Origin: Malacoraja senta | Lineage: Eukaryota | DNA: 64,000 nucleotides | Assembly: GCA_038087875.1 (NCBI GenBank) | Contig: CM075990.1 | Location: forward strand, 14,200,001 to 14,264,000 | Direction: 5' to 3' | In this document: positions 1 to 64,000 of the stretch, in pieces | Layout of the letters: the number at the start of each line of letters is the position of its first letter | Position numbering within the stretch: position 1 is the stretch's first letter | The notes under the pieces: model-generated | The model's database searches: none | What the model saw: only the letters and a program-made list of their open reading frames with translations | Told to the model about the DNA's origin: nothing | Translations under genes and position numbers: made by a program

Positions 1-47
1 TTATCTTTCGATAAACACTACATCAGTAACACAGAACGACTGCCTAA

Positions 48-254
48 AGGGCCTGTCCCACTTGGGCGTCATTTGCGCGACATCATTTATGCATCGTGAC
101 GCCCACATGATGCGTGCATGGCGTGCATTACGCGCGCATGGTGACGTAGGCAGTGATGCGCAGTCGCGCGCGGCGCCCCAGGATTTTGGGATTCACAAAA
201 TATTTGCGCGCCACCTGCGTGACGCGCAAATGACGCCCAAGTGGGACAGGCCCT
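48..254. mobile_element. PIF/Harbinger-type MITE
   Basis: TIR AGGGCCTGTCCCACTTGGGCGTCATTTGCGCG at both ends; TAA TSD (45-47, 255-257). Confidence 0.9.
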
Positions 255-1075
255 TAAGGTTCAATGTTACCACCGACAGACTTAAAGACCATTAGTCTAT
301 AATGAACTGTCAGCTGTGACTCAGTGGGTAATGGATGCAAGTCCCACCCCAGGCACTTGAGCCCAAGATTCGCACTGACACACCAATGCAACACTGAGAG
401 ATGATGTACTGCTGGAGTACTTCAGATGGACGTAAAACTAGGATCAACTGCTCTCTCTAAAATGATCAGAAACTTCTCTCTCATGTCCCAGTTAATTTTT
501 ACTGCCCACTTAAAATAGTCATCATCTGCTATTTCTGGGAGCTTGCTAAGATAACCAGTTGCCACGTTCTTACATTGCAACGGTGACTACTCCTCAAAAG
601 TATTCAGCAGCTCTAATGCTGGTTGGGAAGTCCTAAGTTCACAGAAGTGGCTGTAAAATATGAGCTTTTTTCTGCTCTATTTGAAAGCACTGCAGATGCT
701 GGAAATCAGAAGCACTCAGCTAGTCAGGCAGCATCTGTAGAAAGAGAAACTTAATGAATGTTTCAGGCTAGAGATCTTTCAGGTCACCAACTGGAAATGT
801 TTCTTTATCTATTTAAAGCTGGTTTATTCTAGCCTGTGTCCATGCTGTATAGTGTGTGTCCATGCTGTATAGTTTTCTGATGGTTTCCATTAGTCTGAAG
901 CATTGTCCATCCAGATCTGAAGCATTGTCTATCCATTCTCCACATAGATGCTGTCACAACAAAATCCCGAGAATTATTGGCCAAAAAGTTGAAAGCTGAT
1001 AAGGTGCTAATGTGAAGTAAGGGCATGGGTTTATGAAAGTGTTATGCTGATGATTGTTCAGCATTAAATCCATTA

Positions 1076-1268
1076 CGGGCCTGTCCCACTTAGGCGACTG
1101 CCACAAATTTTCCAACATGTTGAACATTTTTCGCCAACAGTGGCGACAATTTTTGCTGTCGTACGTTGTCGTAGGTTGTTGTAGGTTGTCGCCAGGTGTC
1201 GTAGGTGAATTTCATTAAAACTAGTCCCTGGCAGTTGCCTAAAGAGTTGCCTAAGTGGGACAGGCCCT
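1076..1268. mobile_element. PIF/Harbinger-type MITE
   Basis: TIR GGGCCTGTCCCACTTAGGC; TTA TSD (1073-1075, 1269-1271). Confidence 0.88.
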
Positions 1269-2763
1269 TTAGGAATTTTTGTGAATAAAGTATATTCTGA
1301 AATAATCAAAGCCATTTTATGATGGAATTTCATTGATTGTCTGGTATGGCCGTCACCAAAATTCCAGTTGCAAATGGAGGCTAATCATGGAATTGAAATA
1401 AGTATGGGCTGTAGCTCCAAACCTTTCCAAAGTTGTGGTCGTAGATGGAGAACATGACAGAGACACAAAAACTACAAAATCTGGAATCTCGAGCAACATA
1501 CAAGGTGTTAGAGACACTTGGCAGGTCAGGCAGCATCTGTGGAGGGAATATACAGGCAACATATCAGGTCAGGACCCTCTCTCAGATGAACGGGAACCAT
1601 ACGAGAATCATACGTCATGGAAACAGAACCTTCAGCACACGGTGTCCCACCATAGTGGCCAACTAACCAATCAATCTGCACATTTTTGGGGGTACGTGGG
1701 AGGAAATAGGAGCCTCCAGGGTAAATCCACCCGATCACAAGAGGAACATGCAAATGCCACACAGACAGACACCATAGGTCAGATGCAGACCAAGGTCTCT
1801 AAAACCCTAACCACTATGCCAACCCTAAGATGAGATCAGGTGAAAACTTGATGGGAATTGCCCTGCCTGCCCCCTTACTTCCACAGCAGGGGCATTGAGT
1901 TGGTGTTGCCATTATGTGGTGCATTGAACCTGATCTAGAACAATGCTGGAGCAGAGCATTAATAACAGCAGATGCCAGATTGGTCAAAGAGCCTTGTTTC
2001 AGTTTGCACACACATCTGGAGTGGAAATGGCAATTATACATCCTAGAACCCTGCACTGATATGTACAACAAAGAAAAAAAGTGTTATTCTAAATAGGCTA
2101 AATGCTACTTATTCATATTCCAGGATGTGGACATGGCTGGAATTTTTTGCTCATCCCTAATTGCCCTTGAATTGGCTTGTTAGGTCACTTCAAGGACCAT
2201 TTCAGTGTAAACCCCAATGTTGGGGCCCAGAGTCAGACAGAGCCCAGACCAGGTATGTATTGCAAATGTTCACCCTGTGGGTCACCAATTTATGAAATTA
2301 TTTATTTTATACAACAGCCCCATACCTTTGTGACCAACATAACCACCAAGCAAGTTTTGCTTTGAGTTCCGGGTTATTAGCTACAAGTAAGTTTCCTGTC
2401 TGCCGCGGTGGGTCTTGAACTCATGTCTGGTCACAGCTCTGACGAAGGGTCGTTGACAAAAATTAAGAGTTACAGGATACAGCCTGACCTGCTGAGTGGT
2501 CCTGCTTTTAACCTGTGTACTGCTAGTTTGAAACTTCACTGTGGCACCACAGAGGAAGCACTGGGTTCATTCCCCTCTGGTCAACAGCAAACAAGAATTA
2601 GGTTGCCATAGGACACAAATAGCAGGATTAACTCGGCAGGTCAGGCAGCATCTGTGGAGAACACGGATAGGTGATGTTTCAGGTCAATACAATACCCTTC
2701 TTGATTCAGAATTATGCGGCATCTACACATTGCCTGCATCTTCTCAGAACCATCTCAAGCCAT

Positions 2764-3088
2764 TTGTTTAGTTTAATTTGGAGATAAAGCAGGAACACAG
2801 GCCCTTCAACCCATCAGGTCCACATCAACCATCGATCATTAGCTCACACTAGTTCTATGTGATCCCACTTTCTCATCCACTCGCTACACACTAGAGGCAA
2901 TTTACAGAAGTCAATTAACTCATAAACCCGCACGTCTTTGTGATTTGGTAGAAAACCAGAGCACCTGGAGGAAACCCATCCAGTCACAGGGAGACCATGC
3001 AAACTCCACGCAGACAGCACCCGAGATCGGATTTGAACCCCCAGGTTTCTGGCGCTGTGAGGCAGCTGCTCCACCTGCTGCGCCACCC
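2764..3088 (-). mobile_element. V-SINE
   Basis: Reverse complement of the tRNA head, V-domain and tail. Confidence 0.78.
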
Positions 3089-3372
3089 AGTGTTGGCAGT
3101 GAATTTCTCTGAGAAATGCTCCTGGGTTTACAGGCCAGTGGTACTGAAACATGTATGCACGGCAGGACCCTACAAAAAAAGGCGGAATGGCATGTTGATC
3201 CTAGTACTGAGTGAGACAGGAGTCCTGGGATACTCTCCACCTACCTTGCAGGTTGGTCTCAGGGTGGGGGGGGGGGGGGTCTCAGGATTGAATCCCCACA
3301 CTCCTACCCTCCACCCCCACACTCCTGCAGGACCACCAGCCACGGGGCAGCTTGACTGGAAGCCCCAAAGAG

Positions 3373-4124
3373 AGTCATAGAGTGATACAGTGTGGAAATA
3401 CCCCATTTGGCCCAACTTGCCCACGCCAGCCAACATGTACCAGCTACACTACTCCCACTGGTCTGGGCCCATATCCCTCTAAACCTGACATACCTGTCTA
3501 AATGTTTCTAAAACATTGCAATAGGACCTGCCTCAACTACCTTCCCTGGCAGCTCGTTCCATACACCTACCAACCTATGTGTGGAAAAAGGTACCCCTCA
3601 GATTCCTATGAAATCTTAACCCCCCTCATCTAAAACCTATGCCCTCCAGTTCTCAATTCCCTCACTCTGGGCAAGAGGCTCGATCGATGCGTTTAAACAA
3701 TCTATTTCTCTCATGGTTTTATACACCTATATAAGATCAACCCTCATCCTCCTGCGCTCCTAGGAATAGACTCCCAGCCTATTCTGCCTCTCCCTGTAGC
3801 TCGGGCCCTCGAGTCCTGGCAACATCCTCGTAAATCTTCTCTGTGCCTCGACCCCAAACGTCACTCATTCCTTCTCTCCAGAGATGCTGCCTGTCCTGCT
3901 GAGTTACTCCAGTTTTTTGTGTGTCTATTCTCTGTACCCTTCCCAGCTTGCGAGGCCTGCAGGAGAACGTTCCCCGCCAGGTGTTTAAGTTCATAAGTGA
4001 TAGGAGCAGGAATTAGGCCATTCGGCCCATCAAGTCTACTCCACCATTCAATCGTGGCCGATCTATCACACCCTCCTAACCCCATTCTCCTGCCTTCTCC
4101 CCATAACCCCTGACACCCGTACTG
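3373..4124 (-). mobile_element. CR1-type 3' fragments with a nested pLTR (3848-3927)
   Basis: CR1-like 3' UTR/ORF2 end. The nested pLTR is flanked by a TTCTCTGT(G/A)CC duplication. Confidence 0.7.
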
Positions 4125-4466
4125 ATGAAGAATAAGGGCATAAGTACGTTTATTGGCCAAGTATTCACATACAAGGAATTTGCCTTGGTGCTCAGCCCAC
4201 AAGTAACAACACGACCGACAGTGACAGTGACGAATGACTCAGAAAACACTAAACATTAATAATAATCAAACATTAATGATAAAACACCATTGATCAAGCT
4301 TGTGAACCAACAAAATACCAGATCAGATAGAATCTATCTATCTATGCTTTAATAATATCCTTCATAAAAGAAGGGCAGTTGTGCAAGGGTGGGAGACGGA
4401 AGGGGTTAACAAGGTAAGAAGGGGAGGGGATGGGGAGGGGGATGGATATAGAAGTCTGATACTCAC

Positions 4467-4537
4467 AGCTCGCCAGTGACAAGGACGGGCCCCGACCGCT
4501 GCCAACAGCACAGGGTTCCCACAGTAGCTTCACCCAT
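4467..4537 (-). CDS. PSD: Candidate coding part of an alternative first exon of PSD (MGEATVGTLCCWQRSGPVLVTGE-L)
   Basis: Strong Kozak GCGATGG at 4537; 71 nt to a GTGAGT donor at 4466-4461; ends in phase 2, the same phase as the intron opened at 16837; lies in CpG-rich unique sequence. Confidence 0.6.
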
Positions 4538-4964
4538 CGCAGCAGCCGCTCAGTCAGCGCTTATGCCTGGAGAAGGGGTGGGGTGGGATGTTGTCTGAGG
4601 TGACCCCCGCTCTGACCCAAGCCCCCACCCCCGTCCCTCCGGCAGCCATGGGCAGCTGGGCAGCTCGACCGGCCTGGCTCAGCGTCTCCCGCAGTCGGTC
4701 TGTCTCTCTGTCTCTCTGTCTGTGTCTCACTCTCAGCTGCGGCTGGATCGGAGCGCTAGAGGCAGAGGGAGAGGGAGAGGCAGAGGCAGAGGCATTCTCC
4801 GCACACACTCTCTCTCATGCCCTGCTCAACACCCTGGCCTTGACCGACCAATGCAAACCAGCTACTCCTCGCTCACACCGTCCCTCGGAGTTTGCAGAGA
4901 GGACAGACGCACCGAGACTCCTTCAGCCCCATCCGTCCCTGCACTCGTGTCTGGTCTGGTCTGG

Positions 4965-5078
4965 TCTCTCTCTCTCTCTCTCTCTCTTCCCCTCTCCTTC
5001 CTTCTCTCTCTCTCTCTTCCCCTCCTCTCTCTCTCTCTCTTCCCCTCTCCTTCCTTCTCTCTCTCTCTCTCTCTTCCC

Positions 5079-5118
<40 letters not shown>

Positions 5119-5161
5119 CCTCTCCTTCCTTCTCTCTCTCTCTCTCTCTTCCCCTCTCCTT

Positions 5162-5202
<41 letters not shown>

Positions 5203-5253
5203 CCTCTCCTTCCTTCCTTCCCTCTCTCTCTCTCTCTCTCTCTCTTCCCCTCT

Positions 5254-5294
<41 letters not shown>

Positions 5295-5299
5295 CCTCT

Positions 5300-5339
<40 letters not shown>

Positions 5340-5373
5340 CCTCTCCCCTCTCTCTCTCTCTCTCTCTCTCTCT
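4965..5373. repeat. Compound (TC)n / TTCCCCTCTCCTTCC polypyrimidine tract
   Basis: About 410 bp of pure pyrimidine on the plus strand. Confidence 0.97.
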
Positions 5374-5868
5374 CACGCCAGCCTCTTTTTCACGCTGTTC
5401 CCGTTCCAGCTGCCTCACCCAATCTCCCGTCAGGGTCACTTGCAAACCGTGCAAACCTCTGCACTTCGCTGGAGATTGATGCTGCCTGACCCCCTCGCCC
5501 CCACCCACCACACCTCCCTCCCTTCACTCTTCACCAGGCCTCCCTCCGGCTGCTGCACTTCATACTTCTATTGTCTGCTCTACACAACTGTGTGTGTGTC
5601 AGGTCAGGTCAACCCCTCCTTCCAAACTTTCCTCGGAGGTGGAGTTAGGTAAGGAGGTGGGTGCAAGAGAGACTGGTCTCCATATCTGTCCACTTGTAAA
5701 CTAATCACGACAAGCCTCATTCCTGTCAATGATTTCGTTTCAGTTGCTGGTTCCCTGTCCTGCGACTCTCACCTTCAGATCCTCTCTCTCCATTCCCGTC
5801 TTCATCTCTCTCTCCCCTTTCCTCACACTCTTTCTACATCTCTCTCTTCACACTCCCTCCCTCTCTCA

Positions 5869-6151
5869 GGGGCCACAGTTGAAGATTAAGGAGTAAGCCA
5901 TTTAGAGAGGAGACAAGGAAACACTTTATCTCACAGAGAGTGGTGAGTCTGTGGAATTCTCTGCCTCAGAGGGCGGTGGAGGCAGGTTCTCTGGATACTT
6001 TCAAGAGAGAGCTAGATAGGGCTCTTAAAGATAGCGGAGTCAGGAGATATGGGGAGAAGGCAGGAACGGGGTACTGATTGGGGATGATCAGCCATGATCA
6101 CATTGAATGGCTCAAAGGGCCGAATGGCCTACTCCTGCACCTATTGTCTAT
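5869..6151 (+). mobile_element. CR1 3' end
   Basis: GAGAGTGGTGAGTCTGTGGAATTCTCTGCC...GGCCGAATGGCCTACTCCTGCACCTATTGTCTA. Confidence 0.88.
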
Positions 6152-6233
6152 TCTCCCTCCCTCCCTCTTCCTTCCCTTCCCTCTGACTCACTTTCCCCTC
6201 TCTTTTCTCTTCAATTCTCTCTTCCTCTCATGG

Positions 6234-7160
6234 AAACATAGAAAATAGGTGCAGGAGTAGGTCATTCTGCCCTTTGAGCCCTTCAATGTGATCATGGCTG
6301 ATCATCCAAAATCAGTACCCCGTTCCTGCTTTTTCCCCATATCCCTTGATCCCTTTAGCTCTAAGAGCTAAATCTGAAGGCTCTGTCTCACGGGTTTGCG
6401 GTCATTGGCGGTGAGGCGCGGCGTCACCGGAAGAGGGGACCGCACGGCAACCGCGAGAGCGCCGCGCCTATGCCACGGGAGCGCCACACGGATGCTGCGC
6501 GGGGGCCGAGTGATCTCCGTACGGCCGGATCCACGAGCTTGAGGCGTCGGGTGATGACGACATCGCGCAACGCGACGCGCTACACGATGACGTCATTTCG
6601 GTTCGCGGGGCTGTGGCGGTGCTGGTGGAGATCGCAGCGCTGTGTCGGCGGCTGTGGCGGTGAAAATTGGACTCACGGCGCTCGTGCCGCACTGGCGGCG
6701 GCTGTGGCGGTACGAAAGTTTTTTTCGACATTGTCGGTTTTTTGGGACCTACACCGCACGGCGCCGGCAGTGTGCATTGGACCGACCCCGCGGTCTCTGG
6801 CAGTCCACGAGCAGTAGAAACTTCCAGTTTCACCGCCAATGACCGCAAACCCGTGAGACAGGCCTTTAACTTTTAAAAACTTCCAGTGAATTGGCCTCCA
6901 CTGCCTTCTGTGGCAGAGAATTCCACAGATTCACAACTCTCTGGGTGAAAAAGTGTTTCCTCATCTCAGTCCTAAATGGCCTACCCCTTATTCTTAAACT
7001 GTGAGCCCTGGTTCTGGACTTCCCCAACATCTTTGGGAACATTTTTCCTGCATCTAGCCTGTCCAATCCCTTAAGATTTTTATCTATTTCTCTACGATCC
7101 CCTCTCATCCTTCTAAACTCCAGTGAATACAAGCCTAGTCGACCCATTCTTTCATCATTT
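6234..7160 (-). mobile_element. CR1 3' part split by the MITE at 6378-6866
   Basis: [15 protein letters not shown]...FFTQRVVNLWNSLP, plus CR1 tail at 6234-6375. Confidence 0.88.
6378..6866. mobile_element. CpG-rich Harbinger-type MITE nested in a CR1 3' end
   Basis: Long TIR (CTGTCTCACGGGTTTGCGGTCATTGGCGGTGA); TGA/TAA flanks; CR1 sequence resumes on both sides. Confidence 0.85.
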
Positions 7161-7619
7161 GTCTAGCTTTTTCCCTCCTTCCCTTTTGCTCACTCTTGCT
7201 CTTTCCCCTTTTCTTTTGTACTTTTCTTCACTCTCCCTCTTTCCTCTCTCTTCCATCCCTTCTTTCTCCTCTCCTTCCCCTCTCCCTCTCTAAATGGTCT
7301 TCTCCCAACAAGAATGCCCCCCCCCATGCAACCCCTTGGTTGGAATGCACAGATTGCTCACGGTGTTCGAGTCACTCCGAGGGATTTGGAATCCACGATG
7401 CGGTGTGCACATGTCAAAGCCATTCTGGAGGAAAGATGGCGCACTCTTCAAGTTGTGAGACTAACAGCAAGACCCTGAGTCATTGATCCATTACCACAAA
7501 CATTAGTTATGTCAAGAAAAGGTTATAGACAATAGGTGCAGGAGTAGGCCATTCGGCCCTTCGAGCCAGCACCGCCATTCACTGTGATCATGGCTGATCA
7601 TCCACAGGATGATCACTAG

Positions 7620-7903
7620 GAGGACAGGGAAGATTCGAGGTTGTCCTCAAAGCGTCCTTGAAGAAATGCAACCTCTCTGACCCATGGCTGGTCAAAATGG
7701 AGAAAGAACATTTGGGATGTTATTGCGAACCTGGAGTCCATACACCAGGAGCATACAGAGACCGTGCGTAAATGTCAGAAATAGTGCACCACCTCAAAAA
7801 TTACTAGCCCATCTGCTGAAAGTCTATAGCCCTATCTTTCTCCTCAGAACCAGAGTGGAAGCAAGTCAACCTCGATGCGGGTGGACTGACCAAAAAGAAG
7901 AAT
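7620..7903 (+). mobile_element. Degenerate RTE-like LINE 3' end
   Basis: VLKASLKKCN-like coding remnant and GAAGAA-type end. Confidence 0.5.
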
Positions 7904-8355
7904 GGGGCTAGTACAAGAGTAGGCCATTAACACCAAAGGAATTGCAGAAGTAGGCCATTCAGCCCCTTGAGCCCATTCTGACATCAACAAGATCAACTTC
8001 ACACCATTTCCCTGCCCTATCCATATTTCCCTTGGTTCCGCGAATATCCAGAAATCTGTCAATCTCTGTTCTAAAAGCAGTCAGCAACACAGATCTCCAG
8101 GGTAGGGAATTCCACAGACTGACTGCCCATTCAGTGAAGGCATTTCTCCACTCCATCCGAGTCCTCAATAGCCTACTCCTTATTTTGAGCCTGACCCTCA
8201 ACCAGAGAAAACATTCTCCCTGCATCAACAGTGCCAAACCATCTGGGAACTTTGAACGATTCACGTCTCATTCTTTCCAACTCCAGAGGACTAGCCGATA
8301 CATGTTCTCCCCTCGAGATAGACCTGCCATCCCAAGAACCAGTCTGGGCCTGTAA

Positions 8356-8820
8356 AGGGCCTGTCCTACTTTCACAATTACACAATCTATGTATTGTCAT
8401 TTGAACCTCAAGTATGAAGTTCAAACGAAATTTGGTTTCTGCAGTCATACAACAAGAAAAGAACCAAGACACGCAACCAACACATTTTACACAAACATCC
8501 ATCACAGTGAATCTCCTCCTCACTGTGATGGAAGGCAAAGTCTTGTCTCTCCCCTGTGTTCCATTCTTCTCCCAATGTCAAAGCCCCCAGCGGGCGATGG
8601 GAAGTCCTAATTCACGACCTCTGCCAAATTTGCCCTTGACTCATACTCGCAGCATGGTCGTCACAAGGTCGTAGGAGGTCGTAGGTAGGTCGTAGCAGGT
8701 CGTGATGCTAGTCGTAGGTACTCGTGGCATCAAGTAGGTCGGGGCGTCTTTTCAACATGATGAAAAATGTCCACGAGTAAAAAAGGTCGTGAATTGGGTC
8801 GTGAAAGTGGGACAGGTCCT
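8356..8820. mobile_element. Harbinger-type MITE interrupted by a LINE 3' tail (about 8387-8608)
   Basis: AGGGCCTGTCCTACTTTCAC ... GTGAAAGTGGGACAGGTCCT; TAA TSD; internal GTCGTAG repeats. Confidence 0.82.
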
Positions 8821-10250
8821 TAAATCTTTGCTGCTTGCTGCACAAGGAAACACAATCTACATTCAATGTACTGGATGTGGTCAGACCAATGTATTCTTCC
8901 CTTTGTGCCCATATAGGGTTTTTGAAAGGTCATCCAAGAAGGCATCCTTCCCTGCTCATACCTCTTTAAGCATTTATTCCAAATTCCTTTTAACATTTAG
9001 TATTGCATTTATTTCCTCTGTTCCTCACAAGTTTGAGATCACAACATCTCACGTGGTTTTTGGTACAGCACATTGCACTTGGAAAATAACCAGTTTATTT
9101 CAGTGCTGAGAATTATAAATGACCTTTTCTAAATGTCCAGAGATTCACTAAAAGTTTGTTGTGGCCAGTTTTACTTAATTTACCAGTACTTCATTTATGT
9201 GCTTTCTTACAAGAGATAAAATTAGAGTTTTAGAAAGAGCAGTAATATCTAATTGAGCATCTGGTACTTTGATGGGCGGGCGTGAAAAGCGATAATGGTC
9301 AGTGTGATTCAGCTTCTCCCTGCAGTTGACATCAGCCCTTTCATCTTCCACCCCTGTCTTGTTGCTGTTCATCCTATCATTGTACAATCTAGTTACTACC
9401 CACCCCCCCCCTCTCATTTACCATTCATGATTGCCTGCAAGACTGCTTGACTCATACGATCTCAGACAAATGATAGCATTGAAGGAAGCCATTTGCACAT
9501 GGTTGAAAAGTTGTGCACCTATTGTACCTTTCAGGCCTGGCCGGTCACTGCTCTTCAAGTGATCATCCAAGGACCATTTAGACGGGATGATGTTCGCTGC
9601 TCCTACCTCACTTTCAGGCGGTGAATCCCAGTAAACTTCCCGGCCTGGGTGAAAAACCTTTTCCACATCACCCCTCTGATCCTTCTGCCAATTGCATTAA
9701 AAGTCACCTCCTGGCGTAAGTCTCCTCTCGGTTCCAATGAAACCAACATCAGATCCTGAACTCGGATGCTGTCTGAGTGGAGTTTGCATGTTCTTCCTAT
9801 GACTGTGCGGGTTTCTGGTGCTCTGGTTTCCTCCAATATCCCAAAGACGTGCGGGTTTGTACGTTAATTGGTCTCTCGTTAAATTTTCCAGAGTGCACAG
9901 GGAATGGATGAGAAAGCGGGATATCATAGAACTGGTGTGACTGGGATGATCACTGGTCAGCATGGACGCGATGGGCCGAAGGGTCAGCTTCCATGCTATA
10001 TATTTCAATCGATAAAAACACCAGCTTATCCAATCTTTCCTTTTGACCGAGGTCTTCCAGTCCTGGTGAATCTCTGCAAACCTTCCAATGGTACAACATG
10101 TCTTAATTCTCTCAGTTATTGTGTCTTCCTTTCCCCTCATGCTAGAGTTTCTCCTTCGCACCCAGTGATGTAGATACGTGACCTACCAGCTTTACACTGT
10201 ACATTCTGAAGTGGTGGATGGCGTCATGGAAAGCCATAAGATATAGGGAC

Positions 10251-10606
10251 GACAGATGGCGCAATGGGCTAAGTGTTCGGCTGGCAACCGGAAGGTAGCC
10301 GGTTCGAATCCCGCTTGGAGTGCATACTGTCGTTGTGTCCTTGGGCAAGACACTTCACCCACCTTTGCCTGCGTGTGAATGTGTGTGAATGTGTGTGAAT
10401 GTGTGTGAGTGATTGGTGGTGGTCGGAGGGGCCGTAGGTGCAGATTAGCAGCCACGCTTCCGTCAGTCTGCCCCAGGGCAGCTGTGGCTACAGAAGTAGC
10501 TCACCACCACCGAGTGTGACTGAGGAGTGAATGAATAATGCGATGTAAAGCGCCTTGAGTATTAGAAAGGCGCTATATAAATCCCATCCATTATTATTAT
10601 TATTAT
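10251..10606 (+). mobile_element. tRNA-derived CORE-type SINE with L2-like tail
   Basis: A box TGGCGCAATGG, B box GGTTCGAATCC, CORE-like GTGTCCTTGGGCAAGACACTT, tail TGTAAAGCGCCTTGAG...GCGCTATATAAAT(ATT)n. Confidence 0.88.
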
Positions 10607-13600
10607 AGGACCGAGCTACCAGCACATGACACCTTGGACATCGACACTAAAGAATATTACAGCAATAGAGACATCACATGGCCTGCTTAACATAATTCTC
10701 CACACAGCTGAAGAATTTCTGTACCGTGGTGTGCAGAATGTACTGTAGTACTGTACTTCAAGCATGACCTAAACTATGTCCTCATTTTCGTCCCATTTGC
10801 TCCAACCAGCTTACTGACGACAATCCATTTAAGTCGCACTCCCTTGATACTTGCTTCTGCATTGCGGTTGAAACTTGCAGGAGACCGAGGACAACAACAA
10901 TCAAACTAGACAATTTTGTGCAGAGTTCAAATGCAAGGACTGCTCCAGATGGCTCCAAGCAACATGTCATCATTAACCACATACCTCCAGAGAGCTGATT
11001 TAGCTTTGTACATCCCACTCGAAGACCAGACAGCAGATCTCCTATTTCGGGACCACACAACACCTAACCTCATTTTAAATTAGACCACACGTTCACTTGT
11101 AGATTATTTTTAAAGGACATCACCAGGAAGTGAAGGCAGGGAGCCGCAGCCTGCGCTTCTTTGGCCTTGTGCCAGTGCCGTCTCCACATACACTGGAGAC
11201 TTTCTTTATACAGACGCAGTACATTCAATAGAGTATTGTCCCTTTCTGTAGGAGTACAGAGTTACAAAACAATTGGTTAACCCTTTGGCGCTGAATTGTA
11301 CTTGGCTGTTTTCAAAATAATAACACAGTCATAAACGCAAGAAAGACTTGTATTGACACAACAGTCTGCAAAGACTCCCTGAAGCATTCCAAAGTGTTTA
11401 ACACACAATGACTGTTTTAGGAGGCAAAGTCAGATACTACCTTGCACACAACTCAATCCTACGCTGTGGGTTTCTCTACTCCTGCTGGCGAATGTGGAGG
11501 GTGGGATGTTTGCCAGGGCATCAGGGGAATTCCCAGTTCTAGTTCATGGCCACGGAATTCCCAAGGTTAAATAAGCACCTGAACTAACAGCAGTTTAGAG
11601 TGATGCCTCATGTGAAGGCACCCGTGACAATTCAGCATTCTCCCAGCTCTATGCCTGCTGTGGGGTCTGAGTGTACCACCGTGTCACTGTAGTCTGCGCT
11701 GTACACCCTCGCAGCTCATGCTTTGCTATTCTGGTAAACCTCTGCCGACCTACTAGGGTTGTTAGAGGACACATTTTTGTTTCGTCCAGCAAGTTGTTCT
11801 GCACTCAAACACGCTATCTGAAAGGGCAGCAGAAGCAGACCCAACAGGGAACTGGATCTGTACATGGAGAAAGTGGTCAGATACGGCATGGGGGAGGGTC
11901 TGAATTCCCCCTGTCATTTAAGAGAATATGTGACATATATTTTCACATAGAGCAGTACAGCACAAGAACCAGCGCTTGGCCTGCGATGTCCACATTCAAC
12001 ATGATTGCAGCTTAAACCGATCTCCTCGGTCCGCATGTGATCCTTATCCCCCCGCATATCCACATGCCCATCCAAAAGTCTCTTAAATGCCACTATTGTA
12101 TCTGAACATTCCTGTGCTTCAGGAGGAACATTTGTGTGCGCGCGAAGAAGGTATCTTCTCAAAGTCACCATCACTTTCCATTACCGCTTGGCCGCAGTGT
12201 GATATGAAAGAATCAAGAACACTTCACCAAGATTTGGAGCATTGGATACTCTGCTGAGCAGGATACTGCAGGACTCCACGGATCAGTCAGCATCTGCGGA
12301 GGGAAAATGACAGATGCAATTTTGGCTTGGGACCGAGTTTCGCCCAGGATGTTTTAACTCTGTAGAAGGGTCTCAGCCCGAAATGTTGCCCTGCTCCTTC
12401 CACGGGTGCTGCCTGGCCTGTTTGCTCCTAGTTTGTTGTTCCGAGTTTGTTTTGGGCATCTTTCAGATCATCTCTTTGAATCTCCTGGAGGCCATTTGGC
12501 CTAACATGTCTATACCCACACCCCGAGTTACTCCCAATCCCACATTACTCCACGTCTCCTGCTCCGTGGATTCTTCGTTCCACATCACCCCTTCAATGTT
12601 TATTTGTTAATTGTTTTAAATTATCTCACACCTTTTGTCTTTTCATCTCTGGCCTCATCCTGTCAAATATCCCCTCACCTCTATCCACCTATCACGTGCC
12701 AGGCTATGGCCTGCCCCTCACTTCGAGTTTTCTTCCCCCCCACCACAGCCTGAAGAAGGATCCCAACCGGAAACAACACCTATCCATGTTCTCCAGAGAT
12801 TCTGCCTAAATTATAAGTTACTCCAGCACTTTAGGTCTATCTCTATAATATTTTGCCACATGGAATCTCTTGACATCTTGAGTGGATCCAGACAAATGAT
12901 GCATCGACTACCAAGGCCCTGTAAATAAATCCTGCATTGGGCCTGTTCTGTTGTTGTTTTTCACAATTTTATTATTCTCCTTCTGTCTTTCAACCACTGG
13001 CCCCTACCCCGCCAAACATACTGCTCCATTTTTATTCCTGAAGGTTGGCAGGAATGCCAGGCCAGTGACCTTCCTGTTCCACTGGCTCGGGGTCCTGTGC
13101 CCTGAAAGGCTGAGATTATGACTTGTGACACCAGCTGCACGTCACTGCACTCTGCGCCTCCATGCACTGGTGGAATGCAACCTTCAGCCTGCCAAAGCAA
13201 ATCATTAACCCGAAGGTGACTGTGGTAACATTGTTGTGAAAATGCCAACTATTGCCAATCTCAGCCTTTTCAACTTTCCTAGTGACCTGTTTGTTTGATC
13301 ACTATGGGGGAACCAAACCAGGCCTTAACGCAGCACACCCAATAGGACGGATGGGTGTAGAAGGGTCTTGACCCGAAACGTCACCTATTCCTTCTCTCCA
13401 GTGATGCTGCCTGTCCTGCCGAGTTACTCCAGCTCTTTGTGTCTATCTTCGGTTTAAACCAGCATCTGCGGTTCCTTCCTCCACCTGTGACTCGATAGGC
13501 AGGCACTGTTAAAGACAGGCTCAACTCAAGAGAGTTTATTGTCATGTGTCCCAGATAGGAAAAATAAATTTGTGTCCGAGGGCTGAAAAATCACCACTAA

Positions 13601-14879
13601 TCCCATCCCGTTAGCAGTGAGCCTTGCACAACCCTGCTGGATCTTTAATGACAATTGAGAAATTCTCTCCTACAATTGTCTGCTAAACTCCCATTCCTTG
13701 GGTCTAGATTACTCCCTGATTACTAAGATGTCCCTCAGAGTTGACAATGGTTTATTTTACTCCAGTTCTTTGGGTTCTTAGGTGGCTGATGAGGACTAGG
13801 TTGGATCTCATATTCAAAGAGAGAGAGGTACAGAAACAGGCCCTTCAGCCCTCTGAGTCCATACTGACTCTCAACCACCCGTTTACACCAATTCAACACG
13901 AATCTACCACCCACCTTACACACAAGGGGGAACGTACAGAGGCCAATTAACCACCAATGAGCGCATATTTGGGATTTGGGAGAAAACCGGAGCACAAGGA
14001 AGAAACCTGCGCTGTGACAGAAAGAACATGCAAACTCCACACAGACAGCACCTGAGGGCAGGAATGAAAGCAGGTCTCTGGTGCCGTGAGGCAGCAGTTC
14101 TGCTCGCTGTTCCACTGTGTCCCTCACTGTCTGATCTGTCAGCTCACCCACCAGTGGGGAGGGGAGGCTTGGTGGGGTGGTGGGGTGGTGGGGTGGTGGG
14201 GAGGAGAGGCTTGGTGGGGTGGGAGGAGGGGTTTCCATTTTTAATTTCATTAAAGTTCAGTTTCTCAATTTGCCTTTGGTGGTATTTGAACCCATAATCT
14301 CCAGATTGTTAATCCAAGCCTGAAACAGCTCCGTGACTGAATATAGCAAAGTTAAGCATGAAAAATGTGCTTTTGGCAAAACACAAACATCAGCCCAGAA
14401 AAGGGAGGTGAGTAAAAGGATGAAGTATTAGCTGAACCAAAACAATGAAGACTGAGAAGCAGGCAGGGTCATTTAGGCTATTGTTACACTGAACATATCT
14501 TACACTCTGAAATCAATTCTAGTTTATCTCACAACCACAAATAAACATTGTTGGCACCAAGATGTCTTCTTAAATTAGACCATGTTTCATTAACATCATC
14601 CAACAGTCAGTTATTAATTGATTTGACCTCAGAAAATCGAAGAGCAAAGAGGTAACCCACACAAGCAACATAGCGAGACATTCATTATGTAATGTAAATG
14701 GAAACCAACATTTTAATAAAAATCATAAACGTCATTCGATGGTTATGATACTCGTCAAAAAGGAAAGGTTTTTCTTCCTTAATGTAATTGCCAGTTACAA
14801 CAGTTTTACTTTACACCATTCTTGGGGTACCTCAAGGTGTGATGGTACTGTCAGAGGATCTGAACAAGTTAAGCCTCTG

Positions 14880-15670
14880 TGACTTCAGGAGGGCGGGAAA
14901 ACAACACCATACACCTCTGCACATCGATAGAGCTGATGTGGAAAGGGTCAACAGCGTGAAGTTCCTAGGACTCCACCTGTCAGATGACCTGACGTCCACG
15001 ACCAACACCACAGCACTGGTCAAGAGAGCCCAGCAGCGACTACACCCTCTCCGAAGACTATGTAAAGCAGGTCTCCCCACTACACACCTACGAACTTTTT
15101 ATAGGGGGACAATCGAGAGCACATTAACCTACGGCGTCACTTCCTGGTTCGGGAGCTGCAAGGCGTACGAACGGCACCAACTAGACAGGATTGTGAAGAC
15201 CGCCAGCAGGATTATTGGTGCTCCACTCCCTTTCCTGCTGGACATATACAGGAAGAGATGTATCAGCAGAGCCATCTCCATCATCAAAGACCCCCTACCA
15301 CCCACGGCATCACATATTCTCCATCCTGCCATCTGGGAAGAGGTACCGGAGCATTAGGTGCAAAACCAGCAGGATGCTCCTCAGCTTCTTCCCGCAGGTT
15401 ATAAGACTGATAAACGGACTTTGCCCCCTGCCAAAGTATCGTGCACCAACCACCAACCTGGACACACTGCAGCAGAGCCACTGTCGTGCCGCTGCCGATC
15501 GGAACGCCTGTTGATGTTTAGTAGAGAGTAGAGTGTTCATTTGTTCATGATATATGTATTTTTACTTATTTTTGTTTTTTACTGCACACACTGAAATGGA
15601 CACTGGTTGGGGAATGTTTTTTTGTTTCCTCTGGGTATGCGAATACTCAGGAAATGACAATAAAGATGTG
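14880..15670 (+). mobile_element. Rex1/Babar-type LINE 3' part
   Basis: DFRR...VERVNSVKFLGLHLSDDL...KRAQQRLHPLRRL...FYRGTIESTLTYGVTSW; AATGACAATAAAG end. Confidence 0.85.
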
Positions 15671-16010
15671 CAATTTTTTTTTTTTAGATGCAGCATTCAG
15701 AGCAAGGTGCTCTGGACCAACAGTTGGATCATGGAAGCCCAAAATGCTTCACATGAGTTTTGAAAAAAATGCAGCATATCCACACATTGGGAGAAATGAC
15801 CAACACTTGATTCAAGAGATAGGTTTATCTACATTGGGGTTGAGGGAGGGAATTCCAGATGTTTGGGCCCAGGCAGCTGAAGGTCTAGTCATCGGTGGAA
15901 TATTTAAAATTATGGATACACAACATCCAGGAATGAGCATCACAAAAATTACTGGGATAGCGAGTGGGCAAAGTCTTGAGATCACCAGGGAAACAGGCCC
16001 TTTGGCCCAT

Positions 16011-16456
16011 TCACTGGCTTCCCATTTCCCACCGGATCACCTACAAAATCCTGGTCCTCACCTACAAAGCCCTCAACAACCTGGCCCCCCCTTATCTCAT
16101 TGACCTCCTCTCCCCCTACCAACCCTCACGGTCCCTCAGATCCACATCAGCTGGTCTCCTCTCCACTCCGAAATCAAACCTCTGCACTTTTGGAGGCAGA
16201 GCCTTCTCCAGGGCAGCTCCCAGGCTCTGGAATTCCCTCCCACAACCGGTCCGAAATTCTGAGTCCCTCACCATCTTCCAGTCCCGCCTCAAGACCCATC
16301 TCTTCACCTCTGCATACCCTTAGTCCCATGTTCCCCCCCCCCCTCTGTCTTACTGCTCTATTTTGTTTTGTTTATTCCTGACTCTCAATTGTAAAGCGAC
16401 TTTGAGTCCTGAAAAGCGCTATATAAATAAAATCTATTATTATTATTATTATTATT
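16011..16456 (+). mobile_element. Young L2 LINE 3' part
   Basis: HWLPISHRITYKILVLTYKAL...HLFTSAYP, same 3' UTR and (ATT)n tail. Confidence 0.95.
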
Positions 16457-16836
16457 GAGTCCAGGCCAGCATCAAGCAGTCATTACACTAATCCTATATT
16501 TATATTCACCCTACATATCCAGTATTTCCCTTCACATTCCACCACTCACCTATACACTTGGGGACAATTAACTTCCATTCACCATGGCTTTGTGGTATGG
16601 GAGGAAACAGGAGCACCCAACACAGGTAGAATGTGCAAACTCCACATAGACAGCACCAGAGGTCAGGATTGAACCTAGATCACCGGAACTGAGAGGCAAC
16701 ATCTCCACCAGCTGCACCTCTGTGCCACTCTTGCGATGTCACAAATAGGGATTGGAATATGTTGTTGCTTTGCCAGAAGTACAGTTCAAACTCAGAAACC
16801 ATCACTGGGCCAAGTTGAGAACAGTTTGCAACTTAC

Positions 16837-17352
16837 CTGGATGAATAATCTGACTGTGGATCATCAGTGTCCATTTCACAGACCCCCTTGAGTAAGTTGT
16901 TGCTTGTGTAGAGTTGGCACTTGGTGAGAAGGTTCTCCGACTTGCTGTGGCCCACCATCGGGTTGGCACTTGGCTTCCTCTCCACTCTTGACACCTGGGA
17001 CCTGGGGCTTCCTGACCAGCTCGAGTCCACTCTAGAGTCTGTGGATGAATTAGCACTGGGCCAGGGTAAAAACTTCTCTTCAATCAGACGGGCATTCTCC
17101 TTGATCTGCTCCTGGATTTCCGGGGTCAGGGCTGGAAAGTCAAAGGTGAAGTAATTCCCCTGGCTCCTTTTTGGAGAGGCCAGAATCTCCACTGAGTCCA
17201 GGCTGGTGTAGGAGGTGCCTTTGGCACATTGAGACTCCAGGATGCACTCAAATTGTTTGCTGAAGGTGTCAGTGCCTTCTTCAGAGAGGCTCCGGGAAAT
17301 GCAGATCAAGGCCACAGATGGAAGCAGATTTTTGACCTCTGTGTCTGGTGAC
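16837..17352 (-). CDS. PSD: PSD coding exon, 516 nt (SPDTEV...DTFSKQFECILESQCAKGTSYTSLDSVEILASP...QSDYSS)
   Basis: Acceptor TCTTTGCCTTCTTCAG|G (phase 2); donor CAG|GTAAGT (phase 2). Matches recalled human DSFSCVFEAILESHRAKGTSYTSLASLEALASP. Confidence 0.93.
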
Positions 17353-18164
17353 CTGAAGAAGGCAAAGACATTGAAACATGCTGCACAGAACGAGGCCAAT
17401 CAGCCCATCTAAGTTGGGCTGTTTTATGATAGAGCAATCCAATTAGTCTCACTCCTCATCTCTTTCCCCATTACTGTGGATATATTTTTCCTTTTGCATT
17501 TAGCCAAGGTCTCTGTATACCCAAGCCAACCTCAATGGGACTCGACTAATGTGACAAAAAAAGCACAGAGTATTGGAAATGCTCAGCAGGTCAGGTGGTA
17601 TCTGTGCAGGGAAAAGAGTTCAAAGTTTTAGATTGCTGGCCTTTGATCTGAACTGAGGACATTTAAGATTGGAACAAGTTTTACATTGCAGAGAAAGTTG
17701 GAGGGGTGAAGACCAAAGGTCAGTATTTAAACCAGCATCTGCAGTTCTTTCCCACACAAGTTAAGGTCAGTGTTTGGCCAGACACTTGGAAAGGCTGAAT
17801 AACTCAAGTGGTGACAGAACAAAATAAAACAGAACCACAAATGACAAAAATCTGAAATAAAACCAGAAAATACTGGAAACACTCAGCCAGTCAGGCAGCA
17901 TCTGTGGAAAGAGAAACAGAATGAATGTTTCACATTAGAGACCCGTAATCAGAGCTGGCTGGCACAGTGGCACAGCTGGTAGAGACACTGTCTCACAGCA
18001 CCAGAGATCCAGGTTCAAGCCTGATAGGTGCGTTCTGGGTGGAGATTGTTCCTTCTCCCTGATGTGTATATGTCCTCCCACAGTCCTCAGATGTGCTGGA
18101 TGGGAGGTTAATCAGCCACTGTAAACTTGCCCCAGAGTATCAGTGAGTGGTTGGATCTGCGAGG

Positions 18165-18210
18165 AGTTGAGTTGAGTTGAGTTGAGTTGAGTTGAGTTGA
18201 GTTTAGTTTA
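18165..18210. repeat. (GAGTT)n expanded SINE tail
   Basis: Direct pentamer repeat. Confidence 0.9.
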
Positions 18211-19676
18211 GAGATACAGCATGGATACAGGCCCTGCAACCCATAGAGTCCACGCCAACCAGCAATCACCCATTCACACTCGGGCAAACTTACAGAAACC
18301 ACTTAACATACAAATGGGATGTGGGAGGGAAAACAGAGCACCCAGGGGAAACTCCTTTGCGATCACAGGGAGAACGTGCAAATACCTCTTGTCAACACCC
18401 AAGGTCAGGATTGAACCCAGATCTCTGGCGCGCGAGATTGCAATTTTACCAGCTCAGCCATTGTGCAACCTCTGATGAGAATATGGGATTAATTTGGGCA
18501 TGAGTATAACTGGGTGGCTGATGGGTGGATGTGAAGAACTGTTGTCGTGCTTTATCCCTGTATGACTGGGTGAGCATCGACAGGGCCGGCTAAGGGAGAG
18601 CTGCAGTGTACATCTCTAGAAGGGTGAGGCAGATGGATACAAATTAAAAGTCTGATAGACCTGAAATAGAAATGGAAAATAAAACCAAATAGTTGGGAGT
18701 GTGAGTCGCAATGCTGGAATGGCTGATTAATTAAAAAACTGTCAAATCTGAAGACAATAATATCAAGAGTCAAGAGCAGTCACAATGTGCTGGAGCAACT
18801 CAGCGGGTCAGGCAGCATCTCTGGAGAAAAATGATAGCTGACATTTTGTGTCAGGATGTTTAATTGTTATATGTACCGAAAACAAACCGATAACATTCAT
18901 ACTTGCAGCAGTATAACAGCCTGTAAACACATTACCAGTTATATGTGGCATATTTGGGTCAGGTTGGGTGTTTTTTCTGATAAAACGTCCAGGTTTGGAT
19001 CAGTCTGTGCCATACCTGTGCTGTACCTAGGACTGGATTATCTGCTCTGTACATCAGGAGTCCTCAGCTGTGGCTCAACAGCAATGAATGTGCAGCACAG
19101 TACAAGATCTCTCTGCTTTTCTGCTCTGGATTGTGTTGGGAATTGGAAAATAGAGAATGTTCTCGGGTTCGACTGGGTTCTAATCAGGAGCATTCGATTG
19201 TATCTCCCAGCGAGTTTCTAACTCCACCGCTTTTTCATGCAGTGTGTCCAAGATCACAACTCACTTTGTCAGACGGAAACCCCTCTCGATGGACAGATGA
19301 CGTTTTGGGTCATCTGAAGAAGGATCCCAACCTGAAATGTCATCTGTCCAATTCCCTCTGCAGATGTTGCCTGACCCACTGGGTTCCTCTAGAAGATAGA
19401 TACAAAATGCTGGAATAACTCAGCGGGACAGGCAGCATCTCTGGACAGCAGGAATAGGTGATATTTCGGGTCTGGACCTTTCTTCAGACTGAACTTTGCT
19501 TTTGGCTCAAGATTCCAGCATCTGCAGTTTCTTGTATCTCACGAAACTCCTCGCTATTTTCTCGTGGTTCTGTTAATTATGCCGAACCGGAGAGATTTGG
19601 GCACTCACTCTCCTGCCAGTAGAGGGAGCTGCTCTACAAACTGGGGTGAAGGCCTTGGCACATTACAGGAGCTGAA

Positions 19677-20046
19677 TGGGCCTGTCCCACTTAAGGCGAT
19701 TTTTTAGGCGACTAGGCTGTCGCCACATGGTCGCTGGGGTGTCGCCTGCATGGTTGTGAGTCGTCTCCTCAGTCGCCCAAAGAGTCGTAGCGTCTTTCTG
19801 GTCACTGCTGGATTTTCAACATGTTGAAAAATTTTCGCCGACAGTGGCGACCGTGGGTTTGACGCCAATGAGCGTAGCTTGACGTACGTGCTGTCATAGG
19901 TTGTCGCCAGGTTAACGTAGGTTTTCGCCAGGATGTCGTAGGGTGTCACCAGGTGACGGAGGTTGTCGCCAGTGCTGACTTTGTTGAATTCCATTGTCGT
20001 ATTCGTCGGCAGTCGCCTAAAAAATCGCCTAAGTGGGACAGGCCCA
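19677..20046. mobile_element. Harbinger-type MITE
   Basis: TIR TGGGCCTGTCCCACTTA(A)GGCGATTTTTTAGGCGACT; GTCGCC/GTCGTAG repeats; TSD not preserved. Confidence 0.82.
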
Positions 20047-20819
20047 TTAGGTTCAGGCTTATTATTGTCACATGTACCAAGGTACGGTGAAAATTGTTAC
20101 TTTGAATACTCTCCCAGCAGATCAGGTATATCACATCAATCAAATCAAACTCAAGTACAACAGATAGAGCAAAAGGGAAGATACAGAGAGCAGAAAATAG
20201 TTGAAAACATTTTAGCACGTCATTTCCACAGACAAAGTCCAATGTTCTCGAAGGTCCCTCTACGGCAGGAGAGTGAGTGTCCAAATCTCTCAGGTTTGGG
20301 ATAATTAACAGAACCACGAGATAATAGAGAGGAGTCTTGTGAGATACAAGAAACTGCAGATGCTGGAATCTTGAGCCATAAACAAAGTTCAGTCTGAAGA
20401 AAGGTCTCCACCCGAAACATAACCTATTCCTGCTGTCCAGAGATGCTGCTAGATGTCCAAGGTCTTCACCCCAGGTTCTGAAGAAGGGTCTCGAACCATA
20501 AAACATCATCCATTCCTTCTCTCCAGAGATGCTGTCTGTGCCGCTGAGTTACTCCAGCATTCTGTGTCTATAAGCGGGGAATGGGATTGATGGGAATGCC
20601 CCGTGAGCTGGCATAGACTTAATGGGCTGAATGGCCCCTATTTAACAGTGAGGAATTTCTGGAAACACCTTGCAGATCCTTCCTTGTCGTGGGATCTAAC
20701 CACAGTCGTACAGCATGGAAACAGGCCATTCGGCTCAATCTGCTCATAGTGACCAAGATGCCCCATCCATCCTAGTCCTACCTGCCTGCATTTGGCGTAT
20801 ATACATTAAACCTTTCCTA

Positions 20820-21204
20820 GGTACACAAAAATGCTGGAGAAACTCAGCGGGTGCAGCAGCATCTATGGAGTGAAGGAAATAGGCAACGTTTCGGGCCGAA
20901 ACCCTTCCTCAGACTGATAGGGGGTGGGGAGAAGAAAGGAAAAAAGGAAAAAGGCGGAGGAGGAGCCTGAGGGCTGGGGGAGGGGAGGAGACAACCAGAG
21001 GGCTGATGAAGGGGAGGGGACAGCAAGGGCTAGCAGAATTGGGAGAATTCAATGTTCAAGCCCCCAGGATGTAGACTGCCCAAGCGGAATATGAGGTGCA
21101 TTTCCTCCAATTTACGGTGTTGCTCGCTGTGGCCATAGAGGAGACCCAGGACAGAGAGGTCAGATACAGAATGGGAGGGGGAGTTGAAGTGCTGAGCCAC
21201 CGGG
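20820..21204 (-). mobile_element. 5'-truncated Penelope-like element
   Basis: PVAQHFNSPSHS...GLNIEFSQFC plus pLTR; TSD AAACCTTTCCTA (20808-20819, 21205-21216). Confidence 0.9.
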
Positions 21205-21656
21205 AAACCTTTCCTATCCATGTACCTGTCCAAATGTCTTTAAAAATCCCTCTGGGATTTGGTTCTGTGGGACTACCTTCACTGGCTGGACTGCAGCAAT
21301 TCAAGCAAACACATTCTCAAGGCGAGTTTGAGGCAGGCAATAGATACTGGTTTTGCCAGCAATGCCTGCATCAAATGATGTAGAAAGAAATAACCGTTTG
21401 CCCCCCAATCCAACTTGCAAACCTCGTTGAAAATAAAATAAAGTCAGATGCTGGAAATGTGAAATAAAATGGACAATACTGGAAACTCCCAGCAATTCAG
21501 GATGGGTTTAATGGAGGAACTTTTGCCTGAAATATTAACTTTGTTTCTCACTCCTCTGGTGCTGCTTGACCAGAGGAATGTTTCCAGCATTTGCTGCCAT
21601 CAATGCATTAACCATATTATGCACATTGCAATGCAAATAACGTCCAGCAGAGGGAC

Positions 21657-21830
21657 CACTAAAACTCCGATAATCCAGCACCCTCTAGTGGTACAGAACA
21701 ATCACGTTTTCCGGACTATTGGATATTACCAATTTTAATACTCCAACACACCTTTAATTCATTTTTTAGTGCAACACAGTAGCATTACCAGTTTTCCAGT
21801 GAACCCAATGTGTTTAACGAGCGAGCTGGC
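21657..21830. mobile_element. Old Tigger/TcMar-like fragment (related copy about 28830-29357)
   Basis: End motif TAAAACTCCGATAATCC, with its inverse at about 29339-29356. The internal AATACTCCAAC...TTAATT.ATTTTT block is shared by both copies. Confidence 0.45.
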
Positions 21831-22785
21831 AAAAGGCCATGTTTAAGAAGGAACTGCAGATGCTGGAAAATCGAAGGTAGACAAAAGTGCTGGAGAAACT
21901 CAGCGGGCGAGACGGGGCTCCTGTAAGTTTAAAGGGAACGTTGGAAAGAAGAATTTAAAGAGATTGCGAGAATGTTAACCCGGTGACTTTAATGAGGGTG
22001 GTGGACATAAAGGAGCACAAGCTTTAAGGGAACATGAAGGAGTACTCAAAATGTGTAGGAGAGTGCAGATGTGGGTTTAAATCGAAGATAGACACAAAAT
22101 GCTGGAGTAACTCAGCGGGACAGGCAGCATCCCTGGAGAGAAGGAATGGGTGATGTTTCGGGTCGAGACCTTTCTTCAGACTGATGGAGTACTTGATGAG
22201 TTTAATGGGAGCGGGGAATAGAAGCCAGTGTGTTTATAGTGAGTGTGGGAAATAGATTTCCATTCTGTTCAATGGAAACTCAGCAAAATCTCATCTGATC
22301 CCAAATGAGCAGGAACCTGCCTGCCCTCTGTGGTTTTATTATAACTGGAGGAGACAGAAACAAATTAGCTTTAAATTGCAGATAAAGGAACTGGAGGGAT
22401 GCTTAGGTCAAAGGAAAATCTCTGATTGGGTGAGCCCAGAGGCAGATTACATTCCTTTGTCTGTCTTATGTGTCGCTGACAGCATACCAGACCGTACCAA
22501 TGGGTGGGGAACTGAGCTAAAATAACCAGTAGATGACCGGAGAAATGGTCATTCTGATACTGACGGAAAGCAAGAGCAGGAAACCTGAAGATGGAGAGGT
22601 CTATTTATACCCTGCAGCACTGTTTGGTCACCCCCACTAGTTCAGTGTCAGGATGTCACTGTTATAGATCGCCGTTGAACATTTCCCTCCAGAGATGCGT
22701 CCTGACCCGCTTAGTTACTCCAGCACTTTGTGTCCTTTTGTGAAAACCAGCATCTGCAGCTACTACCATTGAACTATTCCACTGG

Positions 22786-23192
22786 GTGCAAAAGTACTTT
22801 AAAAAAAATAAAAAATTGAGGTCGGGTAAGGGGGGATGATAGTTGAAGAGTTGGTATGTCCTATTTACGTGATGCTCAAAAAAAAAAACATTTGTTTCTC
22901 TTTTTTTCTCTTTCTCTTTTCTTAGGGCCTATTTCTTAACTCTTTTTCTTTTTGTTTTTAATTTCGCTCTTATAGGGTCTTCGTCCTTTTTTGTTGTTAC
23001 ATTTTCTACACTTTTCTACACTTGCACTTTTTCCTTCACTTTCTTCTCTCTTTCAATCTTTTCTTTCTCTAGTGTAAAAAAAAATAAAGGGAGTACATTA
23101 ATTGTAAGAAGATATAAATGACGAGTATTAATGTATGTGGTTGTAATGTAATGTACTTCTAATAAATAAAAATAAAAAATAAATAAAAAAAA
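22786..23192 (+). mobile_element. Polyadenylated retroinsertion (L1/Tx1-like 3' UTR)
   Basis: T-rich body, AATAAA, A-rich tail, 15-bp TSD GAACTATTCCACTGG (22771-22785, 23193-23207). Confidence 0.75.
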
Positions 23193-23970
23193 GAACTATT
23201 CCACTGGATAGTGATGGACCACAGAAGAACACTGGGGTGAGATTATCATTATTACACCGCGCAATGTTCAGCTTCTGAAACATTGTGGATTGGTTTGCCA
23301 TCCAGGATAATTGCAAAACCATTGCTGTACTGTAATGCTTATTAATCTCTCTGTAACACAATCTCTCTATTACTCATATTCAACACATTATCGTGGACAG
23401 CCACCCTGCCACCCAATGCCATAAAGGCATAATAACAGGGCTTGTGTGTAATAGAGTGGGCAGGTTGCAATGGGCTAAAGGGCAGCTCATTGACAGCAGG
23501 AAGCCATTACATTATCTATCTTGGTAATAGCTGGGAATACATTTCAGGCATGTGCTTTGACCTTTTTGTCTCCTTAACTGCTCAGACACAAGACAGAATG
23601 GGTGTGAAATACTCAGCAGATCAGACTGCATTAGTTGGAAGAGAAACTGAGTCAATGTTTCAGGTCGGTGACGACTGAACTGCTCCCTGTCTTAAATAAT
23701 AAAAGGAACTGATGGACTACTTCTACAGCCATCACTGGCTCTCTCTGACATCAAGACAATCCTGAATGAGGCAAGTTCCAGCTGTCCCAAGCATAGTTAG
23801 CTCATAATTCACTCAAAGATTTCAGCTTGGACCCATTAATGATCAACCATATTTAATTCTTTCAACAATAGGTTTGTCAACCGAGCTGGATTTACATGCC
23901 GATGCATGAGGAGGTAACACCACATATGAATTGATTGCCTCTCAAGTATCTCAGTGAGTAGAATTTGAAG

Positions 23971-24173
23971 ACAGACACAAAAAACTGGAGTAACTCAGCG
24001 GGTCAGACAGCATCTCTGGATAAAAGGAATAGATGACGTTTCGGCTCGAGACCCTACTTCAGACTGAGAGTCAAGGGGTATCACTTCAGAGATGCTGTCT
24101 GACCCGCTGAGTTACTCCAACATTTTGTGCCTATCTTCGGTTTAAACCAGCATCTGCAGTTCCTTCCTCCACA
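23971..24173. mobile_element. Fold-back pLTR insertion next to a PSD donor site
   Basis: Inverted CTGGAGTAACTCAGCGGGTCAGACAGCATCTCTG arms; degenerate TSD GTAGAATTTGAAG/GTTGGATTTAAAG. Confidence 0.75.
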
Positions 24174-24256
24174 GTTGGATTTAAAGGTTGGTTGTTGGTC
24201 TTGACCTTTATGGTGGGGCACCATCTCTGACACTTGCCCCGCTGGATACACATTAC

Positions 24257-24761
24257 CTGTCAGCAGCAGCAGACGAGGTCTCGTAGAATACTTCATCGTC
24301 TGGGGCTTTGGACTCTTCCTCTCCACTCTCTCCTCCACTCCCAGCGTTCCCATCTGGCATGGACAACCCGGGAGAAATGGAATGAGAGTCCACCTGGACA
24401 TCACATCCTACTGTTGAACCAGGGTGTTGCAGACTCTGGCACTTCTCTGGGCTGTCCATGTTGGCTTCAGCCATGACCTCATCTAGATTGGTTTCCTGGT
24501 AGCGTCTGACTGGCACCGCGTCCAGGTCTGTCTCCGAGAACTTGGTCCTTCTGGATGCATCTCCTGGTTTGCAATTCGTGGAATTCCCATTTGGCAAAGG
24601 AGAGACCTTTGGACCATTGGCCTCCTCCCTCAAGCCGCGATTGACAGGCTTCCAAGTCCCAGATGTTCCATCGTTGGACACCTCGTTCCACTCATTCCGC
24701 ACTGTTTCATTATCGTCAACGGCGTGTGGATTTGCTAATGTCTGCTGGATCTGCGATTCAG
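24257..24761 (-). CDS. PSD: PSD coding exon, 505 nt (AESQIQ...KFSETDLDAVPVRRYQETNLDEVMAE...DDEVFYETSSAAAD)
   Basis: Acceptor TTTTCTCCTTACAG|CT (phase 1); donor CAG|GTAATG (phase 2). Matches recalled human [26 protein letters not shown] and DDEVF. Confidence 0.93.
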
Positions 24762-24908
24762 CTGTAAGGAGAAAACAGAGTGTTAGGCACCAACTCCTCA
24801 GCCCCCATTCAAGAACACAACTAAATCCACCTCTATGCATTGGAACTGAAAACACTTTGAATAGCTACTGTATGTTTGAACACAATGTGGCAACAAGCAC
24901 TAGCCTTT

Positions 24909-25228
24909 AAGCCCTGTCCCACGGTACGAGCTCATTCCAAGAGCTCTCCCGAGTTTTAAAAAAATCAAACTCGTGGTAAGCACGGAGAATGAACGTAGCG
25001 GGTACGCCGGAGCTCAGGGACGTCTCTTAGCGCTAACGGCAGGTACTCGGGAAGACTCGCTAATGGCAGGTAAGCACGGGAAGACTCGTGAAGATTTTTC
25101 AACATGATGAAAAATGTCCACGAGAGCCCCGAGTACCGACGAGTGGCCAATACCGTAAATCTCCGAGTTCGAATCAGGGCAAACTCGGGAGAGCTCTTGG
25201 AATGAACTCGTACCGTGGGACAGGGGTT
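24909..25228. mobile_element. Harbinger-type MITE
   Basis: About 45-bp TIR CCCTGTCCCACGGTACGAG.TCATTCCAAGAGCTCTCCCGAGTTT; TTT flanks. Confidence 0.85.
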
Positions 25229-25370
25229 TTTGTTATTAAGAGAAAGGAGTGGACCCATTTGAGTTTATCATAACAAGAAATATTGATTGCATTTACACCA
25301 AATGCTGAAGGAACTCAGCAGGTCAGGCAGGATCTGGGGAGAGAATGGGCAGTCAACGTTTTAGGTTAGG

Positions 25371-26270
25371 TGTAGATTAATGATGCATGTGAACCGATCA
25401 CTAACTCCACCCCACCATAACACTATACTAACGCCTATTCCCAGCACCGTCAGCTAGGATGAACTGACAACACCTTGTCTTTAGATGCTGCCAAGTTACA
25501 GTGCTGATTAAAGATGTGTTTTAATCATATACTGTCTCCGGTGTCGATTTACATGGTGTCATTTAAAAAAAAAAAATTTTTTAATTAAAGTTCATACCGA
25601 ACCTCAGCAAACTAAGCTCCACACTGTGGCAGCTGACCAAAAAGGACACTGCATGGTCATGGTTCCAGCAACACCAGGATGCCTTTGATGTTCTAAAATC
25701 CAAACTGACCAGTGCACCGACCCTGACTTTTTTCGACCTGAAACGTCCGGTGGCGATCACCTGCGATGCCTCGAAATTCTGGCTCGGCGCAGCCTGCTTG
25801 CAACCGTCTGATGATGGCACCCTACTACCTGTCGCGTATGCCTCTCGCACAATGACCGACACGGAGCAGCACTACGCGCAAATCGAAAAGGAACTGCTGG
25901 CTGTCGTCTTTGCCTGCTCCAAATTACACGACTTCGTCCATGGCAACACGTTCCCGGTCGAGACGGACCACCAACCACTGGTGACAATCCTGAACAAGCC
26001 CATCCATGCCGCGCCAGCTCGCTTGCAGCGCATGATGAAGCAGCTGCAGCGGTACGACTTCTGTATTACCTACACAAAGGGTAGGGACATGCATGTCGCA
26101 GACACACTCTCTCGTGCACCTCGAGCATCTTGCGAACATCACCCCCATGAACGGGAGAATTTCACGGTTCTCGGTGTCGATCTCATCTCCAGTAAGCAAC
26201 TGCGCCTCCTGGCCACGCATACTGCCAATGATGATACGCTTCAAGCCCTCTCATCCATCATCAATCTACA
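25371..26270 (+). mobile_element. Rearranged Ty3/Gypsy element: 183-bp LTR, PBS stub, RT-end/RNase H fragment, inverted LTR start
   Basis: LTR TG(25371)...ACA(25553) with ATTAAA; TGGTGTCA PBS stub; pol peptide KFIPNLS...CDASKFWLGA...YAQIEKELLAVVFA...ETDHQPL...VADTLSR; TTAGG TSD at 25366-25370 and 26271-26275. Confidence 0.9.
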
Positions 26271-27290
26271 TTAGGTCCCTTCTTTAGACCCTGTCCATTC
26301 CTGCCACTGATGCTACCTGAACCGCTGAGTTCCGCCAGCACTTTGTGTTTCGCTCAAGGCTCCAGCATGTAGTTTCTCATGTCTCTGTTTTACTTGCATT
26401 TATTTGCTTCATAGCTCTGACAGCACCAAATACCACTGGGAATAAGAACAGAACTGTAATATATCAAAGGATTATGGGGATCAATTGTGCAAAGAACCAA
26501 AGATAGATTCACTATTGACACTGGATCTTTGGCCCGCTGAGTTTACACTTATCATCAATCACCCATTTACACTCATCTCATGTTTTATTCCCCCAAGTTT
26601 CTCATCATCTCTCTGCAATCTATTGCTATCACACACCATTATCCTGCATGTCATTGGAATATAGCAGAGCCTCTATAGAACATACCTGTTTAAGAAACCC
26701 ATTGGGAATCTTTATCTCATTGCTCAGACTTTACTTCACCTTGTTGAGCAATTTTAGGAAACGGCAAAGACACCAGAATTTGCAATTGAAGCTCACAGTT
26801 TATCAGTCAATCCAAGCTATCAAAGGCCATTTTCATCAACACATTCTTAACATTGGGTGATTGCAGTGCAGCCAGTAGAGTTGCTGCCTCACAGCTCCAG
26901 TGACCGGGGTTAAATCTGGACCTCCGATGCTGTCAGTGTGTAGTTTGCACGTTCTCTCTGAGATGACGTGGATTCTCCATTTTCCTCCTACGTCCCACAC
27001 TAACGTGGATTTATAATTTAATAGGTCACTCTAAATTGCTCCTTGTGTTTAGATGGGTTGTAGAATATGAAGTTGTTAGGAATGTACAGAGAATAGGTGG
27101 CAGGGGATAATTGGCCATGGAATGGCAATACTCTGTGAGCCGGTGCAGACTCGATGGACTGAATGGCCTCGTTTTAGGTCCTGAGGAAATATGAAAGCAG
27201 TTTCCACAAATCTACCCATGACAGCATCAATGTGACTGCCAATGGCTAGTGACATCTTTTCAGCATGTCCAAGATGGATTCGACATTTAC

Positions 27291-27402
27291 CTTTATCTTC
27301 TGGGGCCTGCGGTTCTGAGGTTCCATAGAAGAATTCTCGTCTGGCTTTTGCAATCTTCTGAGCCCGCTCGGAGTGTTCCCTGGCCCATGTACAAGAGTAG
27401 GC
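27291..27402 (-). CDS. PSD: PSD coding exon, 112 nt (AYSCTWAREHSERAQKIAKARREFFYGTSEPQAPEDK)
   Basis: Acceptor TTTTGTTTTTTAAG|GCC (phase 0); donor AAG|GTAAAT (phase 1). Matches recalled human PSD AQRIARAKWEFFYG. Confidence 0.92.
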
Positions 27403-27481
27403 CTTAAAAAACAAAATGCGTTCATTGTTCAGTGAGACTCAACATCCAATATGTGGAGCGGTTGGTGTCCATCTGTACGGT

Positions 27482-27798
27482 CAAGAGGTACAGAAGTGTG
27501 AAAACACACACCTCCAGATTCAGGGACAGTTTCTATCCAGCTGTTATCAGGCAACTAAATCATCCTACCAACAACTAAAGAGCGGTCCTGAACTACCACC
27601 TACCACATTGGAGACCCTCGGACTATCTTTAAATCGGACCTTACTGGACTTTGCATTAAACATTATTCCCCTTATCCTGTAACTTTAAATTGTGGACGGC
27701 TCGATTGTAATCGTGAATAGTCTTTTCGCTGATTGAATAGCATGCAACAAAAAGCTTTTCGCCGTACCCCAGTACACGTGACAATATACTAAACTAAA
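27482..27798 (+). mobile_element. Older Rex1/Babar-type 3' end
   Basis: AGAGGTACAGAAG...CCAGATTCAGGGACAGTTTCT.CCAGCTGTTATCAGGC...ACACGTGACAATA. Confidence 0.65.
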
Positions 27799-28876
27799 GG
27801 TGGGTATTAAAGGAAGATAGGGAGGTGAAGGAGCATTGGACATTTCAGAACTTAGAGCATTGACAGCTGGAATTATTTATTGCGGAAATGGTAAAAGGGG
27901 GCAGAATTGGAAGAGTTGATTGGAATGGGGATTGATGAGATACTGATTGAGGCAGGGGACTTGCCATTACAGAGAAGATGAATAGTGCAAATTCCTCATC
28001 TTTTCCACAATCATTAACCCATAGCTGGAAATCCACATCATAAATCACACATCCCAAGTGTTAGCTGTGACTCCATGGGCAACACTCCTTTCCTTTGGTG
28101 ATAGGGTTGAAGGTACAAGTCACGCACCAGAACCTTCAAACCAAACATTCATGCTGATAAACAGGATGTGTAGGATGGAACTGCAGATGCTGGTTTACAC
28201 CAAGGATAGACACAAAATGCTGGAGTAACTCAGTGGGACAGGCAGCGTCTCTGGAGAGAAGGAATGGATGACATTTCGAGTCGAGGCTCTTCTGCAGAGG
28301 ATAATGGACAGATGTCATTTTAGGTCAGGGCCCTTTTTCAGAAATGTCATCTGTCAATTTCCCTCCACAGATGCCCCTGACTCACTGAGTTCCTCCAGCT
28401 GTTTGTGTTCCAGCATCTGTAGTCTTTTATGTCTTGAAACATTGTTTGTATTGGGCATGCAATTCAATTGAAGGTTTGATTGAGATGAATAAATGCTGCA
28501 AGGCTGCAATAGTCCAACACCATCCATCGGCCAACAAATGAATGAATACTTTATTGTCGCATGTGACAAGTCACGGTGACTCCTATAACCTCCTTCACCT
28601 GCATCAACCTGTCACTTGCCAGGTTTTGTCCTGCACCCACTTCTTTTTTCCAGCATTCTTCCCCCTACTACTACATAAAGAAGGGTCCCGGCCTGAAACA
28701 TCATCTGTCCACAGTTGTTACATGACCCGTTTAGTTCCTCCAGCAACTTGGGATTTTTCTGCTCAAGATTCATGCTTCCGCAGTCCCTTGGGCCCTCCAA
28801 GCCCCACAAGGCCCTCCAAGCTCACAACTTTGGTGGCGCTAGACAGAAAGATTTATTCAACTCTTGGATATTATTT

Positions 28877-29174
28877 CGGTGGCGTAGGGTAGAGTTGCCG
28901 CCTTACAGCGAATGCAGCGCCGGAGACCCGGGTTCGATCCTGACTACGGGTGCTGTCTGTACGGAGTTTGTACGTTCTCCCCGTGACCTGCGTGGGTTTT
29001 CTCCGAGATCTTCGGTTTCCTCCCACACTCCAAAGACGTACAGATATGTAGGTAGGTTAATTGGCTTGGTAAATGTAAAAATTGTCCCTTGTGGGTGTAG
29101 GATAGTGTTAATGTGCGGGGATCGCTGGTCGGCGCGGACCCGGTGGGCCGAAAGGCCTGTTTCCGCGCTGTATC
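28877..29174 (+). mobile_element. V-SINE (HE1-like), representative of about 20 copies in the window
   Basis: tRNA head GGTGGCG...GGTTCGATCC, V-domain GTTCTCCCCGTGACCTGCGTGGGTTTTCTCCG...GGTTTCCTCCCAC, CR1-like tail GGGCCGAAAGGCCTGT. Confidence 0.85.
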
Positions 29175-29764
29175 AAAATTAATACTCCAACCCACTCTTA
29201 ATTTATTTTTTCAAGCAGTTAAACAGTAGAATAATATTGTTTCCAGTAAACCTGGTAAGTTTCAAGGGATTTGGTGTAACAGGGGCCTCAAAGTTTCAAC
29301 CTGTGGAATGTGGCAGATTTTTTTTAATTGGATAGCGGATTATCGGAGTTTTACCGCATTGTGTTAACGTGATACCCTGTGTCTACGTCAGTGAACGAAG
29401 AGAGTGCTAGTCTGCTCATGAGGTCAGTTCAGGAGAATCTATAAATAGACCATTGGCATTGCTTGGTTATCGCCCAGAGTCTGAGGTAAGCACTGAAAAT
29501 AGCTTCTGGTCCAACTCGATAGTTTGTGAAGCTGTGTCTTATTTTCAGTGACGCAAATAACAATTAGGCAATTATTCTGGGTATGATTTTTATGCTTGCT
29601 TTTAATCAAAAAAGACATGCAGCTTATGTCAAATCGATCGGTACCACTTTAAGAATTGCTTCATGTAACCACCTACTGTCCAGTGGCCACTTCATGTGGC
29701 ATGGGACTGGTCAGAGATCTGTCCACCTCTGTGGAGAATGCCACAGTGAGAGGAATGTCCTGAC

Positions 29765-30072
29765 CACAACCAGGGGCCACAGTTTAAGAATTAGGGGTAG
29801 GCCATTTAGAACGGAGACGAGGAAAAACTTTTTCACCCAGAGAGTTGTGAATCTGTGGAATTCTCTGCTTCAGCAGGCAGTAGTCGAGGCCAATTCTCTG
29901 GATGCTTTCAAGAGAGAGTTAGATAGGGCTCTTAAAAATAGCGGAGTCAGGGGATATGGGGAGAAGGCAGGAACGGGGTACTGGTTGAGGGTGATCAGCC
30001 ATGATCACATTGAATGGCGGTGCTGGCTCGAAGGGCCGAATGGCCTACTCCTGCACCTATTGTCTATTGTCT
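29765..30072 (+). mobile_element. CR1 3' end
   Basis: [35 protein letters not shown] tail. Confidence 0.9.
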
Positions 30073-30402
30073 AATATGAAGAAGGAACCAGTGAATTGTA
30101 CAAATACAACTGCAATGTTGGCAGAACAACGAGCATTCGCCAGGGTTACTCCACCAAACAGATATCAACTTAAAGTCTCCCCCTGTTTGGGAATGAAGAT
30201 GCTGTAGCAATCCAGAAAGTGCTGTCTGTAATTCCCAGATGGTTAACAGGCTGCACACATGGAATTTAGTCTTGAATTACATCGAAGGGAAGTCAGTGAC
30301 ACCACAGATGAAATCTGAGATAAAGCTGGAAATATGTGGCAGGTCAAACAGTAGAAAGTTGATGTTTCAGATATGGGCTCCTCATTAGATCAGGGATAGA
30401 GG

Positions 30403-30568
30403 GATTCAGCAGTCTGAGCAGCTAGGATGTACCGACAACCTATCGTCCTCAACGCTGCTAAGTTTCAGTATAAGTATAAGGAACGAGTGTTAGTATAAGT
30501 GTTATAGTGGGGTGAAGTTAGTGATGCTGGCTTATGTGTGATTGGATCACAAGCATCATCAATCTACA
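30403..30568 (-). mobile_element. Relic of a related Gypsy LTR with an internal inversion
   Basis: About 30470-30568 is the reverse complement of the LTR start (TGTAGATTGATGATGC...CACTAACTTCACCCCACTATAACAC). About 30418-30469 matches the LTR middle on the plus strand (CAGCTAGGATG...GCTGC.AAGTT.CAGT). Confidence 0.7.
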
Positions 30569-31773
30569 GGTAGGGGGGAAGGTGGGGGAGGAAATTGCAG
30601 GGAATAAAGGGAGCATCTCCAATTGGTTGAGACTGGTTGACCTACTATGGGAGTTAGGATATTGCGGCGTTCAAAGTTCGGGTATCGTGTTTCTAATGGC
30701 GAGGCTGTGCGACGTGACGAGCAAACCAGACTGTACTTCAAAACAAACAAAGGCAAAAAGAAAAACCGAGCCAAAATAATGGCGGCATGAGTGGCTCTCT
30801 GAAGTGGTTTGAATAGTAAAACAGGCCTTCCCCATAATGGAATAGAATGTAATGGTTGTTAGATGTGGCAGTGTGAGAGAGGGGTCGTGTGGAGCATAAA
30901 CACTGCACTCTCTATCTCCCAGCATCTGGATCAGCGCGGGCGACTTCTGCCGGTCCTGTTTACACGCTCCTGTCATTCCGCACGCATGTACAACAAAGGG
31001 CAATTCACTGCTGGAGACTCAGCTGTCTTTAATAGTCTCAGTAACACTCAGCCTCTGAATGAGCTGGACAAGTGCCAGTCAATAGACACACTTAACGCTT
31101 GGGACCCCAATCACCACAAGCAACCTGGATCGATTCCAAGACACTCGCCTAATCTGCCCCACAGTCCAGGTGAATGGTGTGCAGAAAGGAACTGCAGATG
31201 CTGGTTTATACCGAAGACAGACAGAAAGTGCTGGAGTAACTCAGCGGGTCAGGCAGCATCTCTGGAAGAAAAGGATGGGTGACACCTCGTGTTGGGACCT
31301 TTCTTCAGACTTCGGGAGACTGTAGAAGGGTCCTGACCCGAAACGTCAGCCATCCTTTTCCTCCAGAGATGCTGCCTGGCCTGCTGAGATACATTGCATC
31401 TCACTCACTATATGAATGCTGGGTCTGCAGACTGTGACATCAGGCTCTATGTCATACTCACCTGGGCAGGTTTAACATCTGCGGGAAGTTGATGGATATA
31501 TGGAGAGAATAAAAGGGATTAATATAAATGGGTGCTTGATGGTCGGCACAGACGGGACGGGTCAAAAGGTCTGCTTTTGTGCACTATGACTTTGAAGCTT
31601 TTCGTTCGATCATTTCTTACCCGCTCTTCAGTGGTTAATTAGTCCCCTCGCTGAAATTCCAATAGAATGGAGAGAGAGGCTGGTGGTGAGGAATCTGCAC
31701 TGGGTGGCGATCTGAAGATGAACGGCAAGGGCAAGGGCAGCAGTGGCAAGAACCAAGCTCGGTTGACAGTCTA

Positions 31774-32282
31774 GGGCGGCCCTGTGGCGCAGCGGTAGAG
31801 TTGCTGCCTTATAGCACCAGATACCCTGGTTCGATGCTGACTACAGGTGCTGTCTGTACGGAGTTTGTACGCTCTCCTCATCATCCGCATGGGTTTTCTC
31901 CGAGAGCTCCGGTTTCCTCCCACACTCCAAAGACCTACAGGTTTGTAGGTTGACAAAAATGCTGGAGAAACTCAGCGGGTGAGGCAGCATCTATGGAGCG
32001 ATGGAAATAGGCGACGTTTCGGGTTTCCCGAAACGTCGCCTATTTCCATCGCTCCATAGATGCTGCCTCACCCGCTGAGTTTCTCCAGCATATTTGTCTA
32101 CCTTCGATTTTCCAGCATCTGCAGTTCCTTCTTAAACAGGTTTGTAGGTCAATTGGCTTGGTAAAATTGTGAAATTTTCCCGAGTGTGTGTAGGATGGTG
32201 TTAGTGTGCAGGGATCACTGGTCGGTGCGGACTCGGTGGGCCGAAGGGCTTGTTTCCGTGCTGTATCTCTAAACTAAACTAA
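31774..32282 (+). mobile_element. V-SINE with nested pLTR hairpin
   Basis: Same head, V-domain and tail; (AAACT)n end. Confidence 0.85.
31951..32135. mobile_element. Fold-back pLTR insertion (72-bp arms, 3-nt loop) in a V-SINE
   Basis: 31952-32023 is the reverse complement of 32027-32098 with 1 mismatch; TSD ACAGGTTTGTAGGT. Confidence 0.9.
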
Positions 32283-32698
32283 GAAGCTCTGTTATGGAGA
32301 TTAACATGCAGGAAGGTCAAAATGGAAGCAAAGTTTGTGAACAATCTGAATTACTCTGTGGGAGGAGGATGGGGTCAATGGCGAGTGCAGAGTTTGTCGT
32401 GGGGACCAAAGAGTGTATAGCCACCCCCCAGGCAGTGTATGGTGGCCCTTCTATCAAATCCTTAGCCAGAGCTCTTTATCACTACCCACAGCACCATTTC
32501 AGTGCCAGAAGTTCAATGGACACCATTTCAGTGCCAGCACTGTACCCCCTCACCCCTGTTTAAACACATTTACACTTGAATTTGACCTTGATGCCAATAC
32601 CAGTTTTACCCATTATTTGAAGTGCAATGTAATAACTCTGGAAATTCTGTATGGGATAAAGAGTAACTACACAGTCTGTGCAACCTAGAAGGAACCAT

Positions 32699-32890
32699 GT
32701 GTAGGAGGGAACTGCAGATGCTGGTTTAAACCAAAGATAGATACAAAATGCTGGAGTAACTCAGCGGGACAGGCAGCATCAATGGAGAGAAGCAATGGGT
32801 GACGTTTCGGGTCGACCCGAAACGTCACCCATTCCTTCTCTCCATTGATGCTGCCTGTCTCGCTGAGTTACTCCAGCATTTTGTATCTAT
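32699..32890. mobile_element. Fold-back pLTR insertion (about 79-bp arms, no loop)
   Basis: Palindrome centred on GGGTC|GACCC (32813/32814); imperfect TSD CTAGAAGGAACCAT/CTAGAAGAACCCAT. Confidence 0.88.
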
Positions 32891-33033
32891 CTAGAAGAAC
32901 CCATATCTGCTTATCCATTCTTCCCACAACCAAGTAATCCAAGCACTCAACCCAGGAGAATGTAATAGTCCAACCGCACATTTGTAATCTAATTGTCAAG
33001 ACTTAATCAAGTGCATATCATTCTGGAAAGTAC

Positions 33034-33963
33034 CTGTTTGAAGCCAGGGCTGTTTGGACTCTCCATTTCAATTGATGGCTCTGAGCTGTGATTAGATAAG
33101 TCGATATTATTGTTGGATGTTTCATTGAAAGTGGATGCAGTCGTTGGGTTTGTTCCCAGGTCCTGACTACTGGTCTGTGATGGTTCTGATGTGAACAAGT
33201 GGTCTATCTTGTTCCCATTTTGGAGGCCAATGTGGGAATCTTGAGCATCAGGGCACTTTGTACTAACACTGTCAACCAAGCATTGGCCGGCCACCAACCC
33301 ATCTGATGGCCTGCTCGAGGCTCCCACAGTCACCATGTCTAGACTTCCCATCTGAGGCAGTTTTGATACAAAACTCGACAATGCTTTGTGCCCAGTTTGT
33401 GGGCTTCTATATCCAGCTGACGGAAATTGCGCTGTGGAAAGACGTTTTGCTTCTTGAGAAACCACCGATGTGCTGAAAGGATTAACGATGGTCTTCACCT
33501 TGGCCTTTTCGATGTAGCTGAAAGTAACGACCGAGCTTTTACCTCCAGTATTGAAGTTCGCCTTTCTTACTGTATTCTCCAAGGTAGAGGGGCAGAAGGA
33601 GCGAGTTCTGACTCCCACCGGGGAGGTGGGAGCAGTGGACCTCCCTGGGCTGCTGGCGATCGTTTCCCGAAAGGGGTTGGTCTCCGATCGAGTGCGGACA
33701 AGCGAGGACCCGATCTTCTCTCGGCCAGGCAAGCCCAAGAAGTCGACTCTGGCTTCTGGCTGCAGGCTGCGTCTCTGCATGTGGGGCCGGGGGGTCAGTG
33801 AATTGGCGGAGGAGGATTGGCATGGTGACCGGCTGGGGGCTTCGTACTGAGCTGTGTTCAGGTAGCCCCGTCCCGGAGATTCTGAAGGCATTTGGACACA
33901 ATTCCTGGAGTGACCGGTCCTCAGCTCCATGTAGAAAGTCATGACTTTTGTATTCTGCGCCAT
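33034..33963 (-). CDS. PSD: PSD/EFA6A first coding exon (MAQNTKVMTF...SPGFKQ); exon begins at acceptor 33980
   Basis: Acceptor ...CCTTCGTTTGTGATAG|GATT; ATG in GGAATGG context; donor CAG|GTACTT, phase 0; 310 codons. The MAQ start and SSVVTFSYIEKAKVK match recalled human PSD MAQ... and SSVVIFRFVEKASVR. Confidence 0.88.
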
Positions 33964-35384
33964 TCCATGTAAATCCAATCCTATCACAAACGAAGGGCAG
34001 GCAAGAGGAGCGGCCAGACCACGATCACCTTCCCACCTTGAGAAACATCAGCTCTCCAACCTGGAAGTTCCAAGAAACATATTACTGATGGACATTGTCA
34101 ATGTGTTAAATGGAGTTGCAATCTATGTTACAGTCTAAAATTTTGCGGGTCATAAGAAACAGATGGTATGAAGAGTTGAGAATAGACCGAGACCTATTCA
34201 GACCGATTGCATTTTAGACCCTTGCAAGAAGATATGATTATTCCCGCTAAGCCCAGCAGCGTGAGAAGCTCAATGAGCACACATGCAGACATATACAAGA
34301 GTCTGTTGAAGGGTTTTGACCCGAAACGTCACCTATTCCTTTTCTCCAGAAATGCTACCTGACCCGCTGAGTTACTCCAGCATTTTGTGTCTATCTTCAG
34401 TATAAAGCGGCATCTGCAGTTCCTTCTTACACACACCCGATTATAATTTAGTATATATGCACTCACTCAGGCAAATTAATATGATAGACAGACGCACATT
34501 TTACCATGATGTGCAGATGCTGTTGTGCATATGATACAGAGGTACATATGATGTGACATATGCACATATATATAGTATACACATGTGTATACCTGTTCGT
34601 AGTAATCATATTAAATAAATACAAATAAAAGTAAATTACTAAGTAAATACAAACATTTAAACACAAAATAATACACAGATGCAAACACAAAACTACACAT
34701 AAATATGATTTACACAAATGCACACAACTAAACATGATATACATTCCAACACACAGATGCACATAAATGCAAGCTTATACAAGAAAACTTTTACACAGAT
34801 TTGAATTGACACAGCGTAAGATTGCTCCATCCATAATTTTAGCCAACAATTGCTTAGCAATTGCACTCAGGAGAAGGTATTGTTTTTTCTGCATTTACTG
34901 TGGCCTTCAGTGGCAATTCCCCACTGCTTCTCCATCACCCAATCTAAATGATAGCAGGTGACATCCCACACACCAAGATAACAACTAGCAGTGCGATGAG
35001 AAAGAATCGCAAGTCTGTATGAAGGAAGGCACACCGGGCTACAGGATTGTTCATGGCAACATGGGCTATATCTTTGACGAGGGAGCGCATGGCCATTGTT
35101 CTCGTTTCCGAAAATCAGATTTCTTGTGGCACGCAACGCGCAGCCATCGTCACAGTGTGAGTTTAATGCATTTGACAAAGGACAAATTTCTTCCTTTTCC
35201 AATAATTCCTTGCAAAGAAAACAGTGGTAAAGTGCATACTTCACAAGTCAAGGTTTTTAAGCACAGGGAAAAAATGAACTTTAAGATTTCCCATCACGAT
35301 TTGTTGATAAATACTTAATTTCAGGAAACCTTGCTCAAATCTAAATGTTCACTTTGTTTTGTTCCCTGGCTGCCATGTTTCTTA

Positions 35385-35901
35385 AGGGGCTGTCCCACAT
35401 GGGCGACCTAATTGGCGCGTTTAGAATAGTTTAGGAGAGTTTGAAAAAATGTCATGTTGAAGAACTCCTTCGACTATGTTGAAGACCAGCTTCGACTAGC
35501 TCTGACTAGCTACGACTAACTTCGGGAAAATTGGACGACCTCCTTCGATCTCCCTCGACCTCCCTTCGACTATGATGAAGACTATCTAAGACTACCTTCG
35601 ACTACCCTCGATTACCTACGACTAACATGCCGACCTACTACGACCTACTACGACTAAACCTACGAGTAAAAAAAGTATCAATTTTTTCCATGGCGACCTT
35701 TTTTTAGTCGTGGGAAGTTTTCAACATGCTGAAAAATACGCCGGGACCTAGCTGAGGCCTCGAGTACACGGGGACTACTCTCGAGCATGAAGGAGAGTTA
35801 CAAAGACCTCCTACGACCTCGTGTCGACCATGCTGCGAGTATGAGTCGAGGGCAAACTCGCCAGAACTCGCCAATTAGGTCGCCCAAGTGGGACAGGCCC
35901 T
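35385..35901. mobile_element. Harbinger-type MITE
   Basis: AGGGGCTGTCCCACATGGGCGACCTAATTGGCG ... CGCCAATTAGGTCGCCCAAGTGGGACAGGCCCT; TTA TSD; CGACTA/CGACCT arrays. Confidence 0.9.
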
Positions 35902-36210
35902 TTACAGCAGTGACTGTGCTGATGATATCATGGGCTACCCCATTTAAAGCCCTTGGTGTTTCCAGGAGATTCCAATTACATCCTTATATCCAAGGTGGAT
36001 AGAGAGCAGAATATCTTTTTTATTTAATTTTAACTTTAGACAAATTTATGTCAACATAAGTAAATCCACACTGACCACTATGTGATGCTCCAGAGGTGCA
36101 GATGGCATTCCTAGGTTGCGAATCTGTTATATTTTCATCTCCTAGTGAAAAAAGCACGAGTTTAGGTATCTGATCATGCTGTACTTTTTTGCCTTTAGCT
36201 CAACTGCTAG

Positions 36211-36597
36211 TGGGGATCTCATTGAAACATATAAGATTATTAAGGGTTTGGACACGCTGGAGGCAGGAAACATGTTCCCGATGTTGGGGGAGTCCAGAAC
36301 CAGGGGCCACAGTTTAAGAATAAGGAGTAAGCTATTTAGAACGGAGATGAGGAAACACTTTTTCACACAGAGAGTTGTGAGTCTGTGGAATCTTCTGCCT
36401 CAGTGGAGGCAGGTCTCTGGAAACTTTCAAGAGAGAGCTAGATAGGGCTCTTGAAGATAGCGGAGTCACGGGATATGGGGAGAAGGCAGGAATGGGGTAC
36501 TGATTGTGGATGATCAGCCATGATCACATTGAATGGCGGTGCTGGCTCGAAGGGCCGTATGGCCTACTCCTGTACCTATTGTCTATTGTCTATTGTC
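36211..36597 (+). mobile_element. CR1 3' end
   Basis: [14 protein letters not shown]...; CTATTGT tail. Confidence 0.9.
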
Positions 36598-37185
36598 TCC
36601 GAACTGGTTGGAAAGCCGGTGCAAGATTGAGATATCTCAAACTGGTTCCTACTGTGCCTTCCACTGAATGATTCAAAATTTCATCACCTCTGCACCAATT
36701 CACACTGGGAACCTATAAAGCGTTTCCTGTCAGTAGTCACATATTTTTAAATTCATTCACGGGATGTAAAACTGCGGATTGAGTTAAGAGCCAGTCACAA
36801 ATGATGTGGGTCAAGGGATCTTTCCCAAAGGGGAAACAATGGAACAAGATGATTTATAAAAGCTTCATTTTCCAGACGTATTTAATTAACTGCATTCAAG
36901 TTCCTCTGCTGCAGAGCTGGGACTTGATCCCAAGTCTCCTGATCACCGGTCTAGTTTGTTGGATTACTGTTCTGGTACCAAAACTAGTAAATTAACACAA
37001 TTCGCACTGAGGGAAAAACTCCAGACTCAGGAGCCTAGACAGAACACTGATTTAACAACACATAACTTGTTGGGGCAGAATGGTGAGTGGGAAAGAGCAT
37101 TGGAAGTGTAAGGGGAACCAATGGCTCGAGTGATAAATCTGCCACTTCTGGTGTAAAGCACGTGTACTTCTAATGCAGCGCTATA

Positions 37186-37760
37186 CATAGAAACATAGAA
37201 AATAGGTGCAGGAGTAGGCCATTCGGCCCTTCGAGCCTTCAATATGATCATGGCTGATCATCCAACTCAGTATCCTGTACCTGCCTTCTCTCCATACCCC
37301 CTGATCCTTTAATCACAAGGGCCACATCTAACTCCCTCTTAAATATAGCCAATGAACTGGCCTCAACTACCTTCTGTGGCAGGGAATTCCAGAGATTCAC
37401 CACTCTCTGTGTGAAAAATGTTTTTCTCATCTCGGTCCAAAAAGATTTCCCCCTTATCCTTAAACTGTGACCCCTTGTCCTGGACTTCCCCAACATCGGG
37501 AACAATCTTCCTGCACGAGCCTGTCCAACCCCTTAAGAATTTTGTACGTTTCTATAAGATCCCCCCTCAATCTTCTAAATTCTAGCGAGTACAAGCCGAG
37601 TCTATCCAATCTTTCTTCATATGAAAGTCCTGACATACCAGGAATCAGTCTGGTGAACTTTCTCTGTACTCCCTCTATAGCAAGAATGTCTTTCCTCAGA
37701 TTTGGAGACCAAAACTGTACGCAATACTCCAGGTGTGGTCTCACCAAGACCCTGTACAAT
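37186..37760 (-). mobile_element. CR1 LINE 3' part
   Basis: [15 protein letters not shown]...[11 protein letters not shown]...FFTQRVVNLWNSLP; CTATGTTT tail. Confidence 0.92.
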
Positions 37761-38297
37761 GGCGCAAGCTGACACATTCATAGTTGACCTACCTTTCCCT
37801 TTACGATTATTCTTTTCTCTGTCTCCCCAATCACTTGGACAGCTGGCCACAGGCGAGGAGCAGCTGGTACCCGTAGTGAGTCGAATATAACGCCATCCAA
37901 CACCAATACAGATTCCAAACTCAAAGGCCCTGGTTAGCACTTGGCAGCCAGCTACTGGCACTTGACTCGGACTAAATTAGGTTATAGTACAATGTTGAAG
38001 CAAGTCTCCATACCCGATGTCAACAGGCTCTCCAGAGATCCATTTAATTCTGTCAGTAGTCGGAATGACTTCACGTACCGTCATATAACCCGTGACCGGG
38101 TCCTGGGCCGTTGCCACTGCTGCAAGAGGCCACGTATGTCATGTAGAGTAACAACGCTGACTATGTCCCCCACCCCCTCTCCCCAGACTGCTTACACCGT
38201 GTCCAGTAGGATGAGCTGTGATTGAATCTGACTTAATCCTGCTTAACATCCACGGGTCACGTGAGGGTGGATGTAGACCAGGGGAAAAATAAATAAT

Positions 38298-38679
38298 GGG
38301 AGAGGGAGAGGGGGAGAGAGGGAGAGGGGAGAGGGAGAGGGAGAGGAGAGGGAGAGGGAGAGGGAGAGGGAGAGGGAGAGGGAGAGGGAGAGGGAGAGGG
38401 AGAGGGAGAGGGAGAGGGAGAGGGAGAGGGAGAGGGAGAGGAGAGGGAGAGGGAGGGAGAGGGAGAGGGAGAGGGAGAGGGAGAGGGAGAGGGAGAGGGA
38501 GAGGGAGAGGGAGAGGGAGAGGGAGAGGGAGAGGGAGAGGGAGAGGGAGAGGGAGAGGGAGAGGGAGAGGGAGAGGGAGAGGGAGAGGGAGAGGGAGAGG
38601 GAGAGGGAGAGGGAGAGGGAGAGGGAGAGGGAGAGGGAGAGGGGAGGGAGAGGGAGAGGGAGAGGGAGAGGGAGAGGGA

Positions 38680-38710
<31 letters not shown>
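38298..38710. repeat. (GAGGGA)n hexamer array ending in (GA)n
   Basis: About 410 bp of pure purine, roughly 65 hexamer units. Confidence 0.97.
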
Positions 38711-38715
<5 letters not shown>

Positions 38716-40130
38716 CAGAGAGGGACAGGGCGACAGACAAGCAGAAATGGGCAGGCAGAGAATGGTGTCGTCTCAAAATGAATGGGGCAACTTCTTTTAC
38801 ACAGAACTGGAGCGTACTGTCAGGGGTGGTGGTGTTTGGAGGCAGAATTGATAGTGGCATTTAAGAGACAAAGTCAAAGTCAATTTTATTCCTCACATGC
38901 ACCCAAAGGTGCAATGAAATGAATTTGCCAGCAGCGATACACTTAAAAAGAACACACAATACACAATAATATTTAACACAAACACCCACCACAGGCATTC
39001 TTCACTGTGGTGGAAGGCAACAAAGTTCAGTCAGTCCTCCTCCCTTGTTGGATAGGCACGTGGATATGCAGGGAATGGAGGGATATTGGCTATCTGCAGC
39101 TGTATCTGAGATAACCTTGGCATCATGCTCGGCACAGACATTGTGGGCCGCAGGGCCTGTCCTTGTGCTGTGCTATGTTCCATGTAACCAACCTCCTCAC
39201 GTTTTTGACCAACACTTTGAAACCTCTCTGTTCAGTACATTTGTCTTGGCTAAAAGAAAAATGTGCCCATTGATTACAGACACTCATATTCCCATCATTT
39301 TCATCTCCGTCCACCCCTCAATTCATGACGACTGTCTATTGATCAGATACATCACCAGAGCAGGACAGCCCCAGATCAATCTAAGCTCTGTGTAAGATTT
39401 ACCTGCTTGCAGCAGAGGACTGTTATGTTGGGTGTGTGCATAGTTGTAACTCGTCAGATTTGAGGTGAAAGCAGGCTGTATGTAATTCCTCATTGCAAAA
39501 CAAAGATGATATTTATCTTCAAAAGCAAGGGGCCCAATGTTGTATTTTAGCCATTTGAGGCACAGAGGCATGCTGGAATATTGGGCATTTATTGGCCAAT
39601 GTTAATTGCCCGTGAATTGAGATGCTGGTTGGGCAAGTAACCACATCATTCCTGGTCTGGAATCACGTGCGATTCACAATGGGTAAATTTAATTGATTTC
39701 CTTCTGGATTTTTAAAACAATCAGTATTTTTTAGAGTCATCATTACTTATACTATCTTTTAATCCCAGATTTAGATATAAATTGAATTAAATTCTCCAGA
39801 TGCCATGACTGGATTTGAACTCACGTCTCCAGATTACTGATTCAGACTTCCAGTTTATAAATCTGTTCACAGAGACAGAGAGTACGAGAGCACAGAAACA
39901 GGCCCTTCATCCCATCAAGCATTCCCTGACATTAATCTCAGTTTATGCTCTTTATATTTCCAGTAACTTCCCCAGCTTGTCTGTTACCCACACCAAGCAG
40001 TAATTATCAATGGCCAATTAACCCTCCAACTTGTATTTCTTTGGAATATGGGACGAAATCGTAGCACCCGGACAAATCCCACACAGCCACAGGGAGAGCG
40101 TGCAAACCCCACATGGACAGCACACAGAAT

Positions 40131-40494
40131 AGTGAAGGACTTGGATAGAGTGCATGTGGAGAGGATGCTTCCACTAGTGGGAGAGGCCAGGACAAGAGGT
40201 CGTAGCCTCAGTATTAAAGGACGTTCTTTTAGGAAGGAGATGAGGAAAATGTCTCTAGTCAGAGGGTGGTGAATCTGTGGAATTCTTTACCACAGAAGGC
40301 AGTGGAGACCAAGTCAGTGGATATTTTTAAGGCAGCGATAGATAAATTCTTGATTAGTACGGGTGTCAGAGGTTATGGAGAGAAGGCAGGAGAATGGGGT
40401 TAGGAGGGAGAGATAGATCAGCCATGATTGAATGGTGGCGTAGACTTGATGGACCGAATGGCCTCATGCTACTCCTATTCCTTATGACCTTATG
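40131..40494 (+). mobile_element. CR1 3' end (second subfamily) inside a V-SINE
   Basis: LDRVHVERMLPLVGEARTRG; CTTATGA tail. Confidence 0.82.
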
Positions 40495-40925
40495 AAGTCA
40501 TGATTGTACTTGGGTCACTGGCTGTAGTTTCAGTAGCTGTACCACTGTGCTGCCAAAACTCTAAAACTACTGTAACAAATATATTTGATCACGATCTTGC
40601 TATTTCATTAGGAAAAGGCTGAGAATGGGTGGGAAATAGTCGCCCCTGTTACTATGAGTGAAGCAAGCTCTGGTAAAGGTAGGTCAGAGGCTGAAGATAA
40701 ACACAAAAAGCTGGAGTAACTCAGCGGGACAGACAGCATCTCTGGAGAGAAGTAATAGGTGACATTTTGGGTCGAGACCCGTCTTCAGATTCAGGTCCCA
40801 GGCTGATCATTTATTGGTTGTCAAAACGAATCACCTCGATTTAGGTAAGCAATTGGTTGACGTGATAGGGCCAGGTTGTTATTCATGAACCCAGACCTGT
40901 GAGAAAGGGCAGCCTTCCATTTATG

Positions 40926-41539
40926 ATGCAACCGCAAGAGATGCAACACTTGTCCCTTCACCTCCCCCCTCTACTCCATTCAAGGACCCAAGCAGTCGTT
41001 CCAGGTGCGACAGAGGTTCACCTGCATCTCCTCCAACCTCATCTATTGCATTCGCTGCTCTAGATGCCAGCTGATCTGCATCGGTGAGACCAAGCGGAGG
41101 CTTGGCGATCGTTTCGCCGAACACCTCCGGTCGGTCCGCAATAGCCAACCTGAACTCCCGGTGGCTCAGCACTTCAACTCCCCCTCCCATTCCGTATCTG
41201 ACCTCTCTGTCCTGGGTCTCCTCCATGGCCACAGCGAGCAACACCGTAAATTGGAGGAAATGCACCTCATATTCCGCTTGGGCAGTCTACATCCTGGGGG
41301 CTTGAACATTGAATTCTCCCAACTCTGCTAGCCCTTGCTGTCCCCTCCCCTTCATCAGCCCTCTGGTTGTCTCCTCCCATCCCCCAGCCCTCGGGCTCCT
41401 CCTCCGCCTTTTTCCTTTTTTCCTTTCTTCTCCCCACCCCCTATCAGTCTGAAGAAGGGTTTCGGCCCGAAACGTTGCCTATTTCCTTCGCTCCATAGAT
41501 GCAGCTGCACCCGCTGAGTTTCTCCAGCATTTTTGTGTA
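40926..41539 (+). mobile_element. 5'-truncated Penelope-like element (Neptune-type): GIY-YIG endonuclease C-terminus plus pLTR
   Basis: CNRKRCNTC...FTCISSNLIYCIRCSRCQLICIGETKRRLGDRFAEH...PVAQHF...GLN; imperfect 13-bp TSD CCTTCCATTTATG/CCTTCCGTTTGTG. Confidence 0.9.
41449..41476 (+). ncRNA. Minimal hammerhead ribozyme-like core in a Penelope pLTR
   Basis: CTGAAGA-A-GGGTTTCGGCCC-GAAA-CG-TT: CUGANGA box, stem II, GAAA box, palindromic ACGU stem III, UH site. Confidence 0.7.
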
Positions 41540-42295
41540 CCTTCCGTTTGTGTAGCACCCTTCACATCCCAAAGTGCTTGTACTGCATCAAATCGCCAAA
41601 TTTAACGTTCAAGCTAAATTACCCATTTCTGATATTTTCCTCAAATCCACGTGGCTTTGAATTCCACAGTGGGAAAACTTTAATGCCTGTTTTTGTTTGC
41701 AGCCCCAGGAAATAAACAATTTTGGAGCTTCGATATGTTCAATCCTGACCTTAGGCCCTGTCCTTGTTGAGGTTGTACATTCTTCCTGTGACCTATGAGC
41801 ATCCCACAATGCTCCCATTTCCTCCCACATGCCAAGGTGTAAATTAATTGGCCACTGTAAAATGCTTCTAGTGTGTAAATTAATAATGGAAACTTGAAAG
41901 AGTTAATGTGAATGAGAAAATAATTTTTAAAACCGATTAACTCAGGAGTAATGTGAATGGGTGCTGATGTCCAGTGTGAACTTGATGGGCCGAAGGGCCT
42001 GTTACTGCTGTATAACTATGACTCTAAAACATATTGGGAGAAAACACAAAAAACAGATGTGCGCACACTTACAAAATACTGGGGAAGCTATACACATGCA
42101 GCATGCACACAAACACAGAGATACACACACAAATACACATGTGTGTACCTGCACATGGTACATGAATGAATTAATATTATTTAAACCCATGTTTAAGAAG
42201 GAACTGCAGATGCTGGAAAATTGAAGGTAGACAAAAATGCTGGAGAAACTCAGCGGGTGAGGCAGCATCTATGGAGTGTTTAGTTTAGTTTAGTT

Positions 42296-43916
42296 TAATA
42301 ATAATAATAATAATAATAGATTTTATTTATATAGCGCTTTTCAGGACTCAAAGTCGCTTTACAATTGAGAGTCAGGAATAAACAAAACAAAATAGAGCAG
42401 TAAGACAGAGGGGAGGGGAACATGGGACTAAGGGTATGCAGAGGTGAAGAGATGGGTCTTGAGGCGGGACTGGAAGATGGTGAGGGACTCAGAATTTCGG
42501 ACCGGTTGTGGGAGGGAATTCCAGAGCCTGGGAGCTGCCCTGGAGAAGGCTCTGCCTCCAAAGGTGCAGAGGTTTGATTTCGGAGTGGAGAGGAGACCGG
42601 CTGATGTGGATCTGAGGGACCGTGAGGGTTGGTAGGGGGAGAGGAGGTCAATGAGATAAGGGGGGGCCAGGTTGTTGAGGGCTTTGTAGGTGAGGACCAG
42701 GATTTTGTAGGTGATCCGGTGGGAAATGGGAAGCCAGTGTAGTTCTTTGAGAACTGGGGTGATGTGGTGCCAGGATTTGGTGTGGGTAATGAGTCGAGCG
42801 GCTGCATTTTGGACCAGTTGGAGTCGTTTGATGCTGCTGGAATTGATTCCGAAAAGAAGAGAGTTACAGTAGTCCAGTCGGGAGGAGATGAAGGCATGGA
42901 TGAGTCTTTCAGCAGCGGGGGGTGTGAGAGACGATCTGATTTTTGCAATGTTGCGGAGGTGAAAAAATGATGTTTTGACAACATGGCGGATGTGAGGCTC
43001 AAGGGAGAGGGTTGAATCAAAGATCACGCCAAGGTTGCGGGCCTGAGGAGATGGGGAGACAGTGGTGCCATCAATAGTGAGAGTGGGGTTGTTAATTTTA
43101 GTGAGTGTTGATTTGGAGCCAATGAGGAGAAATTCTGTTTTGCTACTGTTTAATTTAAGGAAGTTGAGTTGCATCCAAGATTTGATGGCTGATAGGCAGG
43201 AGTTGATATGGGAGAGAGGGGGTGGTGGGGGGACTTGGTGCTGAGATAGATCTGGGTGTCATCAGCATAGCAGTGGAAGTCCCGGTTGAAGTGACGGAGT
43301 ATATGACCAAGGGGGAGGATGTAGATGATGAAGAGGAGGGGACCAAGAACGGAGCCTTGGGGAACGCCTTGAGTGACAGTGGCTGTGGCAGAGGTGTGGT
43401 TATGGAGAGAGATGAAGTGGGATCGGTTGGAAAGGTAAGAACGGAACCAGCTGAGTGCAGAACCTTCAATGCCAAGGTCCCTAAGTCTGGTGAGCAGGAT
43501 GTTGTGGTTGACGGTATCGAAGGCTGCACTCAGGTCGAGGAGGATGAGGATATTGAGGGAGCCAGAGTCAGCAGAGGTAAGGAGGTCATTGAGGACTTTG
43601 AGGAGAGCAGTTTCTGTGCTATGGAGGGGGCGAAAGCCAGATTGGAGGGGTTCGAATAGGTTATACGCGAGGAGGTGGGAATGAAGTTGTGACGCGACGA
43701 TGCGCTCCAGGGTTTTTGAAAGAAAGGGGAGGTTTGAGATGGGGCGGTAGTTAATGAGAGAGGAGGGATCAAGACCAGGTTTCTTTAAGATTGGTGTGAC
43801 AGCAGCAGTTTTGAAAGCAGAGGGGACAATTCCTTGGGACAATGAGGAGTTGAAAAGATTAGTGAGGTAGGGGCAGAGAGCAGGGAGGCAGGACTTCAGC
43901 AGGGGAGTGGGGAGAG
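42296..43916 (-). mobile_element. Young L2-clade LINE, 5'-truncated, RT ORF2 with one frameshift near 43200
   Basis: YRPISNLPFLSK, QSGFR..HSTETAL, LDLSAAFDTV, GVPQGSVLGP, YADDTQ, LHWLP; (ATT)n tail; inserted in a V-SINE tail. Confidence 0.95.
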
Positions 43917-44200
43917 CACACAGCACAGAAACAGGCCCTTCAGACCACCGAGTCTGCGCCGACCGGCAATCCCCGCACACTAACACTATCCTACACACAA
44001 TTGGGACAATTTACATTTATACCAAGCCAATTAACCTACAAACCTGTACACCTTTGGAGTGTGGGAGGAAACCGGAGATCTCGGAGAAAACCCACACAGA
44101 TCACGGGGAGAATGTACAGACTCCATACAGACAAGCACCCGTGGTCAGGATCGAACCCAGGTCTCTGGCGCTGTAAGGCAGCAACTCTACCATAGTGCCC
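43917..44200 (-). mobile_element. V-SINE whose (AAACT)n tail (42278-42295) is displaced by the L2 insertion
   Basis: SINE body continues across the L2. Confidence 0.8.
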
Positions 44201-44667
44201 GTACTTGAGGGGAGATGAATCATCATTAAAGGGGCGAAAATATTAAGAACTATTTTCCTGATTTTGCCATTCTCCCAGGAAGATATGGGTGCCTTTCACA
44301 AATTACACCATAAGGGAGCCAGTTTTCTGAGTATGGAAAAAGGATTGAGTGTTCGTATGCAGAGAGTTTTACAGTTTCTGATATACACTCCCAGCTCTCA
44401 CTGATGGATTTCCCGATGCAATGAAATAGGCCAGTTGCTGATTCAGGTTATTAAAAGTGCTGCTTTCCAGGGACTGACTGATGCCCACTTTGTCCCACAT
44501 GCCCTCCATTTAGATTCCAAGCAATAAAAGATGCACTTCAAATCCCAAAGAGGGCTCAATTTTAACTCAGTTAGATATTAAACTTCAACTCACAATCGGT
44601 CACCAATATTGAGAAATGGCATTGTCAGGATTTAGGTGGGGCAAATGCCTAACATGGTAGTACTCAC

Positions 44668-44713
44668 CTTACACCAGGGAGTTGGAACCACACAAACCAG
44701 AATGTAGCAGGAG
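44668..44713 (-). other. PSD: Candidate 46-nt 5'-UTR exon of PSD
   Basis: TTCTGAATGTTTCTACAG|CTCC...GTAAG|GTGAGT: consensus splice sites in unique sequence. Confidence 0.4.
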
Positions 44714-45830
44714 CTGTAGAAACATTCAGAACTAATTGTAAGTTAGAGGGAGTTTGCAGAAACATAATTTTGCTGGCCTTTGGGGTGGCACAAGTGCTCA
44801 GTATCATTGCCAGAATGGGCCAACACATGTGCCATGCATCAGAATATTTGGCAGATGTGCAGGACAAGGAGAGATTTCGTTTATTTGGGTTAGTTTAGAG
44901 ATACAGTGCAGAAACAGGCCCTTCGGCCCAATGCTATCCCTCACACACTAGGGACAATTTACCATTTATACCTAGCCAATTAGCCTACAAACCTATACGT
45001 CTTTGGTGTGTGGGAGGAAACCGGAGCTTCCTGGAAAAAACCCAAGTAGATCACGGGTAGAATGTATAAACTCCATACAGACAAGCACCCCTAGTCAGGT
45101 TCGAACCCAGATCCCACTGAAGTGTGGATTGGTAGGTGAATTGGTCCAAGTATGTCGGTGAGTGGCAGAGCCTGCGAATGAGGGGCGACTAAAGTGGGAA
45201 TAGTGCCGATTACTGTAAATAGGTGAAGATGTTGCAACAAGGAACTGCAGATGCTGGTTTACCAAGGAAAGACACAAAATGCTGGAGTAACTCAACGGGT
45301 TAGGCAGCATCCCTGGAGAACATGGATAGATGACGTTTCGGGTCGAGACCCTTCTTCAGACTGATTGCGGGGGTGTGAGGAGAGAAGAGTGGAGGGGCAG
45401 GACAAAGCATGGCAGCTCATAGGTCAACACAGGCGAGGGGGCGATTTGATGTGCAGATGATTGGACAGATGCCAGAGATGAACACACACAAGGTGTGAGA
45501 CAAAAAGATGAGAGAGCTGAGAACTACTTGGCCAAAGGATTGACAAGGGCCGAGTGGGAGGGGAAGGATAGGTGCAATATCAGCCAGGGTTCAAGGTTGA
45601 GGGGAAGGGGGTGAAAATAGGGAGGTTATGGGGATGAAAGGGGAAAGGGTGGGATTGCAGAGAGTAAATGGGTGGTTGATGGTCAGTTTGGACACAATGG
45701 GCTGAAGAGCCTGTTCCTGGGTTGTGTGTCCATGACATAGCAGAGGTCATGGCACCTCCTACTCTGGACATACTCCACAGGATATTATCATGGAGTTAAT
45801 ATCAACTGACCCACTAATAGCAACTTGTTG

Positions 45831-45939
45831 GTAGACAAAATTGCTGGAGAAATTCAGCGGGTGAGTTTCACACCCGCTGAGTTTCTCCAGCAATTTAGTC
45901 TACCTTCGATTCTCCAGCATCTGCAGTTCCTTCTTGAAC
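45831..45939. mobile_element. Short fold-back pLTR insertion
   Basis: Inverted arms around GAGTTTCA; TSD AATAG(C/G)AACTTGTTG. Confidence 0.85.
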
Positions 45940-46320
45940 AATAGGAACTTGTTGTTTACCGCACCTTGATATAGCACCTACCTTGTAATAGTTTCATTTC
46001 CATCGTGACCCCTCGTCTTCCAACACGCATCGCACAAGCCTTCACAATTTTTCCCTCTGGAAACAAGGGAAAAAAATTGTTTGATCATTCCACCCAAAGG
46101 AGGCTAGTGATTCCACGATAAAGGTCTGGCCGCAGCCTGAGAGATTGCCATTGGTTTTGCTGAGTTTGAGTGCTGAAGGGCAGCTGCCTTGGAGCTCCAG
46201 AGATCATGGTTCAACCCTGACCTCGGGTACTGTCTGTGTGGAGTCCGCCTGTTCTCCCTATAACCACGTAGGTTTTCCCCCAGCTGCTCCAACTTCTTCC
46301 CATATTCCAAAGATTCCAAA

Positions 46321-46540
46321 GTTTTTCACCCGGAGAGTTGTGAATCTGTGGAATTCTCTGCCGCAGAAGGCAGTGGAGGCCAATTCACTGGATGATTTCA
46401 AGAGAGAGTTAGATATAGTTCCTGGGGCTAACGGAATCAAGGGATATGGGGAGAAAGCAGGAGCGGGGTACTGATTTAGGATGATCAGCCATGATCGTAT
46501 TGAAGTGCCGAATGGCTTACTCCTGCACCTATTTTCTATG
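46321..46540 (+). mobile_element. CR1 3' end inside a V-SINE
   Basis: FFTRRVVNLWNSLPQKAVEA; CR1 tail. Confidence 0.85.
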
Positions 46541-47025
46541 TAGGTTAATTTGCCACTGTTACCTGTCCCCGGTGTACAGGTGAGTGGTATAATCTGAGGG
46601 AACTGAAAATAATATGGAGAGAATAAAATACAGGATTAATGTAAGATTAGTGCAAATAGGGTGGTTGATGATTAGTGCTAGATGGGCCGATCGGCCAGTT
46701 TCCATGCAGACCCTCGATGACTCTATGAATTTTGACTCGGTCTGGGCTGCAGTGGCCAGTCAGAAAGTCTAGCAAAAGCCTTGGAATTGGTGGCAGTGGG
46801 GGAAAGAACTCCACCATTATACAGGGAGGAGCTGACCCTTGAGGAAGATTTTCTAAAGGACCAACAGTGCTCCAGTGGGTATCTTTCCACCCCTGTCAGA
46901 GCCAAATGCAAGGCCAGGAATAACAGAGGCACAGCCAATAAGCAAGATCACACAGCAGTATCATAGGCTCTGAACCGACACTCAAACATGAAGCAGGCGT
47001 GATTGGTAAAGACATATCTTCTTAC

Positions 47026-47053
47026 CTTGCACTCTGTGTTTGAGGATCTCAGG
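47026..47053 (-). other. PSD: Candidate 28-nt upstream (probably 5'-UTR) microexon of PSD
   Basis: TCTTTCATTGTCTTTACATCTACAG|CCTGAG...GCAAG|GTAAGA: strong acceptor and donor in unique sequence. Confidence 0.45.
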
Positions 47054-47459
47054 CTGTAGATGTAAAGACAATGAAAGACCATTTGCATTTCCCCTCCAGC
47101 TGTTTAACGTCCTGCTGCATAAACTACTCTGGTAAAGATATCATATGTGCTGTTTGTCCTACATGCAAAGAGGGACTCTGACTACTGTGATTAAAAGCTG
47201 AAAATACAACTCACAAATTGGACTGCAACCTATAGAAGTGCCTGTACGCAAAATGCAGTCACAGGCAGAGATGAAATGGCTGCTCCCACCGATATGTTCA
47301 ATTGCTGCAGTTACATAACTTACGGTAACCCTTTCCTGCCTGCAAAATCCATCAGAAACCAAAGACAGTCAACAAAGGCAAAGTTTGCTCTTCCACTGTT
47401 TGGACTGACAACCGACCAGCTTTTGAAGAGATCAAACACAGCTTCATCACCGGATCACT

Positions 47460-48148
47460 GGGATTTTGTGAGGATGTAACAAGTAGAATGGATAAGGGAG
47501 AGCCAGTGGATGTGGTGTATCTGGACTTTCAAAAAGCCTTTGACAAGGTCCCGCACAAGAGATAAGTGTGCAAAATTAGAGCACATGGTATTGGCGGTAG
47601 GGTATTGACATGGATAGACAACTGGTTGGCAGACAGGAAGCAAAGAGTAGGAATTAACCGGTCCTTTTCAGAATGGCAGGCAGTGATGAGTGGGGTGCTG
47701 CAAGGCTCGGTGCTGGGATCCCAGTTATTTACAACATATATTAACGATTTAGATGAGGGAATTAAATGTGACATCTCCAAGTTTGCGGATGATACAAAGC
47801 TGGGTGGCAGTGTGGGTTGTGATGAGGATGCTATGAGGCTGCAGGGTGACTTGGATAGCTTGGGTGAGTGAGCAAATGCATGGCAGATTCAATATAATGT
47901 GGATAAATGTGAGGTTATCCACTTTGGTGACAAGACCAGGAAGGCAGATTATTATCTGAATGGTGTCAGATTAGGAAAAGGGCAGGTGCAACGAGACCTG
48001 GGTGTGCTTGTACATCAATCACTGAAAGTAAGCATGCAGGTACAGCAGGCAGTGAAGAAAGCTAATGGCACGTTGGCCTTCATTGCGAGAGGATTTGAGT
48101 TTAGAGGCAAGGAGGTCCTAATGCAGTTGTACAAGATCCTGGTGAGAC
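47460..48148 (+). mobile_element. CR1 LINE RT fragment
   Basis: YLDFQKAFDKVPH, GVLQGSVLG, SKFADDTKLGG, RDLGV; contains stop codons. Confidence 0.92.
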
Positions 48149-50446
48149 CTTCAGAAAGTACTTTTGAGTGAGTGTACTCGAGGACCTGTGACCTGCAAGG
48201 CTACAGCCCTAGTGTTGGGTTAGGTGCTCAACGATGGGCTGAATAGTCTCCTACCTCATGGATTTTCTTTGAAGCAAGGAGGGAGAAAATTCAGCAAAAT
48301 GTTGTGCAGAAGGGAAAAGGTAATCTGGAATTCCTTGCATCTGCAGAACAATGGATGCAAAGTATTGTAAAGTAGTTCAGGGTTTACGTCAATATGGAAT
48401 GTCCTCAAGCAAGGTGTGCTAACACTGAAATCATAATCGCACATCTCCTGAGGGTTGAAAATCTTAACAAGTTTCTGATGTAAATGCTGCCTCTGGAAAT
48501 CATGTTCACATTGGCATGAGGAAAGAGCTCCTCCAAGGCTGGTGCAGGAGGCGGCTTGTTGGGTTTGAGTCAAGGTGATACATTCAAAAGGGTACCAAGA
48601 ACCAGTTTCACTTAGGCTGAGAACATTTTCATTTCTGCTCAGGACACCCCTTACGTTAGTGAGCTGCCAACCACGATGCTCATCTCTGAGACAGAAGGTT
48701 GTGTGTTCAAATCCCACAAAGGATGAGCATCTTCGATGCAAGAGAACATCATGGGAGAAGTATCAAACACTTGACAATGGACCACGCAAGGAGATATTAG
48801 GGCAGGCACAAGTGACTGTGCATGCTGGTATCGTCAGCAAATACCAAGCTACTGCAGGAACTCAGCGGGACAATAGACAATAGACAATAGGTGCAGGAGT
48901 AGGCCATTCAACCCTTCGAGCCAGCTCTGCCATTCAATGTGATCATGGCTGATCATCCACAATCAGTATCCCGTTCCTGCCTTCTCCCCATATCCCGCAG
49001 GGAAATGGACAAACAATTTTCACTTGCACTCCAAGGAAAAGAACGTCTTCAAAGGGGGCATATTTTAAGGAGATTTTACAGTCGAGCATAAATATGGAGA
49101 CATAAGGGACTGCGAATATTAGGAGAGCTTGGTCAATGAAGAAAACAATAAGAAACCTCTTAAAAGAGAAATGAAAGGAAGTGGTCATGGAGCATGGAAA
49201 ACGACCTTTCCGCCCACTAAATTTGGGTCAGTCATCAGCCACACATTTACGCTAATCTTTCACTCATCCATTCCATTCTCCCCACATTCCCTTCAATGTT
49301 TCCCCTTATCCCCACAACCCCCATAGAATCCACCACTCATCTACATACTAAGGGCAATTTGCAGCAGTTCATTAACTTACCGACCCATGTGGGAAGAAGC
49401 CGGAGCACCTGGAGGAGTCGTTTGTGATCACATCACAGGGAGAACATGCAGGATCAAACCCTGGTTGCTGGAGCTACGAGGTAACCCCGCCATTGTTTAG
49501 GAATTTCCAAAGGATCACGACCTTGAAAGCTAATGTCACGGATGCCAAGGGCAGAGCAAGTGCATTCATGAATAAGAGAGCAGCATTAAGGAGCAGAGTC
49601 AATGAACAGTGCCTTCCCTCTCCTTGGGTGCCATTGAGTATTTCCAGTGCAATATGGTTCCTTTCAGCAGGACTTAGCCAATACAACACAAAAATCGCTC
49701 TTAACTCCTTCCTTGCACCTCAGGCACATTTGTTCCATATTCAGATACGCAGCGTTTACACAAAGTGACAAATCGCTCCTATCCCACGGCACAGATCCTA
49801 CACCAGTAAAGATGAAGTGCGATGCAAATCTGTGCAACTGAAGAATAGAGCTAAGCTCAAACAAACAGGGTGAGTAAATATTTGATAATGATAAATAAAC
49901 CCTATTATCAAGTCATCATTATATGGCTGGGCGATGCTAGACTCTCAGGATAAACTTAGGGCAGTGTGCCAAGATATGCACAGACACGACTGCAAAGAGC
50001 AGCCCAACACTGGAACTGTGATAAATCAGAGGATCACATGCAGTGCCCTCTGAGAGACGGCACAATGCAATTGATTTCCAATTACAAAGGCATTGAAAGG
50101 ACACAGGGAATCAGTACGTCACAATGAAGCCAATACAATGGTTCGATGGCACTTTCTTTGTCTCATATGCAACTGTCTCTGGCATATATTACGCATGCGA
50201 GTTCCTCCATGTTTTCCAAAGTCCAGTCGGCCCGCATACACGATGTACTGGAGCGGATCCCACGAACCGACATCCCTCTCCCCTCCTGGTCCGGCCACAT
50301 TTGTGTCTTGGGGTCACCTCCTGCAGCCGACCTTGGAGGCGCTGGAGGCATCACCCTGGTTCACCCTCCTACTTGCCCTTTGCTTCCGACGTCTCCAGCT
50401 ACCCCCCGGTTATTCCGTCCGACGAACCAAGCTACTCAAAGAGGTG

Positions 50447-50550
50447 ACACAAAATGCTGGAGTGACTCAGCTTGACAGGCAGCATCTCTGGAGGGAAGGA
50501 ATGGGTGACGTTTTGGGTCGAGGCCCTTCTCCAGCATCTGTAGTTCCTTC
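50447..50550. mobile_element. Inverted pLTR plus tail insertion
   Basis: TSD CTACTCAAAGAGGTG (50432-50446, 50551-50565). Confidence 0.8.
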
Positions 50551-50766
50551 CTACTCAAAGAGGTGTCAGGACAATGCAGTTGAAGAAGGTTTGAAGTAAT
50601 GTCTTAAAAGAAGAAGAATAGATAGTGACATGGAAATGTATATGCAGGAGAAGTTAGACTTGATATTTGCAGAAAAAATATTCCGAATGACCCAAAGAGA
50701 TCAAATCTCATCACAGCCACTGTGGATTTCAGATGCAGCTAATTAAATAACTCTGGAATAAATTCA

Positions 50767-51820
50767 GGACAGCGCGGTAGCATAGCGGTGAAGTTGCTGC
50801 CTTACAGCTCCAGAGACCCGGGTTCGATCCTGACTACAGGTGCTGTCTGTACAGAGTTTGTACGTTCTCCCCGTGATTGCATGGATTTTCTCTGAGATCT
50901 TCGGTTTCCTCCCACGCTCCAAAGACATACAGGTTTGTAGGTTCACAAAAATGCTGGAGAAACTCAGCGGGTGCAGCAGCATCTATGGAGGTGTTCGGCG
51001 AAACGATCGCCAAGCCTCCGCTTGGTCTCACCGGCTTGGCGATCGTTTCACCGAACACCTCCGGTCGGTCCGCAATAACCAACTTGACCTCCTGGTGGCT
51101 CAGCACTTCAACTCCCCCTCCCATTCCGTATCTGACCTCTCTGTCCATGGCCACCTCCATGGCCACAGCGAGCAACACCGGAAATTGGAGGAAATGCACC
51201 TCATATTCCGCTTGGGCAGTCTACATCCTGGGGGCTTGAACATTGAATTCTCCCAATTCTGCTAGCCCTTGCTGTCCCCTCCCCTTCATCAGCCCTCTGG
51301 TTGTCTCCTCCCCTCCCCCAGCCCTCAGGCTCCTCCTCCGCCTTTTTCCTTTTTTCCTTTCTTCTCCCCACCCCCTATCAGTCTGAAGAAGGGTTTCGGC
51401 CCAAAACGTTGCCTATATCCTTCGCTCCATAGATGCTGCTGCACCCGCTGAGTTTCTCCAGCATTTTTGTGTACCTTTCGATTTTCCAGCATCTGCAGTT
51501 CCTTCTTTAACAGGTTTGTAGGTTAATTGGCTTGGTATAAGTGTAAATTGTCCCTAGTGTGTAATCAAGTCAAGTCAAGTCACTTTTATTTATATAGCAC
51601 ATTTAAAAAACAACTCTCGTTGGCCAAAGTGCTTTACATTGGTGGAGTTATACAACATTGGTTCATAGATTAAATACATACATAAATACATACATAGAGC
51701 CCTCACTCAGAGGACGTCAAGAAAGACTTGTGTAGGATAGTGTTAATGTGCGGAGATCGCTGGTTGGTGCAGACCCGGTGGGCCGAAGGGCCTGTTTTCA
51801 CGCTGTATCTCTAAACTAAA
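50767..51820 (+). mobile_element. V-SINE with nested Penelope and an L2-like tail (about 51563-51730)
   Basis: SINE sequence resumes after each insert. Confidence 0.82.
50944..51509 (+). mobile_element. Penelope-like element with an inverted 5' segment, inserted in a V-SINE
   Basis: Same GIY-YIG tail and pLTR as 40926-41539; inverted pLTR and ORF piece at 50944-51032; TSD ACAGGTTTGTAGGTT. Confidence 0.9.
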
Positions 51821-52247
51821 AAATCGTGATGGTGACATTGTCAGATTATCATAAATACCCACAACCATCGGATTCACAAGAGAGTATACTTCCCACTGTG
51901 AGCCATGGATACTAAACCAAAACCTGCTCAGCAACATGCAGCCTGTACCCAGCTAGGTGTGCATGCATGACAAACATCGTTTAAGGCAATGTGCAAATGT
52001 CCTTAAACAAACTGGGAACACAGAAACATGTTTTTTTTGTAAACTTCTTGAATGATGCAAATGAAAAACTATTCAGCCCATGTCCCAGCCAATGCGATCA
52101 CCCCAGCAGAAAAGTGACAGATTAAGTAGTCACACACTTTGGTGGAGTTTGCAGGTTTTTCCTTTCTGCAAAGTTGTTGTTCAAGTTTGGCTGGATAACA
52201 CCAGGTACTTTTCAATGCAATTCGCTGTGCACGAATCACTTTGAGAT

Positions 52248-52750
52248 TCGTAGGCCCCCCTCGGTCATGACTGACCATGGGTGGTGCATCCTAGTTGTTG
52301 GCTGCTTGCTCCAAACCTCGGCTGGAGCAGCGTCGCTTACGATGATGTGTGGTCGGATGCAAGCCTGGGCGCTGTCATATGGAGGACAGGCTGTTGCCCA
52401 TGCAGCACGTCCCCCCCTCTCCACGTCGCTGATCGATCCAAAGGAACAGCAGGGCCATTACAGTTTGGCACCAGCACCGTCGCAGGAGCTGCCAGAGCGA
52501 GGTTGTAGACAACGACGAACTGCCTTAGGGGCTCCGACTCCGGATTTTCTTGAGGTTTACTCCTGGAGCCTTTTCCATGACTGGATATGGCCACAAGGCA
52601 GTGGAGGTTTTAAATCAAAGTTTTCCCTCTCCTAAATGGAATGCCTTCCCAGGCTGACGAGCCCCATCTGCCCAAGACTCGTGGGGGCGGGAGCGTCTAC
52701 CTTCCCGTGCAGGTTTATTGCACCTGCCCACTGCCCATACTGAGATAGAG
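52248..52750 (-). mobile_element. Non-coding retroelement resembling an RTE-clade 5' UTR (SINE-like)
   Basis: GGGCAGATGGGGCTCGTCAGCCTGGGAAGGCA...TAGGAGAGGGAAAAC motif recalled from RTE-type elements; TTGAGAT direct repeats at 52241-52247 and 52751-52757. Confidence 0.55.
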
Positions 52751-52756
52751 TTGAGA

Positions 52757-53144
52757 TACATAGATACATAGAAAATAGGTGCAGGAGTAGGCCATTCGGC
52801 CCTTCGAGCCTGCACCGCCATTCAATATGATCATGGCTGATCATCCAACTCAGTATCCCGTACCTGCCTTCTCTCCATACCCCCTGATCCCCTTAGCCAC
52901 AAGGGCCACATCTAACTCCCTCTTAAATATAGCCAATGAACTGGCCTCAACTACCCTCTGTGGCAGAGAGTTCCAGAGATTCACCACTCTCTGTGTGGTG
53001 AATAACCAATAAAACATAAGTTCATAAGTTCTAGAAGCAGAATTCGGCCATTCGGCCCATCAAGTCTACTCTTCCATTCAATCATGGCTGATCTATCTTT
53101 CCCACTCAACCCTATTCTTCTGCCTTTGCCCCATATCCCCTGAC
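52757..53144 (-). mobile_element. Two adjacent CR1 3' ends
   Basis: ACATAGAAAATAGGTGCAGGAGTAGGCC... and CATAAGTTCATAAG...GGCCATTCGGCCC. Confidence 0.82.
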
Positions 53145-53610
53145 AATCTGTCAATCTCCATCATAGAAATATCTATTGACACTTACATGCAACCAACTCT
53201 TTGATTAATCTTCAAGCAGCAATATGCTTTTTATGCAGCCAAGAAGTCTGTACATAACATACAAACTGTACATATACGCACTCTTCGTCACTTGCATTTA
53301 AACTGTTACAATATTCTCCCCTCAGAATCACTCTGTTTTCTATTGGTAATCTTTATTTCACTCAATGAGCAGAGTTGCCATGAAAGGCTGACAATTAATG
53401 GGCCAGTCCAATAGGATCACACTTCAATGTGCTGACTGTGCTGGCTAACGGCAACTAGAATGTTTGTACAATAGTTAAATAAAAACAGAAAATGCTGAAG
53501 ATACTCAGCAGGTCAGACCGCATGTGTGAAGAGAGAGGCAGAGTTAAGGACTCATCACCATTGTGCCTAAGTATAGTCAAATTAGTGTGTAGGCAAAAGA
53601 GCTATTTCAC

Positions 53611-54052
53611 TATACGATGTGATACGATAGAACTTTCTTGATCCCGGGAGAGAAATCGATCAGCCAACAGTCATAAAAACACAAAATACATGAAACATGA
53701 AATTAAAGTGATGAGTGGAAAGGATTAGGGATGTTCAAAGATTGGGGTGGGGGGGATTAGGGGAGTCAGTCTCAGTCTACCCCACGACAGAAGGGGGGGG
53801 GGGGGGAGTTGTACAGTTTGATCGCCACAGGGAAGAAGGATCTCCTGTGGCGTTCTGTGCTGCATCTTGGTGGAACCAGTCTGTTGCTGAAGGAGCTCCT
53901 CAGGTTGGCCAGTGTGATAAGGAGGGGGTGAGCTGTATTGTCCAGGATGCTCCACAATTTGAGGAGCATCCTCCCATCCAAGACCACCTCCCATGAATCC
54001 AACTCCGCCCCCAGGACGGAGCCAGCCTTCCTGATGAGTTTGTTAATCCTAT
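53611..54052 (-). mobile_element. Rex1/Babar-type LINE 3' part
   Basis: INKLIRKAGSVLG...ILDNTAHPL...RRSFFPVAIKLYN. Confidence 0.8.
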
Positions 54053-54389
54053 TGTCGTATGTACACATGTGACCTAGGTGTACATGACAATAAAATATCA
54101 TTGAAACAATAGACAATGGACAATAGGTGCAGGAGTAGGCCATTCGGCCCTTTCAAGGCAGCACCGCCATTCAATGTGATCATGGCTGATCATCCCCAAT
54201 CAGTATCCCGTTCCTGCCTTCTCCCCATATCCCCGGATTCCACTATCTTCAAGAGCCCTATCTAGCTTTCTCTTGAAAGTATGAAACATTGATTGGAAAA
54301 GTGTTTCTGGGAGGGGGGAGGGTAGAGTTAACAAAGGGAATGATTGTGACTGGAGATCAAGGCTGTCCAAGTGACCCAAAACACAAAGT

Positions 54390-54516
54390 CTGAAGAAGGG
54401 TTTCGGCCCGAAACGTCGCCTATTTCCTTCGCTCCATAGATGCTGCCTCACCCGCTGAGTTTCTCCATCATTTTTGTCTACCTTCGATTTTCCAGCATCT
54501 GTAGTTCCTTCTTAAA
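54390..54516 (+). mobile_element. Solo pLTR insertion starting at the hammerhead core
   Basis: CTGAAGAAGGGTTTCGGCCCGAAACGTC...TTCCTTCTTAAA; TSD CAAAACACAAAGT (54377-54389, 54517-54529). Confidence 0.85.
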
Positions 54517-57500
54517 CAAAACACAAAGTGCTGGGGGAACACATGCAATGTCTGTGGAGGCAAAAGGATAGTTGATGTTTTGGGTCAAGACCTTGCATCA
54601 GAGTGAGAGTGCAGAGCAGCAGATAGTATAGTGGACCATTCCTGATACATCACTGATACCATCACTGTGCCTCCACGGCTGCTGCCCGACCCACTGGGTT
54701 CTCTCAGACATTTGTTTTTGCTCCAGACTCCAGTGTCGGCAGTCTCTCATGTGTCTGTCCAGGTGACCCAATTGATTTTCTTTCATCTAATTTAAGCTGT
54801 GGTTCATTTGGTGCATCAAAGTAATGCCCAAGAATAAATTTGCAATATCTTCATAGGCTGTTTGCCTTTGAAATCAGACCTTGTGCCTTCAAGAAGCAGG
54901 AGACTAGGGACTGTCCAATTGTGTTGCAATACTGACCAACTCTGGTTGTGAATTACATTACAGTAATTGAAGGCTTATCTAGGGGCCACGAGATATTCAT
55001 GCTGAACCAATGAGTCCTAAAACACCCCATAAGTATATTATGAGCAAAAGGGTACTGGGAGAAAATAAGCCACCTTAAGATCAGTGTGATGATCAATGTG
55101 TGGAACCACAGGAACTGGGCGAGGTTTTAAATAAATGTCTCATCTGTATTTACCGAAGGTAAAGACATGGAAGTTATTGAGGCGGGACAATAATATCCTG
55201 CAACATATCAACATTACAAAGGAGGAGGTGCTAGAGGTCTTAAAACACAGAGCGTGGCACAGTAGCACATCTGGTAGATGTGCTACTGTGAGCCAGCTTC
55301 GATCCTGACCTCGGGTGCTGTCTGTGTGGAGTTTGCACATTCTCTCTGTGACCATGTGGGCTTCCCCCAGGTGCTCCAGTTTCCTCCCACATCGCAAAGA
55401 CATGCGGATTTGTAGGTTAATTGATCGCTGTAAATTGTCCCCAGCATGTAAAGAGTGGATGAGAAGGTGGGATAACAGACAACTAGTATGAACAGGTAGA
55501 CACAAAAAGCTGGAGTAACTCAGAGGGTGAGGCAGCATCTCTGGAGAGAAGGAATGGGCGACGTTCCGAGTCAAGACCCTTCTTCCCCGAAACGTCGCCC
55601 ATTCCTTCTCTCCAGAGATGCTGCCTCACCCGCTGAGTTCGCCCATCCACTCCCTGCACAATAGGAGCAATTTACGGGGCCAATTAACCAATAACCCCGC
55701 ACGTGTTTGGGATGTGGGAGGAATCCGGAACACCCAGAGGATACCCAAGTGGTCACAGGAAGAACATGCAAACTCCACACAGACAGTATCCGAGGTCAGG
55801 ATTGAACCCAGGTCTCTGGTGCAGAAGCTTTATCCGTTGCGCCACCGTGCCGCCCCACCCATGCTTTACCCAACTCAGTTTCGGAGTCCATACCAAGGCA
55901 AACAACAAAAAGGAATCCAATAGCAATATTGCATGATGCTTCTGAGTTGAGTCCAGTCCAGTAATAATCACATTTTCACAAACCCATTTCCAAACCAATG
56001 ACAATCTATTCACTACATCAAGAGCAAAGGAGTAGGACGAGTTGGATGGTATTTGAAAGAGACAACACAGGCATGATGGGTCGATTGGTCTCCCTCTATG
56101 TTGTTCCATTCTATGATTAGCAGAGCTACCGTATTTGCCTGCATGTTCATTCTAGCTCCATGCCTCGTTAGTGTACCTGTAATAGGCTCCAGTTCTTTTC
56201 ATAGACACTAAAAGAAGTTAAACTCTATGAGAATAAAAAACTTATATAACTTTCCTCATTAGTTTTTGATGAATGCTGAGCATACAAGGAGTAATGAACT
56301 GAATTGTTAATTCAAAGAAGAACTTAAACTGGGCCATGCCAGATTGATTCACAAGTGCCTGGGCCAGGGCCAAATCCCATCAATTTGAGGTCAGATGCAA
56401 TTGTCTCTGGAAAGAAATCTGGATGTACAAGCAGTGGGAAATGAAAAATAATTCTGCTGCCTCAGTGAATGCTTGGTAACAGTTTCTAAATCCCATCATT
56501 ATCAGAGCTGTAAAGTAACCACAGTGACTCTTTTTATACAGGCCGTAGAATGCAATGATGGACTGGACACTTTCAGCAAAGAGCAGGTGGTTGGACCTAA
56601 CCACAGTTTGTAAAGAAAAATATGCATGAATGTCACAAGCACACTTCCTCTTAGGCTTTGTTCAAGAGTTGGTTATGGTGGACGAGGAAGTTGAAGAGAG
56701 CCTTTAAGTCAAATGTACAGCTTAGTTCAAGTAGCGCACACAGAGAATGCTCCTCTTGGTGTAATGCAGTTACTTGACTCGCAACAAAGAGATACAGTGC
56801 AGACCAACAATCCAGGGAACCAAGTTCTAATCTTGCCCCAGTAGTTGTGGTAATTAAATTAAGTTAATAATTTGATAAAAAACAATTAGTTTGAGAAATA
56901 CTAGAACATGGAACAGTACAGTACAGCACAGGAACAGGCCCTTCAGCCCACAAAATTCATGCTGAACATGATGCCAAGTTAAACTAATCTTCTCTGCCCG
57001 CACATGATCCATATACTGTATCTCCATTCCCTGCATATCCATGTGTCCATCTGAGAACGAGTTTAAGATTTATGAGATTAAGTTGAATGTGCATGATGTA
57101 TTGCAAGGTCAAAAACAGAGAGGTCATCTACACCCCAGAAAACAAGATAGAAATGGGCGCAAGACCTAATGATTTCAGGTAAATAAACTGCTGAAGGGAG
57201 CATTATAAATCTTCAACATATTTCCAGCGGTGCAGTGGAATTTATTTGTGGGGATGCTAAATGGAAAAGTAGTGTCAAAAGTTAAGAAAACCTGTTTAGA
57301 ACATTGGTCAGGTCTGCCCAAGGTTCTCAACAAGTGGGAGTGTTGAGCAGAGGTTTGGTCTTCATTCTACAATGTTATTAAAAAAAAAATAGTGGAGTAA
57401 ACTCACATGTATTTTGAATAATATCAGAGCAGACAGATTACAGGCTTTGTTAAAAGCTGCACAAGTTGGGTCTGTTTTTTTACGAGGACAAATAACCTTG

Positions 57501-57791
57501 AGGTGATCCAATAAGCTTTTTAAAATTCCGAATGTGTTCAATGAAGTAAATGCAGAAATGTTTGAGACTCCACAATCAAAAGTCATGCATTCAAGATAAT
57601 CAATGATAAATCCATGGGAAAAATTATTTATTTTAGATAATGGTTCAAATTTGGAACATACTAACACAGGAAGTGGTTGATGCATATTCTTTCAACAGAA
57701 AGAATTGGCATCAATATTTGGAATGGGAGAAGATATTTGTGGAGTATGAGCAGTGTGATAGCCTTTAGTGCAAACAACCTGATTTTCTGAA

Positions 57792-58095
57792 GACGCACAC
57801 AAAAAGCTGGAGTAACTCAGCGGTTCAGGCAGCATCTCTAGCGAAAAGGAATAGGTAACGTTTCGGGTTGAGACCCTTCTTCAGATTGATCAATGGGTGA
57901 CTTTTCGGGTCGAGACACTTCTGTCTGGAGAAAAGGAACAGGTGATGTTTTGGATCGAGACCCTTCTTCAGACAGAAGGGTCTCGACCCAAAACATCATT
58001 ATTCCTATTCACCAGAGATGCTGCCTGACCCGCTGAGTTACTCCAGCTTTTTGTGTATATCTTCGGTTTAAACCAGCATCTGCAGTTCCTCCCGA
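57792..58095. mobile_element. Fold-back pLTR insertion with tandemly reiterated ribozyme segments
   Basis: Three minus-strand and one plus-strand GGGTCTCGACCC-type units; TSD CTGATTTTCTGAA. Confidence 0.8.
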
Positions 58096-58799
58096 CTGAT
58101 TTTCTGAAAACCTGGCTTGCAATTCAGCACATTAATGTGGGAATAGTGCGCGGTTGTCTTTTGCATAAATTAAAAGAAAACCTCTGATGTTGTATTGATA
58201 TTACAGATCTCCCAGCACAATACAAGGAGCAGGGTCTTTTGAAATCCTCTCTTAATCAATTTCATTAGGGAAAAGAAAAGTCAGCATTTGTAATTTAAAG
58301 AATCATGTGGTATGGAAAAATAACTTGCATGCATACCTTTTTGTTAAGAGTCACTATATCTAACCAAATGGTTTCAAACCTAATATAAATACAGCTATTG
58401 TGATCTTTCTTTTCAGAACAAAAGACTAATCAAGTCATATTTGCACTAGAGCATGGGGGACTAAGCTAAACAGGATAATATCCTGTAAAGAAATGGAGTC
58501 ACAAGGGGCGGCGGATGCTGGAATCTTGCGCAAAAATTAAATGCTGAAGGAACTCAGTGGGTCAGGCAGCAATTGTGGAAGGAAAAAAAGAACCAAAGTG
58601 CTGGAGTATCTCGGCAGACCAGCTACCTGACACACTGGGTTACTCCAGCTCTTTATTATTTTTTTGCAAACCACCACCTTCAGTCGCTTGTGTTAACATC
58701 TGAGGAGAGAAGGGGCAGTCGATGTTGTTGGCACCGAATCAAAACACTGTCTCTCCATTCCCTCCACAGATGTTACCTGATCTGGCAAGTTCCTCCAGC

Positions 58800-58927
58800 A
58801 GATAGACACAAAAAGCTGGAGTAACTCGGCGGGAGACAGTAACTCTGCCTGTCCCGCTGAGTTACTTCAGCTTTTTGTGTTTATCTTCGGTTTAAACCAG
58901 CATCTGCAGCTGCAGTTCCTCCTCACA
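58800..58927. mobile_element. Fold-back pLTR insertion nested in an older pLTR
   Basis: TSD CAAGTTCCTCCAGC (58786-58799, 58928-58941). Confidence 0.8.
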
Positions 58928-59929
58928 CAAGTTCCTCCAGCCAGCACTTAGATTTATTTTAACCTGCAAATAAGCAATACCTTAGCTTTGCATCTGGGAA
59001 CCTCCCCAGATATTTGTTAGAGACATCCACTAGAACATTTAAACAGTTAATTGTTAAAATCTTCAGCTCAACAGTGTATTGTTTCATCGCTATTCATTAG
59101 TCTGTCTGACGGTAAAGTGGATTCATATTTCCAACAGTACAATGCTGATTGCTCTTCTAAAGTTCTATATTGACTCTAGAGCGCTTGGAATACTTGATAG
59201 TTGTGAAAAGTCTATTCTAAATGTAGGTCTTTCTTTACAGCTATTTTTTCTTTCTTCTTTCCTCATAACCTAGCAACCATTCAGCAATTCTTGGCAACTG
59301 ACAATGGGCAGCAAAACAATTCCAACATGGACATGTTTATATAGAAGCCTATGCGATTATGCAGCTCATCCACTCTTGCATACACCCCCACAGCACATAA
59401 AGTATTGCCCCTGATGGATGGGTAAGATGCAAAATGCAATCACTAAGCAGATGTCATTTTAAAGGCTCATCAAACATCCAGTGAGCACTCCTCCTGACAG
59501 CATTTGGACAAGATACTATTTCAGTTTTATAAAAGGAAAAGATGTAATTGAACTATAAGAGTGGATGTAATCTTTATCTGAGGCATTAGCATTAAAATAT
59601 TAAGTGGAGTAAAATCTTAGCTTCCTATTAATATGTCACAGATTGTGTGAAGCCTGTTTGAAGTGGTGTCATTTTAAACGCAACTCAAACCACCTCATTG
59701 AATTCAGACAGAGTTGCCATTAAGCAGACCAGGGAGTGTTCTTGAGGGGGTTAGGGGGGTGGGGCTGGGAAAACCTCTCTTCCAACTCTAGTTCATTTGC
59801 AAACGAGTAAAGGAAATAGGTCATTTCTCTCTTGGCTCATCAATATTTCAACGTATTTACATTGTTAACCATTACCATTAACCACCAAGAGCGCTCAGCA
59901 CGGCTCCAAAGATTTAACACACCACACAC

Positions 59930-60281
59930 CAAAGATCCTATAGTGGAGCAAGATAGACCACTCCTGCTAAATGCAATGGGCTGACGTGTAGTACGCAACT
60001 GGACCCGACCCGACTCGCAGTGTAATCAACGTTGCGGGGGAACAGTTTGTGTTAATAAATTAAAATTCTGAAAATGAGAAGATTTTTACCAAATAACTTT
60101 TATTTTTACGAGGATGTTTCCGTAACCGGCTTCCGTCTCCGCACTATTATCCTATGGGATCTTTGGTGCTGAGACGGAAGCCGATTACGGAAATGGGGGC
60201 AAAAATTACCCATGAATCTGCCCATGACCGTACTACATCTTTTTCGTCGAGAGGATTATCTTGCTCGCTATAGGGTCTTTG
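59930..60281. mobile_element. Non-autonomous hAT-type DNA transposon
   Basis: TIR CAAAGATCCTATAGTGGAGCAAGATA / TATCTTGCTCGCTATAGGGTCTTTG; 8-bp TSD CCACACAC/CCACACAT. Confidence 0.8.
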
Positions 60282-61813
60282 CCACACATGACTTCTGTAG
60301 CAAAACATCTCCACCTCCCCATCAAGCGAGCAGACACAAGAAACAGATTTACCAACAAAGACACAAATTGCTGGAGTAACTTCAGCAGGTCAGGCAGCAT
60401 CTCCGAGAACATGAAGAACATGGTCTGAAGAAGGGTCCTGACCCAAATAGTCTCCTATCCATATTCTTGAAAGACACTACCTGACCCATTGATTACTCCA
60501 GCACTTTGTGTCTTTTTCCCCCATGAAGATACTTTGGCTCACCAGAACTCAGGACGTGCTTAGACTGAGAACTGATCCTATGTTTTACAACATGGCAGTT
60601 GGGTGAGCAAAGGGTGCAATTAAGATAGCTTTTCATCTCCTTCAATAGGAACACAGACAGAGGATTGCTACGGGTGCTGTCGGTACAGATTTTGTACGTT
60701 CTCCCTATGACTGCATGAGTTTTCTCCAGTGCTCCAGTTTCCTCCCACAGACCTCTCCAAAGACGTACAGGTTTGTAGTTTAATTGGCATCTGTAAAATT
60801 GTAAATTATCCTTAGTGTGTGGGATATAGTTAGTGTACACGTTAGCACGGACTTGGTGGGCGGAAGGGCCTGTTTCCGCACTGTCTAAAGTCTAAAAACT
60901 GAATGTATCCCAGAAGGTTTTCTCATAAGATCTCCACTTACATCCATTCCTCTGGGTGTACATTTCACTCCTCCTCTCATTATCTGACACTCTTTTATCT
61001 CCTTTCAATCTCTAGCTTTTGTTACTTACTCTCGCATTTGCGAATCAAACCTCCCTCACCTGTATCACATTCTAGGTTTTGTCCTGACCTCCCACTTCTT
61101 TTCCAGCTTTCTCCCCCTCCCCACATCTACTTCCCCACAGTCATCAGGCTATTAAACCTGGCTCAGACAAAACACTGAGCTTTATTAGCCAATTAACTGT
61201 CTGTATATATATTAGCCAATTAACTGTGTGTGTATATATTTATAGAATGGTATATGGACACACTGATCTGTTTTGTAGTCAATGCCTACTATGTTCTGTT
61301 GTGCTGAAGCAAAGCAAGAATTTCATTGTCCTGTCAGGGACACATGACAATAAACTCACTTGAACTTGAACTCCCCTCCCTATTACCATCAGCCTGAAGA
61401 AGGGTCCAGACCCAAATGTCATCTGTCCATTCCCTCCACAGATGTTGCCTGACCCGTTGAGTTACCCCAGTACTTTTTTGCCTTGATCACTTTTTGCCTT
61501 GTCCACAATAGTTTATTGACCACCTTGTGGAGCCTGACGTCCAATTCAGATACGAGGAGACTCACTGCGTGGTTGATTAGATGATTCAGCAATCAATTAT
61601 TGGCCTTGTGTGATATTTTTACCCATTAAAGACAAGTGGTTTGTTTGCTGTACTATCTGGAGCATTCATTAGTAATTCCTAGAGATCTCTGGTCAAACCT
61701 GCATATTTCAAATACAGAAATACAAACCTGTATTTCTACTCACATGGTTTAGTTATGTCTGCTCAGGGTAGAAATTTTCAATTTTAACATTTGTACTCCA
61801 CTACCAACATTCG

Positions 61814-62639
61814 TTGGCTCCAAATCAACACTCACTAAAATTAACAACCCCACTCTCACTATCGACGGCACCACTGTCTCCCCATCTCCTCAGGCCCGCA
61901 ACCTTGGCGTGATCTTTGAATCAACCCTCTCCCTTGAGCCTCACATCCGCCATGTTGTCAAAACATCATTTTTTCACCTCCGCAACATTGCAAAAATCAG
62001 ATCGTCTCTCACACCCCCCGCTGCTGAAAGACTCATCCATGCCTTCATCTCCTCCCGACTGGACTACTGTAACTCTCTTCTTTTCGGAATCAATTCCAGC
62101 AACATCAAACGACTCCAACTGGTCCAAAATGCAGCCGCTCGACTCATTACCCACACCAAATCCTGGCACCACATCACCCCAGTTCTCAAAGAACTTCACT
62201 GGCTTCCCATTTCCCACAGGATCACCTACAAAATCCTGGTCCTCACCTACAAAGCCCTCAACAACCTGCCCCCCCCTTATCTCATTGACCTCCTCTCCCC
62301 CTACCAACCCTCACGGTCCCTCAGATCCACATCAGCTGGTCTCCTCTCCACTCCGAAATCAAACCTCTGCACTTTTGGAGGCAGAGCCTTCTCCAGGGCA
62401 GCTCCCAGGCTCTGGAATTCCCTCCCACAACCGGTCCGAAATTCTGAGTCCCTCACCATCTTCCAGTCCCGCCTCAAGACCCATCTCTTCACCTCTGCAT
62501 ACCCTTAGTCCCATGTTCCCCTCCCCTCTGTCTTACTGCTCTATTTTGTTTTGTTTATTCCTGACTCTCAATTGTAAAGCGACTTTGAGACCTGAAAAGC
62601 GCTATATAAATAAAATCTATTATTATTATTATTATTATT
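61814..62639 (+). mobile_element. Young L2 LINE 3' part
   Basis: Near-identical to 42296-43120; (ATT)n tail. Confidence 0.95.
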
Positions 62640-63046
62640 GTCAAATGATGTAAAAGGAGCCCATTCAGCCCATCGAGTCATTGGCAGTTCAACGGCACTA
62701 TCCCATCAGTGTCATGCACCTTTCTCCTTATTTCCCTGCACCTACGCAACTCATTCTTTCCCACACACACCTTTCACCTATGGTTTACCTTTGCCACTAA
62801 CCGACTACAAAAGACCATTTAATCTACCAGTGAATCATTGAGAAATGGGAATTCAGAGCGCCCGGAGGAAACAGAAGAAAATGTGTAAACTGTACACAGT
62901 CAGTACCCTAGGTCAGGATTGAAGCTAGGTCTCCAGAGCTATAAGGCAGCAGCACGTCACCTTCTGAATTGCTATCCTGATGTGTTTCCTGACACTCTAA
63001 GGGTACCTACTGGATTAGGAAGTAATGCAGGATGAAACAGTTGCAA

Positions 63047-63408
63047 AATGGCGCAATGGGCTAAGTGTTCGGCTGGCAACCGGAAGGTAGCCGGTTCGAA
63101 TCCCGCTTGGAGTGCATACTGTCGTTGTGTCCTTGGGCAAGACACTTCACCCACCTTTGCCTGCGTGTGAATGTGTGTGAATGTGTGTGAATGTGTGTGA
63201 ATGTGTGTGAGTGATTGGTGGTGGTCGGAGGGGCCGTAGGCGCAGATTAGCAGCCACGCTTCCGTCATTCTGCCCCAGGGCAGCTGTGGCTACAGAAGTA
63301 GCTCACCACCACCGAGTGTGACTGAGGAGTGAATGAATAATGCGATGTAAAGCGCCTTGAGTATTAGAAAGGCGCTATATAAATCCCATCCATTATTATT
63401 ATTATTAT
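63047..63408 (+). mobile_element. Second copy of the CORE-type SINE
   Basis: Nearly identical to 10256-10606, with one extra GTGTGAATGT unit. Confidence 0.88.
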
Positions 63409-64000
63409 ATCCAATCCATTATCAAGATAGATGTAGATACAAGGTTCTGCAGATGCTGGTTTATAAACAGACACATAGTGCTGGAGTAACCTGTGGGTCA
63501 GCCAGCATCCCTGGAGAACATGGATAGGTGACGTTTCGAGTTGGATCCCTTCTTCAGACTAATTGTGGTGGGGGTAGGGTAGAAGGCTGGGTGAGTGGTG
63601 GGGCGGGACAAAGTCTTGTGAGGGATGGGTGGTGAGTTTTTTTTTTTTATAGGTAGATGGTTGGACAAAGGCCAGAGATGAAAAAAATGAAAGGTGTGAG
63701 TTAAGGATAGGATAGTTGCAAATTGTGAAGTGAGAGGAAGGAGTATAGATGGAAGGGGAGGGGGAAGTGGAGAAATGGGTGCAAAACAAAGTGAGGACAG
63801 GGGAAAGGAAGGGAGAAGTGGAAGTAAGGGTTATTTCTTGGTCGTTACCTAAAATTGGAGTCATCAATGTTCATACTATCAGGTGGCAAGCTACTCAATT
63901 ATACCTCAATACCATTCAAAGGGTTGCCATTTCCATTTCACCAGCAATATCTAAACTGACATTTATCACAATGATTTCTGTGGGAGCTTGTTGTGTCCAA

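Follow-up and report, generated by a model that had tools for sequence, protein, structure and literature searches.

An alternative first coding exon conserved in elasmobranch PSD/EFA6A, with a Cys-Cys-Trp tip as a candidate for S-acylation

The PSD/EFA6A locus of Malacoraja senta raises the question of whether the intron that follows the fourth long-form coding exon holds a second start for the protein, and whether the short N-terminus encoded there could carry a lipid. We analysed a stretch of 64,000 nt (the window), and the coordinates of its features are collected in Table 1. An ATG at 4537-4535 on the minus strand, in the context GCGATGG, opens 23 codons, MGEATVGTLCCWQRSGPVLVTGE, followed by the two bases CT, and the original prediction that this frame stays open to a GTGAGT donor at 4466 is borne out. 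The split codon CT-N specifies leucine whatever base follows. An in-frame stop at 4552-4550 lies 5' of the ATG, with the open segment starting at 4549, and the exon thus has no upstream in-frame extension. The predicted 31-codon uORF (4649-4554) has the coordinates claimed for it, stops 16 nt 5' of the ATG and is out of frame; additional upstream ATGs are present at 4795, 4818 and 4932 on the same strand. Pfam contains no domain that matches the exon peptide.

Table 1. Coordinates of PSD/EFA6A features and neighbouring elements in the window.
Feature	Position	Strand	Basis or remark
Long isoform coding exon 1	33034..33963	-	tblastn with stingray PSD protein P0001; boundaries read
Long isoform coding exon 2	27291..27402	-	tblastn with stingray PSD protein P0001; boundaries read
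Long isoform coding exon 3, phase-2 end	24257..24761	-	tblastn with stingray PSD protein P0001; boundaries read
Long isoform coding exon 4, phase-2 end	16837..17352	-	protein matches; boundaries read
Acceptor-like pyrimidine tract and TAG; exon would start at 4755	4756..4780	-	21/22 pyrimidines; CT-rich low-complexity stretch
GC-rich stretch, candidate internal promoter or 5' UTR	4401..5000	.	GC 0.63-0.64; not a CpG island
uORF, 31 codons, out of frame with ATG 4537	4554..4649	-	stop ends 16 nt before ATG
Alternative first coding exon of PSD/EFA6A, coding part	4467..4537	-	23 codons + 2 nt; sequence, profile E=1.1e-12
Cys10-Cys11-Trp12 codons, core of LCCWQ; candidate S-acylation site	4502..4510	-	pattern match, alignment
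5' splice donor GTGAGT, phase 2	4461..4466 (GT = 4466-4465)	-	exonic side GCT non-consensus

Taken by itself, the combination of ATG, open frame and donor is not above chance. The minus strand has 19 instances of the bare pattern with a phase-2 GTRAGT, at 12 donors, and the plus strand 11, at seven donors; four of the 12 minus-strand donors fall within the same intron as ATG 4537. The exon stands above chance because it is conserved: a profile built from 11 relatives, with the window peptide excluded, places it at the top of 3395 stop-to-stop segments of the window (45.4 bits, E=1.1e-12), and the runner-up segment has E=0.083. Short RefSeq isoforms (445-565 aa) that begin with the exon peptide are represented by 18 proteins in 11 of the 20 cartilaginous species sampled (Leucoraja, Amblyraja, Narcine, Hypanus, Hemitrygon, Mobula hypostoma, Heterodontus, Scyliorhinus torazame, Stegostoma, Hemiscyllium and Chiloscyllium), which span skates, rays and three shark orders. 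NCBI normally requires transcript support for such predicted (XP_) isoforms. Among the cluster representatives and matches listed (15 of the 21 members for one cluster), neither the nine remaining cartilaginous species, of which chimaera is one, nor a further 138 proteins of PSD type showed the start.

The short PSD forms of Leucoraja erinacea (XP_055517683.1) and Amblyraja radiata (XP_032868769.1) share with the window the same start, the LCCWQ core, the terminal Glu-Leu and the junction, and the orthologous exons of Hypanus sabinus (XP_059802506.1), Heterodontus francisci (XP_067876596.1) and Stegostoma tigrinum (XP_048419302.1) do likewise. The window copy differs in having Glu3 and in being three residues shorter than the exons of the two skates; relative to the Leucoraja erinacea RefSeq start it is identical at 22 of 24 residues (92%), with a 3-residue in-frame gap. 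Within 4300-4960, contigs from two sequencing runs of unspecified kind agree with the window over 4350-4576 and 4367-4690, free of mismatches, gaps and joints. This agreement does not bear on expression, and these runs are possibly the source of the window itself and so do not provide independent support for the 9-nt shorter exon. In an alignment of ten relatives and the window, Met1, Gly7, Leu-Cys-Cys-Trp-Gln, one more Gly and the terminal Glu-Leu are invariant, and LCCWQ is constant while its flanks drift and vary in length. Five of the nine invariant non-Met columns fall in one run (P=0.035, a mild test), and the cysteine pair lies at residues 9-10, 10-11 or 11-12, as Leu-Cys-Cys-Trp, in all 11 species. 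The start and junction are kept in other elasmobranchs, one of the points on which the original prediction depended. These comparisons confirm that the alternative first coding exon is real and is conserved in elasmobranch PSD/EFA6A, and a short Sec7-containing isoform almost certainly exists. Since RefSeq already predicts this isoform in 11 elasmobranch relatives it is not new as an annotation; we found no functional study of the elasmobranch short PSD isoforms in the open-access literature.

Assignment of the gene to PSD/EFA6A also holds, as an orthologue placed by phylogeny. The window contains only N-terminal PSD exons, which are linked to the proteins in the tree by protein and tblastn matches; with exon 4 as the query, 29 PSD-like proteins were retrieved, the best of them from cartilaginous fishes. 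In a tree of 36 hand-picked proteins, built from the Sec7-PH-coiled-coil region, the isoforms with LCCW group with chimaera, lungfish, tetrapod and ray-finned PSD (99/98 support) and apart from the PSD2, PSD3 and PSD4-like rows. The receiving Sec7-proximal exon lies beyond the window edge, and the domains and downstream junction were read in the proteins of relatives. A 537-aa skate short form has Sec7 at 55-216 and PH at 267-378, and Pfam Sec7 and PH_9 score above cut-off in relatives' proteins P0101 and P0033. No EFA6 chain was present among 39 matched sequences in the PDB, the matches being to other Sec7 and PH domains.

The four long-form coding exons sum to 2063 nt, or 687 codons plus 2 nt, such that 688 residues are swapped for 24 in the short form, close to the loss of about 690 aa originally proposed. 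The phase argument is likewise sound: the last long-form exon (17352-16837) ends in phase 2, as does the 4466 donor, and both would fit the Sec7-proximal exon. The exon-4 donor, at the 16837 end, and the 4466 donor are in competition for the acceptor downstream. In the relatives, short forms have Leu at the junction and long forms have Ser or Arg, reflecting CT-N versus AG-N split codons, as phase 2 predicts. We note that exon 3, which ends at 24257, is also in phase 2, and that forms skipping exon 4 are found in relatives (P0103-P0105, P0416, P0423).

A more complex arrangement is seen at this junction in the relatives, where an 18-residue cassette that itself begins Cys-Cys-Trp occurs in 34 of the sampled proteins from 15 cartilaginous species, chimaera included (for example P0033, P0036, P0046 and P0086). 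It is present in long forms, behind other short starts and, in seven proteins, after the LCCW exon; ten of the 34 proteins are shorter than 600 aa. Because the LCCW exon ends in an invariant Leu encoded by the split codon, joining it to the cassette rebuilds a second LCCW. The cassette is Arg-rich and strongly basic in stingrays and mantas, and net acidic in the chimaera. Pattern and relaxed tblastn searches of the window gave nothing convincing for the cassette or for the other alternative starts of the relatives (best E 0.04, low-complexity). Comparison of the exon and the cassette by hhalign gives a probability of 65% over eight columns, the score being carried by CCW itself, and an origin of the two by duplication is a guess. 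CCW near the junction or N-terminus was seen in none of 138 PSD-type proteins from outside the cartilaginous fishes, a sample that includes 18 short-start models; this survey covered cluster representatives from 120 of 565 and 120 of 168 matches, with a motif that misses teleost psda, so absence from tetrapods is weakly founded.

Which lipid, if any, the tip could carry was judged from the residues that are kept. The original description of a Met-Gly, di-Cys N-terminus stands for the cysteine pair, invariant in 11 of 11 relatives, but not for Met-Gly as a meaningful feature. Residue 2 is Gly in the window and in eight of the 11 relatives and Ala in the remaining three, all carpet sharks; residue 3 is acidic (Asp or Glu) in every relative. 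A PROSITE-type myristoylation pattern, with permissive residues at positions 3 and 6, matches neither the window peptide nor any of the 11 relatives, in keeping with the weak consensus (Glu3, Val6) noted at the outset. A passage in a review conflicts with this pattern, stating that a charged residue after Gly is favoured for myristoylation (PMC4692089). The loss of Gly2 in three species is independent of both the pattern and the review, and suggests that Met-Gly is incidental and that it is the cysteine pair that is under selection. Myristoylation of the tip thus appears unlikely and S-acylation of its cysteine pair plausible; the tip is poor in basic residues.

N-terminal di-cysteine proteins that are S-acylated include GAP-43, G-alpha-q and PSD-95 alpha. 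Passages of PMC11417247 describe how an N-terminal cysteine pair holds LIMK1 at membranes without myristoylation, and how splicing yields S-acylated isoforms of other signalling proteins such as BTK-C. The PSD exon is alike in having a cysteine pair near the N-terminus with no myristoylation signal and in placing a putative lipid tip under exon choice, but acylation of LIMK1 and BTK-C has been demonstrated biochemically, whereas that of PSD is suggested by the sequence. PSD3 is included in a curated mammalian palmitoylome from two studies with no site given, and PSD1, PSD2 and PSD4 do not appear under those names in the same file (PMC4537140, supplement 1). Site-level brain data in the supplements of PMC12874130 list other cysteines, Psd3 C884, Psd2 C428 and Psd C67, for canonical long entries, and the hydroxylamine enrichment of Psd3 given there is modest (1.6-fold, adjusted P 0.044). 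Psd3 is absent from three supplementary files of PMC10696250 and from two of PMC5498535 (57,570 characters), whose main tables may lie outside those files. Within the portions of the open-access literature covered, including those of the family review PMC6724607, neither acylation of EFA6 nor this isoform was found to be reported, and we found no Sec7-family exchange factor described as S-acylated; supplements and isoform-aware searches beyond this coverage could bear on the acylation result.

The paralogue PSD3 offers a close parallel. Human PSD3/EFA6R/EFA6D isoform 3 (isoform B, Q9NYI0-3, 513 aa) resembles the short PSD form in having its own short first exon on a Sec7-PH-coiled-coil body. 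According to passages in PMC13131818 only its first 11 residues differ from the long form, and sections of PMC4246094 and PMC13131818 describe it as the predominant 56-kDa form. The MG...CC start attributed to PSD3 at the equivalent position is indeed found there, as Cys10-Cys11 at the same intron in primate, rodent, bat and carnivore forms. In eight mammalian starts, hand-picked from 120 of 168 matches listed and with three sitting behind an upstream Met, the 11 residues end in Cys10-Cys11 in every case, and Gly2 is missing from three. The myristoylation pattern is present in five of these eight and in two of three fish PSD3 short starts; PSD3 isoform 3 is thus unlike the elasmobranch PSD exon both in often matching this pattern and in lacking a Trp after the cysteines. 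The open-access literature yielded no account of an acylated N-terminus for it. Skate PSD, gar PSD2 and the PSD3 of primates, sturgeon and reedfish all have 15 residues between the junction and a conserved Met (one residue more in the marsupial row), which points to a slot common to the three genes. For the starts themselves, hhalign of the elasmobranch exon against PSD3 starts gives probabilities of 1.6% (mammalian) and 0.7% (fish) with 11-28-column profiles of little power, and profile comparison detected no homology between the exon and the PSD3, PSD2 or teleost starts, within the reach of such short profiles.

Various other starts were observed in the family. Short psda isoforms of teleosts (Brachyhypopomus XP_076830154.1, Dissostichus KAK1905448.1, P0220) belong to the PSD lineage and have Ala2 and Cys-Trp at 7-8; they differ from the elasmobranch exon in that their motif has a single Cys and a conserved stretch rich in Gly comes after it, and hhalign gives a probability of 1.9% between the two. 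The teleost psda start (P0098, P0220, P0340) is a possible counterpart of the elasmobranch exon. PSD3 of sturgeon, carp and sawshark has a different short start with one or two unpaired cysteines, and ray-finned PSD2 (P0380-P0383, P0519, P0523) has, at the same intron, a conserved Cys-free start of 17 residues, rich in aromatic residues and Leu, that could form an amphipathic membrane helix. Cys-bearing starts are also seen on long PSD3-cluster forms of the Tasmanian devil (P0366) and coelacanth (P0371-P0373), one of them, beginning Met-Gly-Asn-Cys, fitting the myristoylation pattern. Loggerhead turtle PSD (P0147, P0172-P0174) has Arg-Cys-Trp-Ser in an insert at the same junction, in a single species and possibly by chance.

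Forms of 379-388 aa that lack the start of Sec7 are present in shark and ray PSD (P0050, P0057, P0067, P0070, P0421) and in coelacanth PSD3 (P0370), with a similar first exon, Met-Ile-Gly-x-Asn-Ser-Val, in both paralogues; this suggests that some internal first exons may be older than the gene duplications. Their design resembles that of EFA6As and EFA6Ds. Parts of PMC6522047 describe EFA6As and EFA6D1s/2s as short forms from internal starts in which the Sec7 domain is missing; these are internal-start forms of the same genes, but the elasmobranch short PSD keeps its Sec7.

A plausible scenario for Malacoraja senta is that a transcript begins within the intron after the fourth long-form exon and uses ATG 4537 and the 4466 donor, as seen in the gene models of relatives. 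The donor would join the Sec7-proximal exon either directly or by way of the 18-residue cassette exon. The resulting ARF6 exchange factor would measure about 535-555 residues, keep Sec7 and PH intact and have a 24-residue tip in place of 688 residues. The initiator Met would be removed and the small residue 2, preceding Asp or Glu, N-acetylated rather than myristoylated; the PH domain and C-terminal region would direct the protein to the plasma membrane, and S-acylation of the invariant Leu-Cys-Cys-Trp there may provide a reversible second anchor beside Sec7. Inclusion of the cassette would add a second Cys-Cys-Trp with basic residues, and thus give isoforms with none, one or two motifs. We regard Met removal, N-acetylation, PH-led targeting and LCCW acylation, jointly, as on balance just probable, and the explanation as a whole, a conserved alternative exon that yields a short ARF6 exchange factor with an S-acylated LCCW tip, as probable. 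According to section 23 of PMC4246094, human PSD3 isoform B without its PH domain and with an N-terminal GFP is diffuse in the cytosol, so that the N-terminus does not suffice to anchor it, at least when GFP precedes it, and a lipid tip would be a second anchor at most.

The surroundings of the exon, originally described as CpG-rich, do not quite deserve the term. The 400 bp at 4451-4850 have a GC content of 0.64, reached by only one of 159 tiles of that size in the window, but their CpG observed/expected ratio of 0.49, against a window median of 0.41, is reached by 30% of the tiles. The CpG-richest stretch of the window (6201-7000), with an observed/expected ratio that peaks at 1.36, is found 1.7-2.5 kb 5' of the exon and looks like an inserted repeat rather than a promoter, with similar end motifs at 47, 241, 1255, 20033 and 35888. 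Long GA/CT microsatellites at 4965-5390 and 38240-38860 give rise to spurious long ORFs, and intronic ORFs at 25585-26274, 40927-41331, 42428-44010 and 61753-62508 resemble what we take to be remnants of retroelement reverse-transcriptase, RNase H and endonuclease.

The lack of a CpG island around ATG 4537 leaves room for a different gene structure, in which the exon is the first coding exon and not the first exon. Situated 218 nt 5' of the ATG, the acceptor-like site at 4755 could receive a non-coding exon ending at the donor-like GTGAGG after 5419 (5419-5413), beyond the GA repeat, placing the uORF in the mRNA, where it would damp translation; the long-form donor at 16836 might also splice to 4755 and read 66 codons in phase 2, in the uORF frame, to the stop at 4554, making a poison exon. 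The 4755 site has the highest pyrimidine content of the 1994 minus-strand YAG sites in the window, but this ranking is uncalibrated (two true acceptors of the PSD gene score only 0.77), its tract is a CT-rich repeat, and the agreement of frame has a one-in-three chance. We consider this structure improbable; as far as the protein is concerned, it does not conflict with the preferred explanation. It is barely credible, by comparison, that the exon is a chance intronic pairing of ATG and donor or an annotation artefact copied among related genomes. The bare pattern is indeed common at minus-strand donors, and NCBI models may borrow protein evidence from relatives, but the profile match was obtained from relatives alone, and copying by annotation could not produce a core that stays invariant across sharks and rays between flanks that diverge and change length in frame.

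A closer competitor accepts the isoform and dispenses with the lipid: the exon would supply a tissue-specific promoter and a start, and LCCW would be a protein-binding or redox motif. Short starts that lack cysteines join these genes at this junction too (P0039, P0047, P0062 and internal-Met forms), as they do in fish PSD2, the Trp and Gln of LCCWQ are as invariant as the cysteines, and in the parts of PMC4246094 concerned tagged PSD3 isoform B needs no more than its PH and coiled-coil domains to reach the plasma membrane. Against this, cysteine pairs at residues 9-12 recur in the elasmobranch exon, the cassette and the mammalian PSD3 exon, which cannot be aligned with it, and a shared position with no likeness of sequence would fit a lipid site better than a binding epitope; we hold this reading to be somewhat unlikely. 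At the other extreme is a Src-type dual anchor, with Gly2 myristoylated and the cysteines then palmitoylated. Gly2 in the window and most relatives, and the frequent match of PSD3 starts to the pattern, speak for it, but Ala2 in the carpet sharks, the universal acidic residue 3, the failure of the pattern in all 11 relatives and the window, and the spacing of 8-9 residues between Gly and the cysteines make it very unlikely.

A conserved exon with an S-acylated tip therefore remains the reading that we prefer for the elasmobranch short PSD. With predictions of the isoform on record for 11 relatives and a like design in a paralogue, the exon carries little weight as an annotation, and its interest lies in what the comparison suggests. 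In two paralogues a cysteine pair is kept at 10-11 and Gly2 is not, and sharks and rays have a second, separately spliced motif; this signal would suggest that EFA6 exchange factors are under a control not yet described, namely reversible S-acylation. A broader proposal, which we put forward tentatively and as possible rather than probable, is that the phase-2 intron 5' of Sec7 is a family-wide slot for lipid tips, such that elasmobranch PSD could set none, one or two S-acylated CCW motifs, and that human PSD3 isoform 3 may be acylated at Cys10-Cys11 and, in primates, at Gly2 as well. The PSD3 gene is tied to fatty liver and dendritic spines, and isoform 3 is the main form in human brain and several tissues. 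A lipid-tip layer of ARF6 activation would have been overlooked because the localisation and kinase studies considered here, two in number, used N-terminal tags. A 2026 paper states, in the part concerned, that for the four EFA6 genes the routes by which forms with the same catalytic body reach different membranes are still unclear (PMC12995699). If the proposal is true, S-acylated tips would help to answer how they do so.

Follow-up and report, generated by a model that had tools for sequence, protein, structure and literature searches.

How does a single Gypsy LTR come to be closed at its far side by an inverted copy of its own first bases, between two perfect copies of a 5-bp target site? 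The insert that raises this question occupies positions 25371-26270 (900 bp) of the window, by which we mean the whole 64-kb stretch of DNA that was analyzed. We consider it likely that the insert is a one-off, dead insertion of a misbuilt cDNA of a K02A2.6-like Gypsy element, with a U3 att end on both sides. Below we describe the boundaries and parts of the insert, weigh the ways in which its right end may have arisen, and compare it with mobile families and with known systems.

Boundaries and parts of the insert

The insert is flanked by TTAGG on the left (25366-25370) and by a perfectly matching TTAGG on the right (26271-26275), both on the plus strand. It interrupts a dispersed host repeat (25295-26345), an imperfect palindrome of ~150 bp belonging to family D3, which has 15 copies within the window and which we take to be a pLTR (Penelope). 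Once the insert and one 5-mer are taken out, the host repeat is restored. When this empty site was compared with the paralogous host repeats at 60361-60511 and 28291-28409, it was colinear with them and had no gap at the junction. The gap-free alignment implies that the 5-mer was single before insertion, and therefore that the duplication is real and that both ends go back to a single event, whether joined in it or kept from it. The earlier note had described a 900-bp insert between TTAGG copies, with removal restoring the host repeat and with ends that are identical as inverted copies at 15/17 bases, and this description holds in full; the same end-to-end score is reached by only 2 of 63,100 windows of 900 bp, one of which is the insert itself. 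A structure scan, requiring TGT..ACA ends, a 12-nt inverted repeat in which one mismatch was allowed, and a perfect 5-bp duplication, returned the insert as the sole match in the 64-kb window and gave no matches in 10 shuffles or in 25 loci with related elements.

The surroundings of the insert hold other features. About 140 bp to its left lies a conventional MITE-like element (24909-25228, 320 bp) with terminal inverted repeats that agree at 46/50 positions. Positions 24253-24762 on the minus strand are a probable host exon behind a pyrimidine tract and an AG acceptor near 24763-24780, with no Pfam match; if this is an exon, the insert lies ~600 bp upstream of it, in an intron and antisense to the gene. 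Elsewhere in the window, repeat copies at 42297-43125, 61811-62639 and 16012-16456 are near-identical (99%), one of them adjoining an RVT_1 frame (43150-44010), and probably represent a recently active LINE-like family. Two inverted arms of 186 nt (19432-19617 and 20264-20449) are 92% complementary and stand 646 nt apart.

Read along the plus strand, the insert begins with a single Gypsy LTR (25371-25553, 183 bp, TGT...ACA), which has the layout of the related LTR pairs, carries an ATTAAA signal at 25507-25512 and starts with the U3 tip that forms the left att end (25371-25385). An 8-nt stub of the primer-binding site follows (25554-25561), with the same letters that stand after the 5′ LTR in several related elements; it is the primer-site and LTR layout of eight relatives that identifies 25371-25553 as the LTR and 25554-25561 as the stub. 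Next come a 26-nt, partly palindromic filler made up of A and T only (25562-25587), at a deletion behind the stub, and an open pol fragment of 225 codons (25588-26262). The fragment comprises the end of RT, RNase H and the linker before integrase, and its frame matches Pfam RT_RNaseH_2 (PF17919, E 1.3e-30) and RT_RNaseH (PF17917). It begins at residue 712 of the 1351-1353 residues of two full-length relatives (P0004 and P0008). Compared with such relatives (~1,350 codons), ~710 codons are absent in front of the fragment and ~415 behind it, and the deletion at the filler is what took the leader, gag, protease and most of RT. The filler region folds no better than shuffles. Downstream, neither strand repeats any exact 11-mer of the LTR; there is no second LTR, and apart from the A12 of the filler the insert has no purine run of 10 or more and no polypurine tract. 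This agrees with the inventory in the earlier note, which had listed one LTR, the 8-nt stub, the A/T filler and an RNase H fragment and neither a 3′ LTR nor a polypurine tract.

Protein comparison places the pol fragment among K02A2.6-like Gypsy polyproteins. Of 5,843 candidates, 3,378 are long homologues at E ≤ 1e-20, and most of the top ones have integrase domains. The best of these long homologues is 67% identical to the insert pol, as is the best match that bears a name, LOC129707187 of Leucoraja erinacea. Together with the repeats, which seem skate-like, this named match suggests that the window comes from a cartilaginous fish. Best identities according to search length were 67% for longer, 75% for similar and 52% for shorter proteins. 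The three protein searches thus yielded no relative above 75% that could stand for the parent family, and no parent DNA was found; among the matches listed, no second protein carries the junction of pol and inverted tip.

For comparison within the clade we fetched 25 loci with related elements, which are probably host-animal DNA within viral and MAG collections. Direct-repeat candidates were present at 13 of these loci; two contig-end overlaps, two repeats of 77-79% without LTR features and one LTR cut by a contig start were left out, leaving eight relatives. Their LTR pairs measure 113-181 bp. Their 5-bp duplications are perfect in five of the eight, match at 4/5 positions in one and are lacking in two, and the eight letters of the primer-site stub stand directly after the 5′ LTR in identical form in four, with one change in three and not at all in one. 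At loci L119-L142, contigs labelled as bacterial or archaeal MAGs contain Gypsy elements of animal type, of which several have identical LTRs and duplications; these are probably host contamination of those genomes.

Origin of the right end

The right att end (26256-26270, minus strand) is an inverted copy of the first 15 LTR bases. It agrees with the insert's own LTR at 14/15 positions and with the start of a second, related LTR piece ~4.2 kb away (30554-30568) at 15/15, the latter match breaking at base 16; between the two ends of the insert the inverted match stops at 15-17 bp. The agreement with an independent LTR of the family is complete, which makes later drift, or variation within the family, the best account of the one base at which the insert's own LTR differs. 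We also recovered the junction reported earlier, in which pol (SSII codons) runs into the inverted end through the microhomology CATCATC: these 7 nt (26256-26262, plus strand) belong both to the Ile-Ile codons of pol and to the inverted U3, and up to four further bases at the junction could be pol, which would lengthen the microhomology.

The inverted 15-bp U3 tip, the 7-nt microhomology and the normal duplication are observed, and standard LTR reverse transcription suggests how they may have come about. Within the particle, plus-strand DNA primed at the polypurine tract would have left its template after ~15 bases. The 3′ end of this 15-nt nascent strand may then have annealed, by way of the 7-nt microhomology, to a complementary pol word on the sense strand and been extended as a minus strand toward the 5′ end. 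With the left LTR supplied by normal plus-strand strong-stop DNA, the result would be a linear product with U3 at both ends, which the integrase of an intact element, acting in trans, could have processed at both U3 ends and inserted through a 5-bp staggered cut as usual. The deletion behind the primer-site stub, together with the A/T filler, would be a second event and more likely a later host repair, because strong-stop transfer normally needs the primer site and a deletion that trims this site to 8 nt is more likely to have come afterwards.

Integration of a rearranged cDNA with two U3-type att ends had been proposed in the earlier note and is the best-supported reading, although deletion or repair after a normal insertion had been left out of account there. 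The perfect 5-bp duplication and the restored host repeat speak for two U3 ends, as do the perfect duplications around five of the eight related LTR pairs. Against them stand the single copy, the fit of the insert's own U5 end to the right end (8/10 bases) and a drift of ~3%, which allows two substitutions. No DNA of the parent family was found (best protein 75%), so the comparison of the right end is made with homologues and not with the U5 or pol of the parent. The footprint of HIV-1 integrase is ~20 bp per end (PMC11054761, in a passage that describes no two-U3 integration), and a 15-bp tip would be near the scale needed. In the literature searched, older closed-access work being outside its scope, we found no paper on a natural Gypsy element with two U3 ends or on the in vivo use of two such ends by a Gypsy integrase.

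Among the rivals, host repair after a normal insertion is the strongest, but we consider it unlikely. A two-LTR element would have been inserted in the normal way and later have suffered a double-strand break; the broken pol end would, by way of the microhomology, have copied 8 bases of an inverted U3 tip and then been sealed to the final bases of the 3′ LTR, so that the inverted patch would be real, yet integrase would never have met two U3 ends. The filler at the left deletion is consistent with such repair, and the last 4 bases, which U5 and the inverted U3 of the insert share, would offer a landing site. Further evidence comes from the second LTR piece (~30412-30568), which, like the 8/10 match to the insert's own U5, went unmentioned in the earlier note. 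The U3 part of this piece lies on the minus strand, matches the insert LTR at 22/25 and 34/37 positions and has a 17-bp stretch that is absent from the insert. The next LTR segment (30419-30469, an alignment of 52 columns) is inverted relative to the U3 part, and a 10-nt patch resembling nearby sequence sits at the join. The two segments are adjacent in the insert LTR, as a local inversion predicts. The piece contains no pol and has no clear duplication, the only candidates matching at 4/5 positions, which is chance level, and not lying beside a proper end. Together, the filler and this rearranged piece show this Gypsy family to be subject to host repair that leaves templated patches. For the insert, however, host repair would have had to switch template twice, the second time within the last few bases of the element, and to draw on a template at least 0.9 kb away, and templated inserts mostly derive from sequence near the break.

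The second LTR piece was also considered as another U3-U3 element; we rejected this since it breaks at adjacent LTR positions and has no credible duplication. A hairpin at the 9-nt inverted repeat in the middle of the LTR was rejected as the cause of its inversion (folding z -0.12, -0.44 and -0.52 against shuffles). The piece adjoins a GC-rich region (30600-30980) that contains words resembling CCAAT and, near 30780, a possible start codon, and that may be a gene start.

Alternatively, the right end may be a U5 remnant. A simple deletion would have joined pol to the final 8-10 bases of a normal 3′ LTR, and these would resemble the inverted U3 because LTR ends are imperfectly symmetric. This origin seems to us rather improbable. 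It would account for the 8/10 agreement with the insert's own U5, both differences being transitions and one lying at a CpG. Dead elements commonly suffer deletions, and with the drift of the insert at ~3% (6/94 conserved columns, 66 homologues) two substitutions have a probability of ~0.03-0.23. The extra five-base match to the inverted U3 would, however, have to be chance, and five pol bases beside a 10-nt end match it by chance at ~1.3e-3. The microhomology between pol and U5 is only 2 nt. Nor do the related LTRs have the required symmetry: the perfect terminal run in the eight relatives is 3-5 nt, never longer, with 6-11/15 matches, as against a run of 8 and 14/15 matches in the insert. 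A rough likelihood ratio for an inverted tip over a U5 remnant is 1,000-7,000, before priors and with CpG hypermutability left aside.

Mobility and family membership

An insert bounded by inverted tips could also be one copy of something mobile, and the earlier note had raised a TIR-bounded, MITE-like lineage derived from an LTR retrotransposon. We found no support for such a lineage: there is one copy in the window and the collections searched, and parts needed for retrotransposition are absent. That the insert belongs to a multi-copy, TIR-bounded, non-autonomous family derived from Gypsy, whether MITE-like or nascent Ginger-like, is accordingly improbable in our judgment. Equally doubtful is the fuller version, in which Gypsy reverse transcription would have produced a TIR-bounded element in one step (the 15-bp inverted tip), this element would recur as a small family moved by integrase in trans, as an intermediate toward a Ginger-like transposon, and the rearranged LTR piece 4.2 kb away would be its second trace.

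Both the inverted TGT..ACA tips with their 5-bp duplication and the piece at 30412-30568, which on the plus strand reads as an LTR segment and then an inverted U3 ending in the same 15 bases, speak for such a family. That piece breaks at adjacent LTR positions like a local inversion, however, and has no duplication, and only one element with the full structure is present in the 64 kb. The protein searches, with nothing above 75%, and the DNA searches, with no relative among at least 117 metagenome motif matches or the viral contigs, point the same way, although these collections barely cover this organism and such absence is weak evidence. The metagenome matches to the 16-nt tip motif, at least 117 loci, are all short, reaching 29 nt at most, and due to chance, and the pol fragment is encoded at none of them; in viral contigs the single-protein search gave no relative, the alignment one and the 27-nt LTR motif none. 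Within the 64-kb window we found no autonomous partner sharing the tips, and tblastn with five long relatives found no other piece.

An R repeat, a purine tract and a full primer site are all missing from the insert, which also argues against a family and means that the insert can no longer go through reverse transcription. To move by cut-and-paste it would have to be excised by Gypsy integrase, and the Discussion of PMC2836005 treats excision by a Gypsy-like integrase as unexplained even for Ginger. The insert is a remnant without function that cannot copy itself.

As for class, the RT/RNase H sequence, the TG..CA LTR with its primer-site stub and the 5-bp duplication are those of Gypsy, and the two direct LTRs and polypurine tract of an intact or TRIM-like LTR element are missing. 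TGTNR termini as in Ginger are present, both ends reading TGTAG, but these are common to Gypsy and not diagnostic; only RNase H families match, there is no integrase-like DDE transposase, and there are no TIRs of 40-270 bp. MITEs occur as many near-identical copies at distinct sites, and here there is 1 copy in the 64-kb window. No tyrosine recombinase of the DIRS type was matched, and the 5-bp duplication is present; DIRS elements are not known to have one. The insert is a Gypsy derivative and not a member of Ginger, MITE or DIRS.

As a single dead copy without integrase, the insert changes little. If two U3 ends were indeed integrated, it would mean that the integrase of a vertebrate Gypsy element accepts U3 on both sides, even where one end measures only 15 bp, and that minus-strand synthesis can be primed by a nascent plus strand. 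Bao et al. 2010 (PMC2836005) regard it as unclear by what chain of events an LTR retrotransposon becomes a TIR transposon, and suggest two chance neighboring insertions; one-step mispriming would be an alternative to that route.

Internal pol ends and known systems

The earlier note had stated that a cryptic att site native to the parent pol would refute an inverted LTR end. Integrase would then have used a terminal word that pol naturally holds, as reported for one-LTR HTLV-1 proviruses, in which a 6-bp repeat is joined to internal pol or env (PMC6950816). The junction columns could be followed in 161 of 240 homologues, 9 others having ended early and 70 having fallen short. Those 161 read Ile-x-x-Gly-Trp at this place. 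The first two junction positions are occasionally filled by Asn and Leu (8/161 and 4/161, respectively), but the codon at the terminal CA is Gly in 148/161, His in 1 and Gln in none, which makes native pol an unlikely source of the right end at the protein level. Judging from these columns, the right end is unlikely to be native, and it would take a large coincidence for native sequence to match the family's own U3 at 15/15 positions; a cryptic att site is thus very unlikely. An assembly artefact is hardly credible, as a perfect duplication, a restored host repeat and a one-base difference between the tips are unlike collapse or chimerism. The insert is probably a real, unusual and well-preserved replication accident.

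Among known systems, K02A2.6-like Ty3/Gypsy elements of fish and marine invertebrates share with the insert their RNase H, a short TGT..ACA LTR, a TGGTGTCA-starting primer site directly after the LTR and a 5-bp duplication. The insert differs from them in having one LTR and an inverted U3 as its right end, and in lacking gag, protease, most of RT, integrase, the purine tract and the 3′ LTR. DIRS-1 is likewise a retroelement bounded by inverted repeats, but DIRS elements rely on a tyrosine recombinase instead of a DDE integrase (PMC3950715), whereas the pol, primer site and duplication of the insert are of Gypsy type. Ginger1 and Ginger2/Tdd resemble the insert in their inverted TGTNR-type termini and in their proposed derivation from Gypsy; as described in PMC2836005, they have TIRs of 40-270 bp, duplications of 4 bp (5 bp in TDD-4/5) and an integrase-like transposase, and are mostly multi-copy, whereas the tips of the insert measure 15 bp, it carries RNase H but no integrase, and a single copy of it is known. 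The defective HTLV-1 proviruses (PMC6950816) share with the insert a normal-length duplication around a one-LTR element that ends inside pol, and the loss in these one-LTR proviruses is taken to have preceded integration. Integrase is reported to use an internal sequence at their end, whereas the end of the insert is a copy of its own U3 tip.
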